A stretch of DNA of 64,000 bases, taken from an uncultured Gemmatimonadales bacterium (GTDB lineage: Bacteria; Gemmatimonadota; Gemmatimonadetes; Gemmatimonadales; GWC2-71-9). Location of the stretch: contig CAWHFW010000006.1 in assembly GCA_963828735.1 (NCBI GenBank), positions 1 to 64,000 of the forward strand, given 5' to 3'. The translations under genes were made by a program, and so were the position numbers. Positions 1 to 64,000 of this stretch are shown one piece after another (within the stretch, counting starts at the first letter, position 1; every line of letters begins with the position of its first letter). The notes below the pieces were generated by a model. It saw nothing but the letters and a program-made list of their open reading frames with translations. It made no database searches and had not been told where the DNA came from.

Positions 1-620
1 CGTATATTTGATTTCGAAGGGTATGTGGACCTGCAGGCTCCGTATCTCGATCCGGCTGGCCGCGCATGCCGAGATCATTGCGCCCTCGCATCCTGGATTG
101 GGCACTCACCGCTGGCCGGCCGGCTTCGATACCGTGTATGACCTGGTGCATCATCTTTCCAGACCTTTCGAACGTTGCCGCACGAAAAGGTGACATTGCT
201 TGGGTCTCTGTTCGGCGGTTGGCTCTGGCCGCTGAGATCGCTGTGATGTGCAGCCATCGGCTGGAACGATGATCTGGTCGATCTGCTGGGCATCAAGCTC
301 GGCGACCGCGAGAGCCGTGACATCCTCGATCTGTTCAATGCCGCGCGAGCCGAGGGATACAGCGTCGCACCTGGCATGATCCGCGAAGTGGGCACCCCAT
401 TTCAACGCGATGTCGGATGACGCGATCGTGGTGCACGCGCGCAATCGCGACGCGCTGCGCCTGATGCGGCAGCCGTTCATGTACAATCCGAACCTGCCGC
501 GCTGGCTGCGCTGTGTCGCGGTGCTGATGTTGTTGCTATGGGTGCCAGCGACGGCGTGGGTGAACGCCCACGATGGCTGCGCGACTGCTTATTTGATCGG
601 CCAGATCGTAACTGATCGAA
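1..620 (+). CDS. Possible fragment of an uncharacterised protein, frameshifted and truncated at the window edge
   Basis: Protein-like segments in alternating + frames (DDLVDLLGIKLGDRESRDILDLFNAARAEGY; MSDDAIVVHARNRDALRLMRQPF). No family recognised. Confidence 0.25.
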
Positions 621-623
621 CAG

Positions 624-1556
624 GTGGCGACCACCGAGATCGCGACAAGCCGCGGCGTCGCCGCGCGAATGCCCGCGTTCCTCGCGATCGACGGCGGACC
701 TCATCGGCACACGGTCCAACGTCGCTGGCTGTTCGACCTTCCGCCGCTGCCGTCCTGTGCTCTCAGCGCCGAGCTGAAGCTTGCGACCTGGAATCTCGAA
801 TGGCTGACGGACCGCAACCATCAGCTTCCGGCCGACGTGCGGCCGAAGCAGCCGGAGGATGTCGCCCTGCTCCGCCGCTATGCGGATGAACTCGACGCGG
901 ATGTGATTGCCGTCCAGGAGGTCGACGGCAGCGCCATCGCCGCGCGCGTCTTTTCGCCTGACAATATATCCATCCATCTACCCGCGACCACGTCGTGCAA
1001 CGCGTCGGCCTGGTGGTCAGGAGGGGCATCAGCTACAGCGTCAATCCTGACGTACCGGGTTGGATGTTGATCCCGGTCGACAGCTGCGCAGCGGAGCGGA
1101 CATCACGTTGAGGCTGGCGCATGGCTCGCTGCGCGTGCTCGCGCTCCATCTCAAGACCGGCTGCTTCGACGATCCACTGGACCGCACGAAGCGCCGTGCG
1201 TGCGTCGAGTTGCGCGAACAGATCGCCCCGTTGCGCGACTGGATCGCCGCACGCGGTGCCGAAGGCGTGCCGTTCGCGGTTCTCGGCGACCTCAATCGAC
1301 ACATGGATGGGCGTGACCAGATGTGGGCTGTGCTGCGCCAGGCCGCACCGCTGGTGCGCGCCACCGAGGGCCGCGCGAGTCCGTGCTGGGGCGGCGAAGC
1401 CTTCATCGACCACATCCTGTTGGGCGGCGCTGCGCGCGACTGGCTGCAGCCCGGATACGCTGCGCGTCGCTGACCTATCGCGAGACCGGCGCGGCGTGGC
1501 GGCAGCGCCTGTCGGACCATTGTCCGGTGTCGGTGCGCTTGCGCATCCCGGACTGA
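624..1556 (+). CDS. Endonuclease/exonuclease/phosphatase (EEP) family protein, split by indels; start uncertain
   Basis: EEP motifs spread over ORFs 624..1070, 1060..1473 and 1323..1556: LKLATWNLEWL, DVIAVQEV, ALHLK, VLGDLNR, IDHIL, SDHCPV. Confidence 0.85.
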
Positions 1557-1594
1557 CCGCGTTGAATGCGGCGCAGGCGGAGGGAGGCTGCGGC

Positions 1595-2685
1595 ATGAAG
1601 ATCACCGGCATCACGACCAAGGAGTTCCGCTGGCCGCGCCATAAGCCGATCTCGAACGGCCAGCACACCTACACCCACTGCGACCTTCGCCGTGGTGAAG
1701 ATCGAGACCGACGAGGGCATCACCGGCATCGGGCTCGGCGGTGGCGGCGAGCATCGAGCGCGCGACCATCGAGCGCCTGAAGCCGATGCTGATCGGCGAG
1801 GACCCGATCGACGTCGAGCGGCTGTGGCACAAGATGTGGGTGCCGAAGCTGATCGGCCGACGCGGCCTGACCACGCGCGCGATCTCCGCGATCGACATCG
1901 GGCTGTGGGACATCCGCGCCAAGGTCGCCAGCCTGCCGCTCTACAAGCTGCTCGGCGGCTTCCGCGATCGCGTGCCGACCTACATCGCCGGCGGCTACTA
2001 CGAGGAGGGCAAGGGCCTGAACGAACTCGCACGCGAGATGGACGACAACGTGCGCATGGGCGCCAAGGCGGTCAAGATGAAGATCGGCGCGGTGCCGATC
2101 GCCGAGGACGTGGCGCGGGTACGGGTCGTGCGCGAGGCGATCGGGCCGGACGTCAAGCTGCTGGTCGACGCCAACTGCGCCTACCGCTACTACGAGGCGA
2201 TCCAGCTCGCCAAGCGCATCGAGGAGTACGACATCTTCTGGTTCGAGGAGCCGGTGGCGCCGGACGACTACGACGGCCATCGCAAGCTGGCACAGGCGAC
2301 CAGCATCCCGATCGCGACCGGCGAGAACGAGTACACCCGCTACGGCTTCCGCGACCTGATCAGGCACGAGTGCGCGGCGATCCTGAACGCCGACGCCAAG
2401 GTGCTGGGCGGCGTGACCGAGTTCATGAAGGTGGCGGCGCTGGCGCAGGCGCACGATCTCGACATCGCGCCGCACGGCTCGCAGGACATCCACGTGCACC
2501 TGGTCGCGGCGATCTCGAACGGCCTGATCCTGGAGTTCTACCGCGACACGGTGGATCCGATGTGGGGCCGCGTCTACCGCCACACGCTGACGCTGAACGA
2601 CGACGGCACGGTCAGCCCGCCGGACGTGCCCGGCATCGGCGCCGATCCGAACTATGACTTGCTGGCCGAATTCCGCGTCGCCTGA
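1595..2685 (+). CDS. Mandelate racemase/muconate lactonizing enzyme (enolase superfamily); frameshifts near 1690 and 1740
   Basis: RBS GGGAGG then MKITGITTKEFRW; VKIETDEGITGIG; KxK (VKMKIG); metal ligands in VDAN, FEEP, TGENE; APHG. Confidence 0.9.
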
Positions 2686-2703
2686 CACCGGAGGGACATC
2701 AAC

Positions 2704-3135
2704 ATGGCAAAGATCCTGATCATCCACGGCGCCGGCATGAACATGCGCGGCAAGGTGCAGACCGAGATATTCGGGCCGATGACGCTGCCCGAATACGACG
2801 AACGCATCCGCGGCTACGCGAACGAGCTCGGCGTCGAGATCGAGATCTTCCACTCGAACATCGAGGGCGAGGTCATCAACCGGCTGTACGAGGCGAACGA
2901 CCGCGGCTTCGACGCGGCGATATTCAATCCGGCCGGCTTCTCGCGCGGCTATCCGGCGCTGGTCGCGGCGATCGGCCAGGTGAAGTTCCCGACCATCGAG
3001 CTGCACATCTCGAACCCGGTGCGCCGCGGCCCGGTCTCCGAGACCGCGACGGTGAGCCAGGGGATGGTCACCGGCTTCGGCATCGCCGGCTACTACCTGG
3101 CGCTGCGCGGCCTGCGGGACATGCTGGCGAAGTGA
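2704..3135 (+). CDS. aroQ: Type II 3-dehydroquinate dehydratase-like protein (divergent active site)
   Basis: ILIIHG..N..G, FHSNIEGEVI, IFNPAG and ELHISN motifs; GGAGG RBS; 143 aa. Confidence 0.85.
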   Translation: MAKILIIHGAGMNMRGKVQTEIFGPMTLPEYDERIRGYANELGVEIEIFHSNIEGEVINRLYEANDRGFDAAIFNPAGFSRGYPALVAAIGQVKFPTIELHISNPVRRGPVSETATVSQGMVTGFGIAGYYLALRGLRDMLAK

Positions 3136-3150
3136 CTGGCGTTGCGGATA

Positions 3151-3231
3151 GATGGGTATCGCTGCGCTCAACCCATCCTACGGCGGGCACGTCGCGTCGT
3201 GTAGGATGGGTTGAGCGCAGCGATACCCATC
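3151..3231. repeat. GTAG-type REP doublet (REPIN-like): perfect 31-bp inverted repeat with 19-bp spacer
   Basis: gatgggtatcgctgcgctcaacccatcctac (3151-3181) and its exact reverse complement gtaggatgggttgagcgcagcgatacccatc (3201-3231). Confidence 0.9.
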
Positions 3232-3332
3232 GCCATCCAACTCCATAACTCGAACGACATTACCCCGCGCGTAATCGCTTCGGCGCGGCGCGGTCGTCAC
3301 GATGGGAACCACCAAGCAAGGAGGTTCCCATC

Positions 3333-4726
3333 ATGGATATCCAGAACTCGCCGCGCCCGCTCGTCGCTGGTGGGCACTGGCGAGCGTGGCCGCGGCGCAG
3401 TTCCTCGCCGTGGTCGACGCGTTCATCGTCAACGTCGCGATCCCGTCGATCCGCGCCGACCTGCACGCCGATGCCGCCGAGATCCAGGCTGTCGTCGCGG
3501 TCTACCAGATCGCCTACGCCGCGCTGGTGATCACCGGCGGCCGGCTCGGCGACATCGTCGGCCGCAAGCGCGTGTTCATCACCGGCGTCACTCGGCTTCA
3601 CGCTGGCCTCGCTGTGGTGCGGGCTGTCGGGATCGGCCGCGATGCTGATCTTCGCCCGCGCCGCGCAAGGCGGCGCTGCAGCGATGATGGTGCCGCAGGT
3701 GCTCGCCTCGATCCACACGCTGTTCCCCGACGGTGCGCGCGCGCGCGCCTTCGCCATCTTCGGCGTCGCGATCGGCCTGGGCGGCGCGGTCGGCTTCATG
3801 CTCGGCGGCTGGCTGGTGACGCTGAACCTCGCAGGCCTCGGCTGGCGCAGCATCTTCTGCGTCAACGTGCCGATCGGCGTGGGCATCGCGCTCGCCGCGG
3901 CATGGCTGATGCCGGAGATGCCGCGCAACGCCGGCACGCGGCTCGACCTGCGCGGGGCCGTCGTGCTGTTCGCCGGGCTGCTCGGCCTGGTCGTGCCGCT
4001 GATGTTCGGTCGCGAACTCGGCTGGCCGTGGTGGCTTTGGCTCGCGATGGCGGCCGGCGTCACGATGCTGGTCGGCTTCGTACGCCTGCAGCGCAGCGCT
4101 GGAGCGACGCGGCGGCATGCCGCTGATCGACCTCGGCCTGCTCGAGGACCGCGTCTTCGTGGCTGGCATGTGCGCGACGTTCTGCTTCTTCGCGGGCAAC
4201 CTGTCGTTCTATTTCGTGCTGACGCTGTACATCCAGAACGGCCTCGGCTTCTCGCCGTTCGATGCGGCACTGACGGTGATGCCGCTGGCGTTCGCGTTCG
4301 TCGCCGGTTCGCGGCTGGGCGGCGGCCGGCTGATCGAAGGCTGCGTCGTGCAGGGCATCGGCCTGGCCGGTACCGCGCTGCTGGTCGGCACGATCGCGCA
4401 GCCGAGCATGGCGATGCTGATGCTGCCGCTCGCGGTGTTCGGCTATGGCCAGGGTATGGTGCTGGCGCCGCTGTTCAGCGCGGTGCTGACGCAGGTGCGC
4501 CACGCACATGCCGGCTCAGGCGCAGGCATCCTCACAACGACGCAGCAGGTCGCGAACGGGGCCGGCGTCGTGGTGGTGGGCGCGGTCGTACTTCGCCGTG
4601 CAAGGTCTGGACGGCAACCGCTGGGCGATACTGGCAGCGATGATCACGATCGGCTGCACGGTGGCGGCGACGATCGGCTTTCTGCACCGCATGCGGCCAC
4701 GCAACGCCTTCGCAACAGCGGTGTGA
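3333..4726 (+). CDS. MFS transporter, DHA2/EmrB-like (14-TM), multiple indels
   Basis: AAGGAGG RBS before ATG 3333; VVDAFIVNVAIPSI, GGRLGDIVGRKRVF, GWRSIFCVNVPIG and PLIDLGLL motifs across frames. Confidence 0.9.
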
Positions 4727-4733
4727 TACCGTC

Positions 4734-4845
4734 TGTCATTGCGAGGAGCAAAGCGACGAAGCAATCTCAGAGTCACGTTGTGCGCGCACCGCGTGACCAA
4801 GATTGCCGCGTCGAGGCTGATCGTCTCCTGCGTCACTGCACAGCG
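4734..4845. repeat. CGTC-type palindromic repeat plus a degenerate inverted partner, between convergent genes
   Basis: tgtcattgcgaggagcaaagcgacgaagcaatctc (4734-4768) matches the common alphaproteobacterial repeat; a weak partner agattgccgcgtcg starts near 4800. Confidence 0.65.
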
Positions 4846-4859
4846 GGCGGGTCTGCCTG

Positions 4860-6168
4860 CTACATGTGGCTCGGCAGGTAAAGCGCGAGGATCGGAAACG
4901 CGATCAGGATCGCCAGTCGGATGATGTCGGTGATGACGAACGGCATGACGCCATAGAAGATGGTGGAGAAGCTCACGTCCTTCACCACCGTCTTGATGAC
5001 GAAGACGTTCATCCCGACCGGCGGATGGATCAGCCCGAGTTCCACCGTCATCACGATGATCACGCCGAACCACATCGGATCGAAGCCGAGCGTGGTGATG
5101 ACCGGAAAGATGATCGGCACCGTCAGGATGATCATCGCCATCGCGTCCATCAGGCAGCCGAGGACGAGATACATCAGCATGATCAGCACCAGCACGCCGT
5201 AGCGGCCGAAGCCGAGACCGGTGACGAATGCGGTCACCTTCTGCGGCGTCTGCGTCACCGTCAGGAAGTAGCCGAACAGGATGGCGCCGATCAGGATGGT
5301 GAACACGGCGGCGGCGGTGCGCGTCGCCTGCAGCAGCGAGGCCAGAATGTCCTCGCGCGACAGGCGGCCGCGCGCGACGCCGATCAGGAACGCGCCGCCC
5401 GCGCCCACGCCGCCCGCCTCGGTCGGCGTGAACAGTCCGCCGTAGAGCCCGCCGATGACGAACACGAACAGCAGCAGCGGCGCCCAGACGTCGCGCATCG
5501 CCTGCAGGCGCTCGCGTCCAGGAGCTGCGCGGCGCCGGCCGGCAGATAGCCCGGCCGCACAGCGCCGATCACGCGCGATCGTCGCCATGTACATCGAGAC
5601 GGCGAGCAGCCCCGGAAGGATGCCGGCCATGAACAGCTTGCCGATGTCCTGCTGGGTGATCAGGCCATAGACCGCGAGCACGATCGAGGGCGGGAACATC
5701 GCGCCCAGCGTGCCGCCGGCGGCGATCACACCGGTGGCGAAGGATTGCGGATAGTGGTAGCAGCCGCATCTCGGGATAGGCGACGGTGGAGAATGTCGCG
5801 GCGGTCGCGACCGACGAGCCGCTGATCGCGGCGAAGCCGGCGCAGGCGGCGATGGTGGCGATGCCCAGCCCGCCGCGCAGATGGCCGACGAAACTGTTGG
5901 CGGCCTGGAACAGCTCGCGGCTCATGCCGGAGCGCGAGACGAACGCGCCCATCAGCAGGAACATCGGGATCACGCCGAACGTGTAGTCGGTGACCGTGCG
6001 CATCGAGGTCTGCCCGACCATCTTCAGCGCCGGCGTGCCGCCGACCAGATAGCCGAAGCCGCTGACGCCGACGAGCCCCATCGCCATGCCGACCGGCACG
6101 CGCAGCAGCATCAGCGCGAACAGCACGACGAAGCCGATGACGGCGACGGCGTCGCTGCTCAGGTCCAT
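4860..6168 (-). CDS. dctM: TRAP transporter large permease, frameshifted
   Basis: LLRVPVGMAMG, VIPMFLLMG, ISGSSVATAA, GGTLGAMFPPS, FTPTEAG and LIHPPVGMNVF motifs. Confidence 0.93.
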
Positions 6169-6699
6169 CACTCGACCGGCCTGACCACGCCGGCGTCGGC
6201 GACGTTCTCCGGGTGGAAGATCAGCCGATAGGTGCGCACCGCGATCAGCAGCACGGCGGACACATCGCCGAGCCAGGCGACCAGCGCGAACGGCCAGGTC
6301 GGCAGATGCAGGTCGAAGGTCAGCACGTTGTCGGCACGCGTCAGCCGCACCTTGTCGAACAGCATCGCGGTCTGCACGCTGACCACGAACAGCAGCACCA
6401 GCGTGGCGAAGATGTCGATCAGCCGCTTGCCGCGCGGCCCGACCGCCGCCCAGACCAGGTCGACCGTGATGTGCGTGCCGCGATAGCTGGTCGCGGCGAT
6501 GCCCCAGAAGATCAGGATCCCCAGCAGCAGCTTGCCGAAATCGTAGCTGTCGGGAATCGACACGGCGAAGAAGTAGCGCAGCAGCACCGAGATGAAGATG
6601 TCGACCGCGACGATGCCGACGAAGGCCGCGGCCAGCCAGCTCGATGCCGTCGATGAAGCGGTCCATCCGGTTGCGGGCGCGAGCGATCGCTTCGGGCAT
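6168..6699 (-). CDS. dctQ: TRAP transporter small permease, frameshifted near 6640
   Basis: 4-TM protein with LLRYFF and GTHITVDL; TGATG coupling to dctM. Confidence 0.88.
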
Positions 6700-6708
6700 C
6701 CGTCGCGC

Positions 6709-7715
6709 TCATTCGGCCAGCGCGCCGCGCTTCTTCAGCTCCGCCTGCAGCTCGCCGAACACCGCATCGGCGTCCTTCACCTGCGCCGCCCATTTCGCCT
6801 TCAGCGGCTCGGCCGCCTTGCGCCAGGCCGCGATCTGATCCGGCGTCAGCTTGTAGACCTCGTGGCCGGCCACGGCCGCGATCTTGTCGCGGCCGCCATG
6901 TTCCCAGTCCGCCCAGGGACTGGCGATCTTCTCCGCCCATTCGGTGGTGCAATGAGCGTCGATCACCGCCTTCTGCGCCGGCGACATGCCATCGTACTTC
7001 TCCTTGTTCATCGCCCACACGAAGGTCGCGGTCCAGAACGGCATGTCCATGTGGTATTTCACCACCTTGTCGATGCCGAACAGGATGATCGACCGCCAGG
7101 GGAAGGTGATCGCGTCGGCCACGCCGCGCTCCAGCACTTCGCGCGCCTCGGGCGCCGAGGCCTGCACATTCGTGCCGCCCAGCAGGTGACAAATGCGCCC
7201 ATCGTGGCATTGGCCGGTCGCACCTTCACGCCGCGCAGATCCTCCGGCAGAACGATCTTCTTCGCCGTGAATGGAACGTGCCGGGATCGAGCACGAAGGC
7301 GAAGCAGAAATGCGTGTCCTTCATCTCGGCCGCCGCATATTTGCGGTACCACGCATCGAGCGCCGCCGAGCCGCCCTTGGCGTTGCCGAACAGGAACGGC
7401 AGTTCGCCGGCGGCGATGATCGGGAAGCGGCCGGGCTGATAGCCCGGATTGACATAGGTGAAGTCGGCGATGCCGTCGCGCGCCATGTCGTAATGATCCA
7501 TCGCCTTGCCGAGCTGCTCCGACGGGAACAGCGTGGACTTGATCGTGCCGCCGGAGGCCTTGTCGATGTCCTCGCCCCAGGCTTGCAGCGCCGGGTTGAG
7601 CGGATGCGCCGGCGGCACCCAGCTCGACAGCTTGAGCTGCACCGTCTTGTCCTGCGCCTGCGCGCCGCGTCATGCACAGCACGAGCAGAATGGCGATGGC
7701 GATGCGGTTGAACAC
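6709..7715 (-). CDS. dctP: TRAP substrate-binding protein, frameshifted
   Basis: Signal peptide, then LKLSSWVPPAHP, DMARDGIAD, GYQPGRFP, PEDLRGVKVR, ALERGVAD-like motif. Confidence 0.9.
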
Positions 7716-7793
7716 GGCGTTCCTCTCCCTGTCTGGCGTTTCGTGGCTGGTCCGGGACAAACTATGACGTGCCATTTCGCGAAGGAAACCGCA

Positions 7794-8558
7794 ATGCGTC
7801 TCGACGGACAGGCTGCGATCGTCACCGGCGGCGCCTCCGGGCTGGGGGCCGCGACCGCGCAACGCCTGGCGCGCGCCGGCTGCCGCGTGGCGGTGCTCGA
7901 CATCAACCAGGAGCCGGCCGAGGCGAGCGCGCAGCGGATCGGCGGCATCGGCATCGCATGCGACGTGGCCGATGCCGCGTCCGCCGAAGCCGCGGTTGCG
8001 AAGGCACGCGAGGCGCATGGACCGGCGCGGCTGCTGGTGAACTGTGCCGGCGTCGGCACTGCCGGACGCATCGTCGGACGCGACGGTCCGATGCAGCTCG
8101 CCGCGTTCGAGCGCGTGATCCGCATCAACCTGATCGGCAGCTTCAATCTGCTGCGGCTGGCGGCGGCCGACATGGGCGCGCTCGATCCGCTGGAAGACGG
8201 CGAGCGCGGCGTGATCGTCAACACCGCATCGATCGCTGCGTACGAGGGCCAGGTCGGCCAGGCCGCCTATGCCGCGTCGAAGGCCGGTGTGATCGGGCAT
8301 GACGTTGCCGGCGGCGCGGGAACTGGCGCGCGTCGGTGTGCGGGTGGTGACGATCGCGCCCGGGCTGTTCCACACGCCGATGGTCGAGGGACTGCCAGCC
8401 GCGGCGCAGCAGGGCCTCGCGGACAGCATCCCGTTTCCGCAGCGCCTCGGCAGCGCCGGAGGAATACGCGGCACTGGTCGAGCACATCGTCGATCAATCG
8501 ATTCATCAATGGCGAGACGATCAGACTGGATGGCGCATTGCGCATGGCGCCGCGCTGA
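7794..8558 (+). CDS. SDR family oxidoreductase, 3-hydroxyacyl-CoA dehydrogenase type II-like; compensating indels near 8300 and 8460
   Basis: [24 protein letters not shown], YxxxK (YAASK), [11 protein letters not shown]. Confidence 0.92.
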
Positions 8559-8584
8559 CTGTCAGGTGGAGTTACGTTGCAAAA

Positions 8585-9787
8585 TCACTCGCCAGAGATC
8601 GTCTTCCCCACCGGAACCCAACGGCCGCTCTCGAAGCGCTGGATCTGGAACCTGTTGACCACACTGTAGTCGGTGGAACTCGTGGTTACCGTGATGCCTG
8701 GAAGCAGCATCGGCACGCGGAGGTCGTTCAGATGGGTGGCGATATTGAGCACGTTCTCCCGGGTCAGCGTCGATCCTGCCTTTTCGAGCACGTGCGCGGC
8801 CAGATAGGAGGCGATGTAACCGACGACCACACCGCTGTCGCGCGGATTGCCCTGGGTCAGGTTGGCTTTCTCCCAGTCCAGAAAACTCTTCACGTCCGCG
8901 TCGTCCGCCCACGCTGGATCAAACGGATCCTTGGCATAGGCGGTCGAGATCAGGCCTTCCGCGTTCTCCAGCCCAGCGGGCTTGAGCACCCCCTCGACGC
9001 CGCTCGCGATGCTGCACACGAGATGCAGTGGCGTCCATCCGAGCTTGCGAACGCCGCGGATTTGCTCGGCACCGGCCTTCTGGGTGCCGGCGAAGTAGAA
9101 TACGTTCGCCCCCGATACCTTCGCCGCGATTAGCTGTAAATCAACCGTCGGGTCGGCGACCTCGAAGGTCTGTTCGCTGACAATCAGGAAGTCGGCCTTA
9201 TCGCCGAGGCCGGAACGAAATCCGGCCCGAAAATCCTTGCCGAGATCGTCGTTCTGGTAGAGCACCGCGATCTTGGGCGCGGCGACGGCTTCGAGTACGT
9301 AGCGCCCCATCGCCCGGCCTTCCGCCACGTAGCCGGGCATGAACGCCATGGTCCAGGGAAATGCCTTGGGATCCCTGAAGCGGCTCGCCCCCGTGGTGAT
9401 GAACAGTTGCGGTACCTTCTTGACGTTGAGATATTTCTCCACCGCCGCGTTGGTGGGCGTGCCCACGGATCCGTACATCATCAGGACGTTGTCGTCCTCG
9501 ACCAGACGTCGCGTCGCCTCGACGGTCTTCGGCGGGATGTAGCCGTCATCGAGCGCGATGAGCTTGACCTGCCGGCCATTGATTCCGCCGGCCTTGTTGA
9601 CGGCATCGAAATAAGCGAGCGAGGCATGCCCCACCACACCCGCGACTGAAACCGGACCGCTGAACGGCACGGTCTGCCCGAGCTTGATCTCGGTGGCGGA
9701 GGCGCCGGGATCGTACTGCTGCGCCATCGCTGCGCCGGCCGCGATGATAAAGATCATCGCGACCGCGCGGAACATGCTGCCGTGCAA
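8585..9787 (-). CDS. ABC transporter branched-chain amino acid-type (LivJ-like) substrate-binding protein
   Basis: Signal peptide, then [39 protein letters not shown]. Confidence 0.9.
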
Positions 9788-9906
9788 TCGCCTGTCCTCC
9801 CTTGACTTGCCGGCGAACGCCTTATCGGCGGTGGCACCCGATTGTCCGGCGCCGTTCCGTGGCGGTCAATCCCGCCGGAGCGCTACGATCGGTGAGCTTT
9901 GGAAAG

Positions 9907-10854
9907 TCACAGTCCCTCGCGTGCCAGCGTCACGGATGGAAGTTCGCCGAAGATCGCCTTGTATTGGCCTGCGAACTGTCCGAATTGCCAGAAACCATAG
10001 CGCGTGGCGACTTCGGTCACGGTCGTCGTTTTCGGATCGGACCTGCCGAGGTCACGCCGCGCGAGGTGCATACGGCGCATCAGTAGGAAATGCTTGGGGC
10101 CGGCTCCCAGTTGCTCCTGGCAACAGACGCGCAACGTCCGCTCGGGCACTCCGATGGCCTTGCAGATTTCGGGAATGTAGAGCGGCTGATCCGAGCGTTC
10201 CGCCAAATACCGATGAAACCGCCGCATGATGAGCGCGTGGCGCCGCTGCGCGACGCGCTGCTCCGATGAGTCACCCGTTGCGAGGCAGGCCACCATGGCC
10301 TCGATCAGGGCTTGTTCGAGACCGCGTGCGGATTCCGGATGGGCGATGATGTCCGGCTGGGTCTTCGCTATGTGTGCGGCCGCGGCATGCAGACGTTGCA
10401 GTCTTGCCATTGCCGATGGAGGTGGCGTGACGATCGACGTGTCGCGCGGTGGCGAAAGGTCGCAGCCAGCGAAAGCCGCGCTGATCGCCGCAATCTCGGC
10501 CAGTGGTAGCGACATTGCGGCGGTAACTGAAGCCCCGGTTGAACGATGATAGTAACTGGCCCCTTCCCTGTGGCGTATGAGGTTCGCTGGCGTCAGCTCT
10601 ACGCCTTGCCAGGACTGTGCTGGTACGGGCTGCGCCGGGAATGCGATGACGGCACGGCCGCCAAGACCGGTCGTATGCCTGATCCGGCTGGTGTTCTCGG
10701 TGAACCGTTGCATCCACAGATGATGGAAATCGATACGGACGATCTCCGAGCTGAATGCTCCGCGTCCGGTTACGGTCATCTCCGACACACCTTGGCGGAT
10801 GGCCGCGGCGTGTTCGTCGGGATCGGTGAAAACCCGGACAGCACTTGAGGGCAT
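9907..10854 (-). CDS. AraC/EutR-like transcriptional regulator
   Basis: C-terminal double HTH: EICKAIGVPERTL ... TVTEVATRYGFWQFGQFAGQYKAIFGELPS. Confidence 0.92.
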   Translation of the reverse strand: MPSSAVRVFTDPDEHAAAIRQGVSEMTVTGRGAFSSEIVRIDFHHLWMQRFTENTSRIRHTTGLGGRAVIAFPAQPVPAQSWQGVELTPANLIRHREGASYYHRSTGASVTAAMSLPLAEIAAISAAFAGCDLSPPRDTSIVTPPPSAMARLQRLHAAAAHIAKTQPDIIAHPESARGLEQALIEAMVACLATGDSSEQRVAQRRHALIMRRFHRYLAERSDQPLYIPEICKAIGVPERTLRVCCQEQLGAGPKHFLLMRRMHLARRDLGRSDPKTTTVTEVATRYGFWQFGQFAGQYKAIFGELPSVTLAREGL

Positions 10855-10909
10855 GCGAAGCTCTCCGACGCGGGTCGCGATCAGGCCAGCCGATCGATCG
10901 GTAATCCAG

Positions 10910-11755
10910 TTAAGATTGCATGGCAATTCCCGGCACCGTCCCCCCGCGGGACGCACGACGGGCTCGGTCCGCCAGATTCAGATGAACGTAAGCGGCAGGA
11001 CCGATGCCCAGGATCTGCTTGCAGCAACGGCGCAGATACCCGTCCGAGACGGCAAGCTCGGCGCGCAGTGCGGTAAGGTCGGCATAGCGTTCGGGCTGGC
11101 TCTGGAGTAGATCTTCCAGGTCGGCAACAACGTCCTGACACCGTCGCGGTCCCGAGGCGTCTTCACCAGGGCCCGCCGATATGCACCCGACCAGGGAATG
11201 GATCAATTGCTGTTCCAGGCCATGGGCCGCCTCCGGATCGACAATCGTTTGCGGTCGCATCCCGGCAGCGCGGATGGCTGCGGCATGAAGCTGCATGAAG
11301 CATTTGCAGGCCGCCACTGACCGGCGCCATCGCTGGGCGGCGATGGGCAAGGTGAGAAACTGACCTGTCAGCTGACTGAAATACGCCGGGAACTCATCCG
11401 CCGGCAGCGAAACGGCGCCCCAGCGACTTGGTCCCTCGGTCCGCATATGCAGGCGGTGATGGGTCCGCAGGTCAGGATCTCTCCCCTGCTCGAGGCTGAT
11501 TCCACTCCAGACGGTGATGGCTGATCACCGATCGTGAACAGCGCCAGCAGCGTGTCCGGCGGGATCTTGAGGTAATAATCCGCGATGCTTGTTCGCCGAC
11601 GGCCCAGAGACGCAGTCGTTGCAATTCGACCTGCGTCAGATGTACACGAAACTCCCCGCGTCCGGTCACGATAAGTCGAACATAGCCGGCACGTCTCGCA
11701 AGGCCGTTTCGAGGTCACTTGCATGGCTGAAAACCGACGTCATGCTGGCCGGCAT
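10910..11755 (-). CDS. Second AraC/EutR-like paralogue, frameshifted and lacking the second HTH
   Basis: Paralogous to its neighbour (VTGRGEF, QLHAAA, PEAAHGLEQQLIHSLVGC); only the first HTH is present. Confidence 0.7.
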
Positions 11756-11840
11756 TGTCCACCCGTCGGTTCGACTTTTGTTTCGGGGCCAGCTGCCCCC
11801 AAAACTACCGGGGCCGAACTATGTCGAGTGACGTGCTTCG

Positions 11841-11909
11841 GCTATCGATTTTCGGCAGGACCTGCATCATCTGCGACCGCCGAATTGCGTTCTGCCGAAA
11901 ATCGATAGC
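11841..11909. promoter_or_regulatory. Perfect 18-bp inverted repeat in the divergent intergenic region; candidate AraC-family operator pair
   Basis: gctatcgattttcggcag (11841-11858) and ctgccgaaaatcgatagc (11892-11909). Confidence 0.6.
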
Positions 11910-11985
11910 GCCCATCGGGCGCAGGCCCAACCGTAGGGTGCCAATCCGGCGTCCACCGGGCGCCTGGAAGAATGGAGGGGTGACA

Positions 11986-12078
11986 ATGATCTCACAACGC
12001 ACGGCTTGGCGTGCGGCGCTTGTCGCCGCGTGCCTGTGCCTCAGTCAGCTGCAGCTGATATCAACCGCCACTGCGCGT
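11986..12078 (+). CDS. 5' fragment of a secreted protein (signal peptide only), apparently cut at an assembly junction
   Basis: GGAGGGG RBS, then [30 protein letters not shown], after which the sequence runs into the antisense of the PBP1A tail. Confidence 0.5.
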
Positions 12079-14278
12079 CGGGTGGACGCCCGGCGGCAGC
12101 GGCGCGGTGGGCTGCGGTGCGCCATCCGGTGCCGTGCCTCCCATCGGGGCTGCGACTCCGCCCACCGCGCCGAACGGCGAGTGGATGGGACAGAACGCCG
12201 TGGGCTCGGTGCCCGGGATGAAGGACTCGATGTAGTGGACATCCTTCGGGCAGAATGGCGTCGCCTTGTAGCCAGTCGTCTTGTCGATGTCGAGAGCGGT
12301 GAGTCCGTCCGGGCGCGGCCACGCGGCAGGGATCGCCCGGCGCTCGTACACCTCGCGCATCATCGCGGTCCAGGCGGGCGCCGCGAGCACGCCCGCCCTG
12401 CGCGTTCGCCTTGATCTTCCGCGGCTGGTCGAACCCGATCCAGACGCCGGTCACGAGGTCCGGCGTGAAGCCGATGTACCAGACGTCGAAGCCGTCGTTG
12501 GTGGTGCCGGTCTTGCCGCCCGCGGGGAAATTGATGCGCGCGCCGACCGAGCCCACCGCGGTCCCGTGCCTCACCACGTCGCGCAGCGCGTCGGTCATGA
12601 GCCACGCGTGCGCCGTGTCCATGACCGAAACGGAGCGCACCTGCGGCTGCCAGACGATCTTGCCGTTGCGGTCTTCGACCCGGAGGATGGCGTTCGGCAG
12701 GGTGCGGGTGCCGAGGTTGGCGAAGGTCGTGTAGGCGGAGATCATCTCGAGCGGAATCACGTCCGCCGAGCCGATGTGGATCGAGGGATAGGGCGGAACG
12801 CGCGTCGTGATGCCGAACTTGGTGGCCTCGCTGATCACCGCGTCCTCGCCGATCTCCATGCCCAGCTTGATGGCGATGATGTTGCGCGACATGTAGAGCG
12901 CGCGGCGCAGGGTCATCGGCCCATCGAACTCGAGATCGTAGTTCTGCGGCGCCCAGGGCGCCTCGTCGGTCGCGATCTCCACCGTGAGCGGGTCGTCCAC
13001 CATCACGTGCGAGAGCGGGTAGCCCGCCTCGAGCGCCGCCGCGTAGACGATGGGCTTGAAGGTCGAGCCCGGCTGACGCAGGGCCTGCGTCGCGCGGTTG
13101 AACTTGCTGTCCTCGAAATCGCGTCCTCCGACCATCGCCCGGATATTGCCCGTCTTGGCGTCGAGAGTCACCACCAGGCCCTGCAGATAGGGCGTCATGG
13201 TGCGGCTGCCGTCGTCGGGGGTGTCGGCGCGGGAGTCGAGATACTGCCGGTAGGTCGGCCAGGTGAACTTGCCGTCCGCCCCGCTCTCGATCGCCTCGAG
13301 GCGGGCCTCGAGCGCCCGCTCGGCAGCCTGCTGGGTGTCGAGATCGAGGGTGGTGTAGACGCGATAGCCCGACTTGTAGAGATCGGCGCCGAAGCGGGCG
13401 TCGAGCTGCTGCCGGACGTACTCGACGAAGTACTGGGCGACGCCGCTGAAATCCGAGTGCGAGGACAGCAGGAGCGGATACGCCTTCCACCGCTCGGTGT
13501 CCTCGGCGGAGAGCAGCCCGTTGTCCCGCAGCAGGTTCAGCACCGTGTTCCGGCGCTGCACGCTCAGGTTGGGATTCCGGCGAGGATTGTAGCGGGACGG
13601 CGCCTTCGGGATGGCGGCGAGGGTCGCGGCTTCGGCGACGTTGAGGTCGCGCACCGACTTGCCAAAGTACCGCTGGGAGGCCGCCTCGACCCCGAACGCA
13701 CGGTTCCCGAGATCGATCTGGTTGAGGTAGAGCTCGAGAATCTTCTCCTTCGGGTACTTCGCCTCGATCTCCCGCGCGACCTGAGCTTCCCGCAGCTTCC
13801 GCCGCAAGGTCTTGTCCCGCCCGCTGATGTCCTCGGGCCACAGATTCCGGGCCAGCTGCATCGTGATGGTCGAGAACCCCTCGGCCACACGGAACTTGGT
13901 GATGTTGTTCTTGATGGCGCCGAGGACCCGATACCAGTCGATCCCGTGATGCTCGTAGAAGCGCTTGTCCTCGGTCGTAATGAACGCCGCCTTCACGTAG
14001 GGCGACATCTCGCCGAGGGGTACCACGGTCCGGCGCTCGAGCCCGAGGTCGGTGATGAGCCGCCCGTCCGCCGCGTAGACCTTGGAGGCCTGGTTGGGAT
14101 CGTACCCGCCGAGCTCGGCGATGGAGGGACAGCTGTTTCCGGCGCAGGCGCGCGTCCAGAGCGCCGTGAGGACGGCGAGCCCAAAGGCGAGGACTGCGAG
14201 AAACGAGACCAGGACGATGCGGCGGGCGCGCGAGGAGTGCCAAACGCGCTGCAGGACGCTCAGTTGCCGGCGGGCCAT
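12061..14278 (-). CDS. mrcA: Class A penicillin-binding protein 1A; one indel near 12395
   Basis: N-terminal TM; transglycosylase [25 protein letters not shown]; transpeptidase SxxK (GSTFK), SRN, KTG. Confidence 0.95.
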
Positions 14279-14333
14279 ATCCCCCAAGCTAGCCGGTTGC
14301 GGGGCACGTTTCCAGCGGGTACGATACGCGCCT

Positions 14334-15599
14334 ATGACCGATCTTCTCGAGTTGTTGACCGCCCGCGGCTTCGTGCAGGAGCAGACGCCCGGGCTGGCCG
14401 AGCGGCTGCGCCAGGGCCCGATCACGGCCTACGTCGGGTTCGATCCCACGGCGGACTCGCTGCACGTCGGAAGCCTCGTGCCGGTCATGGGGATGGCCTG
14501 GCTGCAGCGGCTGGGGAACGTGCCCATCGCGCTGGTGGGTGGCGGCACCGGCATGGTGGGCGACCCGAGCGGAAAGCGGGCCGAGCGCCCGGTCATGACC
14601 CTGGAGCAGATCGACCGGAACGCGCGGGGCCTCATGCGGCAGCTTCAGCGGTTCCTCTCCTTCGAGGGCGCCAACGCCGCCCGGCTCCGGAACAATGCCG
14701 ACTGGCTCCGGAACCTCCCCCTGATGGAGTTTCTGCGCGATACCGGCAAGCACTTCACCCTCAGCCTGATGCTGGGCAAGGAGTCGGTCTCCAGCCGCAT
14801 GGCCGAGGGGATCTCGTTCACCGAGTTCAGCTACATGCTGATCCAGGCGTACGACTTCTGGCACCTGTTCAAGACCGAGGGCTGCGAGCTGCAGATGGGC
14901 GGCAGCGACCAGTGGGGCAACATCACCGCCGGCACTCACCTGGTGGGCAAGCGCGAAGGTCGGGAAGTGCACGGTCTGGTCTTTCCGCTGCTCACGACCG
15001 CCGCGGGCGGGAAGTTCGGCAAGAGCGAGGGCGAGAACGTCTGGCTCGACCCCGAGCGCACCAGCCCCTACCACTTCTATCAGTTCTGGCTCAATACCGA
15101 CGACCGGGACGTGGAGCGCTACCTCAAGCTCTTCACCTTCCTCCGGCTCGATCGGATCGCCGCGACGATGGCCGAGCACGCGGCGGAGCCTGGTCGACGC
15201 GAGGCCCAGCGGACGCTCGCGCGCGAAGTGACGGCCACGGTACACGGCGCGGCCGCGGCCGAGGCGGCGATCCAGACCAGCCTCGCCTTGTTCTCGCGCT
15301 CGGACGATGGAGGCCTCTCAGCCGAGGCGATCGCCGACATGCCCGAACGCCGGGTGTCGCGTGCCCGGCTGCCGGAGGGGCTGCCCGTCGTCGAGGTGCT
15401 GGTGGCGAGCGGCCTGGCAACCTCCAAGGCGGATGCCCGCCGCGGGATTCAAGGCAAGGGTTTCTATCTCAACGGCCGCCCGATCGACGATGTCGAGCTC
15501 ATGGTCGGCGAGGATGCGCTCCAGGGCCCGCCGGAGGAGCGCTTTCTCATCTTGAGGAAGGGGAAGAAGAACTACGTGAGGCTCGTGCTCGAGCCGTAG
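14334..15599 (+). CDS. tyrS: Tyrosyl-tRNA synthetase
   Basis: [32 protein letters not shown]-terminal S4 domain. Confidence 0.98.
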
Positions 15600-16546
15600 C
15601 GGCGGAGCGGCGATGCCTCGTACTCCAGCACCGCCCATTCGGTCCAGGGCGTGCCGACCCGCTCGCACCACTTGTGGTAGACCTCGTCGTCCATTCCGAT
15701 CGCAAACACCTCGAGGCCGTCGGTGTAGCTGACCTGAGCCACCAGGCTCCTGGCGTGGCCATGCAGGTCCAGCCAGGCGCTCCAGGCGCTGAATGGCGCG
15801 CGCTGGAACCGGTACCGCACGGAGTCGTCGTCGAAGACGGCGAACAGCGCCAGGCCGCCCTGCGGAGACCTGGTGACGGCGAACGTCCGCACCGACCCGC
15901 CGAGCTCCTCCCACGCACGCCACTCGCCGAAAGGCGCGTCCTGCCAGCGATGGTGAATCCGGCCGTCGCCAGCGAGCGCGAATACGGCCAGTCCTCCACC
16001 CCGCAGCGAGGTCACCCGCAGCGCCCGCGCGCCGTCCGGCGGTACTCCGAGCCCCGTCCATTCGTCCCATGCGGCGAGCGACCGGTTCTGCGCCCGGACG
16101 AAGACGGTGCCATGGCGAATGCCGAACAGTGCGGCGCCGCCGTCGGGAACGACCGCAGCCTGGATCTCTGCGAGGGGGCCGCCGAGGACCTCCCAGTCGG
16201 TCCAGGGCGTGTGCGGGGTCTCCCTGCGGGCATAGCAGACCGCATGACGGTCAGTGGCGAAAAGGATCGGCCCCTGGCCGGGGACATAGACCGCCGCCAA
16301 CTCGTCGGCGGGTCGAGGCCAGGTGTGCCACGTGTCATACCCACCTCGCACCAGGGCCGATACATGGTGGTCCGGCCCAATGGTCGCGACGACGGTCCCC
16401 GCGTGCACGATCCGCTTCGCGGCCAGTCCTGCGCCTTGCCAGGGTCCCCAGAAGCCCTCCGACCCTCGCTCGATGCTGCTGACTTGGCCTTCGAGGTCGA
16501 TGCCGTAGACGCTGTCCAACGCGGCGACGATCAGGCGGGCGCGCAT
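15572..16546 (-). CDS. Trp-rich repeat beta-propeller, PLL/fucose-binding lectin-like
   Basis: Repeats of roughly 45 aa: [19 protein letters not shown]...[50 protein letters not shown]. Confidence 0.7.
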
Positions 16547-16656
16547 GCGGAGCTCCAGTACAGACGGGTTCTGGTAAATTGGCTATTTATCCTATCTGAC
16601 AAGTAGTCTAAATGACACCCATGATTCCTGCCAGAGCCTGCCCCACTAGGGGCTTC

Positions 16657-17979
16657 TTAAAGCAGCGTCCCACCCAGGATCAGGCGCGCCACCGTGAAGT
16701 AGATGATCAACCCGGTCACGTCCACCAGCGTGGCGACGAACGGCGCCGAGGCGCTCGCGGGGTCGGCGCCGAAGCGTCGGAGCACGAAGGGCAGCATGGA
16801 TCCGGCGAGGGTCCCGAACATCACCACGCCGAGGAGGCTCCCCGCCACGGTGAGCGCCACGAGGAGATAGTGCACCCCGTACACGTCACCGACCGCCTGC
16901 CACACAAGGATCCGGATCAGGCCGATGAGCCCCAGTAGCAAACCGAGCACCAGCCCGGTCAGGACCTCGCGACGGGCGACTCGCCACCAGTCGCGCAGGC
17001 GAACCTCGCTCAGGGCCATCGCGCGGATCACCAGGGTCGCCGCCTGCGAGCCGGAGTTGCCGCCGCTGCTGATGATGAGCGGCACGAAGAGCGCGAGGAT
17101 GACGGCCCGGGCGATTTCCTTCTCGAAGAAGCCCATGGCGGTCGCCGTGAACATCTCGCCGATGAAAAGCACGGCCAGCCAGCGGCCGCGCTTCCGGATC
17201 ATGTCGCTGAAGCCGATCTGGAGATAGGGTTCGTCCAGCGCCTCGCTGCCGCCGATCTTCTGGATGTCCTCGGTCGCCTCTTCCTGGACCACGCCCACCA
17301 CGTCGTCCGCCGTCACGACGCCTTTCATCTTCCCCTCGGCATCCACCACGGGGATGGCGAGCCAGCCCTCATCGGCGAACAGATGCGCGACCGCCTCCTG
17401 ATCCGTCTCCTCGGTCACGGTCACGAGGTCGGTGTGCATGATCTCCTGCACCAGTTTTTCCGGGGGTGCCGCGAAGAGCTCGCGGAACGACACGACGCCG
17501 AGGAGGGACAGGTCCTGGCCGAGCACATAGGCGTAGTCGATCACCTCGATGCCGCGGATGGCCTGGCGCCGCAGGTAGCGGATGGCCACCTCCACCGAAA
17601 TGTCCGGGCGCAGGCGCATGTATCGCGGGTTCATGACGCCGCCGGCCGCGTCTTCGGCATACGCCAGCAGCGCCGTGACCTCGCCTCGCGTCGCCGGGTC
17701 GAGCAGGGCCATGAACCGCTCGCGCTGCTCCGCAGGCAGGGCCTGCACCAGGTCGGCCGCATCGTCGGGGGCGAGGAGCCGCATCCACGGGCGACTCCGC
17801 TCGGGACCGAGCTCGTGCAGCAGGTCCGCCTGGTCGTGGGTGCTGAGCGCGAGGAAGAAGTCCGCCGCCTCGATCGCGTCCAGCATCGCGAACCCCTCGA
17901 GCCGTTCGTCCGAGCTCAGGATGGGATACGCGTCGAGGAGCGCTTCGGCGGTGAAGGCGTCCGGCAGCGGGTTAGTCAG
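16657..17979 (-). CDS. mgtE: Magnesium transporter MgtE (start uncertain; frame open to 18078)
   Basis: LAPDDAADL, YAEDAAGG.M, CBS pair, IISSGGNSGSQ, DPASASAPFVATLVDVTG. Confidence 0.96.
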   Translation of the reverse strand: MTNPLPDAFTAEALLDAYPILSSDERLEGFAMLDAIEAADFFLALSTHDQADLLHELGPERSRPWMRLLAPDDAADLVQALPAEQRERFMALLDPATRGEVTALLAYAEDAAGGVMNPRYMRLRPDISVEVAIRYLRRQAIRGIEVIDYAYVLGQDLSLLGVVSFRELFAAPPEKLVQEIMHTDLVTVTEETDQEAVAHLFADEGWLAIPVVDAEGKMKGVVTADDVVGVVQEEATEDIQKIGGSEALDEPYLQIGFSDMIRKRGRWLAVLFIGEMFTATAMGFFEKEIARAVILALFVPLIISSGGNSGSQAATLVIRAMALSEVRLRDWWRVARREVLTGLVLGLLLGLIGLIRILVWQAVGDVYGVHYLLVALTVAGSLLGVVMFGTLAGSMLPFVLRRFGADPASASAPFVATLVDVTGLIIYFTVARLILGGTLL

Positions 17980-18208
17980 AGGCAGGTCTCCGGCTGCAGG
18001 CGACGCGAATCGCGTCCGGTCGGGGAAGGAACGTGTCCGGCTAAAGTAGTCGAGGACGCGAGCCCGGGCCGCGACCATTCGTCACGAAATTGCCACACTG
18101 GCCCGGCCGACCTGTCTCCAACCGCACAGCCGGACCACGAATCTTCAGCGTTACGAGCGCCGTTGCACGATGCAGGCCGCGGCGCCGCCGGCCCCGACGA
18201 TCCTGTGC

Positions 18209-19786
18209 CTACCACCGAGTGCGCCGGCTGGTCGAGCGCGATGGCTTGGCGCCCAGGACGCCGAACATGCCGCGGAGGATCTCGCGTCCGACGGTGCGGC
18301 CGATGGTCGACGCGAGAGCGCCGACCAGTGCCCCGCCCGCGACCTGCGCGATGGTCTTCCCCGCCCGCCCGCCCGTGCGCGCCGGAGCCGCGGGCGCCTC
18401 CGCCGGTGCCGTCGGCGACGGCATCGGCGCCTGCGTCTTGGCCATGCGTGCCGCCAGCATCTCGCGCGCGCTCTCACGGTCCACCGCCTGGCCATACTCG
18501 GCGAGGTAGTCCGACTGTCGGACGTCGGCCTGCAGCTCGTCGGGCGTGAGCGGCGCCATCCGCGACGTCGGCGGGATAAGGCGCGCGGCGACGACGGGCG
18601 TCGGCGCACCGCGCCCATCCAGCACGGTCACCACCGCCTCGCCGATGCCGAGGGAGGTAAGCGTCTCCTCCAGGTCGTAGAACTCGGTCTTGGGGAAGGT
18701 GCGCACCGTCGCACGGAGCGCCGTGTCGTCGTCCGGAGTATGGGCGCGGAGCGCGTGCTGGACGCGGTTGCTGAGTTGCGCGAGCACGTCGTCCGGCACG
18801 TCCTTCGGCGTCTGGGTGACGAAATAGACACCCACGCCCTTTGACCGGATGAGTCGCACCACCTGCTGCACCTGCGTGAGAAATTCCTTCGACGCGTCGG
18901 CGAACAGCAGGTGGGCCTCGTCGAAGAAGAAGGCGAGCTTGGGCTTCGGGAGGTCCCCCGCCTCCGGCAGGTTGTGATACAGCTCGGCCAGCATCCACAT
19001 CATGAAGGTGGACCACAGGAGAGGCCTGTCCTGCACGTCGGCGAGCTCGAGGCAGGTTACGATGCCGCGCCCGTCGGAGGTCAGGTGCAGCATGTCCTTC
19101 ACGTCGAACTCCGGCTCGCCGAAGAACACGCCGGCACCCTGCGATTCGAGCTCGATCATCTTCCGCAGGAGCACGCCGACGGTGGCGCCGGACATGCCGC
19201 CGTATTGGGCCAGCGCCGGTTTGCCCTCGTCTGACGAGAGGTACTGGAGCACGGCGCGCAGATCCGGCAGGTCGAGCAGCGGAAGCTGACTGTCGTCACA
19301 GTACTTGAAGACCATCGTGAGCACGCTGGTCTGCGTGTCGTTGAGGGAGAGCGCCTTGCCCAGCAGCAGCGGACCGAACGAGCTCACGGTTGCGCGGAGC
19401 TGCACGCCCAGCTTGCCGCTCAGGCTGACGAACTCGACCGGTACCCCCGAGGGCTTCCACGCCCACCCGATGTCTTTGGCTCGGCCGGTCACGCGATCAC
19501 TGGCCTCGCCGGGCATGGCAAGACCGCTGAGATCGCCTTTGATGTCGGCGGCGAACACGGGAACGCCCTGGGCCGACAGCTGCTCGGTGAGGAACTGGAG
19601 GGTCTTGGTCTTGCCGGTGCCGGTGGCCCCCGCGATGAGGCCGTGCCGGTTCATCATCGCGAGCGGCACCCGGATCTTGGGCTCGGGGTGGACCGTGGTT
19701 CCCTTCTCGAGGGCGGCGCCCAGCGTGACGGAGGGCTCGGTGAACCCGTAGCCGGCGGCGAGCATTTCATCGAAGGAGGTGGGCAT
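18209..19786 (-). CDS. DUF853/HerA-like ATPase (YjgR family)
   Basis: NRHGLIAGATGTGKTKT, FFDEAHLLF, RLIRSKGVGVYFVTQ, NRVQHALRA. Confidence 0.93.
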   Translation of the reverse strand: MPTSFDEMLAAGYGFTEPSVTLGAALEKGTTVHPEPKIRVPLAMMNRHGLIAGATGTGKTKTLQFLTEQLSAQGVPVFAADIKGDLSGLAMPGEASDRVTGRAKDIGWAWKPSGVPVEFVSLSGKLGVQLRATVSSFGPLLLGKALSLNDTQTSVLTMVFKYCDDSQLPLLDLPDLRAVLQYLSSDEGKPALAQYGGMSGATVGVLLRKMIELESQGAGVFFGEPEFDVKDMLHLTSDGRGIVTCLELADVQDRPLLWSTFMMWMLAELYHNLPEAGDLPKPKLAFFFDEAHLLFADASKEFLTQVQQVVRLIRSKGVGVYFVTQTPKDVPDDVLAQLSNRVQHALRAHTPDDDTALRATVRTFPKTEFYDLEETLTSLGIGEAVVTVLDGRGAPTPVVAARLIPPTSRMAPLTPDELQADVRQSDYLAEYGQAVDRESAREMLAARMAKTQAPMPSPTAPAEAPAAPARTGGRAGKTIAQVAGGALVGALASTIGRTVGREILRGMFGVLGAKPSRSTSRRTRW

Positions 19787-19899
19787 GACGCGGCGCTCGG
19801 ATAAGGGTTGCCGGACAGCGTGCGGCGACTTCCTGGGTGATGGCCCCGCGTACCGGAGGATGGAGCGACCACACGCGTCGCCCTCGACCGCTGGGCGGA

Positions 19900-21087
19900 C
19901 TAAACGCGGCCCTCGAGGACCGCTGCCACCCGCTCCATCTCTTCGATCGTGTTGTACGCGTGCGGGCTCAGCCGGATGGCCCCCTCGCGGAGGCTGCAGA
20001 TGATGCGCGCCGCCTTGAGGCGGCGGAAGGCCTCGATGACGTCACCGGGCGCGAGGCACAGGATCCCGGAGCCCCGAGCGCCCGTGGGAGACACCACCGG
20101 CGCGCCGGTCCGCTCCGCCCAGGCCAGCACCGGCTCGTGGAGGCGCCGGAGGTGGGCCTGGATCCGCTCGACGCCCAGCTCGAGAATCAGGCCCAGGGAC
20201 GCGTTCATTCCGGCGAAGTCCTGGTACGGGAGTGTGGTCAGCTCGAACCGACGAGCATCCGCGCGAAGGGTGTCCCCATACGCCGTGAGCCGCGTCAGGT
20301 CGTCGGTGCCCTCGAACGCCATCCATCCCGTCACCGCCGGGCTGAGCTGCGCGATGAGCTCGCGGCGCACGTACACGAATCCCGATCCCCAGGGTGAGAG
20401 CAGCCACTTTTGCCCGCCGCACGCGAGCACGTCCACCTCGAGGCGGGCAAGGTCGAGCGGCAGCTGCCCCACGCCCTGGATCGCGTCAACGACGAGCCAG
20501 GCGCCCGTGCGGCGGGTCGCGGCGCTGAGCGCGGCGAGGTCCGCCCGATACCCGTTGCTGAACTGCACCAGGGAGACCGCCACCGCGCGCACGTTCCGAT
20601 CTTCGAGCCGCTCGAGCAGGCGCGCCTCGTCCGGCCAGCCGTTCGCCGTCGTCGGCACGAGCTCCACGGTGATGCCGATCTCCCGGAGGCGAACCCAGGG
20701 GTACACGTTGGCCGGGAACTCCCGATCGCTCACCAGCACCACGTCGCCCGGACGGAGGGGGAGCGCCCTGGCCAGCACGCCGAGGCCGAAGCTGGTGTTG
20801 ACGGTGAGCCCGATTTCCTCGGGCGTCGCTGATAGGAGCTCCGCGATCAGTCGGCGCGATTCCGCCAGGGTGCCGAACAGGTCGCGGTCGGGCAGGCGAA
20901 AGGGCGTGGCGCGGCGGCGATTGAACGCCTCGAGCGCGAGCCGGGTCCGCTCGGGCAGGGGGCCGATGCTGGCGTGGTTCAGGTAGACGGTCTCGTCGGC
21001 CCACGGAAACTCCGCGGCCCGGAGGGCGGCCACGTCGAGCGGCGACGAGACGGCCGGCACGGTTCGGGGCAGCGGCTCAGCGGTCAT
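19900..21087 (-). CDS. Aminotransferase class V (cysteine desulfurase-like PLP enzyme)
   Basis: YLNHAS, EFPANVYPW, VVDAIQG, GGQKWLL (PLP Lys), IRLSPH. Confidence 0.92.
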   Translation of the reverse strand: MTAEPLPRTVPAVSSPLDVAALRAAEFPWADETVYLNHASIGPLPERTRLALEAFNRRRATPFRLPDRDLFGTLAESRRLIAELLSATPEEIGLTVNTSFGLGVLARALPLRPGDVVLVSDREFPANVYPWVRLREIGITVELVPTTANGWPDEARLLERLEDRNVRAVAVSLVQFSNGYRADLAALSAATRRTGAWLVVDAIQGVGQLPLDLARLEVDVLACGGQKWLLSPWGSGFVYVRRELIAQLSPAVTGWMAFEGTDDLTRLTAYGDTLRADARRFELTTLPYQDFAGMNASLGLILELGVERIQAHLRRLHEPVLAWAERTGAPVVSPTGARGSGILCLAPGDVIEAFRRLKAARIICSLREGAIRLSPHAYNTIEEMERVAAVLEGRV

Positions 21088-21922
21088 CGCGCAGCCTTGG
21101 ATCGTAGGCCTCGCGCAGCGCGTCGCCCACGAGGTTGAAGCCCAGCACGGCAATCCCGATCGCTATCCCGGGGGCAAACGACACCCAGGGCGCGACCCTG
21201 AGCAGGTCCCGGCCGTCCGCGACCATGGCTCCCCAGCTCGGCGTGGGTGGCTGCGCGCCGAGGCCGACGAACGAGAGTGCGGCCTCGGCCATGATCGCGC
21301 CCGCGATGCCGAGCGTCGCCGCGATGATGACCTGCGTCCGCACATTCGGCAGGAGGTGTTGCAGCAGGACACGCCGGTCGCCCGCACCGAGGGCCTGGGC
21401 GGCGACGACGAACTCCGCGCGCTTGAGCACCAGCACTTGGCTCCGCACCAGCCGCGCCATCCCCGCCCACCCGACGACCCCGATGACGAGGAAGACGACT
21501 GGCAGCGACGGCTTGACGGCCGCCGCGACGGCGATCAGCAGCAGCAGCGTCGGGAACGCGAGTGTGACGTCCGCCAGCCGCATCACTATCGCGTCGACCC
21601 AGCGTCCATAGTACCCGGCGATGAGCCCGAGCAGCACACCAAGGGTGACCGAGACGGATTGCGAGATGAGGCCGACGGACAGGGAGATTCGAGCGCCGTA
21701 GAGCACCCGGCTCAGGACGTCGCGCCCCTGGGTGTCGGTGCCCAGGACGAAACTGCCGCCGGGGCTCAGGAGGTAGGCATTTCGCAGGTCGCCCTTGAGG
21801 GGGTCGAACGGAGCCAGCCACGGCGCGAGGGCGGCGGCGGCGACCACCAGCGCGACGAGCACCAGCCCGAGCTGAAAGAACCGGTCGCGCCGTAGGCGCT
21901 CTTTCAGCACCCCTGGAGCCAT
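21077..21922 (-). CDS. Oligopeptide ABC permease (DppC/OppC family), orphan
   Basis: LGTDTQGRDVLSR, EAA loop EFVVAAQALGA, EAALSFVGLG, PSWG, NLVGDALR. Confidence 0.93.
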   Translation of the reverse strand: MAPGVLKERLRRDRFFQLGLVLVALVVAAAALAPWLAPFDPLKGDLRNAYLLSPGGSFVLGTDTQGRDVLSRVLYGARISLSVGLISQSVSVTLGVLLGLIAGYYGRWVDAIVMRLADVTLAFPTLLLLIAVAAAVKPSLPVVFLVIGVVGWAGMARLVRSQVLVLKRAEFVVAAQALGAGDRRVLLQHLLPNVRTQVIIAATLGIAGAIMAEAALSFVGLGAQPPTPSWGAMVADGRDLLRVAPWVSFAPGIAIGIAVLGFNLVGDALREAYDPRLRDDR

Positions 21923-22065
21923 GGTCGTCCCGTGACGTGGGTTACCCCGTCGGGCGGGGGAGGGCGCACACTCTTGCACCGTCCGACTTCACGGCGCATG
22001 GCGCATGATTCTTGCACATTGCTCAGGGCGAACGTTACGCACCTCACCCGAACCGGGGCAAGCGA

Positions 22066-23127
22066 GTGAACCCGGACCGACCCTTCACCCTGGTGCTCAG
22101 CGGCGGCGGCCTCAAAGGCCTGGCCCACATCGGCGTGCTGCGCGCGCTCGGTGAGCGAGGGCTGGTGCCGAGCCTCGTGGTGGGATCGAGCATCGGGTCG
22201 CTGATCGGCGCGTCCTGGGCTGCCGGAGCCACCTCGGACCAGATGGAGGCCCGGGCGCTCAAGGTCCGCCGGCGCGACGTGTTCCAGGTGGCACGGGTGG
22301 ATGTCGCGCTCCGCCGGCTGTTGGCGCCGGCCCTCTACCGCCGCGAGCCGCTCGAGTCGCTGATCGCGAGCCTCGTCGGTGACATCACCTTCCGCGATCT
22401 CAAGCGCCGGCTCCTCGTCAACACAACCGATCTTCACTCCGGCATGCAGGTGATGTGGGGGCTGCCCGGCCTGCTCGACACACGGGTGGCGGACGCGGTC
22501 GCGGCTTCGTGCGCGCTGCCCGGCATCTTCCCCCCGTGCGAGATCGACGGCCGGGCGTACGTGGACGGCGCCGTGGTGGAGAACCTCCCCGTGCGACTCG
22601 CGGCCTCCCTCGGGTCCGGACCGATCATCGCGATCAACGTCGCCGCCACCAGCGTTCGTCGGCAGGCGCACGAGACCGAGGGATTCGCGGCGACCTACAT
22701 CCGCGGCCTCGAGATCGTGATGCAGACGCAGATCGAGGACCAGCTTCGCGACTGGAACGGCCCGCCGCTGGTGCTGGTCCAACCTCGCGTCGAGCACATC
22801 TCGATGTTCGAGTTCGACAAGACGCCCGAGCTGATCGAGGCCGGCTATCGCGCCACGGCGGACACGCTCGACCGTCTGGGTGGCGACCTACACCTGGTCG
22901 ACCGCGGCATGCACCCGACCAGGCGGTTGCGCGTGCTGGTGGACGATCAGCGCTGCGTAGGCTGCGGCACGTGCGTGGTGCAGGCCCCGAAGGTGTTCCG
23001 GCTGGATGCGCGCGGCAAGGCCGAGGTGATGACGCCGATACAGACCTGGTCGCCGCTGCAGGGGAGCTACGTGCTCGGCTGTCCGACCAGCGCGATCAGC
23101 GTGCACTCCGAGGAGACGGCGGCGTAA
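22066..23127 (+). CDS. Patatin-like phospholipase fused to a C-terminal single-cluster ferredoxin domain
   Basis: SGGGLKG, GSSIG and YVDGA patatin motifs; tail VDDQRCVGCGTC...CPTSAISV. Confidence 0.9.
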   Translation: MNPDRPFTLVLSGGGLKGLAHIGVLRALGERGLVPSLVVGSSIGSLIGASWAAGATSDQMEARALKVRRRDVFQVARVDVALRRLLAPALYRREPLESLIASLVGDITFRDLKRRLLVNTTDLHSGMQVMWGLPGLLDTRVADAVAASCALPGIFPPCEIDGRAYVDGAVVENLPVRLAASLGSGPIIAINVAATSVRRQAHETEGFAATYIRGLEIVMQTQIEDQLRDWNGPPLVLVQPRVEHISMFEFDKTPELIEAGYRATADTLDRLGGDLHLVDRGMHPTRRLRVLVDDQRCVGCGTCVVQAPKVFRLDARGKAEVMTPIQTWSPLQGSYVLGCPTSAISVHSEETAA

Positions 23128-23743
23128 TCTCGAAGACGAACACGGCGGCCCCCTTCTGTCGCATGGGAACGAAGTTCCTGAGCGGGCTGCGGTAGAAGCG
23201 GTGGAGACGGACCCGGCCCCAGGGCGAGAGGGCCCGCTTGAGCAGCCCCTCGTCGTAGGACCGCTTGTGGTCGGGATCCCAGAAGTAGCTGCCCACCGGC
23301 GTCGTGCCCACGACCGATCCGCCGGGTGCCAGATAGCTCACCAACTCGCCGACGAGTGCCGAGTCGTTCTCGACGTGCTCGATCACCTCCTGACAATAGA
23401 TGCGATCGAACTGGCCGGGCCCCGGCGGCACGGTGGTGAAGACGGGTCGCGCCGCGTGCCCCCGGAACCGCTTGGCCTGAGCGATGGCCGCGGGCGAGAT
23501 ATCGTACCCCACCGCCTCGCCACCCAGCCGCTGCAGCATGATGGTGAAGATGCCGTCCATGCAGCCGAAATCGAGCACCCGCTTGCCCTCGGGCGAGTAG
23601 CGGCGTAGCAGCGCACGGTGACGCCAGAGGAGGTGAGTCATGCGCCAATCGAGATCGAGGGCGCGCGGGCCCTGCCGCTCCGCCCAGGTCCGGTACTGGC
23701 GGTCGTACGCTTCGGCGGCCGCGATGCCGGTAACGGACAACAT
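23096..23743 (-). CDS. Class I SAM-dependent methyltransferase
   Basis: RVLDFGCMDG, GYDIS, FDRIYCQEVIEH, LAPGG. Confidence 0.9.
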   Translation of the reverse strand: MLSVTGIAAAEAYDRQYRTWAERQGPRALDLDWRMTHLLWRHRALLRRYSPEGKRVLDFGCMDGIFTIMLQRLGGEAVGYDISPAAIAQAKRFRGHAARPVFTTVPPGPGQFDRIYCQEVIEHVENDSALVGELVSYLAPGGSVVGTTPVGSYFWDPDHKRSYDEGLLKRALSPWGRVRLHRFYRSPLRNFVPMRQKGAAVFVFEITPPSPRSAR

Positions 23744-24936
23744 TACCCCGCTGCCTGCCTGGCGCCGGCTCCGAGCTCGCGGCCGATGCGTACCAGGTCG
23801 GCGGTGACGCGATCCCAGTTGTAGTGGCTCTCGACCGCCCGGCGCCCGGCAGCGCCGAGCCCGGCCCGGAGCGTCGCGTCATCCAGCAGGCGACCGACCG
23901 CCTCGACGACCGCGTCGACCCGCTCCGCGTCCACCAGGAGGCCGGTCTCCCCGTCACGCACGGCGGCCGGAATTCCCCCGCTCCGCCCCGCGATCACCGG
24001 GATGCCGCACGCCGATGCCTCGGCGAGGGAGATCCCGAAGCCTTCCACCCTCTGTTCCATCAAGCGCGATACGCCCAGGTAGATCTCGGCGCAGTTGTAG
24101 AGCGCCGGGAGATCGAGGTCGGGCACATCGGTGAGGAAGCGCACCCGATCCGCCACGCCGAGCTCGCGGGCCTCGGCCTCGAGAGCCTCCTGCTCTTCGC
24201 CGGTGCCGACCACCGCATAGCGGAGGTCGCGGTACCGGGTGCGGAGCCGCGCCAGCGCCTGCAGGGCCGTGTCGATGCCCTTGTGGCGCGCCAGGCGCGC
24301 GACCGACAGCAGCCAGCGGCCGCCCTCGAGCCCGTAGCGGCTCCGCACCTCGCGCGTGTCGACTCCCGGACGGAAGAATGCCGGATCGGCGCCCAGCGGC
24401 ACCACGCGCACCCGCTCGGGCGACACGTCGATGTCGAGCTCACTCAGCACGGTCAAGCAGCGATCGCGCGTCCAGTCGCTGTTGGCCACGAGCACCGCGG
24501 CGGACCCGAGCAGCGCCGCCGCGGTCCTCCGCTTCATGGCCGACTGATGGATCTGGTGCTGCAGGATCAACAGGTCTCCGCCGTGCAGCAGGATGCCGAA
24601 CGGCACGCCCGTGCGCTCCATGGTCCATTTCGCCGGGTAGGCCGCGGGCTTGATGTTGCCGCACCAGATGAACTCGGCGTCGGTCGAGCGTGCCAGCACA
24701 GCCACGCGGCGGGACCACAGCAGCAGGCCCTGGATCGTGCGGAGGCGGCGCGAAGGAATACCGAGACGATCGACCCGGTTGGGGAAGGCGGCGTCGATGT
24801 CGGAGGCGTCGCCGTGCTGACCCGTGGACACGATCAGAGAGCCCGCGGGATACCGCTTCGCGAGCTCGGCCATCCAACGCGCGATGCCGCCGCCGAGCGG
24901 CGGAAAGTCATACGTCAGCAGCAGGTGGGGCGCCAT
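23743..24936 (-). CDS. GT4 glycosyltransferase (PimB-like)
   Basis: DFPPLGGGIA, RHKGID, EGFGISLAEA. Confidence 0.93.
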   Translation of the reverse strand: MAPHLLLTYDFPPLGGGIARWMAELAKRYPAGSLIVSTGQHGDASDIDAAFPNRVDRLGIPSRRLRTIQGLLLWSRRVAVLARSTDAEFIWCGNIKPAAYPAKWTMERTGVPFGILLHGGDLLILQHQIHQSAMKRRTAAALLGSAAVLVANSDWTRDRCLTVLSELDIDVSPERVRVVPLGADPAFFRPGVDTREVRSRYGLEGGRWLLSVARLARHKGIDTALQALARLRTRYRDLRYAVVGTGEEQEALEAEARELGVADRVRFLTDVPDLDLPALYNCAEIYLGVSRLMEQRVEGFGISLAEASACGIPVIAGRSGGIPAAVRDGETGLLVDAERVDAVVEAVGRLLDDATLRAGLGAAGRRAVESHYNWDRVTADLVRIGRELGAGARQAAG

Positions 24937-24944
24937 GTCCTAAT

Positions 24945-25928
24945 CTACCCAAGGAACGGCCGCAGGGCGGACAGGATCCGCGCGGCCGCGGACGGGATCG
25001 TGAGCTCCGCGACGAGCGCCGGATCGGCCGGCGGCGACGCGAGTGCGTTCACGATCGCCGCGGCGAGAGCCGGCACATCGTCGAGCGGCACCAGCCGCGC
25101 GGCACCACCGACGAACTCCCGATGTGGAGGGATGTCCGACGCCACGGTCGGCACCCCCGACGCGACGGCCTCGATCGGCGTGAGTCCGAATCCCTCGAAC
25201 CGGCTCGGCGCCACGGCGACCGCCGCCTCGCGGTAGGCGCGCGTAACGGTGGCGTCGTCCGCCGCGGTCTCGATGGTGCACGCCACGCCCAGCCGGTCGG
25301 CGAGCGTTGCGAGCGCATGCTGCTCCGGCCCCCGTCCGATGAGTCTGACCCGGACCGCGGGAGTCACGAGTGCCGCCGCCTGGAGGACGGCGGCCTGGTT
25401 CTTGTGAGCCCGGAGCCGGGACACGGTGAGCAGCGTCGGGACCGCGGTCGCGGATGGTGCGCCACGAGGGGCAACCGGCGGGGGAAATCGGTCCGAGTCG
25501 TAGCAGTACGGCACGCGCTCCGCCCCTACGTCGAAGCGTTCCAGCAGCGTCTGGCGTGTGAGCGTGCTGGGCGCCCAGACGCCGTCGGCTCGCGCGGCGA
25601 TGTAGCGCAGCCGACTGTAGTAGCCCCGGCGCCGGCGGTACGCGCCCCAGGGGCGAGGCAGCCGGAGGAAGGTGTTCCCGATCCACCAGACGGGGTCGGG
25701 GCGCCCGCGACCCGTTCCGACTGGCGGCAGGTCCCACAGGTAGACCACCAGTCTCGCGTCCCGCCGGCGCGCGAACCGCCATGCGGCGACGGCCGTCAGG
25801 CCGGACATCGCCAGCGCGACTCGGGCGGGACGATCGCCATCGGTGGCGATCGCGAGGCCCAGTCGCCGGAGCGCGGGCACAACGAGGCCGGTATACGGAT
25901 TGGACGCGAACCACCGCACGTCATCCAC
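24945..25928 (-). CDS. GT4 glycosyltransferase
   Basis: SRLRAHKNQ, PSRFEGFGLTPIEA, SDIPPHRE. Confidence 0.9.
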   Translation of the reverse strand: MDDVRWFASNPYTGLVVPALRRLGLAIATDGDRPARVALAMSGLTAVAAWRFARRRDARLVVYLWDLPPVGTGRGRPDPVWWIGNTFLRLPRPWGAYRRRRGYYSRLRYIAARADGVWAPSTLTRQTLLERFDVGAERVPYCYDSDRFPPPVAPRGAPSATAVPTLLTVSRLRAHKNQAAVLQAAALVTPAVRVRLIGRGPEQHALATLADRLGVACTIETAADDATVTRAYREAAVAVAPSRFEGFGLTPIEAVASGVPTVASDIPPHREFVGGAARLVPLDDVPALAAAIVNALASPPADPALVAELTIPSAAARILSALRPFLG

Positions 25929-27022
25929 CGCCGCGAATGACCTCGCCGAGCGCCCGCTCGTAGCCCGTGACCATGCGCTCGATCGGAAACTCCGCCTCGA
26001 TGCGGCGCCGCGCCGACTCGCCGATCCCGCGCAGCCGCGCTGGGTCGTCGAGGAGGGACTGTACGGCATCGGCCAGCGCGCCGGCGTCGGCGGGCGGCAC
26101 CAGCACGCCGGCGGATCCATCGCGACCCACCAGTTCCGCGGTCCCGCCCGCATCCGCCGCGACGACCGGCCGCCCGCACGCCATGGCCTCGCCGACCGCG
26201 TTGGGAAAGATCTCCTGAAGCGACGGGTGGACGACGAGATCGGCCGCGTGGTACCCGGCGATCATGTCGCGCGTGCCGAGCAGACCCGTGAACACCGTCG
26301 GCAGCTTGAGGCCGGCCGCCATCGAGGTGAGCTCGCCCTCGCGGTGCCCGTCGCCGCACACGACGTACACGACGTTCACGCCCTGGCGGTACAGCCGATG
26401 CAGGGCGTTGATCGCCACTTCCTGCCCTTTGTTCCGCGTGAGCTTCGCCGCGCTCAGCACCACCCTGGCCGCGGGATCGATGCCGTAGCGCTCGCGGAAG
26501 GCGCGGGCCGCCTCGGGGCGCGGGCCGTAGCGCGCGACGTCGTAGCCGTTGGGCACCTGGTATGAGGCGATCTTCCGCATCCAGCGCGCGTGACGCACCG
26601 CGTCGTCACGGATGTACTCGGACTGATACACGCACGCGGCCACCCGGCTCAGGTACACCCGGTCCATGACATGCGTGCGCGGGCGTCGATAGTTGAGGTT
26701 GTACCGGTAGACGATTTGGGCGCGGTGCAGCAGCGTCGCGTAGAAGGAGAGGCGGACGTCGCGGGGCGTGTCGGCCACGATCGCCTGGGCTCGGAGTTTC
26801 GCCGAATACCCGGCGCAGCGCCCAAACCTCTCGCGGGCCAGTGTCTCGCCCCGGAATCTGGGCCACCTCCAGCCCTTCGTCCTCCAGTCGGCGGGTGAGC
26901 TTCGGCGCCGCCGTCACCAGCAGCGCCGTATGCCCGCGCTCCTGGAGGCCGCGCGCGATCTTCGCGTAGCTCACTCCCGAGCCACGCCAGCCGTTCGCCG
27001 AGGTCAGGAGAGCGACGCGCAT
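25921..27022 (-). CDS. GT4 glycosyltransferase; indel near 26800
   Basis: MRVALLTSANGWRGSG N-terminus; KGQE, PSLQEIFPNAVGEAMACG. Confidence 0.88.
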
Positions 27023-27042
27023 CGGACCGTTATACTTGGCGC
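27023..27042. promoter_or_regulatory. 20-bp bidirectional promoter region with overlapping -10 hexamers serving two divergent leaderless genes
   Basis: TATACT (27031-27036) lies 6 nt before ATG 27043; TATAAC on the - strand (27034-27029) lies 6 nt before ATG 27022. Confidence 0.6.
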
Positions 27043-28068
27043 ATGCGAGTCGTGGTGCTGGGCGCGGGCGGGGCCCGCAAGACCGAAGACGTCGATCGTC
27101 CGGGCCGCGCGCGCGCTCGGCCACGCCTGCGGGCTGGTCAACGTGGTCACCTGGACCCGGTACGCCGGCCCGCTCGACGCCGCGCGATCCGATACCGGCC
27201 GAGTCGTTCGAGCCCGGACTTCGTGCTGCTGACGCGGCACGCGATCCTGGCGGGTGAAGCCGACTTGCGCGCGATGCTTCGCGATCGCCAGGCCGCCTTC
27301 TGGTACTTCGACCCGAAGCCGAGGCCGCAGGTGCTGGCGCTCGCCCGCCTGGTCGACCGCATGTACGTGACGTACCTCGCCCAGCTCGACTACTACCGCG
27401 CGGCGGGCGTCGGCGAGGTCGGATTCCTGCCGCAGGGGGTCGATCCCGAGCGCGACCGGCCCGCGCGATCCGCGCCGGCAGCATTCGTGTGCGATGCGAG
27501 CTTCGTCGGCGCGGGACAATACCCGCACCGCTACGGCGTCCTGCGCGCGCTGGCGGCGGCCTGTCGCCTGCAGCTGAGCGGCCCCGGCTGGGACAGCCGC
27601 GCCCGCGGACCTGCCCGTCGCGGGCGGACCCGTGCACGGCCTGCGCCTGCGCCAGGTCATCCGCGGCGCCTCCATCTCCGTCGGCGCGAGCGCGCATCCC
27701 GGAGCAGGACGCCGACCGCGCCTCCGCGTCCAACCGCATGTGGAAGATCCTCGGTTGCGGCGGGTTCTATCTCGGGCAGCTACGTGCCGGACATCGAGGC
27801 GTTCGCGATCGACGGGCGCCACTGCGCCTGGTACCGCTCGGCCGACGAAGCCGCGGCCCGCGCTCGGCACTACCTCGAGCACCCTGAGGAGCGCCGGCGC
27901 ATCGCGGAGGCGGGTCGGACCCACGCGCTCACGCATCACACCTACGCGAGGCGACTCGAGCTGCTGCTGTCGGGCCGGTCATATGAGGTGGGGCATGTGC
28001 CCTCAGACGAGCGTGTAGTTCCTGAACTCGAAGACCCGAATCCCGGTCAGGCGCTCGATCGCCCCTGA
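27043..28068 (+). CDS. CgeB-family glycosyltransferase (Glyco_trans_1_2), several indels
   Basis: AFWYFD, LPQGVDP, DASFVG, GPGW, SNRMWKILGCGGF, HHTYARR. Confidence 0.8.
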   Translation: MRVVVLGAGGARKTEDVDRPGRARARPRLRAGQRGHLDPVRRPARRRAIRYRPSRSSPDFVLLTRHAILAGEADLRAMLRDRQAAFWYFDPKPRPQVLALARLVDRMYVTYLAQLDYYRAAGVGEVGFLPQGVDPERDRPARSAPAAFVCDASFVGAGQYPHRYGVLRALAAACRLQLSGPGWDSRARGPARRGRTRARPAPAPGHPRRLHLRRRERASRSRTPTAPPRPTACGRSSVAAGSISGSYVPDIEAFAIDGRHCAWYRSADEAAARARHYLEHPEERRRIAEAGRTHALTHHTYARRLELLLSGRSYEVGHVPSDERVVPELEDPNPGQALDRP

Positions 28069-28866
28069 CACGTAATACCGGAGGAAGCGCCAGCGAAACT
28101 GCGGCGGCGCGATGACGCGATCCGGATCGAGGCGCCTGGGCTCGATCCAGGCGCGGGCGACTGCGGGGTGGCTTCCCGTGAAGGGTCGGATGCCGGGAAC
28201 CCAATCGAGCAGGGGCTTGCGCTCGTCGGCGTCGCGCCATGGATACATCGTCTTCCCCAGCTCTCGCTTCTCGCGCAGCGCCTGCGCCGGCCGTGCCCAC
28301 CCGTAGTGGAACATTTCGGCGGTCGTGAGTCGAGCACGGATCTTCCGGTGCTCCGGGCCCACGCGGAAACCCTGCGCACCCTGGTACGGCCGGATGTCCA
28401 GGCTGGGATCCAGCCGCACGGCCCGCACCTCCCGCCGATACCACCGGCGATGCGTCGCGATGGTGTCGAAGCCCCCGTAGAAATGGAGGTAGCGCACCAG
28501 CAGCCCCTCGATGCGGCGGTCTCCGTCGTAGCGCTGAATGGCGGCGGCGAGCGCTTCGGCGCCGCGTTCGTGCAGCACCTCGTCCGCCTGGATGTAGATC
28601 CCCCAGGGAAAGCGGCACTCGCGCATTGCCCGGAGCGTCTCGAAGCCGAGGACGGTGTTCCGCCGGGTCATGTCCCACTCGGTCTCGACGATGCGGATCT
28701 TCGGGTCGCGGATCGAGCGCACCAGCGCGAGCGTCTCGTCCTCCGACCGACCCACGTTCACCACCACCTCGTCGCACACGGGCAGGAGCGAGCGGATGCT
28801 GGCTTCCACCGGGAAGTCCAGCTTGATCGCGTTCCTGACGATGGTGAAGCCCGACACCTGGACCAC
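28003..28866 (-). CDS. GT2-like glycosyltransferase
   Basis: VSGFTIVRNA, DEVVVNVGRSEDET, YIQADE, YLHFYG, FHYGW. Confidence 0.88.
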   Translation of the reverse strand: MVQVSGFTIVRNAIKLDFPVEASIRSLLPVCDEVVVNVGRSEDETLALVRSIRDPKIRIVETEWDMTRRNTVLGFETLRAMRECRFPWGIYIQADEVLHERGAEALAAAIQRYDGDRRIEGLLVRYLHFYGGFDTIATHRRWYRREVRAVRLDPSLDIRPYQGAQGFRVGPEHRKIRARLTTAEMFHYGWARPAQALREKRELGKTMYPWRDADERKPLLDWVPGIRPFTGSHPAVARAWIEPRRLDPDRVIAPPQFRWRFLRYYVSGAIERLTGIRVFEFRNYTLV

Positions 28867-28908
28867 GGACCCGCTCCAGCCGCTGGAAGAAATCGAGGTA
28901 GGACAATC

Positions 28909-30018
28909 TCATCCCGGGCGCACTCGAGGAGCAAGCGGGCCGCTCAGGATCGCCTCGTAGACGGCCAGGGTGCGCCGGATCGTGCGGTCGAGCGCGAACG
29001 TGTCCCGCGCCGTATGACGCGCCGCCGTGCCCAGGCGGCTGGCCAGCCCGCCGTCGTCCAGCAGGCGGTCGATCGCCCGAGCCCAGGCGGATGCATCGAG
29101 CGGCGCGACGAGCATCCCGTCGGCGCCGGAATCGATCAGGTCGAGATTCCCGCCAGCCGCGGAGGCGATGACCGGCTTCCCCAGCGCCATCGCCTCGAGC
29201 AGCGATTGGGACAGCCCTTCGATCCGCGAGGGTAGCAGCACGAGGTCGAACAGCTCGTACAGCGCGCGGACGTCCGCGGTGAACGGAAAGGCCACCGCAG
29301 AATGGGGCGAACGGACCGCGCGGGCCGCGCGCGCCAGCGGATGATCCGGGGCTATGCCGGCAAGCACGAGCCGGATCGGTGTCCGTATGGCCGGCAAAGC
29401 TCGAAGCACGACGGCCTGGTCCTTCGGACGAGCGACGATGCCGACGGTCCGGTGCGCCGCCGTCCACCCGATCCTGGCGCGCCACTCGGCCAGCGACTCG
29501 GCGCTCACCGGCGCATCCACTCGCTCGCTCACGAGACCGTTCGGGATCACCTCGATCTTCCGGGCCGGCGTGCCCTTTCGCTCGAGCGCGGACGCAACGG
29601 CCCTGCTCACGGCGATCACCCGCGCCGCCGCGCGGGAGGCCAGCCAGTTCTCGACAAAGAAGGTGCGCGGCATCTGGCGCCGGGTGAGCACCAGCGGCGG
29701 CCGCAATTTTCCCCGGAGGGCGAGCCACGCCAGCGCCTGGCGGTCCCGCGCACTCTGCGAGTTGACGAGGTCCACCGGGCTTCGGGCGAGCAGTGCGGCG
29801 AGCGCGGCCGCGTTCGCGCGGCGCTCGCCCGGCCGCAATGCGATGGGGAGGACCTCGAGGCCGCCTGCCCGCGCGAGCGCGTCGACCTCGGAGCCCGGCG
29901 GACACGCGAACCGGACCGCCACCCCCGCGCGGGCCAGGCCCAGGGAGAGATGGAGAGTGGAGGTCACCGAACCGGCGCCGCCGCCCTGATGCAGCACCTG
30001 AAGGACGCGCAAGGTCAT
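28909..30018 (-). CDS. GT4 glycosyltransferase
   Basis: VIPNG, PSRIEGLSQSLLEAMALG. Confidence 0.92.
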   Translation of the reverse strand: MTLRVLQVLHQGGGAGSVTSTLHLSLGLARAGVAVRFACPPGSEVDALARAGGLEVLPIALRPGERRANAAALAALLARSPVDLVNSQSARDRQALAWLALRGKLRPPLVLTRRQMPRTFFVENWLASRAAARVIAVSRAVASALERKGTPARKIEVIPNGLVSERVDAPVSAESLAEWRARIGWTAAHRTVGIVARPKDQAVVLRALPAIRTPIRLVLAGIAPDHPLARAARAVRSPHSAVAFPFTADVRALYELFDLVLLPSRIEGLSQSLLEAMALGKPVIASAAGGNLDLIDSGADGMLVAPLDASAWARAIDRLLDDGGLASRLGTAARHTARDTFALDRTIRRTLAVYEAILSGPLAPRVRPG

Positions 30019-30052
30019 GGAGGCGGATGAAGATGCATAGATTCCAGCCGCC

Positions 30053-30997
30053 ATGCACGTCGCCCTCTATATTCGCGACCGCCTCCCGGTACGGAAGTAT
30101 GGGGGCACGCAGCGGATCGTCGTCTATCTCGCCCGGGGACTCGCCGCCGCCGGACACCGGGTCACCCTGCTCGCGGGCGCCGGCACCCTGGTGCCTGAAG
30201 CCTCCGTCGTAGAGCTGCCGGCGCTGAAGTCGGGGGCCGCCCCATCGGACCTGCGCCCGTGGCTGCCGTCGGGCGTCGAGATCCTCCTCGCCTTCTCACC
30301 CCCGCGCGGGCCACTCGACGTCCCCTGGATCCGAAGCCTCCACGGCAACCGCAGGCGCGGCACGCCGAGCGCGCCAAACACGCTCTTCCTGAGTCGCGAC
30401 CACGCGACCCGCCACGGAGCCACCGCCTTCGTCTACAATGGGATCGATCTCGGCGAGTTCCGGCTTCAAGCAGTGAAGGCCGACTACGATCTCTTCCTCG
30501 GCCGGCTGCACCGGATCAAAGGGTACCGCTGGGCGATCGAAGGGGCCCGCCGTTCGGGGAGACGGCTCGTGCTGGCCGGCGGATGGCGGCCGTCGTTCCG
30601 CCGGGCCGTGCGCTATGTGGGTCAGGTCGGAGGCGAGCAGAAGACCGACCTGCTCGCCGGCGCCGCGTGCCTGTGGATGCCGGCCCTGTGGGACGAGCCG
30701 TTCGGTCTCACGCTGGTTGAAGCCCTGGCGAGTGGGACGCCCGTCCTCGGAACCCGTCGCGGTGCGCTGCCCGAGATCGTAGGCCCGACCGTGGGCGCGT
30801 TGGGGGATACGATCGATCAGCTCGTCGCCCGCCGGCCGGCCATGGACCGGATCGACCCGGGGGCCTGCCGCGCATGGGTCGAGCGGCACTTCAGTCATCA
30901 CGTGATGGCGGCGGAGTATCTGCGGATGTTCGCGGCATACCTGGCGAGCGGCGTGCTCCCGGCAGGACGGACGATCGGAGAGGCTGAAGGCGAATAG
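30053..30997 (+). CDS. GT4 glycosyltransferase
   Basis: YGGTQRIV, VYNGID, LGRLHRIKG, WDEPFGLTLVEALASG. Confidence 0.92.
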   Translation: MHVALYIRDRLPVRKYGGTQRIVVYLARGLAAAGHRVTLLAGAGTLVPEASVVELPALKSGAAPSDLRPWLPSGVEILLAFSPPRGPLDVPWIRSLHGNRRRGTPSAPNTLFLSRDHATRHGATAFVYNGIDLGEFRLQAVKADYDLFLGRLHRIKGYRWAIEGARRSGRRLVLAGGWRPSFRRAVRYVGQVGGEQKTDLLAGAACLWMPALWDEPFGLTLVEALASGTPVLGTRRGALPEIVGPTVGALGDTIDQLVARRPAMDRIDPGACRAWVERHFSHHVMAAEYLRMFAAYLASGVLPAGRTIGEAEGE

Positions 30998-31010
30998 CCT
31001 TCCGCCGGGC

Positions 31011-32015
31011 TCACCCCATCACGAGCGCGGGGACACGCCCGACCACCGTCTGGAGCAGCTCGGCCAGGCGATGCATGTAGGTGTGCTCGGTCAGCGCCCG
31101 CTGCCGGGCACCGGCCGCCACCTGCTCCGCCCACGCCCGATCGTGCAGCGCCTCGGACGTGAGGGTCCGGAGCTCCCGGGGTGAGCGGGCCACGAGGATC
31201 TCGGAGCCCTCGCGGAAATGGTCATGGATGTCCGCGTGCTCCTCGACGACCTGGGGCACGCCGATGGCCGCGAGCTCGAAGAGCCGGCGGCTGGCGCCAG
31301 GGTCGCGGACCTCGGCCCCCTCGTCGGTGCAGGCCACGTTCACGGCCACTGACGCCCCAGCGTAGGCGCGAATGTAGTCCTCATGGCTCAACAGCTCACC
31401 GCGGCAGTAGTCCCTGAGCTTGGTCCGCCGCCACCCGGGACCCCAGACGGCCACCCCGAATTCCACGAGCTCGCCGAGCTGTCGCTCGCGGTGGGGCGTG
31501 GCCGTGCCCACGAACACGACGTTGGCGCGAAACCGGTCCCGGGCTCGCATGGGTCGATGAATCGATGGATCGCAGCCGGCGGGAGGTAGTGCACCGGCGG
31601 ATTGCCCGGCGCGTCGAACGCCGCCACCGTGAGGTGGTCGGCGACGAATACGGCGTCGTAGGCGGCCGCGAACGGCAGGATGTCCTCGGCGGAACGGCGG
31701 GCATCGCAGAACCAGTTGACCCACGCCGGTCCCGCCGCTCTGCCGGAGCGAGGCCACCATCGGCGCATCCACCTGGCTCCCCTCGAGCACCAGCACGAGC
31801 GCGGGCGTCGTGCCGGCGATCGCACGGGCGAGCCGGTCGTGCAGGCCGACCCGGCGGAGCCGGCTGAGCCAGCTGCCGGTCCCGATCAGGTTGACGGTGG
31901 TGACCCGGCAGCCGAGCCGCTCGAGCGCGCGGCGGCGGAGACCGGCGTGCGCGTGAAGCGCGTCGTCGAACGCGCCGACGAGGAGAACGCGGGTATCGGC
32001 AAAGCGAGTGGGCAC
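31011..32015 (-). CDS. CgeB-family glycosyltransferase; compensating indels ~31580-31730
   Basis: WVNWFCD, CDPSIHRP, VVFVG, WGPGW, RLFELAA, HTYMHR. Confidence 0.85.
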   Translation of the reverse strand: MPTRFADTRVLLVGAFDDALHAHAGLRRRALERLGCRVTTVNLIGTGSWLSRLRRVGLHDRLARAIAGTTPALVLVLEGSQVDAPMVASLRQSGGTGVGQLVLRCPPFRRGHPAVRGRLRRRIRRRPPHGGGVRRAGQSAGALPPAGCDPSIHRPMRARDRFRANVVFVGTATPHRERQLGELVEFGVAVWGPGWRRTKLRDYCRGELLSHEDYIRAYAGASVAVNVACTDEGAEVRDPGASRRLFELAAIGVPQVVEEHADIHDHFREGSEILVARSPRELRTLTSEALHDRAWAEQVAAGARQRALTEHTYMHRLAELLQTVVGRVPALVMG

Positions 32016-32064
32016 GAAATCGAAACTAGCGAAACGGTGATCGATTACAACCCATGCGCGCGCC

Positions 32065-33901
32065 TCACACCTCGGCCACGAGCACGGGCTCCTGATCGCG
32101 AAATTGGAGATCGTACAGCCGCCGATACAGTCCCCCCGCCCGGAAGAGCTGGTCGTGCGTCCCGCGCTGGACGATCCGGCCGGCCTCGAGCACGACGATC
32201 TCGTCGGCGTCTCGCACGGTGGCCAGCCGGTGAGCGATGACGAGCACGGTGCGGTCGGCCATCAGCCGGTCGATCGCCTGCTGCACCAGCCGCTCCGACT
32301 CGGTGTCGAGCGCGCTCGTGGCCTCGTCGAGGATGAGGATCGGCGGGTCGCGAAGCAGGGCCCGGGCGATCGCGATCCGTTGCCGCTGGCCGCCCGAGAG
32401 CCGGGTGCCGCGCTCGCCCAGCATCGTCTCGTACCCATACGGGAGCTGTGCGATGAAGAGGTCGGCGTTCGCCGCCCGGGCGGCGGCCTCCACCTGGGCC
32501 CGCGTGGCCCGCGCGGAGCCGTAGGCGATGTTGGCCTGCACCGTATCGTTGAGCAGCACGGTGTCCTGGCTCACGACCCCCATGAGCGCTCGGAGCGACC
32601 GGCGAGTGAGCCGGGTGAGCGGGACACCGTCCATCAGGATCGCGCCCGTCGGTCGGATCGTGGAAGCGAGGCAGCAGGTCCGCGAGGGTCGTCTTGCCCG
32701 CCCCGCTCGGCCCGACCAGCGCGACCACCTTGCCCTTGGGGAGCGAGAACGACACCTCGCTCAAGCACCGGGTCGCCCTGCCCGTAGCGGAACGAGACGC
32801 GGTCGAAGACGATGCCTCGCTCGAACTTCGCCTCGCCCTCGCCGGGCCGGTCCACCTCGGCGCTCGGCTCGTCCAGGATCTCGAACACCCGTTCGGCGCT
32901 CGCCATGCGTCACCGCCATGACTGCGGGATAGGAGCTGATCGTCTTGAGAGGCGAGGTGAGCTTGAGGGCGGCCATCAGGAACACGATGATCGCCTCGGG
33001 CGCGAGCGACCCGCCCATGCCGATCAGCGAGGGCCTGGTGCCCGCCCAGATGATGAGGATGACCAGGAACCCCGAGAAGACCTCGGTGAGCGGGCTGGTG
33101 AGCGACGAGAACCGCTGGGTGCGGACGACCTGCTTGCGGTACCGGCTCGCCTGGGAGGCGAAGCGGGCGCCCTCCCGGGCTTCCTCCCCGTAGGCCCGGA
33201 TGAGCCGGACCGCCCCGATCCGCTCGGTGATCGTGGAGGTGACCTCGCCGCGCTCGCGGGCGCGGGCGCGCGAGTGCCGGCGCAGGCGCTTGAGGAGGGT
33301 CTGGAGCAGGTAGACCATCGCCGGCACGCACGCGAGCGTGAGCAGCGTCAGCCGGAGGGAGATCTGGCTCAGGACCACGAGCGTCGTCGCCACGATCACG
33401 AGGTTCTGGAACAGCGAAAGCAGCGAGGCGGTGATGACCGTCTTGGTCTGATCCACCTCCGTGATGATGCCCGAGATGAGCGCGCCCGCGCGCGTCCGCT
33501 GGAAGTAGCCCAGATCGAGGGTCAGCAGGTGATCGAAGATGCGGGTGCGAAGGTCCCGCACCAGGCTTTCCTGCACGCCAACCGAGATCTGGCTCGAGGC
33601 GTAGCTCAGCGCGTTCTTGATGAGCAGGCCCACCGCAAGCAGCACCACCAGGCGTCCGGCCGCATGCCCCGGCGAGAGCCCCACCACGAGCGGGTCGGTG
33701 AGGCGGGTGACGAAGTTCTCGAGCTGGGAGGAGCCGGCGTGGAGCTGGCCGCTCGTGCCGAAGAGGTGCTTGAGCAGGGGAATCAGGATGACCAGCGTGA
33801 ACCCGTCGAGCAGGGAGGCCAGGAACGTGGTGAGCAGCCCCAGCGCGAGGAGCCCGCGGTAGGGGCGCGACCATCCGGAGCAGCCGGAGCTCGGGGCGCA
33901 C
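32065..33901 (-). CDS. msbA: MsbA-like ABC exporter (TMD + NBD), several indels
   Basis: [34 protein letters not shown]-terminal TM domain; lies in an LPS cluster. Confidence 0.85.
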
Positions 33902-33903
33902 GG

Positions 33904-35469
33904 CTATCCGTGGCGCGGGGTCAGGAGCGCGATCGGCAGAATCACCTCCTCCGGCGACACGCCACCATGCAGGAACGCGCCGCGATAGCGCGCCTGATAC
34001 TCCCGCAGCTTCGTCGGGTACACGAAGAAGCGATCGCCCGTGGCCAGCAGCAGCCGGGTGCCGGGCCCGCGGGCGGGCAGCCCGAAGCTCGGCAGGTCGT
34101 CCACGACCAGGGCGGCGTCGGCATCCTGCGCCCGCAGGTCGTCGCCGAACTTGTAGCGCAGGTTCGAGGTGGTGTCGCGCTTGGCGTAGACCGTCGCCGG
34201 CGTGTGGCAGTGGATCGACCCGTGGTCCGTCGTGAGCAGGACCGGGACCCCGCGCCGCTCCGCCTCCCGCAACGCGTCCCAGAGCGGCGATCGCTCGAAC
34301 CAGGTGCGTGTCAGATTCCGCAAGGCCGACGTGTCGCGCGCCACCTCGTACAGGGTGGAGTTCTCGGTGCGGCCGTGGGTCAGCTGGTCGATGAAGTTGA
34401 AGACGAGCGCCGTCACGCCGTCCTGCGCCAGGTGCGCGGGCAGGCGCTTGAGCAGGCCGTCGCCGTCGGCGGCCGTGAAGACTTTCTCGTAATGCACCGG
34501 CACGTTCCGCCCGGTGAGCTCCTTGAGCTGCTCGCTCAGGAGCTCGGCCTCGTGGGCGTTGAGGCTCGACTCCTCGTTGTCGGTCCACCACTGCGGGTAG
34601 CGCGCCTTGATCTCCGCCGGAAAGAGGCCGCTGAAGATGGCGTTCCGCGCGAACGGCGTGGCCGTCGGCAGAATCGAGAAGTAGTGGGCCGTCTCGATGT
34701 CGAACCGCGCGCTGATGAGCGGGCGGATCATCGCCCACTGGTCCAGGCGGAGACAGTCCACCACCACCAGCAGCGCCTTCCGGTGGAGGTCGAGCACCGG
34801 CCGGAGGAACTCGGCGCCGATGTCGACCGAAAGCGGCGGGCGGTCGCTCTCGCCGTCGTGGAGCCAGCCAGCGTAGTTCCGCTGGAGGTAGCGCGCGAAG
34901 TCCTGCCGCAGGCTCTCCTGCAGGGTGCGGAGGGCGTCCTGCAGGCCCGGCTCGTCCGCCTGGCCCAGGCGCACCTCCCACTCGGCGAGCTCGGCCACGA
35001 GCTCCACCCATTCGCGCCAGGCCAGCGGCCCGGCCCGGCGGGCCTCGAGCTCGCGGAAGCGGGTGGCGAAGTCGCGCGAGAGGCGCTGCTGCCGGATGCG
35101 GTCGCCGTCGAGCAACCGGGTCACGACCGACAGGATCTGGCGCGGGTTCACCGGCTTGATGAGGTAGTCCGAGATGTCGGCCCCGATGGCGTCCTTGAGG
35201 GTCTCGGTCTCCTCGCTCTTGGTGACCATCACCACGGGCATGCCATGGTCGATGGCCCGGATGGCGCGGAACAGGTCGAGGCCCCGGCGGCCGGGCATCT
35301 GCTCGTCGAGCAGCACGACGCCGTACGGCTGCCGCTGGAGCAGCACGAGGGCGTCGTCACCGTGGGTCGTGGTCTCCACGGCAAAGCCCTGCTCTTCCAA
35401 AAAGAGAACATGGGACGTGAGGCTTTCCACCTCGTCGTCCACCCAGAGGATGCTCTTGGGACGCGGCAT
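33904..35469 (-). CDS. porX: PorX-like response regulator (receiver + PglZ alkaline-phosphatase-fold domain)
   Basis: [29 protein letters not shown]; PglZ motifs [47 protein letters not shown]. Confidence 0.9.
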
Positions 35470-35547
35470 GGGCTAAATATACAGGGGGGCGCGGAGGAGG
35501 CTCATGGCGTCCTTTCCGTCTCCCTTTTCCCACCGTACATTCCCGCC

Positions 35548-36573
35548 GTGCCGTACAATATTTTCCTCTCCCCCGACATTCTCGTAGTGCGGTTCGGCTC
35601 GATCGGTGACATCCTGCTGACGACTCCGCTCCTGCGGGCCATCCGGACGAAGTGGCCCGGGGCGCGGGTTACGTTTCTCACGAAGCGGCAATACGTGCCG
35701 CTCGTGAGCGACAACCCGAACGTCACCGAGGCGTTCGGCATCGCGCCGCAGGACACCGCCCGCAGCGTCGCCGCGCAGATCCGTACGGTGGCGTATACGC
35801 ACCTGCTCGATCTGCAGGGCGGCCTCCGCACCGCGGCCCTCAGGGCTCTGACCCGTCGCCCATGGTTCGGCTATTCGCACCGGCGGCTGGCGCGCGAGCT
35901 GCTTATCCGCTTCAAGTACAACACCTACACGGAGCACGTGCCGGTCGCCGAGCGCTACTTCGAGGCCGCGAGCGACCTCAACGTGGAGCCGGACGGCGGC
36001 CCGCCCGAGTTCTTCATCAATCCCATCGCGGAAGAGAAGGCGGCGGCGTGGCTCCAGCGCGCCGGCGTCGGCACCAAGCGTCCGTTCGTGACGATCGCTC
36101 CCGGCGCGGCGCACGCCACCAAGCGATGGCCCGTCCAGCACTGGATCAAGCTGGTCCGCCAGATCGCGGGCACTGGAGCGGACATCGTCGCCCTCGGCGG
36201 CCCGGAGGACTCGGCGATGGGCGCGGAGATCGCGGCGCGGGGCGGCGCCCAGGTGGCGAGCGCCGCCGGCGACCTGAGCCTGCAGGAGACCGGCGCCATG
36301 CTGAAGCGCGCCGCGGCGCTCATCTCGGGCGATACCGGAGTCATGCACATGGCCACCGGCGTCGGCATTCCCGTGGTCGCCCTGTTCGGACCGACGGTCA
36401 GGCAGTTCGGCTTCTTTCCGTACAATGCCCACGCGAGCGTGGTCGAGCGGAACCTCGAGTGCCGCCCCTGCAGCAGCCACGGGAGCGACGCGTGCCCGCT
36501 CCAGCACCACCTGTGCATGCGGGAGATCCAGCCCGACATGGTCTTCGCGACCCTGACGCGGACGCTGGCGTGA
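35548..36573 (+). CDS. waaF: LPS heptosyltransferase II (GT9)
   Basis: VRFGSIGDILLTTP, APGAAHATKRWP, GDTGVMHMA, ALFGPT, C-terminal Cys cluster. Confidence 0.9.
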   Translation: MPYNIFLSPDILVVRFGSIGDILLTTPLLRAIRTKWPGARVTFLTKRQYVPLVSDNPNVTEAFGIAPQDTARSVAAQIRTVAYTHLLDLQGGLRTAALRALTRRPWFGYSHRRLARELLIRFKYNTYTEHVPVAERYFEAASDLNVEPDGGPPEFFINPIAEEKAAAWLQRAGVGTKRPFVTIAPGAAHATKRWPVQHWIKLVRQIAGTGADIVALGGPEDSAMGAEIAARGGAQVASAAGDLSLQETGAMLKRAAALISGDTGVMHMATGVGIPVVALFGPTVRQFGFFPYNAHASVVERNLECRPCSSHGSDACPLQHHLCMREIQPDMVFATLTRTLA

Positions 36574-36956
36574 GCGGGTGGGATCCCGCCGCGACGGCGC
36601 TCCTCGGCGTTCTGCCGCAGACGGCGCGCGGGCCGCGGCGGGAGGGGATCTTCGCGCTCTGGCTCACCGTCCGGGTCGCGCAGGACCTGCTGCGTGACCC
36701 TCCCCCGCCCGATCGCGCCCATCGCCGGCGGCTCCAGGCGCTCGAGCACCGGCTCTCGAGCCTGACGTTGCCCCCGCCACTCCGGCGCGCACTGGTCGCC
36801 GCGATCAGCCAGCTCAAGGATGGCCGCCCCGAGACAGCGGCGCAGGTGCTGAGCCAGCTCGTGGCACCCGCGCGCGAGGCCGGAGGCGCGGAGGCCGGCG
36901 AGGCGCTCGCGCAGGCAGTCCGCGCCGCGCGCGCGGCGGTCCGCGCCGAGCGGTAG
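36570..36956 (+). CDS. Hypothetical helical protein (128 aa)
   Basis: GTGA overlap with waaF; ends 2 nt before the next ATG; MSGWDPAATALL... Confidence 0.7.
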   Translation: MSGWDPAATALLGVLPQTARGPRREGIFALWLTVRVAQDLLRDPPPPDRAHRRRLQALEHRLSSLTLPPPLRRALVAAISQLKDGRPETAAQVLSQLVAPAREAGGAEAGEALAQAVRAARAAVRAER

Positions 36957-36958
36957 CG

Positions 36959-37813
36959 ATGCGGCCGACGCCGGAGAACGCGCTCGAGGCCCTGGTCGAG
37001 CGAATCGACGCGGTAGCACCGGGTGGGACCGCCCCGGACACCGTGCCGAGCGGCTTCCCCTCCCTCGATCGCAGGCTGGGCGGCGGATTCCGCCGGCAGG
37101 ACTTGATCGTCCTCGCCGGCGACGTGGGGAGCGGGAAATCGGCGCTTGGCCTCGCGATCGCGATGCGAGCGGCGCGCTCGGGGTCGGCAACGCTGATCCT
37201 CTCGGGCGAGATGAGCCCGGAGCGGGTCCTCGAACGCGCGCTGGCCATGGAGGGAGGCGTCCCGATCGATGACCTGCGTCAGGGCCGGCTCGACGCCACG
37301 GCCCGCGCGGCAGTGGGCGCCGCGGCGGTGCGCCTGCGGGACGCTCCGCTGCTGCTGCGGCCGCTCGCGGGCGAGCGGTTCGAGGAGGTCACCGCCTCGC
37401 TCGACCAGGTGCCGGGCCGCGCCTTGCTCGTGGTGGATTCGCTCCAGCTCACCCCGTCACCGCGGCCGGCGGGGCGCCTGAACGAACGGGTGGCGCTGGC
37501 GGTGCGCGCGCTCAAGGCCCTCGCGATCGAGCGCAACCTGGCCGTGCTCGCGCTGGCGCAGTTGCCGGCACTCCGAAGCGACCGGGGAGATCCCCGGCCC
37601 ACGCTCGACGACCTCGGCGCGCTCGGCGTGATCAAGCAGTGCGCGGATGTGGTGTTGGCGATCTATCGGGAGGAGATGTACCGGTCGGCCCAGGGCGTGG
37701 AAGGGGCAACCGAGCTGATCGTGGCGAAGAACCGGAACGGGGCGACCGGCTTCGTCGATCTCTATTTCAGGCCCCGCATCCTCCGCTTCGAGGACATGCT
37801 GGACCCGGAGTGA
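36959..37813 (+). CDS. DnaB-like helicase, C-terminal RecA domain only
   Basis: SGFPSLDRRLGGGF, AGDVGSGKS, SGEMS, VVDSLQL, ADVVLAIYR, ELIVAKNRNG; 284 aa with no N-terminal domain. Confidence 0.9.
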   Translation: MRPTPENALEALVERIDAVAPGGTAPDTVPSGFPSLDRRLGGGFRRQDLIVLAGDVGSGKSALGLAIAMRAARSGSATLILSGEMSPERVLERALAMEGGVPIDDLRQGRLDATARAAVGAAAVRLRDAPLLLRPLAGERFEEVTASLDQVPGRALLVVDSLQLTPSPRPAGRLNERVALAVRALKALAIERNLAVLALAQLPALRSDRGDPRPTLDDLGALGVIKQCADVVLAIYREEMYRSAQGVEGATELIVAKNRNGATGFVDLYFRPRILRFEDMLDPE

Positions 37814-37838
37814 TTTCGGCGCATCAAGGGCACGACAC

Positions 37839-37866
37839 AGGGGGCATGCGCTCGCGCATGCCCCCT
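37839..37866. terminator. 12-bp stem hairpin between convergent genes
   Basis: agggggcatgcg-ctcg-cgcatgccccct. Confidence 0.65.
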
Positions 37867-37895
37867 CTCGCAACTCCCGCCCGTGCCGCGCCCGA

Positions 37896-38309
37896 CTACG
37901 AGGTCGCCTTGGCCACCGCGCTGTCGGTCCGGCTCAGGATGGCACCCGAAAGCTGCACCAGGGTGCCGTGTCCGTCCTCGGCCTGCTCAATCCGGACCCA
38001 CAAGGGCGGCCCCTTCTGTTCGGCGAGGAGCACCGTCGCGCCGTCCTTGTCCTTCGCATCGTTCACCAGCTTCCAGCCGCCGGTCCTGAGGATCCGGCGA
38101 TAGTAGGCCGTCACGGCCTCCACGCCAGCCGGCGTCCGGACGGTCACCTGGATCACATCAGGCCCACCCGACCGGGTGACGAAGCTCGCGTCCGGCGGCA
38201 ACGGGAGATTCGGGAGCGCATCGCTCATCTTGGCGATCGTGGGGCGCTTGTCGCCGCAGGCGGCGAGCGCGGCGCAGAGCAGCAGCACGCGGATTTTCGA
38301 GGGGATCAT
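37896..38309 (-). CDS. Hypothetical lipoprotein
   Basis: Signal peptide with lipobox LAAC. Confidence 0.75.
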   Translation of the reverse strand: MIPSKIRVLLLCAALAACGDKRPTIAKMSDALPNLPLPPDASFVTRSGGPDVIQVTVRTPAGVEAVTAYYRRILRTGGWKLVNDAKDKDGATVLLAEQKGPPLWVRIEQAEDGHGTLVQLSGAILSRTDSAVAKATS

Positions 38310-38423
38310 AGGCGGGGGAGACTAGCGGCAGGTGCACTCCGGGTCAAGCCCGGCGGTTTGCCGCAAACGGCTGTCGCGCTTATGTTTCGGCCCATCAACC
38401 CCGCCCGCATCAAGGAGTTGGCC

Positions 38424-39173
38424 ATGGCCGGCCACAGCAAGTGGAAGCAGATCAAGCGGAAGAAGGCCGTCACCGATTCCCGCCGCGCCTCCGCCTGGAC
38501 CAAGATCATCCGTGAGATCACCGTCGCGGCCCGTGCAGGCGGAGGAGATCCGGCCGGCAACCCCCGCCTCCGCTTGGCCGTGGACGACGCGCGCGCGGTG
38601 AACATGCCCAAGGAAAACATCGAGCGCGCCATCAAGAAGGGCACCGGCGAGCTCGAGGGCGAGGCCTACCAGGAGCTGACGTACGAGGGGTACGGACCCG
38701 GGGGCGCGGCGATCTTCATCGAAGCTACGACGGACAATCCCAACCGCACCGTCGCCGAGATCCGGCACGCCTTCAGCCGCAACGGCGGGAACCTCGGCGC
38801 CACCAACTCGGTCGCCTGGATGTTCGACCGGAAGGGACAGATCTACCTCGAGGCCGCCAAGTACGACGAGGAGTCCACGCTGGAAGCGGCGCTCGAGGCA
38901 GGCGCCGAAGACTTCGCTCGCGAGGGGGACCAGTACCTCGTGACCACCGCACCGGCGACGTTCCACGCCGTCCAGGAGGCGCTCAAGGGGAAGCGGTTCG
39001 CGATCGAGTCCGCGGAGCTCACGATGGTGCCCAAGAACACCGTCAAGGTGGAAGGTCCCGACGCCGAGCGCATTCTCAAGTTGATGGAAGTGCTCGAAGA
39101 GCTGGACGACGTCTCCCGAGTCTCCTCGAACTTCGACATCGACGCCGCCCAGCTGGCGGAGGCCGAGGCCTGA
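38424..39173 (+). CDS. yebC: YebC/PmpR family protein
   Basis: MAGHSKW, YEGYGPGG, TDNPNRT; AAGGAG RBS. Confidence 0.97.
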   Translation: MAGHSKWKQIKRKKAVTDSRRASAWTKIIREITVAARAGGGDPAGNPRLRLAVDDARAVNMPKENIERAIKKGTGELEGEAYQELTYEGYGPGGAAIFIEATTDNPNRTVAEIRHAFSRNGGNLGATNSVAWMFDRKGQIYLEAAKYDEESTLEAALEAGAEDFAREGDQYLVTTAPATFHAVQEALKGKRFAIESAELTMVPKNTVKVEGPDAERILKLMEVLEELDDVSRVSSNFDIDAAQLAEAEA

Positions 39174-39183
39174 GAGCTCGCCG

Positions 39184-39696
39184 GTGAAGGTGCTCGGCAT
39201 CGACCCGGGGACGGCCGTCCTCGGGTACGGCGTTGTGGAGAGCGGCACCGGAACCCATCCGCGATTGCTGGAATGCGGCACGCTCACGACGGCCGCCCGG
39301 GATTCCCTTCCTGCCCGCCTGCGGGTGATCCATGACGGCACCGCGGCACTGCTCGCCCGCCACGCGCCCGACGCCGTGGCGGTGGAAAGTGCGTTCTACG
39401 CGAAGAACGTGCGGACCACGGTCGTCCTGAGCCATGCGCGCGGCGTCATTCTTCTGGCGGCGGAGCAGGCCGGCGTCGCGATCGCGGAGTACTCGCCGGC
39501 GCAGGTGAAGAAGACCGTGGTGGGCCGGGGTGCCGCGCTCAAGTCGCAGGTGGCGTACATGGTGGCGCAGCTACTACGACTGCGCACCCCGCCCACGCCC
39601 GCGGACGCGGCGGACGGCGTGGCAGTGGCGTTGACCCACGTCCTCATCGCCGGCCGCCGGTCCGCATTCTTTCGCCAGATGACGGGGACCCGGTGA
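39184..39696 (+). CDS. ruvC: Holliday junction resolvase
   Basis: LGIDPG, AVES, DAADG. Confidence 0.96.
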   Translation: MKVLGIDPGTAVLGYGVVESGTGTHPRLLECGTLTTAARDSLPARLRVIHDGTAALLARHAPDAVAVESAFYAKNVRTTVVLSHARGVILLAAEQAGVAIAEYSPAQVKKTVVGRGAALKSQVAYMVAQLLRLRTPPTPADAADGVAVALTHVLIAGRRSAFFRQMTGTR

Positions 39697-40292
39697 TCGC
39701 GCGAGTGACCGGCGTGTTGGTCGAGCGGGCGGGCGACGGGCTCGTGATCGAGACCGATGGCGGCGTGGGATACGCTTTGACCGTCCCGACGGGCGTGGCG
39801 GAGCGGCTGCCGGCCACCGGGGCGCGGGTGAGCCTTTTCACCGAGCTCGTGGTGAAGGAAGACGGGTGGGCCCTGTTCGGGTTCGACCGCGCGATGGAGC
39901 GGATGGTGTTCCGGCGGCTGCTCGACGCAAGCGGGTTCGGGCCCAAGCTCGCCCTCGCCATGCTCTCGGCGCTGGGGCCGGAGCGGACGGTGCGGAGCAT
40001 CCTCGCGCGCGACCTCACCGCGCTCAGCTCCGTGAGCGGCGTGGGACGCAAGAAGGCCGAGCGCCTCGTGCTCGAGCTGCAGGACAAGTTCGGCGACGTC
40101 TCGCTCCAGAGCCCGGCGCCGCGCGCGGCCGGAACCGAGGGTGCCGTGCAGGCCCTGGTGGGACTAGGCTACGGCCCGGGCGCCGCGGACGAGGCCGTGC
40201 GGGCCGCGTTGGCGGACGGCGCGCCGTCGGAAACCTCGCAACTGATCCGCCTGGCGCTTCAGCGCCTCGCCACCGCCCGGGGAGGGCGCTGA
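39693..40292 (+). CDS. ruvA: Holliday junction branch migration protein
   Basis: GVGY, LFGF, HhH motifs GFGPKLA and [10 protein letters not shown]. Confidence 0.96.
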
Positions 40293-40297
40293 CCGTG

Positions 40298-40480
40298 ATG
40301 AGCGTGCCAGCCGTGACCGCCGAATGGAACTGTACCCGCTGCGGCACCACCAACCGGAAACTGGTGCCGGCCGACGCGACGAGCGCCCGGGACCGCTGCA
40401 ATCATTGCCGCGCGTGGCACATCGTGACCCCTGGCGAGCGGCCGGTCCGATGGAACGCGCAGCTCGACGACGGATCATGA
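40298..40480 (+). CDS. Small zinc-ribbon protein (60 aa)
   Basis: [43 protein letters not shown]...; fills the ruvA-ruvB gap; ATGA overlap with ruvB. Confidence 0.8.
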
Positions 40481-41505
40481 ACAAGCTCCAGGTCACCACT
40501 CCCGACGCTCTGCCCGAAGAGACGGGCGCGGACGCGGCGCTCCGGCCGTCGCGGCTGGACGAATTCATCGGGCAGGCGCAGGTGAAGAGCTCGCTCCAGA
40601 TCGCGATCGACGCCGCGAAGGGCCGCCGCGAGACGCTGGACCATACGCTCTTCTTCGGGCCGCCGGGCCTCGGCAAGACCACGCTCGCCATGCTGATGGC
40701 GCGCGAGATGGGCGTCCAGCTCCGCACCACCTCGGGCCCGGTGCTCGAGAAGCCGGGCGACCTCGTGGGCATGCTCACCTCGCTCGGCCCGGGTGACATG
40801 CTGTTCATCGACGAGATCCACCGGATGAAGCCGGCCCTCGAGGAGTTTCTCTACCCAGCGATGGAAGACTTTCGCGTGGATGTGCGCATCGCCGAAGGAC
40901 CGCACGCGCAGACGATCCCGATGGCGCTCGAGCGCTTCACGCTGGTCGGCGCGACCACGCGCTTCGGCCTCCTGACGCCGCCCATGCGCGCCCGCTTTGG
41001 TCTGGTGGAGCGGCTCGGGTTCTATCCAGCGGACGAGCTGCAGCAAATCGTCGTTCGCTCGGCGTCCATCCTCCAGGTGCCCATCGACGACGCGGGCGCT
41101 TCGGAGATCGCGCGGCGAAGCCGGGGCACACCGCGGGTGGCCAACCGGCTCCTCCGCCGGGTCCGCGACTACGCCCAGGTGAAGGCCGACGGTCGCGTGA
41201 CGGTCGCGGTCGCGGGCGAGGCGCTGAGCCGGCTCAACGTGGACGAGTTCGGCCTGGACGACATGGACGCGCGGATTCTCACCACCATCATCGAGAAGTT
41301 CGGCGGCGGACCGGTCGGGCTCGGCACGGTGGCGGTGGCGGTCGGCGAGGATGCCGGCACGCTGCAGGACGTCTACGAACCGTTCCTCATTCAACAGGGC
41401 TTCCTCGAGCGCACGCCACGCGGCCGCTGCGCCACGGCGCTCGCGTACCGCCGTTTCGGCCTCACCCCGCCGCCCGCCGCGCAGGCCACGATCTTTGACG
41501 GCTGA
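40477..41505 (+). CDS. ruvB: Holliday junction DNA helicase
   Basis: [35 protein letters not shown]. Confidence 0.98.
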
Positions 41506-42655
41506 GTCCCCCCGCACCGCCGACTTCGACTACCAGCTTCCGCCGGAGCTCATCGCCCAGGAGCCCCTTCCGGAGCGGAGCGCGAGCCGCCTGCTGATGG
41601 TCCTCCGCGCCGACCGGCGCGCCATGGGCCCCGATCGTCGCGCGGCCGAGCGCGCCGTGCGGCCAGCCGGCCGGCGCACGGTGGACAGCTTCCGGCAGCC
41701 CGCGATGGTCCCCGGCGATACCCGCTCCGTCCAGGGCGGCGTCCTGGTCGATTCCTGGTTCTCCCAGCTCAGCTCGCTCGTCCCAGCCGGCGACCTGCTG
41801 GTGCTCAACACCACGCGCGTTCGTCACGCCCGCCTCCTCGGCACCCGCGCGTCGGGCGCGCCGGCCGAGGTGCTGCTCATTCACCCGGCGGCGGACGAGA
41901 GCTGGGTCGCCCTCGGCAAGCCGGGCAGCGCGCTCCAACCCGGCAAGCGCGTCGCTTTCGACGACACCGTCGCCATCGAGACGCTCGAGGTGCTGCCCGA
42001 CGGCAATCGCCGGGTGCGCTTCGTCGGCGCCACGGCGGAGGAGGCGATCGCGCGGTTCGGCCGGCTGCCGCTGCCGCCCTACATCACTCGCGACCCCACC
42101 GAGGCCGACGACGAGCGGTACCAGACGGTCTACGCCCGACTCGAGGGGAGCGTCGCCGCGCCAACGGCGGGCCTCCACTTCACGACGGCGCTGCTCGACG
42201 GACTCTCGGCCAAGGGGGTCGTGGTCTCCGGACTGGACTTGCAGGTGGGACCGGGCACCTTCAAGCCGGTGGAGGTGGAGGACCCGCGCCTCCACCCGAT
42301 GCACCCGGAGCGATACGAGATCTCGCCGCGGCTGGCCGGGCTGATCGAGATCGTGCGCGAGCAGGGCGGTCGGGTGTGGGCGGTAGGCACCACGGTCGTT
42401 CGCGCGCTCGAGAGCGCCGCGCAATCGGACGGCACCGTCCGCGCCGGCGCGGGCGAGACGCGGCTCATGATCACGCCGGGCTACCCGTTCCGGGTCGTGG
42501 ACCGGCTGCTCACCAACTTCCACCTGCCGCGGTCGACCCTGCTCATGCTCGTGAGCGCGTTCGCCGGCCACGACCTCGCGATGGCGGCCTACGCCCACGC
42601 GGTGAGTCAGCGCTATCGCTTCTATTCCTACGGCGACGCCATGGTGATTCTCTGA
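41495..42655 (+). CDS. queA: S-adenosylmethionine:tRNA ribosyltransferase-isomerase
   Basis: [51 protein letters not shown] start. Confidence 0.97.
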
Positions 42656-42668
42656 TCGGGAGCCGGAC

Positions 42669-44428
<1,760 letters not shown>

Positions 44429-44437
44429 GGAGAGCTC

Positions 44438-44779
44438 ATGCTTCAGGTGCAAACCGGTGCGGGCGGCGGGATCAGCGTGCTGGTGCTGCAGATGGTGGCC
44501 ATCGGTCTCGTGTTCTACTTCCTCATCCTGCGGCCGTCGGGTCAGGCGCGGAAGAAGCACGCCGAGCTGTTGAGCAATCTCAAGAAGGGCGACGAGGTGA
44601 TGACGAGCGGCGGGATCATCGGGAAAGTGCGCGACATCCGGGAAGTCGAGTCCGACGGCGTGAAGGAAACGCGTGTGACGGTGGAAAGCGGCACCTCGAG
44701 CTTCATCGTGGAGCGCTCGCGCATCGTCCGGATCGGCGGCGCGGGCGCACCCTCGTCGCCCGGAGCTCCCGCGGCATGA
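44438..44779 (+). CDS. yajC: Preprotein translocase subunit
   Basis: FYFLILRP, LKKGDEVMTSGGIIG; follows tgt. Confidence 0.95.
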   Translation: MLQVQTGAGGGISVLVLQMVAIGLVFYFLILRPSGQARKKHAELLSNLKKGDEVMTSGGIIGKVRDIREVESDGVKETRVTVESGTSSFIVERSRIVRIGGAGAPSSPGAPAA

Positions 44780-45312
44780 GCCTGCGCAGCATGCACCTGC
44801 TGGGCTCTCCCGTGCTCCGCCAGCGGAGCGCGGACGTCGGCGCGCCGGATGACGACGTTCGCCGGCTCGTCGAGGATCTCTTCGAGACGATGGACGCGGC
44901 GCGCGGCGTCGGCCTGGCGGCCAATCAGGTCGGTGTGGCCCGCCGCGTCGCCGTCGTGGATGCCGACGAGGATCGGTTCGAGATGATCGACCCGGTGATC
45001 ATCGAGAGCGAAGGGCGCGCCGCGGCCGAGGAGGGGTGCTTGTCCATTCCCGAGATCTACGGCGAGGTGAGCCGCCCCGAGCGCGTCGTGCTCGAGGCCA
45101 CGGACCGGCACGGCACGCGCTATCGCAAGGAGGCGACCGGGCTCAAGGCCCGCGCGATCCAGCACGAGCTCGACCACCTCGACGGCATCCTCTTCCTGGA
45201 CCACCTCAGCCTGGTCAAACGGCAGATCCTCCTGGCGCGCTATCGGCGGGACCACAAGGACGACAGCAGCTACATCAAGGAAGTGCAGCCGGAATCAGCC
45301 CGCTCGGAGTGA
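44776..45312 (+). CDS. def: Peptide deformylase
   Basis: GVGLAANQ, EGCLS, QHELDH. Confidence 0.97.
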   Translation: MSLRSMHLLGSPVLRQRSADVGAPDDDVRRLVEDLFETMDAARGVGLAANQVGVARRVAVVDADEDRFEMIDPVIIESEGRAAAEEGCLSIPEIYGEVSRPERVVLEATDRHGTRYRKEATGLKARAIQHELDHLDGILFLDHLSLVKRQILLARYRRDHKDDSSYIKEVQPESARSE

Positions 45313-46235
45313 TGCGGATCGTCTTCCTCGGCACCCCGGAATTCGCGGTGCCCTCCTTCAGGGCCCTGCTCAAGGAGCGGTACCAGGTGGTCGGGGTGGT
45401 CACCCAGCCCGACCGTCCCCAGGGGCGCTCGCGAAGCAGGCTGATCGCCCCACCGGTCAAGACCGAGGCGCTGAACGCCGGCATCCCGGTGCTCCAGCCC
45501 GCGCGTCCGCTCGGCGACGTGTTCCTCGCCGGCCTCCGCCGCCTCGAGCCGGACCTCGCTGTCGTCGTCGCCTATGGGCATATCCTCCGGCCCGACGTTC
45601 TCTCCCTCCCCCGCCTCGGCATGATCAACGTCCACGCCTCGTTGCTCCCGCGGTGGCGCGGGGCCGCGCCGATCCAGCATGCGATCCTGGCCGGCGATAC
45701 GGAAACGGGCGTCAGCATCATGCAGATGGATCAGGGGCTCGACAGCGGGCCGGTGCTGCATCGGGTCGCCACGCCGATCGGTCCGAACGAGACCGCCGGC
45801 TCGCTCGCGGCGCGCCTCGCGGAGCTCGGCGCCGCGGCGCTGATCGACGCGCTGGCGCTCCTTACCGGTGAGTTCGCGCGGCCGGAGCCCCAGGATGACG
45901 GCCGCGTGACGCTCGCGCCCAAGATCGACCGCGAACGCGGACGCCTCGACTGGAGCCGCGAGGCGGCGGCGCTCGCCCGCCAGGTCCGCGCGTTCGACCC
46001 GGCCCCCGGTGCGTGGACCGTACACGAGCAGAGCCCGCTCAAGCTGTTCGGCGCGGTAGCCGTTGCGGAGCAGGGCGAGCCGGGCTGCGTGCTCACCGCC
46101 GGCGACCGGCTGGTGGTGGGCTGTGGCGACGGCGCGCTGTCCCTCGACGAGGTGCAGCCGTCCGGGCGCACGCGGCTCACGGTGAGCGAGTGGGTGCGCG
46201 GGCGCGGGATCGCGGTCGGAGCACGGCTCGGATGA
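45312..46235 (+). CDS. fmt: Methionyl-tRNA formyltransferase
   Basis: FLGTPEFA, NVHASLLPRWRGAAP. Confidence 0.97.
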   Translation: MRIVFLGTPEFAVPSFRALLKERYQVVGVVTQPDRPQGRSRSRLIAPPVKTEALNAGIPVLQPARPLGDVFLAGLRRLEPDLAVVVAYGHILRPDVLSLPRLGMINVHASLLPRWRGAAPIQHAILAGDTETGVSIMQMDQGLDSGPVLHRVATPIGPNETAGSLAARLAELGAAALIDALALLTGEFARPEPQDDGRVTLAPKIDRERGRLDWSREAAALARQVRAFDPAPGAWTVHEQSPLKLFGAVAVAEQGEPGCVLTAGDRLVVGCGDGALSLDEVQPSGRTRLTVSEWVRGRGIAVGARLG

Positions 46236-46855
46236 GACCGCTGCCCCGGCTCCACGCGATCACGGACGCGGGCGTGCTGGCGGCGGACGACTTCGGCGTG
46301 CGCGCCGCGGCCATCGCCGCAGCCGGACCCGCGGTCGCGCTCCATGCGCGTGATCACTCCGCGAGCGGCGCCGCCCTCGCCGGCGCGGCGGCGAGACTCG
46401 TCGCGCTGGCGCGACCGCCCGAGGCCGCCGTCTTCGTCAACGGCCGGCCGGACGTGGCGGCGGCGGTCCACGCGCAGGGCGTCCAGCTCGCGAGCGGCGA
46501 CCTCGCCCCGGCGGATGCCCGGCGGATCTACGCGGAGGGCTGGATCGGCCGCTCGGTGCACGGCGCCGACGAGGCCGAGCGGGCGGTGGAGGAAGGAGCC
46601 GACTTTCTCCTCGTAGGCAACGTGTACGAGACGGCTTCGCACCCCGGCCGCGCAGCGGGCGGCGTCACTCTCGTCCGCCAGGCCGCGGCCCTCGGCCGGC
46701 CGGTGATCGCCATCGGCGGCATCGACGCGGCCCGGGCGCGCGAAGTTCGCGAGGCGGGCGCCTACGGAGTCGCGGCGATCACGGCCCTCTGGCGGGCACC
46801 GGACCCGGCGGCGGCGGCGCTTGCGCTCCTGGCCCCGTGGACGGAGAGCGCATGA
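46232..46855 (+). CDS. thiE: Thiamine phosphate synthase / TenI family
   Basis: GRSVH, ETASHPG, IAIGGI; lies next to thiS-thiG. Confidence 0.8.
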   Translation: MRPLPRLHAITDAGVLAADDFGVRAAAIAAAGPAVALHARDHSASGAALAGAAARLVALARPPEAAVFVNGRPDVAAAVHAQGVQLASGDLAPADARRIYAEGWIGRSVHGADEAERAVEEGADFLLVGNVYETASHPGRAAGGVTLVRQAAALGRPVIAIGGIDAARAREVREAGAYGVAAITALWRAPDPAAAALALLAPWTESA

Positions 46856-47061
46856 CCAGCATCGCCGTGACGATCAACGGAGAGACACGCCGGGTGCCCG
46901 GCCCGGCCACGCTGCTGGAACTGCTCGCGCATCTCGGGCTCGATCCCCGATCAGTCGTGGTCGAGCTCAACCGCGAAATCGTCCGGCGGCCGCGACTCGG
47001 CGAGACCGGCGTGGCCGAGGGCGACACCATCGAGCTGGTGCATTTCGTCGGCGGAGGGTGA
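46852..47061 (+). CDS. thiS: Sulfur carrier protein
   Basis: VVELNREIV; C-terminal VHFVGGG. Confidence 0.95.
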   Translation: MTSIAVTINGETRRVPGPATLLELLAHLGLDPRSVVVELNREIVRRPRLGETGVAEGDTIELVHFVGGG

Positions 47062-47105
47062 GGCCGAACGGGTTATCTTTCCGTGCGTTATTCCTTGGAG
47101 TCATC

Positions 47106-47924
47106 ATGACCGGCACGCTGAGTACGGAAACCGTCCGCCCCGACACGCTCGACGACGCCCCCCTCGTGCTGGGCGGGCGCCGCTTTCGCTCCCGTCTCAT
47201 GGTTGGCACCGGCAAATACCGAAGCAACCCGGAGATGGTGCGCGCGATCGACGCGTCAGGCGCGGAGATCGTGACGGTGGCCGTCCGCCGGGTGGACCTC
47301 GACCGCAGCAAGGAGGAGAGCGTCCTCCATCACCTGAGCCCGGACCGATACTTCCTCCTCGCCAACACCGCAGGCTGCTACACCGCCGACGAGGCCATCC
47401 GCTATGCCCGCCTCGCCCGCGAGGCAGGGTTCAACGATTTCGTGAAGCTGGAAGTCATCGGCGACCGAGAGACCCTGCTGCCGGACGCCGAGGGGCTCCT
47501 CGCCGCCGCGCGGACGCTCGTGCGCGAAGGCTTTCAGGTGCTCGCCTACACGAACGACGACCTGATCACCGCGCTGCGCCTGGAAGAGGTCGGCTGTGCC
47601 GCGGTGATGCCGCTCGCCTCGCCAATCGGCAGCGGGCTCGGCCTGGTCAATCCTTTCAGCATCCGCACGATCAAGCGCCGGCTGTCGGTCCCGGTCATCG
47701 TGGACGCTGGCGTGGGCATCGCATCCGACGCATGCCTCACCATGGAGCAGGGCGTCGACGGCATCCTGATGAACACCGCCCTCGCCGAGGCGCAGGATCC
47801 GGTGGCCATGGCACGCGCGATGGGGCTCGCGGTCGAGGCGGGCCGTCTGGCTTACCTGGCCGGTCGCATGCCGCGGCGGGAGATCGCCGTGCCCTCGAGC
47901 CCCATCCGTGGAATGTTGGAATAG
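47106..47924 (+). CDS. thiG: Thiazole synthase
   Basis: SRLMVGTGKY, NTAGC, KLEVIGD, MPLASPIGSG, VDAG. Confidence 0.97.
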   Translation: MTGTLSTETVRPDTLDDAPLVLGGRRFRSRLMVGTGKYRSNPEMVRAIDASGAEIVTVAVRRVDLDRSKEESVLHHLSPDRYFLLANTAGCYTADEAIRYARLAREAGFNDFVKLEVIGDRETLLPDAEGLLAAARTLVREGFQVLAYTNDDLITALRLEEVGCAAVMPLASPIGSGLGLVNPFSIRTIKRRLSVPVIVDAGVGIASDACLTMEQGVDGILMNTALAEAQDPVAMARAMGLAVEAGRLAYLAGRMPRREIAVPSSPIRGMLE

Positions 47925-47932
47925 GAATTAGC

Positions 47933-49246
47933 GTGAAGCGGCCGGCGGTCACGGCCCCGGGGTTCGAGCCCAGGCGAGCCGCCTACGACGTGCTGGAGCA
48001 GGTGCGCGCTGGGCTGCCGTTCGAGGTCGCCCTGGATCGCGCGGTCAAACGCCTGACGGAGCCCGATCGTCGGCTGGCCCACGAGCTCGCGGCAGGCGTG
48101 CTGCGAAGCCAGACGGCTCTCGACGACTCCCTCGCTCCGCTCGTGCCGGGTGGATGGGCGAGCGTCGCCCCCGAGCTCAAGCATGTGCTTCGGCTTGGCG
48201 CGTTCCAGCTCACCGCCCTCGATCGGGTTCCGCCGCACGCGGCGGTGGATACCAGCGTGGCACTGGCCAAGGCGGCGGTCGGCGCGCGCGCCGGCGGATT
48301 CGTGAACGCGGTCCTTCGTCGGCTGGGCCGGAGCGAGCCGGCGGAAACTCGACCGGAGTCCTCGGCCGAAGGGCTGGCGCGCGCCGCCTCGCACCCGCCC
48401 TGGCTCGTAAAGAGATGGCTCGAGCGCTTCGGTCCCGAGGAGACGGTCGAGCTGCTCCGGTGGAACAACACGCGTCCACGACTGGTGCTGCAGCCCGCGC
48501 GCGAGCCCCAGGCGGCGCTGGAGGCCCGGTGGCGCGAAGCCGGGATCGATGTGACCGAGGCGCCGTTCGGTGCCGGACTCGTCACCGACCGCAGCCGGCC
48601 TCAGGACCTGCCGGGCTACGAGGTGGGCGCGTTCATCGTTCAGGATCCGGCCCACGCTCTGGTCGTGCGCTACGCCGATCTGCCGGCCGGCGCGATCCTG
48701 TACGATGCCTGCGCCGCGCCCGGTGGAAAGACGATCGCGTTTGGCCGCGGCCTCGGCCGGGTGATCGCGGGCGACCTGGGTCAGGGACGGGTTCGGCGGC
48801 TCGCGACGAATCTGCGGCGGGCAGGGAGCGGACGCGAGCACCCGATCGTGGCCGACGCGCGTGCGGCGCCGCTCCGTGGGGTGGACGCCGTGCTCATCGA
48901 TGCACCGTGCCTCGGCACGGGCACGCTCGCCCGCCACCCCGACGCCCGCTGGCGCATCACTCCCGATGCGCTGACGATGCTTCAGCGCCGCCAGGCGGAC
49001 CTGCTCGATGGCGCCGCGGACGCGGTCGCCTCCGGTGGGTGCCTGATCTATGCCACGTGCTCGATCGAGCCCGAGGAAAACGGAGAGCAGGTGAACGCGT
49101 TCCTGCGACGACATCCCGAGTTCCGGCGGGAACCCGGCCCTTCGTTTCCCGCCGTACTGACTTCCTCCGACGGGGACCTCATGATCCTGCCGCAGCGGCA
49201 CCAGATGGGCGGTGCGTACGCCGCCCGGCTCCGACGCGCCCGGTGA
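47933..49246 (+). CDS. rsmB: 16S rRNA m5C967 methyltransferase
   Basis: NusB-like N-domain (GFVNAVLR), SHP.W, DACAAPGGK, DAPC, YATCS. Confidence 0.95.
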   Translation: MKRPAVTAPGFEPRRAAYDVLEQVRAGLPFEVALDRAVKRLTEPDRRLAHELAAGVLRSQTALDDSLAPLVPGGWASVAPELKHVLRLGAFQLTALDRVPPHAAVDTSVALAKAAVGARAGGFVNAVLRRLGRSEPAETRPESSAEGLARAASHPPWLVKRWLERFGPEETVELLRWNNTRPRLVLQPAREPQAALEARWREAGIDVTEAPFGAGLVTDRSRPQDLPGYEVGAFIVQDPAHALVVRYADLPAGAILYDACAAPGGKTIAFGRGLGRVIAGDLGQGRVRRLATNLRRAGSGREHPIVADARAAPLRGVDAVLIDAPCLGTGTLARHPDARWRITPDALTMLQRRQADLLDGAADAVASGGCLIYATCSIEPEENGEQVNAFLRRHPEFRREPGPSFPAVLTSSDGDLMILPQRHQMGGAYAARLRRAR

Positions 49247-49256
49247 GAACCGATCC

Positions 49257-49832
49257 ATGAGAATGCGCCGGCATACCGAGCCGACCTTCGGCTCCTGGCG
49301 CACCGCGCCCTGGGGCCGGTTCGCGCGAGACATCGGCCTGGTCCTCCTGACGTTCGTGGTGGGATACGCCGCCTCGGTCTACTGGATCACCCCCCGCTCG
49401 GTGACCGGCGACGAGCACGCGGTGCCCCGCGTGCTGGACCGTCCCCTCGAGGAGGCCCGGGCGACGCTCACGAAGGCGGGGTTTCGCAGCCGTGTCGAGG
49501 GTGACCGGTCCAGCCCGTCGGCCCCGCGCGGGGGCGTCGCCTGGCAGGATCCGCCGCCGGGCACAGCCGCGCCGCCCAACACGGTGGTGCAGCTCTTCCC
49601 GAGCAGCGGACCCGCGCCGGCCACGGTACCGGATGTGATCGGGTTCGCGCTGCCGTCGGCCGAGCGGGTGGTCGAGGCCGCCGGCATCAAGGTCGGGCGC
49701 GTGGATACGGTGCGAGGTGGAGGTCCGGAGCCGGGGGTGGTGATCGCCATCCACCCCGCCCCGGGCAACGGCCGGCCGAGGGGCTCGACCGTGGACCTGA
49801 TCGTGAGCGGCCCGCCGGGGGGTGGGTCATGA
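49257..49832 (+). CDS. Membrane-anchored PASTA-domain protein (two PASTA repeats, no kinase domain)
   Basis: One TM; VPRVL and VPDVIG repeats; QDPPPG; VDLIVS. Confidence 0.85.
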   Translation: MRMRRHTEPTFGSWRTAPWGRFARDIGLVLLTFVVGYAASVYWITPRSVTGDEHAVPRVLDRPLEEARATLTKAGFRSRVEGDRSSPSAPRGGVAWQDPPPGTAAPPNTVVQLFPSSGPAPATVPDVIGFALPSAERVVEAAGIKVGRVDTVRGGGPEPGVVIAIHPAPGNGRPRGSTVDLIVSGPPGGGS

Positions 49833-50494
49833 GCGTCCGCATCGCCCCGAGCGTGCTGAGCGCCGACCTCGGTCGCCTCCGCGAGCAGGTGGAGCAGGCG
49901 ATCGCGGGAGGAGCGGAATGGGTTCACGTGGACGTGATGGACGGCCACTTCGTGCCGAACCTGACGTTCGGCGCGCCGCTCATTCGCGCGCTCCGCCGCA
50001 TCACGGAGCGGCCGCTCGACGTCCACTTGATGGTGGAGCGCCCCGAGCACTACATCGCCGAATTCGCGGACGCGGGCGCCAGCGTGTTCACGTTCCATCC
50101 CGAGGCGACGGTGCACGTCCAGCGGCAACTGGCCGCCGTCCGCGAGCGCGGCATGCGGGCGGGCCTCGCGCTCAACCCCGCGACGCCGCTCGCGCTCATC
50201 GAGGAGGTCGTTCCCGACCTGGACCTCGTGCTGGTCATGTCGGTGAACCCCGGGTACGGCGGCCAGTCGTACCTGCCGGGCTCCACCGACAAGATCCGCC
50301 GCACGAGGGCGCTGCTCGACCGTCACCGGTCCCGCGCCACGCTGGAGGTGGACGGGGGCATCACCACCACCACCATCGCCGACGCCTGGGGAGCCGGGGC
50401 GGACACCTTCGTCGCCGGCACCGCGGTGTTCGGCGCTGCCGACCCCGCGGCGGCCGTGCGAGATCTCGCGCGCCGCTGCGCGGTCAGCGCCTGA
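49829..50494 (+). CDS. rpe: Ribulose-phosphate 3-epimerase
   Basis: HVDVMDGHFVPNLTFG, DVHLM, MSVNPG, VDGG. Confidence 0.98.
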   Translation: MSVRIAPSVLSADLGRLREQVEQAIAGGAEWVHVDVMDGHFVPNLTFGAPLIRALRRITERPLDVHLMVERPEHYIAEFADAGASVFTFHPEATVHVQRQLAAVRERGMRAGLALNPATPLALIEEVVPDLDLVLVMSVNPGYGGQSYLPGSTDKIRRTRALLDRHRSRATLEVDGGITTTTIADAWGAGADTFVAGTAVFGAADPAAAVRDLARRCAVSA

Positions 50495-50501
50495 GGACGT
50501 C

Positions 50502-51041
50502 ATGTCGAAGCAATGGATCTTCGTGGGGCTCATCGTCGCCGGCGTCGCCGCCGGCGCCACCATCATGACCAAGGTGGGAAGCGAGGTCGCTCGGGTCGAG
50601 GTCGGAGCGACGGCGCCGGAATTCCGGGCGGTGGACCTCGCGACCGGCGATTCGGTCTCCCTGCGCGAGCACTATCGCGGCAAGGTCACCCTGGTGAACA
50701 TCTGGGCCACCTGGTGCGTGCCCTGTCGGGTCGAGATGCCGGCGATGGAGCAGCTCTACACGGCGCTCGCGCCGCGAGGGTTTGCGATCGCCGCCGTGAG
50801 CATCGACGAGGGTGCGCCGGAGGACGTCCGCAAGTTCGGGCAGGACCTCGCCCTGAGCTTCGACCTGCTGCAGGACCGCTCCACGCGCGTCCAGCAGCTC
50901 TACCAGACGACCGGCGTGCCGGAGAGCTTCCTGCTCGACCGACGTGGGGTCATCGTGAAGCGCGTGATCGGGGCGCAGGACTGGAACTCGCCCGCCAACC
51001 GCGCGCTGGTCGAGCGCCTGCTCGCCGAGTCCGGCACGTGA
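50502..51041 (+). CDS. TlpA/ResA-like thiol-disulfide oxidoreductase
   Basis: N-terminal anchor; NIWATWCVPC; GVPES. Confidence 0.92.
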   Translation: MSKQWIFVGLIVAGVAAGATIMTKVGSEVARVEVGATAPEFRAVDLATGDSVSLREHYRGKVTLVNIWATWCVPCRVEMPAMEQLYTALAPRGFAIAAVSIDEGAPEDVRKFGQDLALSFDLLQDRSTRVQQLYQTTGVPESFLLDRRGVIVKRVIGAQDWNSPANRALVERLLAESGT

Positions 51042-51042
51042 C

Positions 51043-51960
51043 GTGAGCCTCCGTCGGGCTCTCACCGCCGATCTGCCGCTCAAGCTCACCTCGCTGGGGC
51101 TGTCGCTCTTTCTCTGGTTTCTGGCGGCGAGCGAGGAGCCCGCGAGCACCCTCGTGCCGGTCGACATGACGGTGCGTCCCCCCGCTGGGCGCACGGTCGT
51201 ACGGACCGAAGGACCCGTACGGGCGCTCGTCTACGGCCCGCGACGTGAGCTGCTCAAGCTGTCCGCTTCCCCCATGCGACTCACGCGCGTCATCGCCGAT
51301 TCGACCGTGGCGGACCAGGTGCGGGTCGATGTCGGCCCCGGCGACCTCGAGCTTCCGCGGGGCGTGGACGTGCACGTGCAGGACGTGCAGCCCCGCTCGG
51401 TCGAGGTCCAGCTCGACTCCACGTTCCAGCGCGTCGTACCCGTGCGCGCCGTCGTCCGCCTGCCGCCCGAGACCGGGCACGTGCTCAGCGCCATCGCGGT
51501 CGTCCCGGGCACCGTGCGTCTCCTCGGCCCGCGCGAGGATCTGCGGCGCATCGACTCGGCGCGTACCATGCCGCTCGAAATGGCGCAGGCGGATGGCCCG
51601 GTCGAGGAGACGCTCGCGCTGGACACCTCGGGCTTCGGGCGCGTGCGGGCCGTACCCACGGAGGTGACGATCCGCGTGGATGTCGAGGCCGTGGGCGAAC
51701 GGACTCTGCGCGGGGTCCCGGTCCGCCTCCCGAGCGATCTCGCCGCCTCGATGCGGCCGGATCTGGCCACGGTCGAGGTGCGGGTGCGAGGCGCCGCCAG
51801 TCGGCTGAGCGGGCTCGCGAGGGACAGCGTGCCCGTCGTGGTGGACTGGAGCGGCTCGGCGCCCGCCCGCGTTCCGCTCCGCGTCCTCGCGCCACAGGGA
51901 CTCGAGGCCACGGCCGTACCGGACAGCGTCACGCTGGTGCGCCGGAGCGGCGATGGCTGA
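51043..51960 (+). CDS. YbbR/CdaR-like membrane-anchored protein
   Basis: DLPLKLTSLGLSLFLW anchor; repeated P..V.V.G beta modules. Confidence 0.75.
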   Translation: MSLRRALTADLPLKLTSLGLSLFLWFLAASEEPASTLVPVDMTVRPPAGRTVVRTEGPVRALVYGPRRELLKLSASPMRLTRVIADSTVADQVRVDVGPGDLELPRGVDVHVQDVQPRSVEVQLDSTFQRVVPVRAVVRLPPETGHVLSAIAVVPGTVRLLGPREDLRRIDSARTMPLEMAQADGPVEETLALDTSGFGRVRAVPTEVTIRVDVEAVGERTLRGVPVRLPSDLAASMRPDLATVEVRVRGAASRLSGLARDSVPVVVDWSGSAPARVPLRVLAPQGLEATAVPDSVTLVRRSGDG

Positions 51961-53017
51961 GCTCGTGCTGGGCATCGAGACGTCGTGCGACGAGACCAGC
52001 GCCGCCGTCCTGCGCCGGACCGGCGATCGCGCCGAGATCGCGGGCCTTTCGATCCTCTCGCAGGACGTGCACCGGATCTTTGGCGGCGTGGTGCCGGAGC
52101 TGGCAAGCCGCGCGCACGTGCAGGCGATCGGGTCCGTCGTGGATCGAGCACTGGCCGACGCGGGCATCGGGCTCGGCGAGCTCGATGGGATCACGGTGAC
52201 CGCCGGCCCCGGCCTTGTCGGCGCACTGCTGGTCGGGGTGATGTACGGCAAGACGCTCGCGTTCAGCCTCGACCGGCCCCTGCTGGGGGTGAACCACCTC
52301 GAGGGACACCTCTTCGCCCCGACACTCGAGGATCCCGAGCTCGCGCCCCCCTTCGTCGGGCTACTGGTGAGCGGCGGCCACACCATGCTGCTCGACGTGC
52401 CCGCGTGGGGCGAGTATCGGCTGCTGGGGCAAACGCTCGACGACGCCGCCGGAGAGGCGTTCGACAAGGTGGCCAAGCTCCTCGGCCTCGGCTATCCGGG
52501 CGGCGCCCCGATCGAGCGCCTCGCGCGCGAGGGACACGCCGGCCGGTTCCGGTTTCCCCGGCCGATGCTGCAGGACCTCGACCGCGACGGACCCACTCGC
52601 TACGCTTTCTCGTTCAGCGGCCTCAAGACCGCGGTCCTTCGCGCGGTGCGTGAGGCCGAGCTGTCGCCGCAGGACCGGGCCGACGTGGCCCTGGCGTTCC
52701 AGGATGCGGCCAACGACGTGCTGGTCGCGAAGACGGCGTACGCGGTGGAGGCCCTCGGCTACTCGGCGGCGATGATCGGCGGGGGCGTAGCGTGCAACCG
52801 GGCGCTGGTCACTCGCCTGCGTGACCGGCTGGCGGGACAGGCTCGCGTGAGCGTAGCTTCCCCCCGGCTCAACACCGACAACGCCGCGATGATCGCCGCC
52901 GCCGGGGCATGGCGCCTGGCCCGTGGTGAGCGCAGCGGCTGGGACCTCGAGCCGCGCGACGACCTGCCTCTGCCTGGGCTCGTGGCCCCGATACCCGTTT
53001 CCGGATCCGACGCGTGA
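51953..53017 (+). CDS. tsaD: tRNA t6A threonylcarbamoyltransferase
   Basis: LGIETSCDET, GGVVPELASR, NHLEGH, SGGHT, FSFSGLKT, TDNAAMI. Confidence 0.98.
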   Translation: MAELVLGIETSCDETSAAVLRRTGDRAEIAGLSILSQDVHRIFGGVVPELASRAHVQAIGSVVDRALADAGIGLGELDGITVTAGPGLVGALLVGVMYGKTLAFSLDRPLLGVNHLEGHLFAPTLEDPELAPPFVGLLVSGGHTMLLDVPAWGEYRLLGQTLDDAAGEAFDKVAKLLGLGYPGGAPIERLAREGHAGRFRFPRPMLQDLDRDGPTRYAFSFSGLKTAVLRAVREAELSPQDRADVALAFQDAANDVLVAKTAYAVEALGYSAAMIGGGVACNRALVTRLRDRLAGQARVSVASPRLNTDNAAMIAAAGAWRLARGERSGWDLEPRDDLPLPGLVAPIPVSGSDA

Positions 53018-53922
53018 CGATCTATCCCTTCAAGATTCCGCTCCCGTTCTTTCCGCACGAGCTGACCGGCTACGGCCTGATGATGATGGTGGCCTTCCTC
53101 ATGGGAGGCTGGCTGGTGACGCTGGAGCTCCGACGCCGGCGGCTGGCCGAGGACTATTCGGCCGACATGATCGCCGCGGCGGTGATCGGCGGCGTCATCG
53201 GCGCGAAGCTCTGGTATGTCGCCCTCACGCGGGACACGGGGACCCTGTTCGAGCGCGGCGGGTTCGTCTGGTACGGCGGGTTCATCGGCGGCACGATCGC
53301 CGTGATCATCAACGGGTGGCGGCTGCGCGTGCCACTCCGCTGGACGATGCAGCTCGTCGCGCCGGCGCTGGCGGCAGCGTACGCCCTGGGCCGGGTCGGC
53401 TGCTTCCTCGTCAACGACGACTACGGGCGACCCAGCAACCTGCCCTGGGCCGTGAAGTTCCCGCAGGGCCTGCCTCCCTCGACCGCGGGGAACCTCCAGC
53501 ACCTCTTCGGGGTGCCGGTACCCGCAGGCATCGACCCCTCCACGGTGCTGGCCGTCCACCCGACGCAGCTGTACGAGACGGCCATGATGCTGGGCGCGTT
53601 CTTCGTCCTCTGGGCTTGGCGCCTGCGCGCCCGGCCCATCGGGTGGCTGTTCGGCGTGTACCTCGTGTTCGCCGGGTGCGAGCGGTTCCTGATCGAGATT
53701 CTTCGCGCCAAGGACGACCGGTTTCTGGGCCCGTTCACCCTGGCGCAGCTGACATCCGTCATACTGGTGGCGATCGGCGCCTGGGTCATGACCTTGTGGC
53801 ACCACGATCCCGAGCCGGCGCCAGGACCGTACCTGCGCCCCGACAACGACCCCTTGCTGTCAAAGAGCTCGACAGCTGAGGAAGTCGTTGCCACCAAAGG
53901 CGTTACGGGACGGAAGTCCTGA
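53014..53922 (+). CDS. lgt: Prolipoprotein diacylglyceryl transferase
   Basis: WYGGFIGG, GRVGCF, YG, HPTQLYE, RF..E..R. Confidence 0.95.
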   Translation: MTIYPFKIPLPFFPHELTGYGLMMMVAFLMGGWLVTLELRRRRLAEDYSADMIAAAVIGGVIGAKLWYVALTRDTGTLFERGGFVWYGGFIGGTIAVIINGWRLRVPLRWTMQLVAPALAAAYALGRVGCFLVNDDYGRPSNLPWAVKFPQGLPPSTAGNLQHLFGVPVPAGIDPSTVLAVHPTQLYETAMMLGAFFVLWAWRLRARPIGWLFGVYLVFAGCERFLIEILRAKDDRFLGPFTLAQLTSVILVAIGAWVMTLWHHDPEPAPGPYLRPDNDPLLSKSSTAEEVVATKGVTGRKS

Positions 53923-54000
53923 CCGTCGCAAAGGTCGACAAATTCCTGGTGGTAGCGCAAGTAGCAGCATGACGACAAGTCGTTAAATCTCAGTCAATTA
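53858..54000 (+). promoter_or_regulatory. Candidate sigma54 enhancer region: two TGT-N11-ACA-type sites and two IHF-like tracts
   Basis: tgtcaaagagctcgaca (53858-53874) and cgtcgcaaaggtcgaca (53924-53940); aagtcgttg (53882-53890) and caagtcgttaaatctcagtcaatta (53976-54000). Confidence 0.5.
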
Positions 54001-54015
54001 GCTTCGAGCAATGTT

Positions 54016-54030
54016 TGGCACTCGACTTGC
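54016..54030 (+). promoter_or_regulatory. Sigma54 (-24/-12) promoter
   Basis: TGGCAC-tcgac-TTGC with exact GG-N10-GC spacing, in an AT-enriched intergenic region. Confidence 0.85.
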
Positions 54031-54041
54031 CACTGTATAAG

Positions 54042-54185
54042 ACCGAGAAGTCGAAGACTTCATCGGAAAAGTGGTAGGTCGAAGAAGGGTGGAGCAGGCA
54101 CTTCGGCCTGTCTCCGTAAACTCAGGGGGCGATCTACCACCTCTCTACCGAACGGCCCGTCCATGATGGACGGGCCGTTCGTTTT
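54042..54185 (+). ncRNA. Putative sigma54-dependent structured small RNA (~145 nt)
   Basis: Starts at the predicted +1 of the sigma54 promoter; SL1 54043-54066, SL2 54071-54140, CU-rich linker, terminator; no plausible ORF. Confidence 0.7.
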
Positions 54186-54186
54186 G
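54149..54186 (+). terminator. Intrinsic terminator, 15-bp perfect stem plus U tract
   Basis: cgaacggcccgtcca-tga-tggacgggccgttcg-ttttg. Confidence 0.85.
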
Positions 54187-54203
54187 TATCGTCAGCTCGT
54201 GCG

Positions 54204-54689
54204 CTACGGCACGAGCAGATCTCGGTCGGCCACTACGATCCCGTCGCGGTCCGCGTACAAGTGGCAGCCGCGCGTGAAGGTGATCCCCGCGAACGTCACC
54301 GGAAGCCCCTGCTCCCCCGCCCCGGTCCTGCTGCTCTTCCGGGGCACGACGTCGAGCGCCTTGATCCCGATCGCGATGGCCCCGATCTCCCCGGTGTCGC
54401 GAATGCACCCGTGGATCACGATGCCGGTCCAGCCGTTCCGCAGACCCAGCGCGGCCAGGTTGCCGCCGACCAGCGCCGTCCGGCGCGACCCGCCTCCATC
54501 CACCACCAGCACCCGGCCGCGTCCCGGCGACTCCAGCACCTGCCGCACGAGCGCGTTGTCCTCGAGGACCCGCACGGTCTCGACCGCACCCGAAAAAGCG
54601 ACCGAGCCGCCCCAATCACGCAGGAGCGGCTCGGCAACGCGGACCTCCGCGCCGAACTCGTCGCAGAGATCGGCCGTGACCACGGGCAT
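54204..54689 (-). CDS. rraA: RraA family (RNase E regulator / HMG aldolase-like)
   Basis: TADLCD, EDNALV, VLVVDGGGS, GCIRD, LYADRDG. Confidence 0.93.
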   Translation of the reverse strand: MPVVTADLCDEFGAEVRVAEPLLRDWGGSVAFSGAVETVRVLEDNALVRQVLESPGRGRVLVVDGGGSRRTALVGGNLAALGLRNGWTGIVIHGCIRDTGEIGAIAIGIKALDVVPRKSSRTGAGEQGLPVTFAGITFTRGCHLYADRDGIVVADRDLLVP

Positions 54690-56848
54690 CAGCGGGGCGG
54701 TCGCTCGACGGGGACCGTGCGGTCGGCGCACAGGTGCCGGCGCATGCGCTCCACTTCGGCACGCATCTCGGCGAGGTCGGCCTCCATCCGCTCGAGCGAG
54801 CGAAGCAGCTCGACGACGGCGGCTCCGGTAACGGCGTCGGCCGGCACGCGCGCCGGCGGCGCGTGAGGCTCGGGCGTGCCGGCGACCGGTGGCCGCGGCT
54901 CGGGCACCATGACGGTGGTCCTCCCGCGCACCCGCCGCGGCTCGAGGACGAACGTCCATAGCAGCGCCACGATGGCCAGCACGACCAGGACCGCCTGCGC
55001 GCCGAGCGATTCGGCCGTCGGGTAGATGCCGAGCGCGGGGATGCGTGGCGCCCAGGGGAGAATCGTGGTCCCGATCAGATCGCCTTCCTGCAGCTCGGCG
55101 ATGCCCTTGCCGGCGAAGACGAACGCCATGTAGTAGAGGAAGGCGCTCGTGACGGCGAAGAACGGCTTGAGCGGGAGGCGCACCCCGAATCGGTTGATGG
55201 CGATGTAGACGCCGACCAGGATGATCGCGCCGGCGACGATACCGGCCACCACGGGCATCGTGGCGCCCGCTCCCGCCACGAACAGCGCCTTGTAGAACAG
55301 CACCGTCTCGAACCCCTCGCGATAGACCGCGAGGAAGGCAGCGGAGGCGAGGGCCAGGGCGGAGCCGCTGTCGAGCGCGTCCTGCACCTTGCTCTTCACG
55401 AAGCGGTTCCACTTGACCACTTCCATCTTGGACAGCAGCCAGTAGCTGACGTAGAACAGCACGCCGGTCGCGACCACCATCGTGGCGCCCTCGAGCGCCT
55501 CGCGGTGCGCCGGGCTCAGGACGAAGATGGTCTCGAGCGCCACGGCCGTGAGCAGGCTGGCGCCCACCGCCGCCCCGACACCGATATTGATGTCCCGCTT
55601 GCGGTGGCTCGCGCCCATCTTCACGAGGAAGGTCATCAAGGCGCCGACGATCAGGATCGCCTCGAGCCCCTCGCGCAGCATGATGATGAACGACTGGAGG
55701 AACAGGTTGAGCGAGGAATCCCGATCGCCCAGCATGCGCTCGGCGTTTTCGAGTCCGGCGTCGAGCTGCCGCCGCAGCGCCGTCAGCTCCGCCGGCGTCG
55801 CGCCTCCGGCGGCGCGGGTCCGGAGGGAGGCGAAGGCGGTCTCGAGCTCGGTGGCGAGATTCGGACTCTTGGCCCGCACCCCGGGCTCGACCTGCTCGAA
55901 GGTCATGTATGCATCGAACGCGCGCGCGCTCGCCGCGGGGTCCCCCGCGCGGGCAAGGGTGAACGCCGAGTCGAGCTGTCGCCGCACCTGTGCGAAGACC
56001 TCGGCGGTGGCGCCACCCGTGTGATCGGCCTGGAAGGTGCGCACGGCGGCGAGCCGGCCGAGCGCCTCGGGATCGGCGGCGTTGCCGGCGCCGAGGGCCG
56101 CGAGCACCTGGTCGTCCGACATTTTGCCGCTCGTGGCGAAGGCGCGGAGCGACGGCGGCACCTCGCCGCGAGGCGCGGGCAGCCGGAGCACGCTCGCGTA
56201 GAGCGCGGTGGCCCACCGATCTTCGACCGGCAAGCGGCCCTCGAACGCCGGCATCGCCGTGCCGACGGTGCCGATGCTGATGCGGCGGTAGTAGTCGAGC
56301 GGAGAGACGTCCCGAAGGGCCGACCCGTCGGCCAGGTTCGCGGGCGGGGGCGAGAGGCCGGCGGCCTGGGGACCGTCACCGCGGCCCACGGCGCCATGGC
56401 AGCCGGCGCAGTTCGCCTGGTAGACCTCGGCGCCGCGGGAGAGTGCGGGAGTGAGCGACGGCAGCTCATCGAGCGTGACGCCGAGCCGCGTCGTCAGGCC
56501 TTCGCCAAGCGACCGGACCCGCGCGTCGAGCGAATCGGGCGGCGCGGTCTCGGCGACGAGCCGCAGCAACCTGTCGATGTCGCCGGTCGCCGCTTTGGCC
56601 GCGTCCCCCGGCAGCAACGCTGCCGAGCGTCGGGCCTCCTGGAGGAAAAGAGTCGCCTCCTCCACCTCGGCCTTGGCCACGACCCGACCGTCTACGACTC
56701 CGACCCGGTACTCCTGGGCCGCCAGCTGCGCGGTGGCCGCTACCCGACGGGCAACGGGCGCCCGATCCTGAGCCACGCTGGGCTCCTGCTGCTGCGGCAA
56801 CGCCGCCGCTGCCAACAGGATCGGGAGGATGCCATCAATGAGAATCAT
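54689..56848 (-). CDS. Cytochrome c - FTR1 iron permease fusion (true start may be 56870 with one indel)
   Basis: CxxCH (CAGCH) with TAMPAF distal ligand; two RExxE motifs (REGLE, REGFE); ELQEG. Confidence 0.93.
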   Translation of the reverse strand: MILIDGILPILLAAAALPQQQEPSVAQDRAPVARRVAATAQLAAQEYRVGVVDGRVVAKAEVEEATLFLQEARRSAALLPGDAAKAATGDIDRLLRLVAETAPPDSLDARVRSLGEGLTTRLGVTLDELPSLTPALSRGAEVYQANCAGCHGAVGRGDGPQAAGLSPPPANLADGSALRDVSPLDYYRRISIGTVGTAMPAFEGRLPVEDRWATALYASVLRLPAPRGEVPPSLRAFATSGKMSDDQVLAALGAGNAADPEALGRLAAVRTFQADHTGGATAEVFAQVRRQLDSAFTLARAGDPAASARAFDAYMTFEQVEPGVRAKSPNLATELETAFASLRTRAAGGATPAELTALRRQLDAGLENAERMLGDRDSSLNLFLQSFIIMLREGLEAILIVGALMTFLVKMGASHRKRDINIGVGAAVGASLLTAVALETIFVLSPAHREALEGATMVVATGVLFYVSYWLLSKMEVVKWNRFVKSKVQDALDSGSALALASAAFLAVYREGFETVLFYKALFVAGAGATMPVVAGIVAGAIILVGVYIAINRFGVRLPLKPFFAVTSAFLYYMAFVFAGKGIAELQEGDLIGTTILPWAPRIPALGIYPTAESLGAQAVLVVLAIVALLWTFVLEPRRVRGRTTVMVPEPRPPVAGTPEPHAPPARVPADAVTGAAVVELLRSLERMEADLAEMRAEVERMRRHLCADRTVPVERPPR

Positions 56849-56853
56849 TTTCA
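56839..56853. promoter_or_regulatory. Fur box (7-1-7 inverted repeat) overlapping the 5' end of the FTR1 gene
   Basis: TGAGAAT-C-ATTTTCA versus consensus TGATAATnATTATCA. Confidence 0.75.
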
Positions 56854-56876
56854 GTCGGTCTGCGAAACATGAGCCT

Positions 56877-56905
56877 AAACTAGAGTCCGCAGGTCGGAAT
56901 TGCTA
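56877..56905 (-). promoter_or_regulatory. Candidate sigma70 promoter for FTR1
   Basis: TAGCAA-N17-TAGTTT on the - strand, with an ATG 6 nt downstream at 56870. Confidence 0.5.
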
Positions 56906-57058
56906 GAGAGGAGGCCAGCGCACGTGGATATCGCCAGGTGGGACGCCCGCGCGGTCGCGGCGACAGTGTCAACGCAGCGCCCGGCCATCTCCCGGCAGGA
57001 TGGCTGCGGACTTGTTGTTAGGCCTGCGGGCTGCTCCAGCCAAGTCTCTGATTATCGG

Positions 57059-57448
57059 TCACCGGGCCGTTCCAACCACCGCCACGGCCCCCGCCGAGGT
57101 CGCGGAATGGGTGAGCGAGACCTGCACCACCAGTCCACCGTGCTCGGCTGCGAGCTGTTCCGCCAGGCCGTGGAGTCGAATGGCCGGGCGGCCGTCGCCG
57201 TCCCGTAGCACCTCGATATCGCGCCAGCCTATGGCTCGGGCTCCCTGCAGCGATTGCAGCGCCTTGTACACCGCCTCCTTCGCGGCGATCCGCGCGGCTG
57301 CATGGCCGGTGGGGTCGGGACGGGTGGCAAGGTACGCGCGCTCGTCGTCGGTGAAGAACCGTTGCATGGCATAGTCGCCCTTGTTGGCGAACAGGCGGGC
57401 CACGCGTTCCAGGTCCACCAGGTCGATCCCAACGCCGATGACGTTCAC
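57059..57448 (-). CDS. acpS: Holo-ACP synthase
   Basis: IGVGIDLV, AARIAAKEAVYKAL, GRP, SLTH. Confidence 0.95.
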   Translation of the reverse strand: MNVIGVGIDLVDLERVARLFANKGDYAMQRFFTDDERAYLATRPDPTGHAAARIAAKEAVYKALQSLQGARAIGWRDIEVLRDGDGRPAIRLHGLAEQLAAEHGGLVVQVSLTHSATSAGAVAVVGTAR

Positions 57449-58200
57449 AGCCAGCTCCACACGATGGCGGCAAGGCCCCGTAGCGGGGGCGGCACCGGGA
57501 CGTAGCCGCCGAGCACGAGGCCCAGGTAGACGGCGACCCCGAGCAGGACTGCCGTCATGGTCCACACCGGCCAGCCGGGCCGCCGCCAGTCCCTCACCTG
57601 GGCGATCTCCGCCGCCCAGCGATCCTGCTCGGCGCGAGACGCTGCTTCGAGCGCCAGCCATGCCGCCTCGAGCCGCCGCGCGGCCGCGGCCACGGCGGCC
57701 TGCCAGCTCCGTGCGCCGGCGAGGTCCTTCCCCCGCGCTCCGGCCGTCACGTTCGCCGCCTGTTCCATCGCATCGAGTGCCGCCACGAACGGGCCTCCGC
57801 CGCTTCCGAGCCGGGCCGCGACCGCCCGGGTGTCCTCATCGGTGAGGAGGAGTCGTGCGAGCCGCCGCGGCGGATAGCGCGACTCCTCGGCGGCCACCTG
57901 CAGCCCCGTGTTCGCCTCGGCCGCGATCCGGGCGGCAGCCGCAGCCACCGCCCTCTCCCACAAGCCGAGCCACGCCACCCGCCCGAGCGAGGCAACCGCG
58001 CCATCACGGTCGCCGGCCGCGCCGAACGACCGGCCCGCGCCCGCGAGGTCGAACACCCCGGTGACGAGGTCGGTCCGGATGTCGTCGAAGGCGAGGCGCA
58101 ACGCGCCGCGCGCGACGCCGGTGGGCGCGACCAGCTGCCCAAGGGAAGGCCCGAGCTCGGGCACGACCCAGGCGGATTCGGGGTGAGACGCCATGGTCAC
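57445..58200 (-). CDS. Hypothetical helical protein with a C-terminal TM anchor
   Basis: Overlaps both neighbours by 4 nt; hydrophobic C-terminal segment VWTMTAVLLGVAVYLGLVLGG. Confidence 0.75.
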   Translation of the reverse strand: MTMASHPESAWVVPELGPSLGQLVAPTGVARGALRLAFDDIRTDLVTGVFDLAGAGRSFGAAGDRDGAVASLGRVAWLGLWERAVAAAAARIAAEANTGLQVAAEESRYPPRRLARLLLTDEDTRAVAARLGSGGGPFVAALDAMEQAANVTAGARGKDLAGARSWQAAVAAAARRLEAAWLALEAASRAEQDRWAAEIAQVRDWRRPGWPVWTMTAVLLGVAVYLGLVLGGYVPVPPPLRGLAAIVWSWL

Positions 58201-58766
58201 GGGAAAGCGAGGAGGGCGGTGGTCCCGCTGCGCGCCTCGAAACGGCGCACGAATTCGGTCAGGGAATCCGCGCTGAATGCCTGGCGCGGAAGGCCGGACA
58301 CCTCGATGGCGCGCTCGATCGCGGCGGGCCGGCCCTCGATCTCGACCAGCGGATCCATCCGCGGATAGTACTCCAGGCGGACGGCCGCTCCATCCAGGTC
58401 GAAGATCTCGACGTCACGATCCATGGCGTGCACGACCTCGTACCCGAGGGCCGACAGCAACTCGTGAGGTGACGCGTCGGCAGCGCCGGTCACGGGAAGT
58501 TCCAGTTCGGCCCGCTGCTTGTAGCCCTGGAGCGAGCGACGCGCGGGCCCCTTCCATCCGAGCACCGCCGTGATCCGACCGTCGGGGCGATGGTAGCTCC
58601 GCACGCGCAGCACTTCGTCTCGGCCAGCGAGCTCGCCACCCGGCCGATCGTAGCGCCGGTCGCTCATCCGGCCGCGGAACCGTTCGACGGCCCCGGCGGC
58701 CAGCAAGCCGGCGCGCAGCGAATCGGGATCGGGAATGACGGCCTTGAGCTCCAGCTCGTCAGGCAT
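58197..58766 (-). CDS. CYTH domain protein (class IV adenylate cyclase-like)
   Basis: ExExK (ELELK), DRRYD, LRVR, WKGP, VEIEG. Confidence 0.88.
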   Translation of the reverse strand: MPDELELKAVIPDPDSLRAGLLAAGAVERFRGRMSDRRYDRPGGELAGRDEVLRVRSYHRPDGRITAVLGWKGPARRSLQGYKQRAELELPVTGAADASPHELLSALGYEVVHAMDRDVEIFDLDGAAVRLEYYPRMDPLVEIEGRPAAIERAIEVSGLPRQAFSADSLTEFVRRFEARSGTTALLAFP

Positions 58767-58787
58767 GCGGTGGCGGCGTCCTCTCGC

Positions 58788-59486
58788 TCACTCGAGGATC
58801 GCGCCCACGACCGCGTCGGTGTTCTGGAGGTCCTCGAAGACGACGTGAGGACCGCACGCCTCGAGATCGGCCACGGAGTAGGACCCGGTCGCCACCGCGA
58901 CCGCGCGCGCCTCGATGCCCGAGCCGCAGGCGACGTCCGCCGGCGTGTCGCCGATGATGACGACCTCGGCGCCGCGCGGGACGCGGCCGAAGATGGCCTC
59001 GGCGCGGCGCGCGGCGATGGGCGGCAGGTCGGACCGGTGGGCCGAGTCGGATCCGTACGCGCCCACGCGGAATCGCTCGGGCGCGATCCCGCCGGAGCGG
59101 AGCTTGAGCGCGGCGCCCTCCGCCAGGTTGCCGGTCAGGAGGCCGAGCACCACGCCGGGCTCGGCCTCGAGCCGTTTCAGCAGTGGATGCACGCCCGGCA
59201 TGATTGTCGTGCGGGCGACGGGGCGCTGGAGCTCACGCGCGAGATACGCGACGTAGCGGTCGCACAGCGCGCGAACCCGGGGCGACTCACGCGTCTCGAC
59301 CTGCCCCGCCGCCTCGAGCATCTCGGTGACGATCTGCGGATCCGTCTTGCCGTCGAACCGGATGGTCTCGAAGGCGGGGACCGGTCCGACTTCCTCGGTC
59401 AGCGCGGCGAGGATCGCCCGGCGGCCGGCGCCCGCGGTGAGCAGGATGGTGCCGTCGATGTCGAACAGGACCAGCTTCCGCGTCAC
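58788..59486 (-). CDS. HAD-family hydrolase
   Basis: LFDIDGT, LLTGN, IGDTPAD. Confidence 0.92.
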   Translation of the reverse strand: MTRKLVLFDIDGTILLTAGAGRRAILAALTEEVGPVPAFETIRFDGKTDPQIVTEMLEAAGQVETRESPRVRALCDRYVAYLARELQRPVARTTIMPGVHPLLKRLEAEPGVVLGLLTGNLAEGAALKLRSGGIAPERFRVGAYGSDSAHRSDLPPIAARRAEAIFGRVPRGAEVVIIGDTPADVACGSGIEARAVAVATGSYSVADLEACGPHVVFEDLQNTDAVVGAILE

Positions 59487-60265
59487 CGCTCCTCCAGCCG
59501 CCTCACGGCGACGAGCCGCTCACGGAGCGACGCGGCCCGGCTCCCCGGCAGCCAGGGCTCCTGAACCATACCGCCCACGGACAGCGTCGAATGGACCAGG
59601 GTATCCGCCTCGCCCGCGAAGGCGACGTGCGTGACGCGCTCCCGGTCGTCGCGGAAGAACAGCAGGTCGCCGGGACGAATCGCGTCGGCCGACACCGGCG
59701 CTCCGCAGGTGACCTGTTGCGACGAATCGCGGGGCAGCGACACGCCGCGGGCGAGGAAGGTCGTCTGCACGACACCCGAGCAATCGACACCGCACGGCGT
59801 GACCCCGCCCCATTCGTATGGCGCCCCGGCGAAGTACTCGAGCGCCCAGCGCTCGGGCGCCTTGGCACGCGCCGCCGCGACCGCCTCCTCGCCGGGGGTG
59901 ACGACGCCCTCGACGAGTCGAGCGCGCCGGCCATCGGGCAGGCCGATCGTCTCGCCGTTCATGGCCACCCGGGCCCGAAGCGGGAGGCGCACGCGCACGT
60001 CGCCCGCGCGGACCACCGCCCCCTGGCTCCAGCCGCTGGCGTCCTGCTGCCACGCGTCCGCGTCCGCCTCGGGGACTTCCGCGCAGTACCCTACGTGGAC
60101 CCAGCCGACGTACTGGTCCACGTGCGTGCGCACCTTCCGCCACTCGCGGGCCGCCTCGAGAATGGTGGCGACTTCACCGAGGACGAGCTGGCTCGTCTGC
60201 TCGGAGCGGAGGGTCGGCTCCGCGTGGAGGGGAGCGATGGCGGCCCGCGCGATGAGATGAGTCAC
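59483..60265 (-). CDS. SH3b + NlpC/P60 peptidase (YkfC-like), no signal peptide
   Basis: SQLVLGE, YVGWV, PYEWGG, GVDCSG, PGDLLFF, HVA, VHS. Confidence 0.92.
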   Translation of the reverse strand: MTHLIARAAIAPLHAEPTLRSEQTSQLVLGEVATILEAAREWRKVRTHVDQYVGWVHVGYCAEVPEADADAWQQDASGWSQGAVVRAGDVRVRLPLRARVAMNGETIGLPDGRRARLVEGVVTPGEEAVAAARAKAPERWALEYFAGAPYEWGGVTPCGVDCSGVVQTTFLARGVSLPRDSSQQVTCGAPVSADAIRPGDLLFFRDDRERVTHVAFAGEADTLVHSTLSVGGMVQEPWLPGSRAASLRERLVAVRRLEER

Positions 60266-60435
60266 GAGCTGGCGGCGTCCTTGGCGGCGCACTCGCGGCA
60301 GAGGGTCACGCCCTGAAAGGTGCAGATGAGGCAGATGAACGTCCCGCAGCGCGTACAGGGATAGCCCTCGGACGCGCGCTCCTCGCGCCCGCAGGCCCGG
60401 CACCCCATGGCGTCGTGCTCCTTGATGTCGGCCAT
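60262..60435 (-). CDS. 57-aa microprotein with four CxxC pairs (below the ORF-track cut-off)
   Basis: MADIKEHDAMGCRACGREERASEGYPCTRCGTFICLICTFQGVTLCRECAAKDAASS; GAGG RBS; GTGA overlap with the NlpC/P60 gene. Confidence 0.85.
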   Translation of the reverse strand: MADIKEHDAMGCRACGREERASEGYPCTRCGTFICLICTFQGVTLCRECAAKDAASS

Positions 60436-60442
60436 GGCGACC

Positions 60443-61789
60443 TCAGGAGGTGAGGTTGTAGCGCTTGATCTTGTTGATCAACGTGGCCCGCGAAATGCCC
60501 AGCTCGATGGCGGCGCGGGTGCGGTTGCCGGTGTGGTGCTTCAGCGTGCGCTCGATGTGCTGGCGCTCGAGGTCCTCGAGGCTGAGCGGCGTGTGACGAC
60601 GATCGCCGATGCCGGGACGCGCCCGGAACTCACCCGGCAGATGCTCGACGCTCACCGCGGCCGACCCACGGCCCAGGATGAGGGCGCGCTCCAGCACGTT
60701 ACGCATCTCGCGCACGTTGCCGGGCCAGCCGTAGGCCAGCAGGCGGTCGAGCACTTCGCTCGAGAGGGTCGGCGGGCCGTCCGGCAGCTCGGCCCGCAGG
60801 TCGTTCATGAGCCGGGTGATGAGGCCGAGTCGGTCCTCGCGCGAGCGATCGCGCACCGCAGGCAGCTGAAGCGGCATGACGCTCAGCCGGTAGTACAGGT
60901 CCTCCCGGAACCGGAGCTCCTCGACCTCGGTCTGCAGCTCCTTGTTCGTGGCGGCGACCAGCCGCACGTCCACGGTGATCTCGCGCGTGCCGCCGAGCCG
61001 GCGGAACGTCTTCGTCTCGAGCACTTTCAGCAGCTTGGGCTGGAGCTCGGGCGCGAGGTCCCCGATCTCGTCGAGAAAGATCGTGCCGTGGTCGGCGATC
61101 TCGAACAGGCCCTGCTTGCGATCCTTGGCGTCCGTGAAGGCGCCCTTCTCGTGCCCGAACAGCTCGGAGTCGAGGAAGGTCGCGTTGAGGCCGGCGCAGT
61201 TGACCTCCACGAACGGCGCGCGGGCGCGCGGGCTCAGGTCGTGGATCATCCGCGCCACCCACCCCTTGCCGGTGCCGCTCTCGCCGGTCAGGAGGACGGT
61301 GGTGCGCTCGCTCTGCGCCAGCAGCGCGACCTGGTGGGCGAAGTCCTGCATGCCCGACGACGACCCGAGTGAATCGAGCCCGTGGTCCGGTGCGCTCTGC
61401 ACCAGGAGCGCCTCGTTGACGCGGCGGAGCCGAGCCTTGTCGGCCACGCGCGCGGTGGCCGCGGCGAGGTGCTCCATGTCGACCGGCTTGGTCAGGAAAT
61501 TCTCGGCGCCGAGCTGCATGGCCCGGACCGCCGTGGCGACGTCGCTCTCGCCGGTCAACAGGATGACCGCCGCGTCCCGTTGGCGCAGGTGCTCGAGCAC
61601 CTCCATACCGTCCATGCCCGGCAACCGAAGGTCCAGGATGACCACTTCCGGCCGCAGTCGGTCGAACGTGGCCAGGCCCGCCTCCCCGCTCAGCTCCCGG
61701 GTAACCTCGTAGCTCAGGCGCTCGAAGTAGTTCCCGATGCTGCGCAGCACGTCGACATCGTCATCGATGAGGAGGACGGATCCGGCCAT
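60443..61789 (-). CDS. NtrC/AtoC-family sigma54-dependent response regulator
   Basis: Receiver IDDD / LDLRLP / KP; GESGTGK; SELFGHEKGAFTDA; FLDEIG; WPGNVRE; Fis-type HTH. Confidence 0.96.
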   Translation of the reverse strand: MAGSVLLIDDDVDVLRSIGNYFERLSYEVTRELSGEAGLATFDRLRPEVVILDLRLPGMDGMEVLEHLRQRDAAVILLTGESDVATAVRAMQLGAENFLTKPVDMEHLAAATARVADKARLRRVNEALLVQSAPDHGLDSLGSSSGMQDFAHQVALLAQSERTTVLLTGESGTGKGWVARMIHDLSPRARAPFVEVNCAGLNATFLDSELFGHEKGAFTDAKDRKQGLFEIADHGTIFLDEIGDLAPELQPKLLKVLETKTFRRLGGTREITVDVRLVAATNKELQTEVEELRFREDLYYRLSVMPLQLPAVRDRSREDRLGLITRLMNDLRAELPDGPPTLSSEVLDRLLAYGWPGNVREMRNVLERALILGRGSAAVSVEHLPGEFRARPGIGDRRHTPLSLEDLERQHIERTLKHHTGNRTRAAIELGISRATLINKIKRYNLTS

Positions 61790-61806
61790 GGATAGCCCTA
61801 GAGAGA

Positions 61807-61895
61807 AGTCGTGGGTCGTCAGTCAGGTCGCAAGCGTGCGCCACAGGCCGTATGACCAATGACCCACGACTCACGACCCCCGGACCCATGCCCAC
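61807..61895. repeat. Inverted arrays of degenerate heptamer tandem repeats
   Basis: gtcgtgg-gtcgtca-gtca (61808-61825) versus atgacca-atgaccc-acgactc-acgaccc (61852-61879). Confidence 0.55.
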
Positions 61896-61928
61896 CAAAA
61901 ACTAGTCACCTCGCGCCCATCCGCCACC

Positions 61929-62828
61929 TCACCCGCCGGGCACCATGATGTTGATGGCCCGGGGGACGACCGTGGCCGTGAACGGCGTCTCTCCGCCGGG
62001 CTCACCATCGAGCTGCACGGGGTGGATCGGGTCGCTCTCGACGCGGACCTCGCGCCCTCGCGCGTACCCGACGTAGGTGTCCAGCCCCTCGACATCCGGC
62101 GCCATGCGCAGAATGTCCCATACCGCGCGCAGGCTCTGCCCGAAGTTGTTGGCTCGGACGACCACGACGTCGAGCAGCCCGTCATCGGGGCGGATGCCGG
62201 ACCCGAGGCGGATGTAGGGAGGAATCACTTCCCCGCAGTTCGCGACCAGCACCATCGCGGCATTGGCATCGTAGGCTACGCCATCGATCGTGATGACGTG
62301 GTCGGTGCTGCGGATCTCGCCGATCAGGCGCAGGGTGGTGGCGACGTATGCGGCCATGCCCCAGCGCCGCTTGTGCTCGCTCAGCGTGCCGGCCATGACC
62401 CGGGCGTCGTACCCCGCGCCGCACGCCACCGCGAAATAGTGGAGACCGTCGGCCCGCTCCATGCGGCCGAGGTCGAAGGGCCTCGGCCGGGCGCTGACGA
62501 GCGCCTGCGCCGCGCGGGCCGGCGCCGAAGGGATGCGGAGGTTGCCCGCGAGCAGGTTCCCCGTCCCGCCTGGGATGACGCCAAGGCTCACTTCCGTCCC
62601 GACCAGGGCGGCCGCGGCCTGCATGGTGGTCCCATCGCCACCGAACACCGCGACGACATCCACCCCCTGCGCCACGCCCTCGGCCGCGAGCAGGCGCGCA
62701 TCGCCCGGCCCGGTCGTGGCGGCCAGGTCGGCCTTCCATCCTGCCGCGAGGATAGTCCGCATGACCGCATCCACCGAGCGGGGCCGCGTGCGCGCCGCCG
62801 CGGGGTTGGTAATGCAGAGGACCCGCAC
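61929..62828 (-). CDS. Diacylglycerol kinase family lipid kinase (YegS/DagK-like)
   Basis: NPAA, GGDGT, PGGTGN, DDGLLDV, QLDGE. Confidence 0.93.
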   Translation of the reverse strand: MRVLCITNPAAARTRPRSVDAVMRTILAAGWKADLAATTGPGDARLLAAEGVAQGVDVVAVFGGDGTTMQAAAALVGTEVSLGVIPGGTGNLLAGNLRIPSAPARAAQALVSARPRPFDLGRMERADGLHYFAVACGAGYDARVMAGTLSEHKRRWGMAAYVATTLRLIGEIRSTDHVITIDGVAYDANAAMVLVANCGEVIPPYIRLGSGIRPDDGLLDVVVVRANNFGQSLRAVWDILRMAPDVEGLDTYVGYARGREVRVESDPIHPVQLDGEPGGETPFTATVVPRAINIMVPGG

Positions 62829-64000
62829 TAGAACTCCCGCTCCCAGAGGATGTCGAGACCGATCTGATACGGGTTGGTGCCGATCCGGGTGGACGTGGCG
62901 AACGTGTTGCACGTCTGGATCGTCGGCTCCACGGAGCTCTGCATCTTCCACTCGCGGTTGAATCGGAACTCGAAACTCGCTCCGAGGTTCTTGTAGCTCA
63001 GCTGGGTGAAATCGGGACAGAAGCCGGCATTGAGTGTCACGAACGTCTTCCTGCCGATCTGCCACCCCGCGGCCAGCTGCGTCAGGGTCCCCCCGCCCGT
63101 ATTCGTCGTGGACACTCCGGGCCGGATCTCGATGAGGTCGATCGGGACGCCGATGTCCTGAATGAGCGCCCGCTCGAGCTCGCTCGAGAGCGCGCTCGAG
63201 AAGTAGGCGAGGCTGGTCTGCACCACCCCGCCCTGCCCGACGAGCGTGGCCTCGTTCGCAGGATAGCCGGTGATGAGGTACGACACGAGGTCCGTCTCGG
63301 AAATCGGCGGCCGGATCGTGCTCGACAGGGTCAGCTTCGGCTGATACAGCGTGCCGGTGATGTTGGCGACGACCGGCACCTCGTCGCCGCGCACGCTCCG
63401 CACGGTGTGGCTTGCCTCGATGTCGAGCCCGGCGTTGAGGTCGTTCGTGTAGGTCACGTTTCCGCGCGCCACCGTGAAGTCGCGGCTCACGGGTCCGAGC
63501 TTGAGCGTGTAGGTACCGCGCGGCGCGTTGAGGGTGCCGATCGGGCTGTAAATGGCGCCAATCTTGCTCAGCCGCACGCGCCCTTCCAGCTGCACGTTCG
63601 CCTCCGCGGAGCGCAGCCAGTCGTCCGAGCCCATCTCCACCCGCAGGTCGTCGATGCGAAGGGAGTCGAGGAAGCGGTTCTGGAACTTGGCGCCGAGGTT
63701 TTCGCGCCGGATCAGCGTCGTGTCCACCAGATCCGCGATCGACGGGTCCTCGAGGTCGAGGATGCGCTTGTTGACCAGGTCGGCGAAATAGAGGACCCCG
63801 CTGTTGGCCAGCAGGCTCCCGGTGAGGGTCGCGCCGAAGACCGGGCCGCGCAGCTCGAGATCGCCGGTGCCGACCAGCGTGAGGAAGCTGCGCACGTCGA
63901 TGGCGCGGAACTGCTCGGCGTGGACGCCCAGGTTGAGCACCGGCCGCGAGAGGTTCTCGAGCCGCACCGCGCCCTCCACCTTGAGCTTTCCGCCGCCGCT
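62828..64000 (-). CDS. tamB: Translocation and assembly module TamB (DUF490), C-terminal part; 5' end lies outside the window
   Basis: Beta-rich chain; ITGTLYQPKLTLSS, ETDLVSYLITG; terminal beta strands ending WEREF. Confidence 0.85.
   Translation of the reverse strand, partial: SGGGKLKVEGAVRLENLSRPVLNLGVHAEQFRAIDVRSFLTLVGTGDLELRGPVFGATLTGSLLANSGVLYFADLVNKRILDLEDPSIADLVDTTLIRRENLGAKFQNRFLDSLRIDDLRVEMGSDDWLRSAEANVQLEGRVRLSKIGAIYSPIGTLNAPRGTYTLKLGPVSRDFTVARGNVTYTNDLNAGLDIEASHTVRSVRGDEVPVVANITGTLYQPKLTLSSTIRPPISETDLVSYLITGYPANEATLVGQGGVVQTSLAYFSSALSSELERALIQDIGVPIDLIEIRPGVSTTNTGGGTLTQLAAGWQIGRKTFVTLNAGFCPDFTQLSYKNLGASFEFRFNREWKMQSSVEPTIQTCNTFATSTRIGTNPYQIGLDILWEREF

Follow-up and report, generated by a model that had tools for sequence, protein, structure and literature searches.

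A small RNA gene with a conserved sigma-54-type promoter represents a new RNA family in the Gemmatimonadales

What is encoded in the spacer behind lgt is the question raised by this locus of an uncultured Gemmatimonadales bacterium. In the window (the whole stretch of DNA analyzed here, 64,000 nucleotides long), lgt lies on the + strand at 53014-53922 (Pfam LGT match, E = 1.9e-49) and is separated from a converging RraA-like gene (- strand, stop at 54204) by a gap of 281 nt (53923-54203). The G+C content of this lgt-rraA gap is 0.51-0.55 vs. approximately 0.70-0.74 in the flanks. The original prediction for this spacer was a novel, self-contained small RNA gene under the control of sigma-54 and an enhancer-binding protein, a proposal supported by promoter conservation, upstream dyads, the presence of rpoN and structural covariation. 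Positions 54042-54186 of the + strand very probably form an independent gene, with its own sigma-54 promoter and terminator, for a folded, non-coding RNA of ~145 nt with a regulatory function.

The RNA is bounded by a predicted start near 54042, as judged from the geometry of the promoter, and by a predicted end at 54186, as judged from the terminator. Its first hairpin, SL1 (54043-54066), has a conserved core of 6 bp (54047-54052 with 54056-54061) and is joined by an AAAA linker (54067-54070) to SL2 (54071-54140), a 70-nt hairpin. From its base upward, SL2 comprises a stem of 11 bp, an internal loop rich in purines, an invariant helix of 4 bp, a 3' bulge that varies among copies, and an apical stem of 9 bp capped by a hexaloop. 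In the window the strands of the internal loop read AAGAA and AGGGGG, the 3' bulge GUAA and the apical loop ACUUCG, and the base stem includes one G-U pair. A pyrimidine-rich tail, CUCUCUAC (54141-54148), is single-stranded in the predicted fold and leads into an intrinsic terminator (54149..54186) found by a terminator scan, with a 15-bp stem (54149-54181), a 3-nt loop and a terminal UUUUG. The promoter, SL1, linker, SL2 and terminator are all present where they had been predicted, and the minimum free energy fold of 54042-54186 reproduces this structure as SL1, SL2 and terminator (-78.7 kcal/mol, z = -6.9; 0/200 shuffles were as stable).

This fold is retained among relatives through compensatory change. 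In a MAFFT-based alignment of 29 same-genus transcripts, the RNAalifold consensus contains 42 pairs, 11 of them with compensatory changes; 98.5% of cells are paired vs. 32-48% with slid partners, and the covariation score is 0.164 vs. 0.100 in shuffles (0/500 as high). The terminator helix of these copies comprises 14 pairs with 98.3% of cells paired and compensatory changes in four. A broader family alignment of 54 copies from 51 loci was collected and aligned with a covariance model, R1, which describes SL1 and SL2 only (105 positions, promoter and terminator excluded). Across these loci compensatory changes are present in 18 of 30 pairs, 98.0% of cells are paired vs. 31-49% with slid partners, and the covariation score of 0.330 vs. 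0.145 is reached by none of 500 shuffles. Because this alignment was fitted to R1, the family counts are biased toward structure, whereas the MAFFT-based same-genus counts are free of this bias. Conservation of the element, with covariation across genera, is far above chance.

The individual helices differ in how they vary among the 54 copies. All six core pairs of SL1 show compensatory changes (92.7% of cells paired), whereas its outer CCGA/UCGG pairs are not conserved. Every cell of the SL2 base stem is paired (100%), with compensatory changes in 6/11 pairs, and the stem has been replaced wholesale between genera, for example from GUGGUAGGUCG/CGAUCUACCAC to GUCCCAGGACG/CGUUCUGGGAC; the apical stem shows such changes in 6/9 pairs. 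A repeat had also been described within the RNA, and GTCGAAGA is indeed found at 54050 and again at 54078 in the window. Since SL1 carries other sequences outside the window's genus, the GUCGAAGA duplication is peculiar to that genus.

The strand of the gene cannot be chosen from folding energy alone, because the reverse strand folds about equally well (z = -8.8). More informative are two SL2 pairs that are mostly G-U on the + strand, one in 42 and the other in 46 of the 54 copies; the pair 54078/54133, for instance, is G-U in 42/54, G-C in 7/54 and A-U in 5/54. As these conserved G-U pairs would be A-C on the other strand, the RNA is read from the + strand, in agreement with the earlier choice of strand, which had rested on a G-U pair. 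Sequence conservation begins at ~54043 (blastn query position ~54), adjoining the predicted start.

On that same strand the window holds an open frame of 31 codons with a GTG start (54071-54166), and a small protein might in principle be made from it. This reading is extremely improbable. The start is GTC in 7/54 copies, the frame is shifted in g28 and several other genera, an early stop interrupts it in three copies and the fold is retained throughout; substitutions track base-pairing and not codons. The locus had been thought to lack a credible ORF, and no ORF is conserved among the 54 copies.

The phylogenetic distribution of the RNA is narrow. A blastn search with 53990-54200 detected the element (E < 1e-20, 82-93% identity) in 32 of 36 species genomes from the window's genus; the remaining four are 63-85% complete, and no convincing match was found in 24 genomes of two sister families. 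Neighboring proteins in the same loci are 53-83% identical and the flanks of the promoter region cannot be aligned, and thus the RNA is under much stronger constraint than its surroundings. R1 matched 25 of 151 genomes across the order, including 24/61 in the window's family, and none in two sister families of the order (0/62 and 0/27). In a sample of the whole phylum 28/151 genomes matched, including 27/71 in the window's family, with 0/79 in 11 other Gemmatimonadota families. The blastn and R1 tallies include the unpublished genomes G003 (no strong match) and G112 (match), and the conclusions are independent of both. Among the genomes sampled, the RNA is confined to one family of Gemmatimonadales, in which the carrier genera are g1 (10/11 genomes), g19 (4/5), g23 (5/5), g28 (4/4) and g33, g38 and g42 (1/1 each). 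A 30-bit match in g35 was rejected as false because the invariant loops are absent from it. From the 54 diverse copies a second model was built, and in 22 genomes without an R1 match it gave no convincing result.

A pattern of the two loop motifs, CUCAGGGGGC and GAAGAAGRG, was also scanned over one genome per prokaryote species and occurred in at least 118 stretches, from which 80 loci were listed. Among the loci listed, the model matched 42, all titled Gemmatimonadota, Gemmatimonadales, Gemmatimonadaceae or Gemmatimonadetes, which corresponds to 42/44 of the loci with such titles and 0/36 of those with other titles. As these genomes overlap those already sampled, the loci of the scan are not an independent sample.

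Loss and multiplication of the RNA have both occurred within its range. In one same-genus genome (G064, 99% complete) lgt abuts rraA, the RNA gene is gone and no model match is found, and thus the RNA is dispensable in that organism. Genera without matches have different sequence after lgt; in one of them (L077, G066 C5), the spacer consists of a GAGGTRAGAGGT repeat run, a hairpin and then the reverse complement. In g19, two SL1-SL2 modules lie 4-7 nt apart between a common promoter and terminator (G094, G171), and tandem modules in one transcript are also found in six named MAG loci. One g23 genome (G124) possesses three copies, the third of which lies upstream of grpE-dnaJ, away from lgt. 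In four fragmented MAGs (G036, G022, G017, G014), the RNA is found at contig ends or on two short contigs; such contig breaks inside the RNA are probably due to an identical core, common to co-occurring species, that breaks assemblies.

The RNA corresponds to no family in Rfam, as had been claimed from inspection. At the gathering score, zero families were matched in the 64-kb window, and a permissive search of 53850-54300 (E up to 10) returned only chance-level matches of mir-228 and ROSE_2 to the terminator hairpin (E = 4.7 and 5.9). Among 12 loci of other genera (E up to 0.1), the only match was a sub-threshold one to anti-hemB, at 27 vs. 49.5 bits and upstream of the RNA. Full-text searches for literature on sRNAs in Gemmatimonadota, Gemmatimonadetes or Gemmatimonas found no paper. 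The RNA is classed here as a new family among the sRNAs with putative sigma-54 control.

Several identities with known RNAs were considered and rejected. The bacterial SRP RNA of this genome (RF00169) is encoded at C2:443954-444051. A 6S RNA is an end-closed rod of ~180 nt with a large central bubble, whereas the RNA described here has unpaired ends and a 70-nt SL2 with a 5/6-nt loop; RF00013 (6S) had zero matches genome-wide, so that a 6S locus elsewhere could not be demonstrated. Mimicry of 16S rRNA helix 18, which shares AAGAAG...AGGGGG with SL2, was discarded because 13 sites in the genome fit the loose pattern.

Sequencing runs were searched for traces of a transcript, and at most 0.22 of 23 sampled words were shared. 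Contigs from four soil or rhizosphere metatranscriptome runs, at 85% likeness and thus representing copies of relatives, cover 54043-54186 at a depth of 2-5. One of these contigs includes the promoter, two pass the terminator and one folds back at the terminator palindrome, a pattern that is compatible with DNA carry-over or read-through and that speaks neither for nor against a discrete transcript.

The promoter, TGGCAC-N5-TTGC (54016-54030, + strand), holds the GG of the -24 element (TGGCAC, 54016-54021) and the GC of the -12 element (TTGC, 54027-54030) exactly 10 nt apart, the spacing of sigma-54 promoters. The motif [T/C]GGCA[C/T]-N5-[C/T]TGC is present in 30/30 same-genus loci aligned with MAFFT, amid sequence that is otherwise unalignable. 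At family scale, a sigma-54 motif ([T/C]GGCAY-N6-TGC) is found within 60 nt upstream of the R1 start in 45/54 copies; its distance from that start is 24-46 nt in the 45 copies and 24-34 nt in 44 of them. The nine copies without the motif are five of g23, two extra copies in one g23 genome and two second tandem modules. All g23 genomes (5/5) exhibit TTGACA-N17-TAnnnT instead, with a -10 box that ends 4-9 nt before the R1 start, while the two extra copies in one g23 genome have weaker sigma-70-like boxes, as judged by eye. Because the g23 -10 box sits just before the same R1 start, the two promoter types would place the same RNA 5' end.

The machinery for such a promoter is encoded in the genome, which contains rpoN (a 522-aa frame that matches PF04552 at 214.7 bits) and 14 full-length matches to PF00158, the sigma-54 interaction domain of enhancer-binding proteins. 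Strict TGGCAY-N5-YTGC sites are rare, with only 17 in the 4.78-Mb genome, and others among them precede plausible targets such as a pilin-like gene. Two of these strict promoter matches, at G000 C5:1126651 (-) and C5:1119126 (-), lie before the pilin-like gene (MSNRKGFTLIELL...) and a neighboring gene, an arrangement that suggests a sigma-54-controlled type IV pilus cluster. Two further strict matches, at G000 C5:582615 (-) and C5:1573873 (-), are followed by ~150-300 nt without a long open frame, and could represent leaders or further sRNAs.

Enhancer-binding proteins act from upstream sites, and two putative ones are found here. A distal dyad, TGTCAAAGAGCTCGACA (TGTC-N9-GACA; 53858..53874), falls within the 3'-terminal part of the lgt frame, and a proximal dyad, CGTCGCAAAGGTCGACA (53924..53940), begins 66 bp after it and ~92 bp before TGGCAC. 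The yGTC-N9-GACA dyads are thus ~92-93 and 158 bp upstream of TGGCAC, within the 80-200 bp expected for activator sites. Sites were called in the 45 sigma-54-type loci when at least 7/8 dyad letters were present, with distances anchored on TGGCAC. By this measure the distal dyad is found 148-162 nt before TGGCAC in 23/45 loci, the proximal dyad 91-95 nt before it in 14/45, and at least one of the two in 28/45. A subgroup of loci carries the symmetric variant TGTA-N9-TACA, as expected for the site of a dimer. The genome as a whole contains 33 perfect and 1183 one-off dyads, which form seven pairs spaced 58-74 bp apart; only one of the seven precedes a sigma-54-like promoter, and that is the pair of the RNA gene. 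Elsewhere, a perfect TGTC-N9-GACA dyad (TGTCGAAACTGTTGACA) at G000 C3:57746 lies in a stretch of low G+C content (0.52) and could be a further site for the activator of the RNA gene.

The dyads are absent from the g19 loci. CCGGAA/TTCCGG inverted repeats upstream in g19 were considered as an activator site; in at least one locus a T-run follows the repeat and a sub-threshold Rfam match extends over it, and it may simply be the lgt terminator. An orphan response regulator of the NtrC type with a sigma-54 activation domain is encoded at 60443-61789 (-), 6.3 kb from the RNA, and is syntenic in the four genera examined; no kinase gene was found beside it at the locus. It is 82-83% identical in g28, as against 51-65% for neighboring proteins there (more for thiG and tsaD), and 82-95% identical between two sampled dyad-carrying genera. 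Its candidacy as the activator of the RNA gained no support, since the dyads are missing from a genus whose copy has an identical recognition helix.

In regulatory logic the nearest analogue is the GlmY/GlmZ system of the Enterobacteriaceae (GlrK/GlrR = QseE/QseF, IHF and RapZ), to which the resemblance is one of architecture alone. In each case a stand-alone gene with a sigma-54 promoter encodes an sRNA of roughly 150-200 nt, and this RNA combines two hairpins with a single-stranded stretch and a terminator. For GlrR, three TGTCN10GACA binding motifs have been described at over 100 bp upstream of the sigma-54 promoter, with IHF sites in between (PMC3045617). The gene described here likewise has putative activator dyads at distances of over 90 bp, two compared with three, with the same half-sites and a spacer of 9 rather than 10 nt; an IHF-consensus-like CAR-N4-TTR is located 25-26 nt before TGGCAC in 17/44 loci. 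The same article describes a subgroup of species in which sigma-70 promoters replaced the sigma-54 promoters of GlmY/GlmZ, and g23 appears to parallel this replacement. In contrast, GlmY/GlmZ show no sequence or model similarity to this RNA (Rfam, E up to 10), RapZ was not found in this genome, the phylum is different and the RNA gene has no kinase-regulator pair as a neighbor. At 284 bits, the regulator encoded nearby falls far below the GlrR cut-off of 763; it is a generic NtrC-family protein, below every equivalog cut-off.

The part of the RNA that has changed least lies in SL2. Its 5' strand, CGAAGAAGGGU (54080..54090, + strand; consensus CGAAGAAGRGU), is near-invariant, the departures in 54 copies being a G/A alternation at one position and single C-to-A and U-to-C changes. 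Opposite to it lies ACUCAGGGGGCG (54120..54131, + strand), in which CUCAGGGGGC is unchanged in 53/54 copies. Alone among the helices, the 4-bp one that separates the internal loop from the bulge does not covary (double changes in 0/4 pairs). Neither the length nor the sequence of the 3' bulge is constant, and the apical loop is moderately conserved. These two strands form a putative recognition module.

A mechanism can be proposed from these features. An enhancer-binding protein would bind the two yGTC-N9-GACA dyads, ~93 and 158 bp upstream of TGGCAC, and switch on sigma-54 RNA polymerase at TGGCAC-N5-TTGC; a role for this polymerase is suggested by the motif, its spacing and its conservation. 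The transcript would begin near 54042, end at the hairpin 54149-54181 and fold into SL1, linker, SL2, pyrimidine tail and terminator, as the covariation indicates. Its working part would be the two-stranded purine-rich loop of SL2 with the non-covarying 4-bp helix (CGAAGAAGRGU opposite ACUCAGGGGGCG), which a partner, most likely a protein, would recognize as a folded motif. In this way the RNA would serve as a trans-acting decoy or titrator, following the logic of GlmY-RapZ or CsrB-CsrA, and would not depend on a linear seed. Taken as a whole, a sigma-54-controlled regulatory RNA whose SL2 module is bound by a partner and which acts as a decoy or titrator in trans is the best explanation, and one to which we give an even chance.

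For the manner of action on its own, recognition of the SL2 loop module by a protein or as a folded motif is preferred tentatively, at somewhat under an even chance. It is favored because both loop strands and the adjacent helix are frozen, a linear seed drifts and the module is duplicated as a unit. A protein partner would be new, as Hfq, CsrA, ProQ, RapZ (PF03668) and RRM_1 were not found in this 97.5%-complete genome. Binding of a ligand, or kissing contacts between SL2 and a target, would likewise be compatible with the invariant loops.

Alternatively, the RNA may be a base-pairing sRNA that works without a chaperone, its tail or conserved loop pairing with Shine-Dalgarno or purine-rich regions of mRNAs while SL2 serves as a scaffold or for stability. 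The tail is single-stranded in the predicted fold and 81% pyrimidine on average, CCUC (including the last C of SL2) is present in 29/54 copies, and the absence of Hfq does not exclude pairing sRNAs. GlmZ, moreover, has its pairing site between the second hairpin and the terminator, a position equivalent to that of the tail. The tail had been described as CU-rich and resembling an anti-Shine-Dalgarno sequence; its pyrimidine richness (0.81) is confirmed, but its sequence drifts even within a genus (CUCU, UCAC, UGAC, GUAC, AUCU) and CCUCC is found in only 5/54 copies. The invariant letters, furthermore, lie on both strands of the SL2 internal loop and not in the tail, and a crude genome scan for 11-/12-mers complementary to the loop strands and apical loop (at most one mismatch) revealed no stand-out site. 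Pairing of this kind is somewhat less likely than recognition of SL2.

Another comparison is with the Vibrio Qrr sRNAs, which are multi-copy and depend on LuxO, sigma-54 and Hfq. Qrr sRNAs act by Hfq-assisted pairing via a conserved linear seed. They share with the RNA described here a sigma-54 promoter, a short terminator-ended sRNA and a copy number that varies between species; they differ in that here Hfq was not found, the conserved letters are in an internal loop and there is no Rfam match. A Qrr that escaped sigma-54 is reported in a preprint (bioRxiv 10.1101/2021.07.01.450815). Among sRNAs that titrate proteins, CsrB/RsmZ (CsrA) and CrcZ (Hfq/Crc; CbrB) carry repeated binding modules in each RNA, as do the tandem copies found here. 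CrcZ is also sigma-54 dependent, and the AAGAAG loop of SL2 resembles the A-rich ARN motifs. The RNA described here departs from these systems in holding only one or two modules and no GGA-in-loop repeats, and searches of its genome for CsrA and Hfq found neither.

Invariant internal-loop letters framed by freely covarying helices are also the kind of conservation seen in aptamers, and the two modules per transcript in some genomes recall tandem riboswitch aptamers. SL2 could thus accommodate a small molecule or ion in a binding pocket, and the RNA would then be a free-standing sensor or sponge. If so, a sigma-54 signal would produce a trans-acting sensor or sponge RNA with a riboswitch-like domain and no attached mRNA. 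This alternative is improbable. An expression platform is lacking, since the perfect 15-bp terminator hairpin has no evident alternative pairing; SL2, whose single internal loop has strands of 5 and 6 nt, offers little room for a pocket; and the riboswitch families of Rfam have no match. In all loci examined the genes after the RNA (rraA, FTR1-cytochrome c) are on the opposite strand and converge on it, and no same-strand downstream gene was found in them of the kind that a cis-regulatory leader or riboswitch would control.

These converging genes raise the further alternative of action in cis, in which sigma-54 transcription toward the rraA/FTR1-cytochrome c operon would give read-through antisense RNA or transcriptional interference. 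In the window, a 719-aa frame at 54689-56848 (-) encodes a cbb3-type cytochrome c domain fused to an FTR1 iron permease. In carriers the RNA gene follows tsaD-lgt and faces this FTR1-cytochrome c gene, with rraA between the two only in g1; the FTR1-cytochrome c gene is conserved and convergent on the RNA in most loci examined and adjacent to it in each genus examined (10/10 20-kb loci), and some metatranscriptome contigs run beyond the terminator. However, the entire 20-kb block is syntenic in these 10/10 loci from four genera, and thus adjacency to a neighbor carries no specific message. Interference needs neither a strong conserved terminator nor an invariant SL2, and G124 has its third copy at a different site, upstream of grpE-dnaJ. 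Action in cis is therefore very improbable, more so than a binding pocket.

Recognition of SL2 by a partner in trans thus remains the preferred reading. Gemmatimonadota is an abundant soil phylum, and this RNA constitutes a well-supported new family within it with a clear gene plan and with a putative dedicated enhancer-type input that is unique in the genome. The internal-loop motif of SL2 is invariant enough to serve directly as bait for the partner, and because the usual sRNA-binding proteins were not found in the genome, that partner could reveal a new post-transcriptional regulator. The exchange of sigma-54 for sigma-70 promoters in one genus and the natural deletion in one species provide ready-made comparisons.
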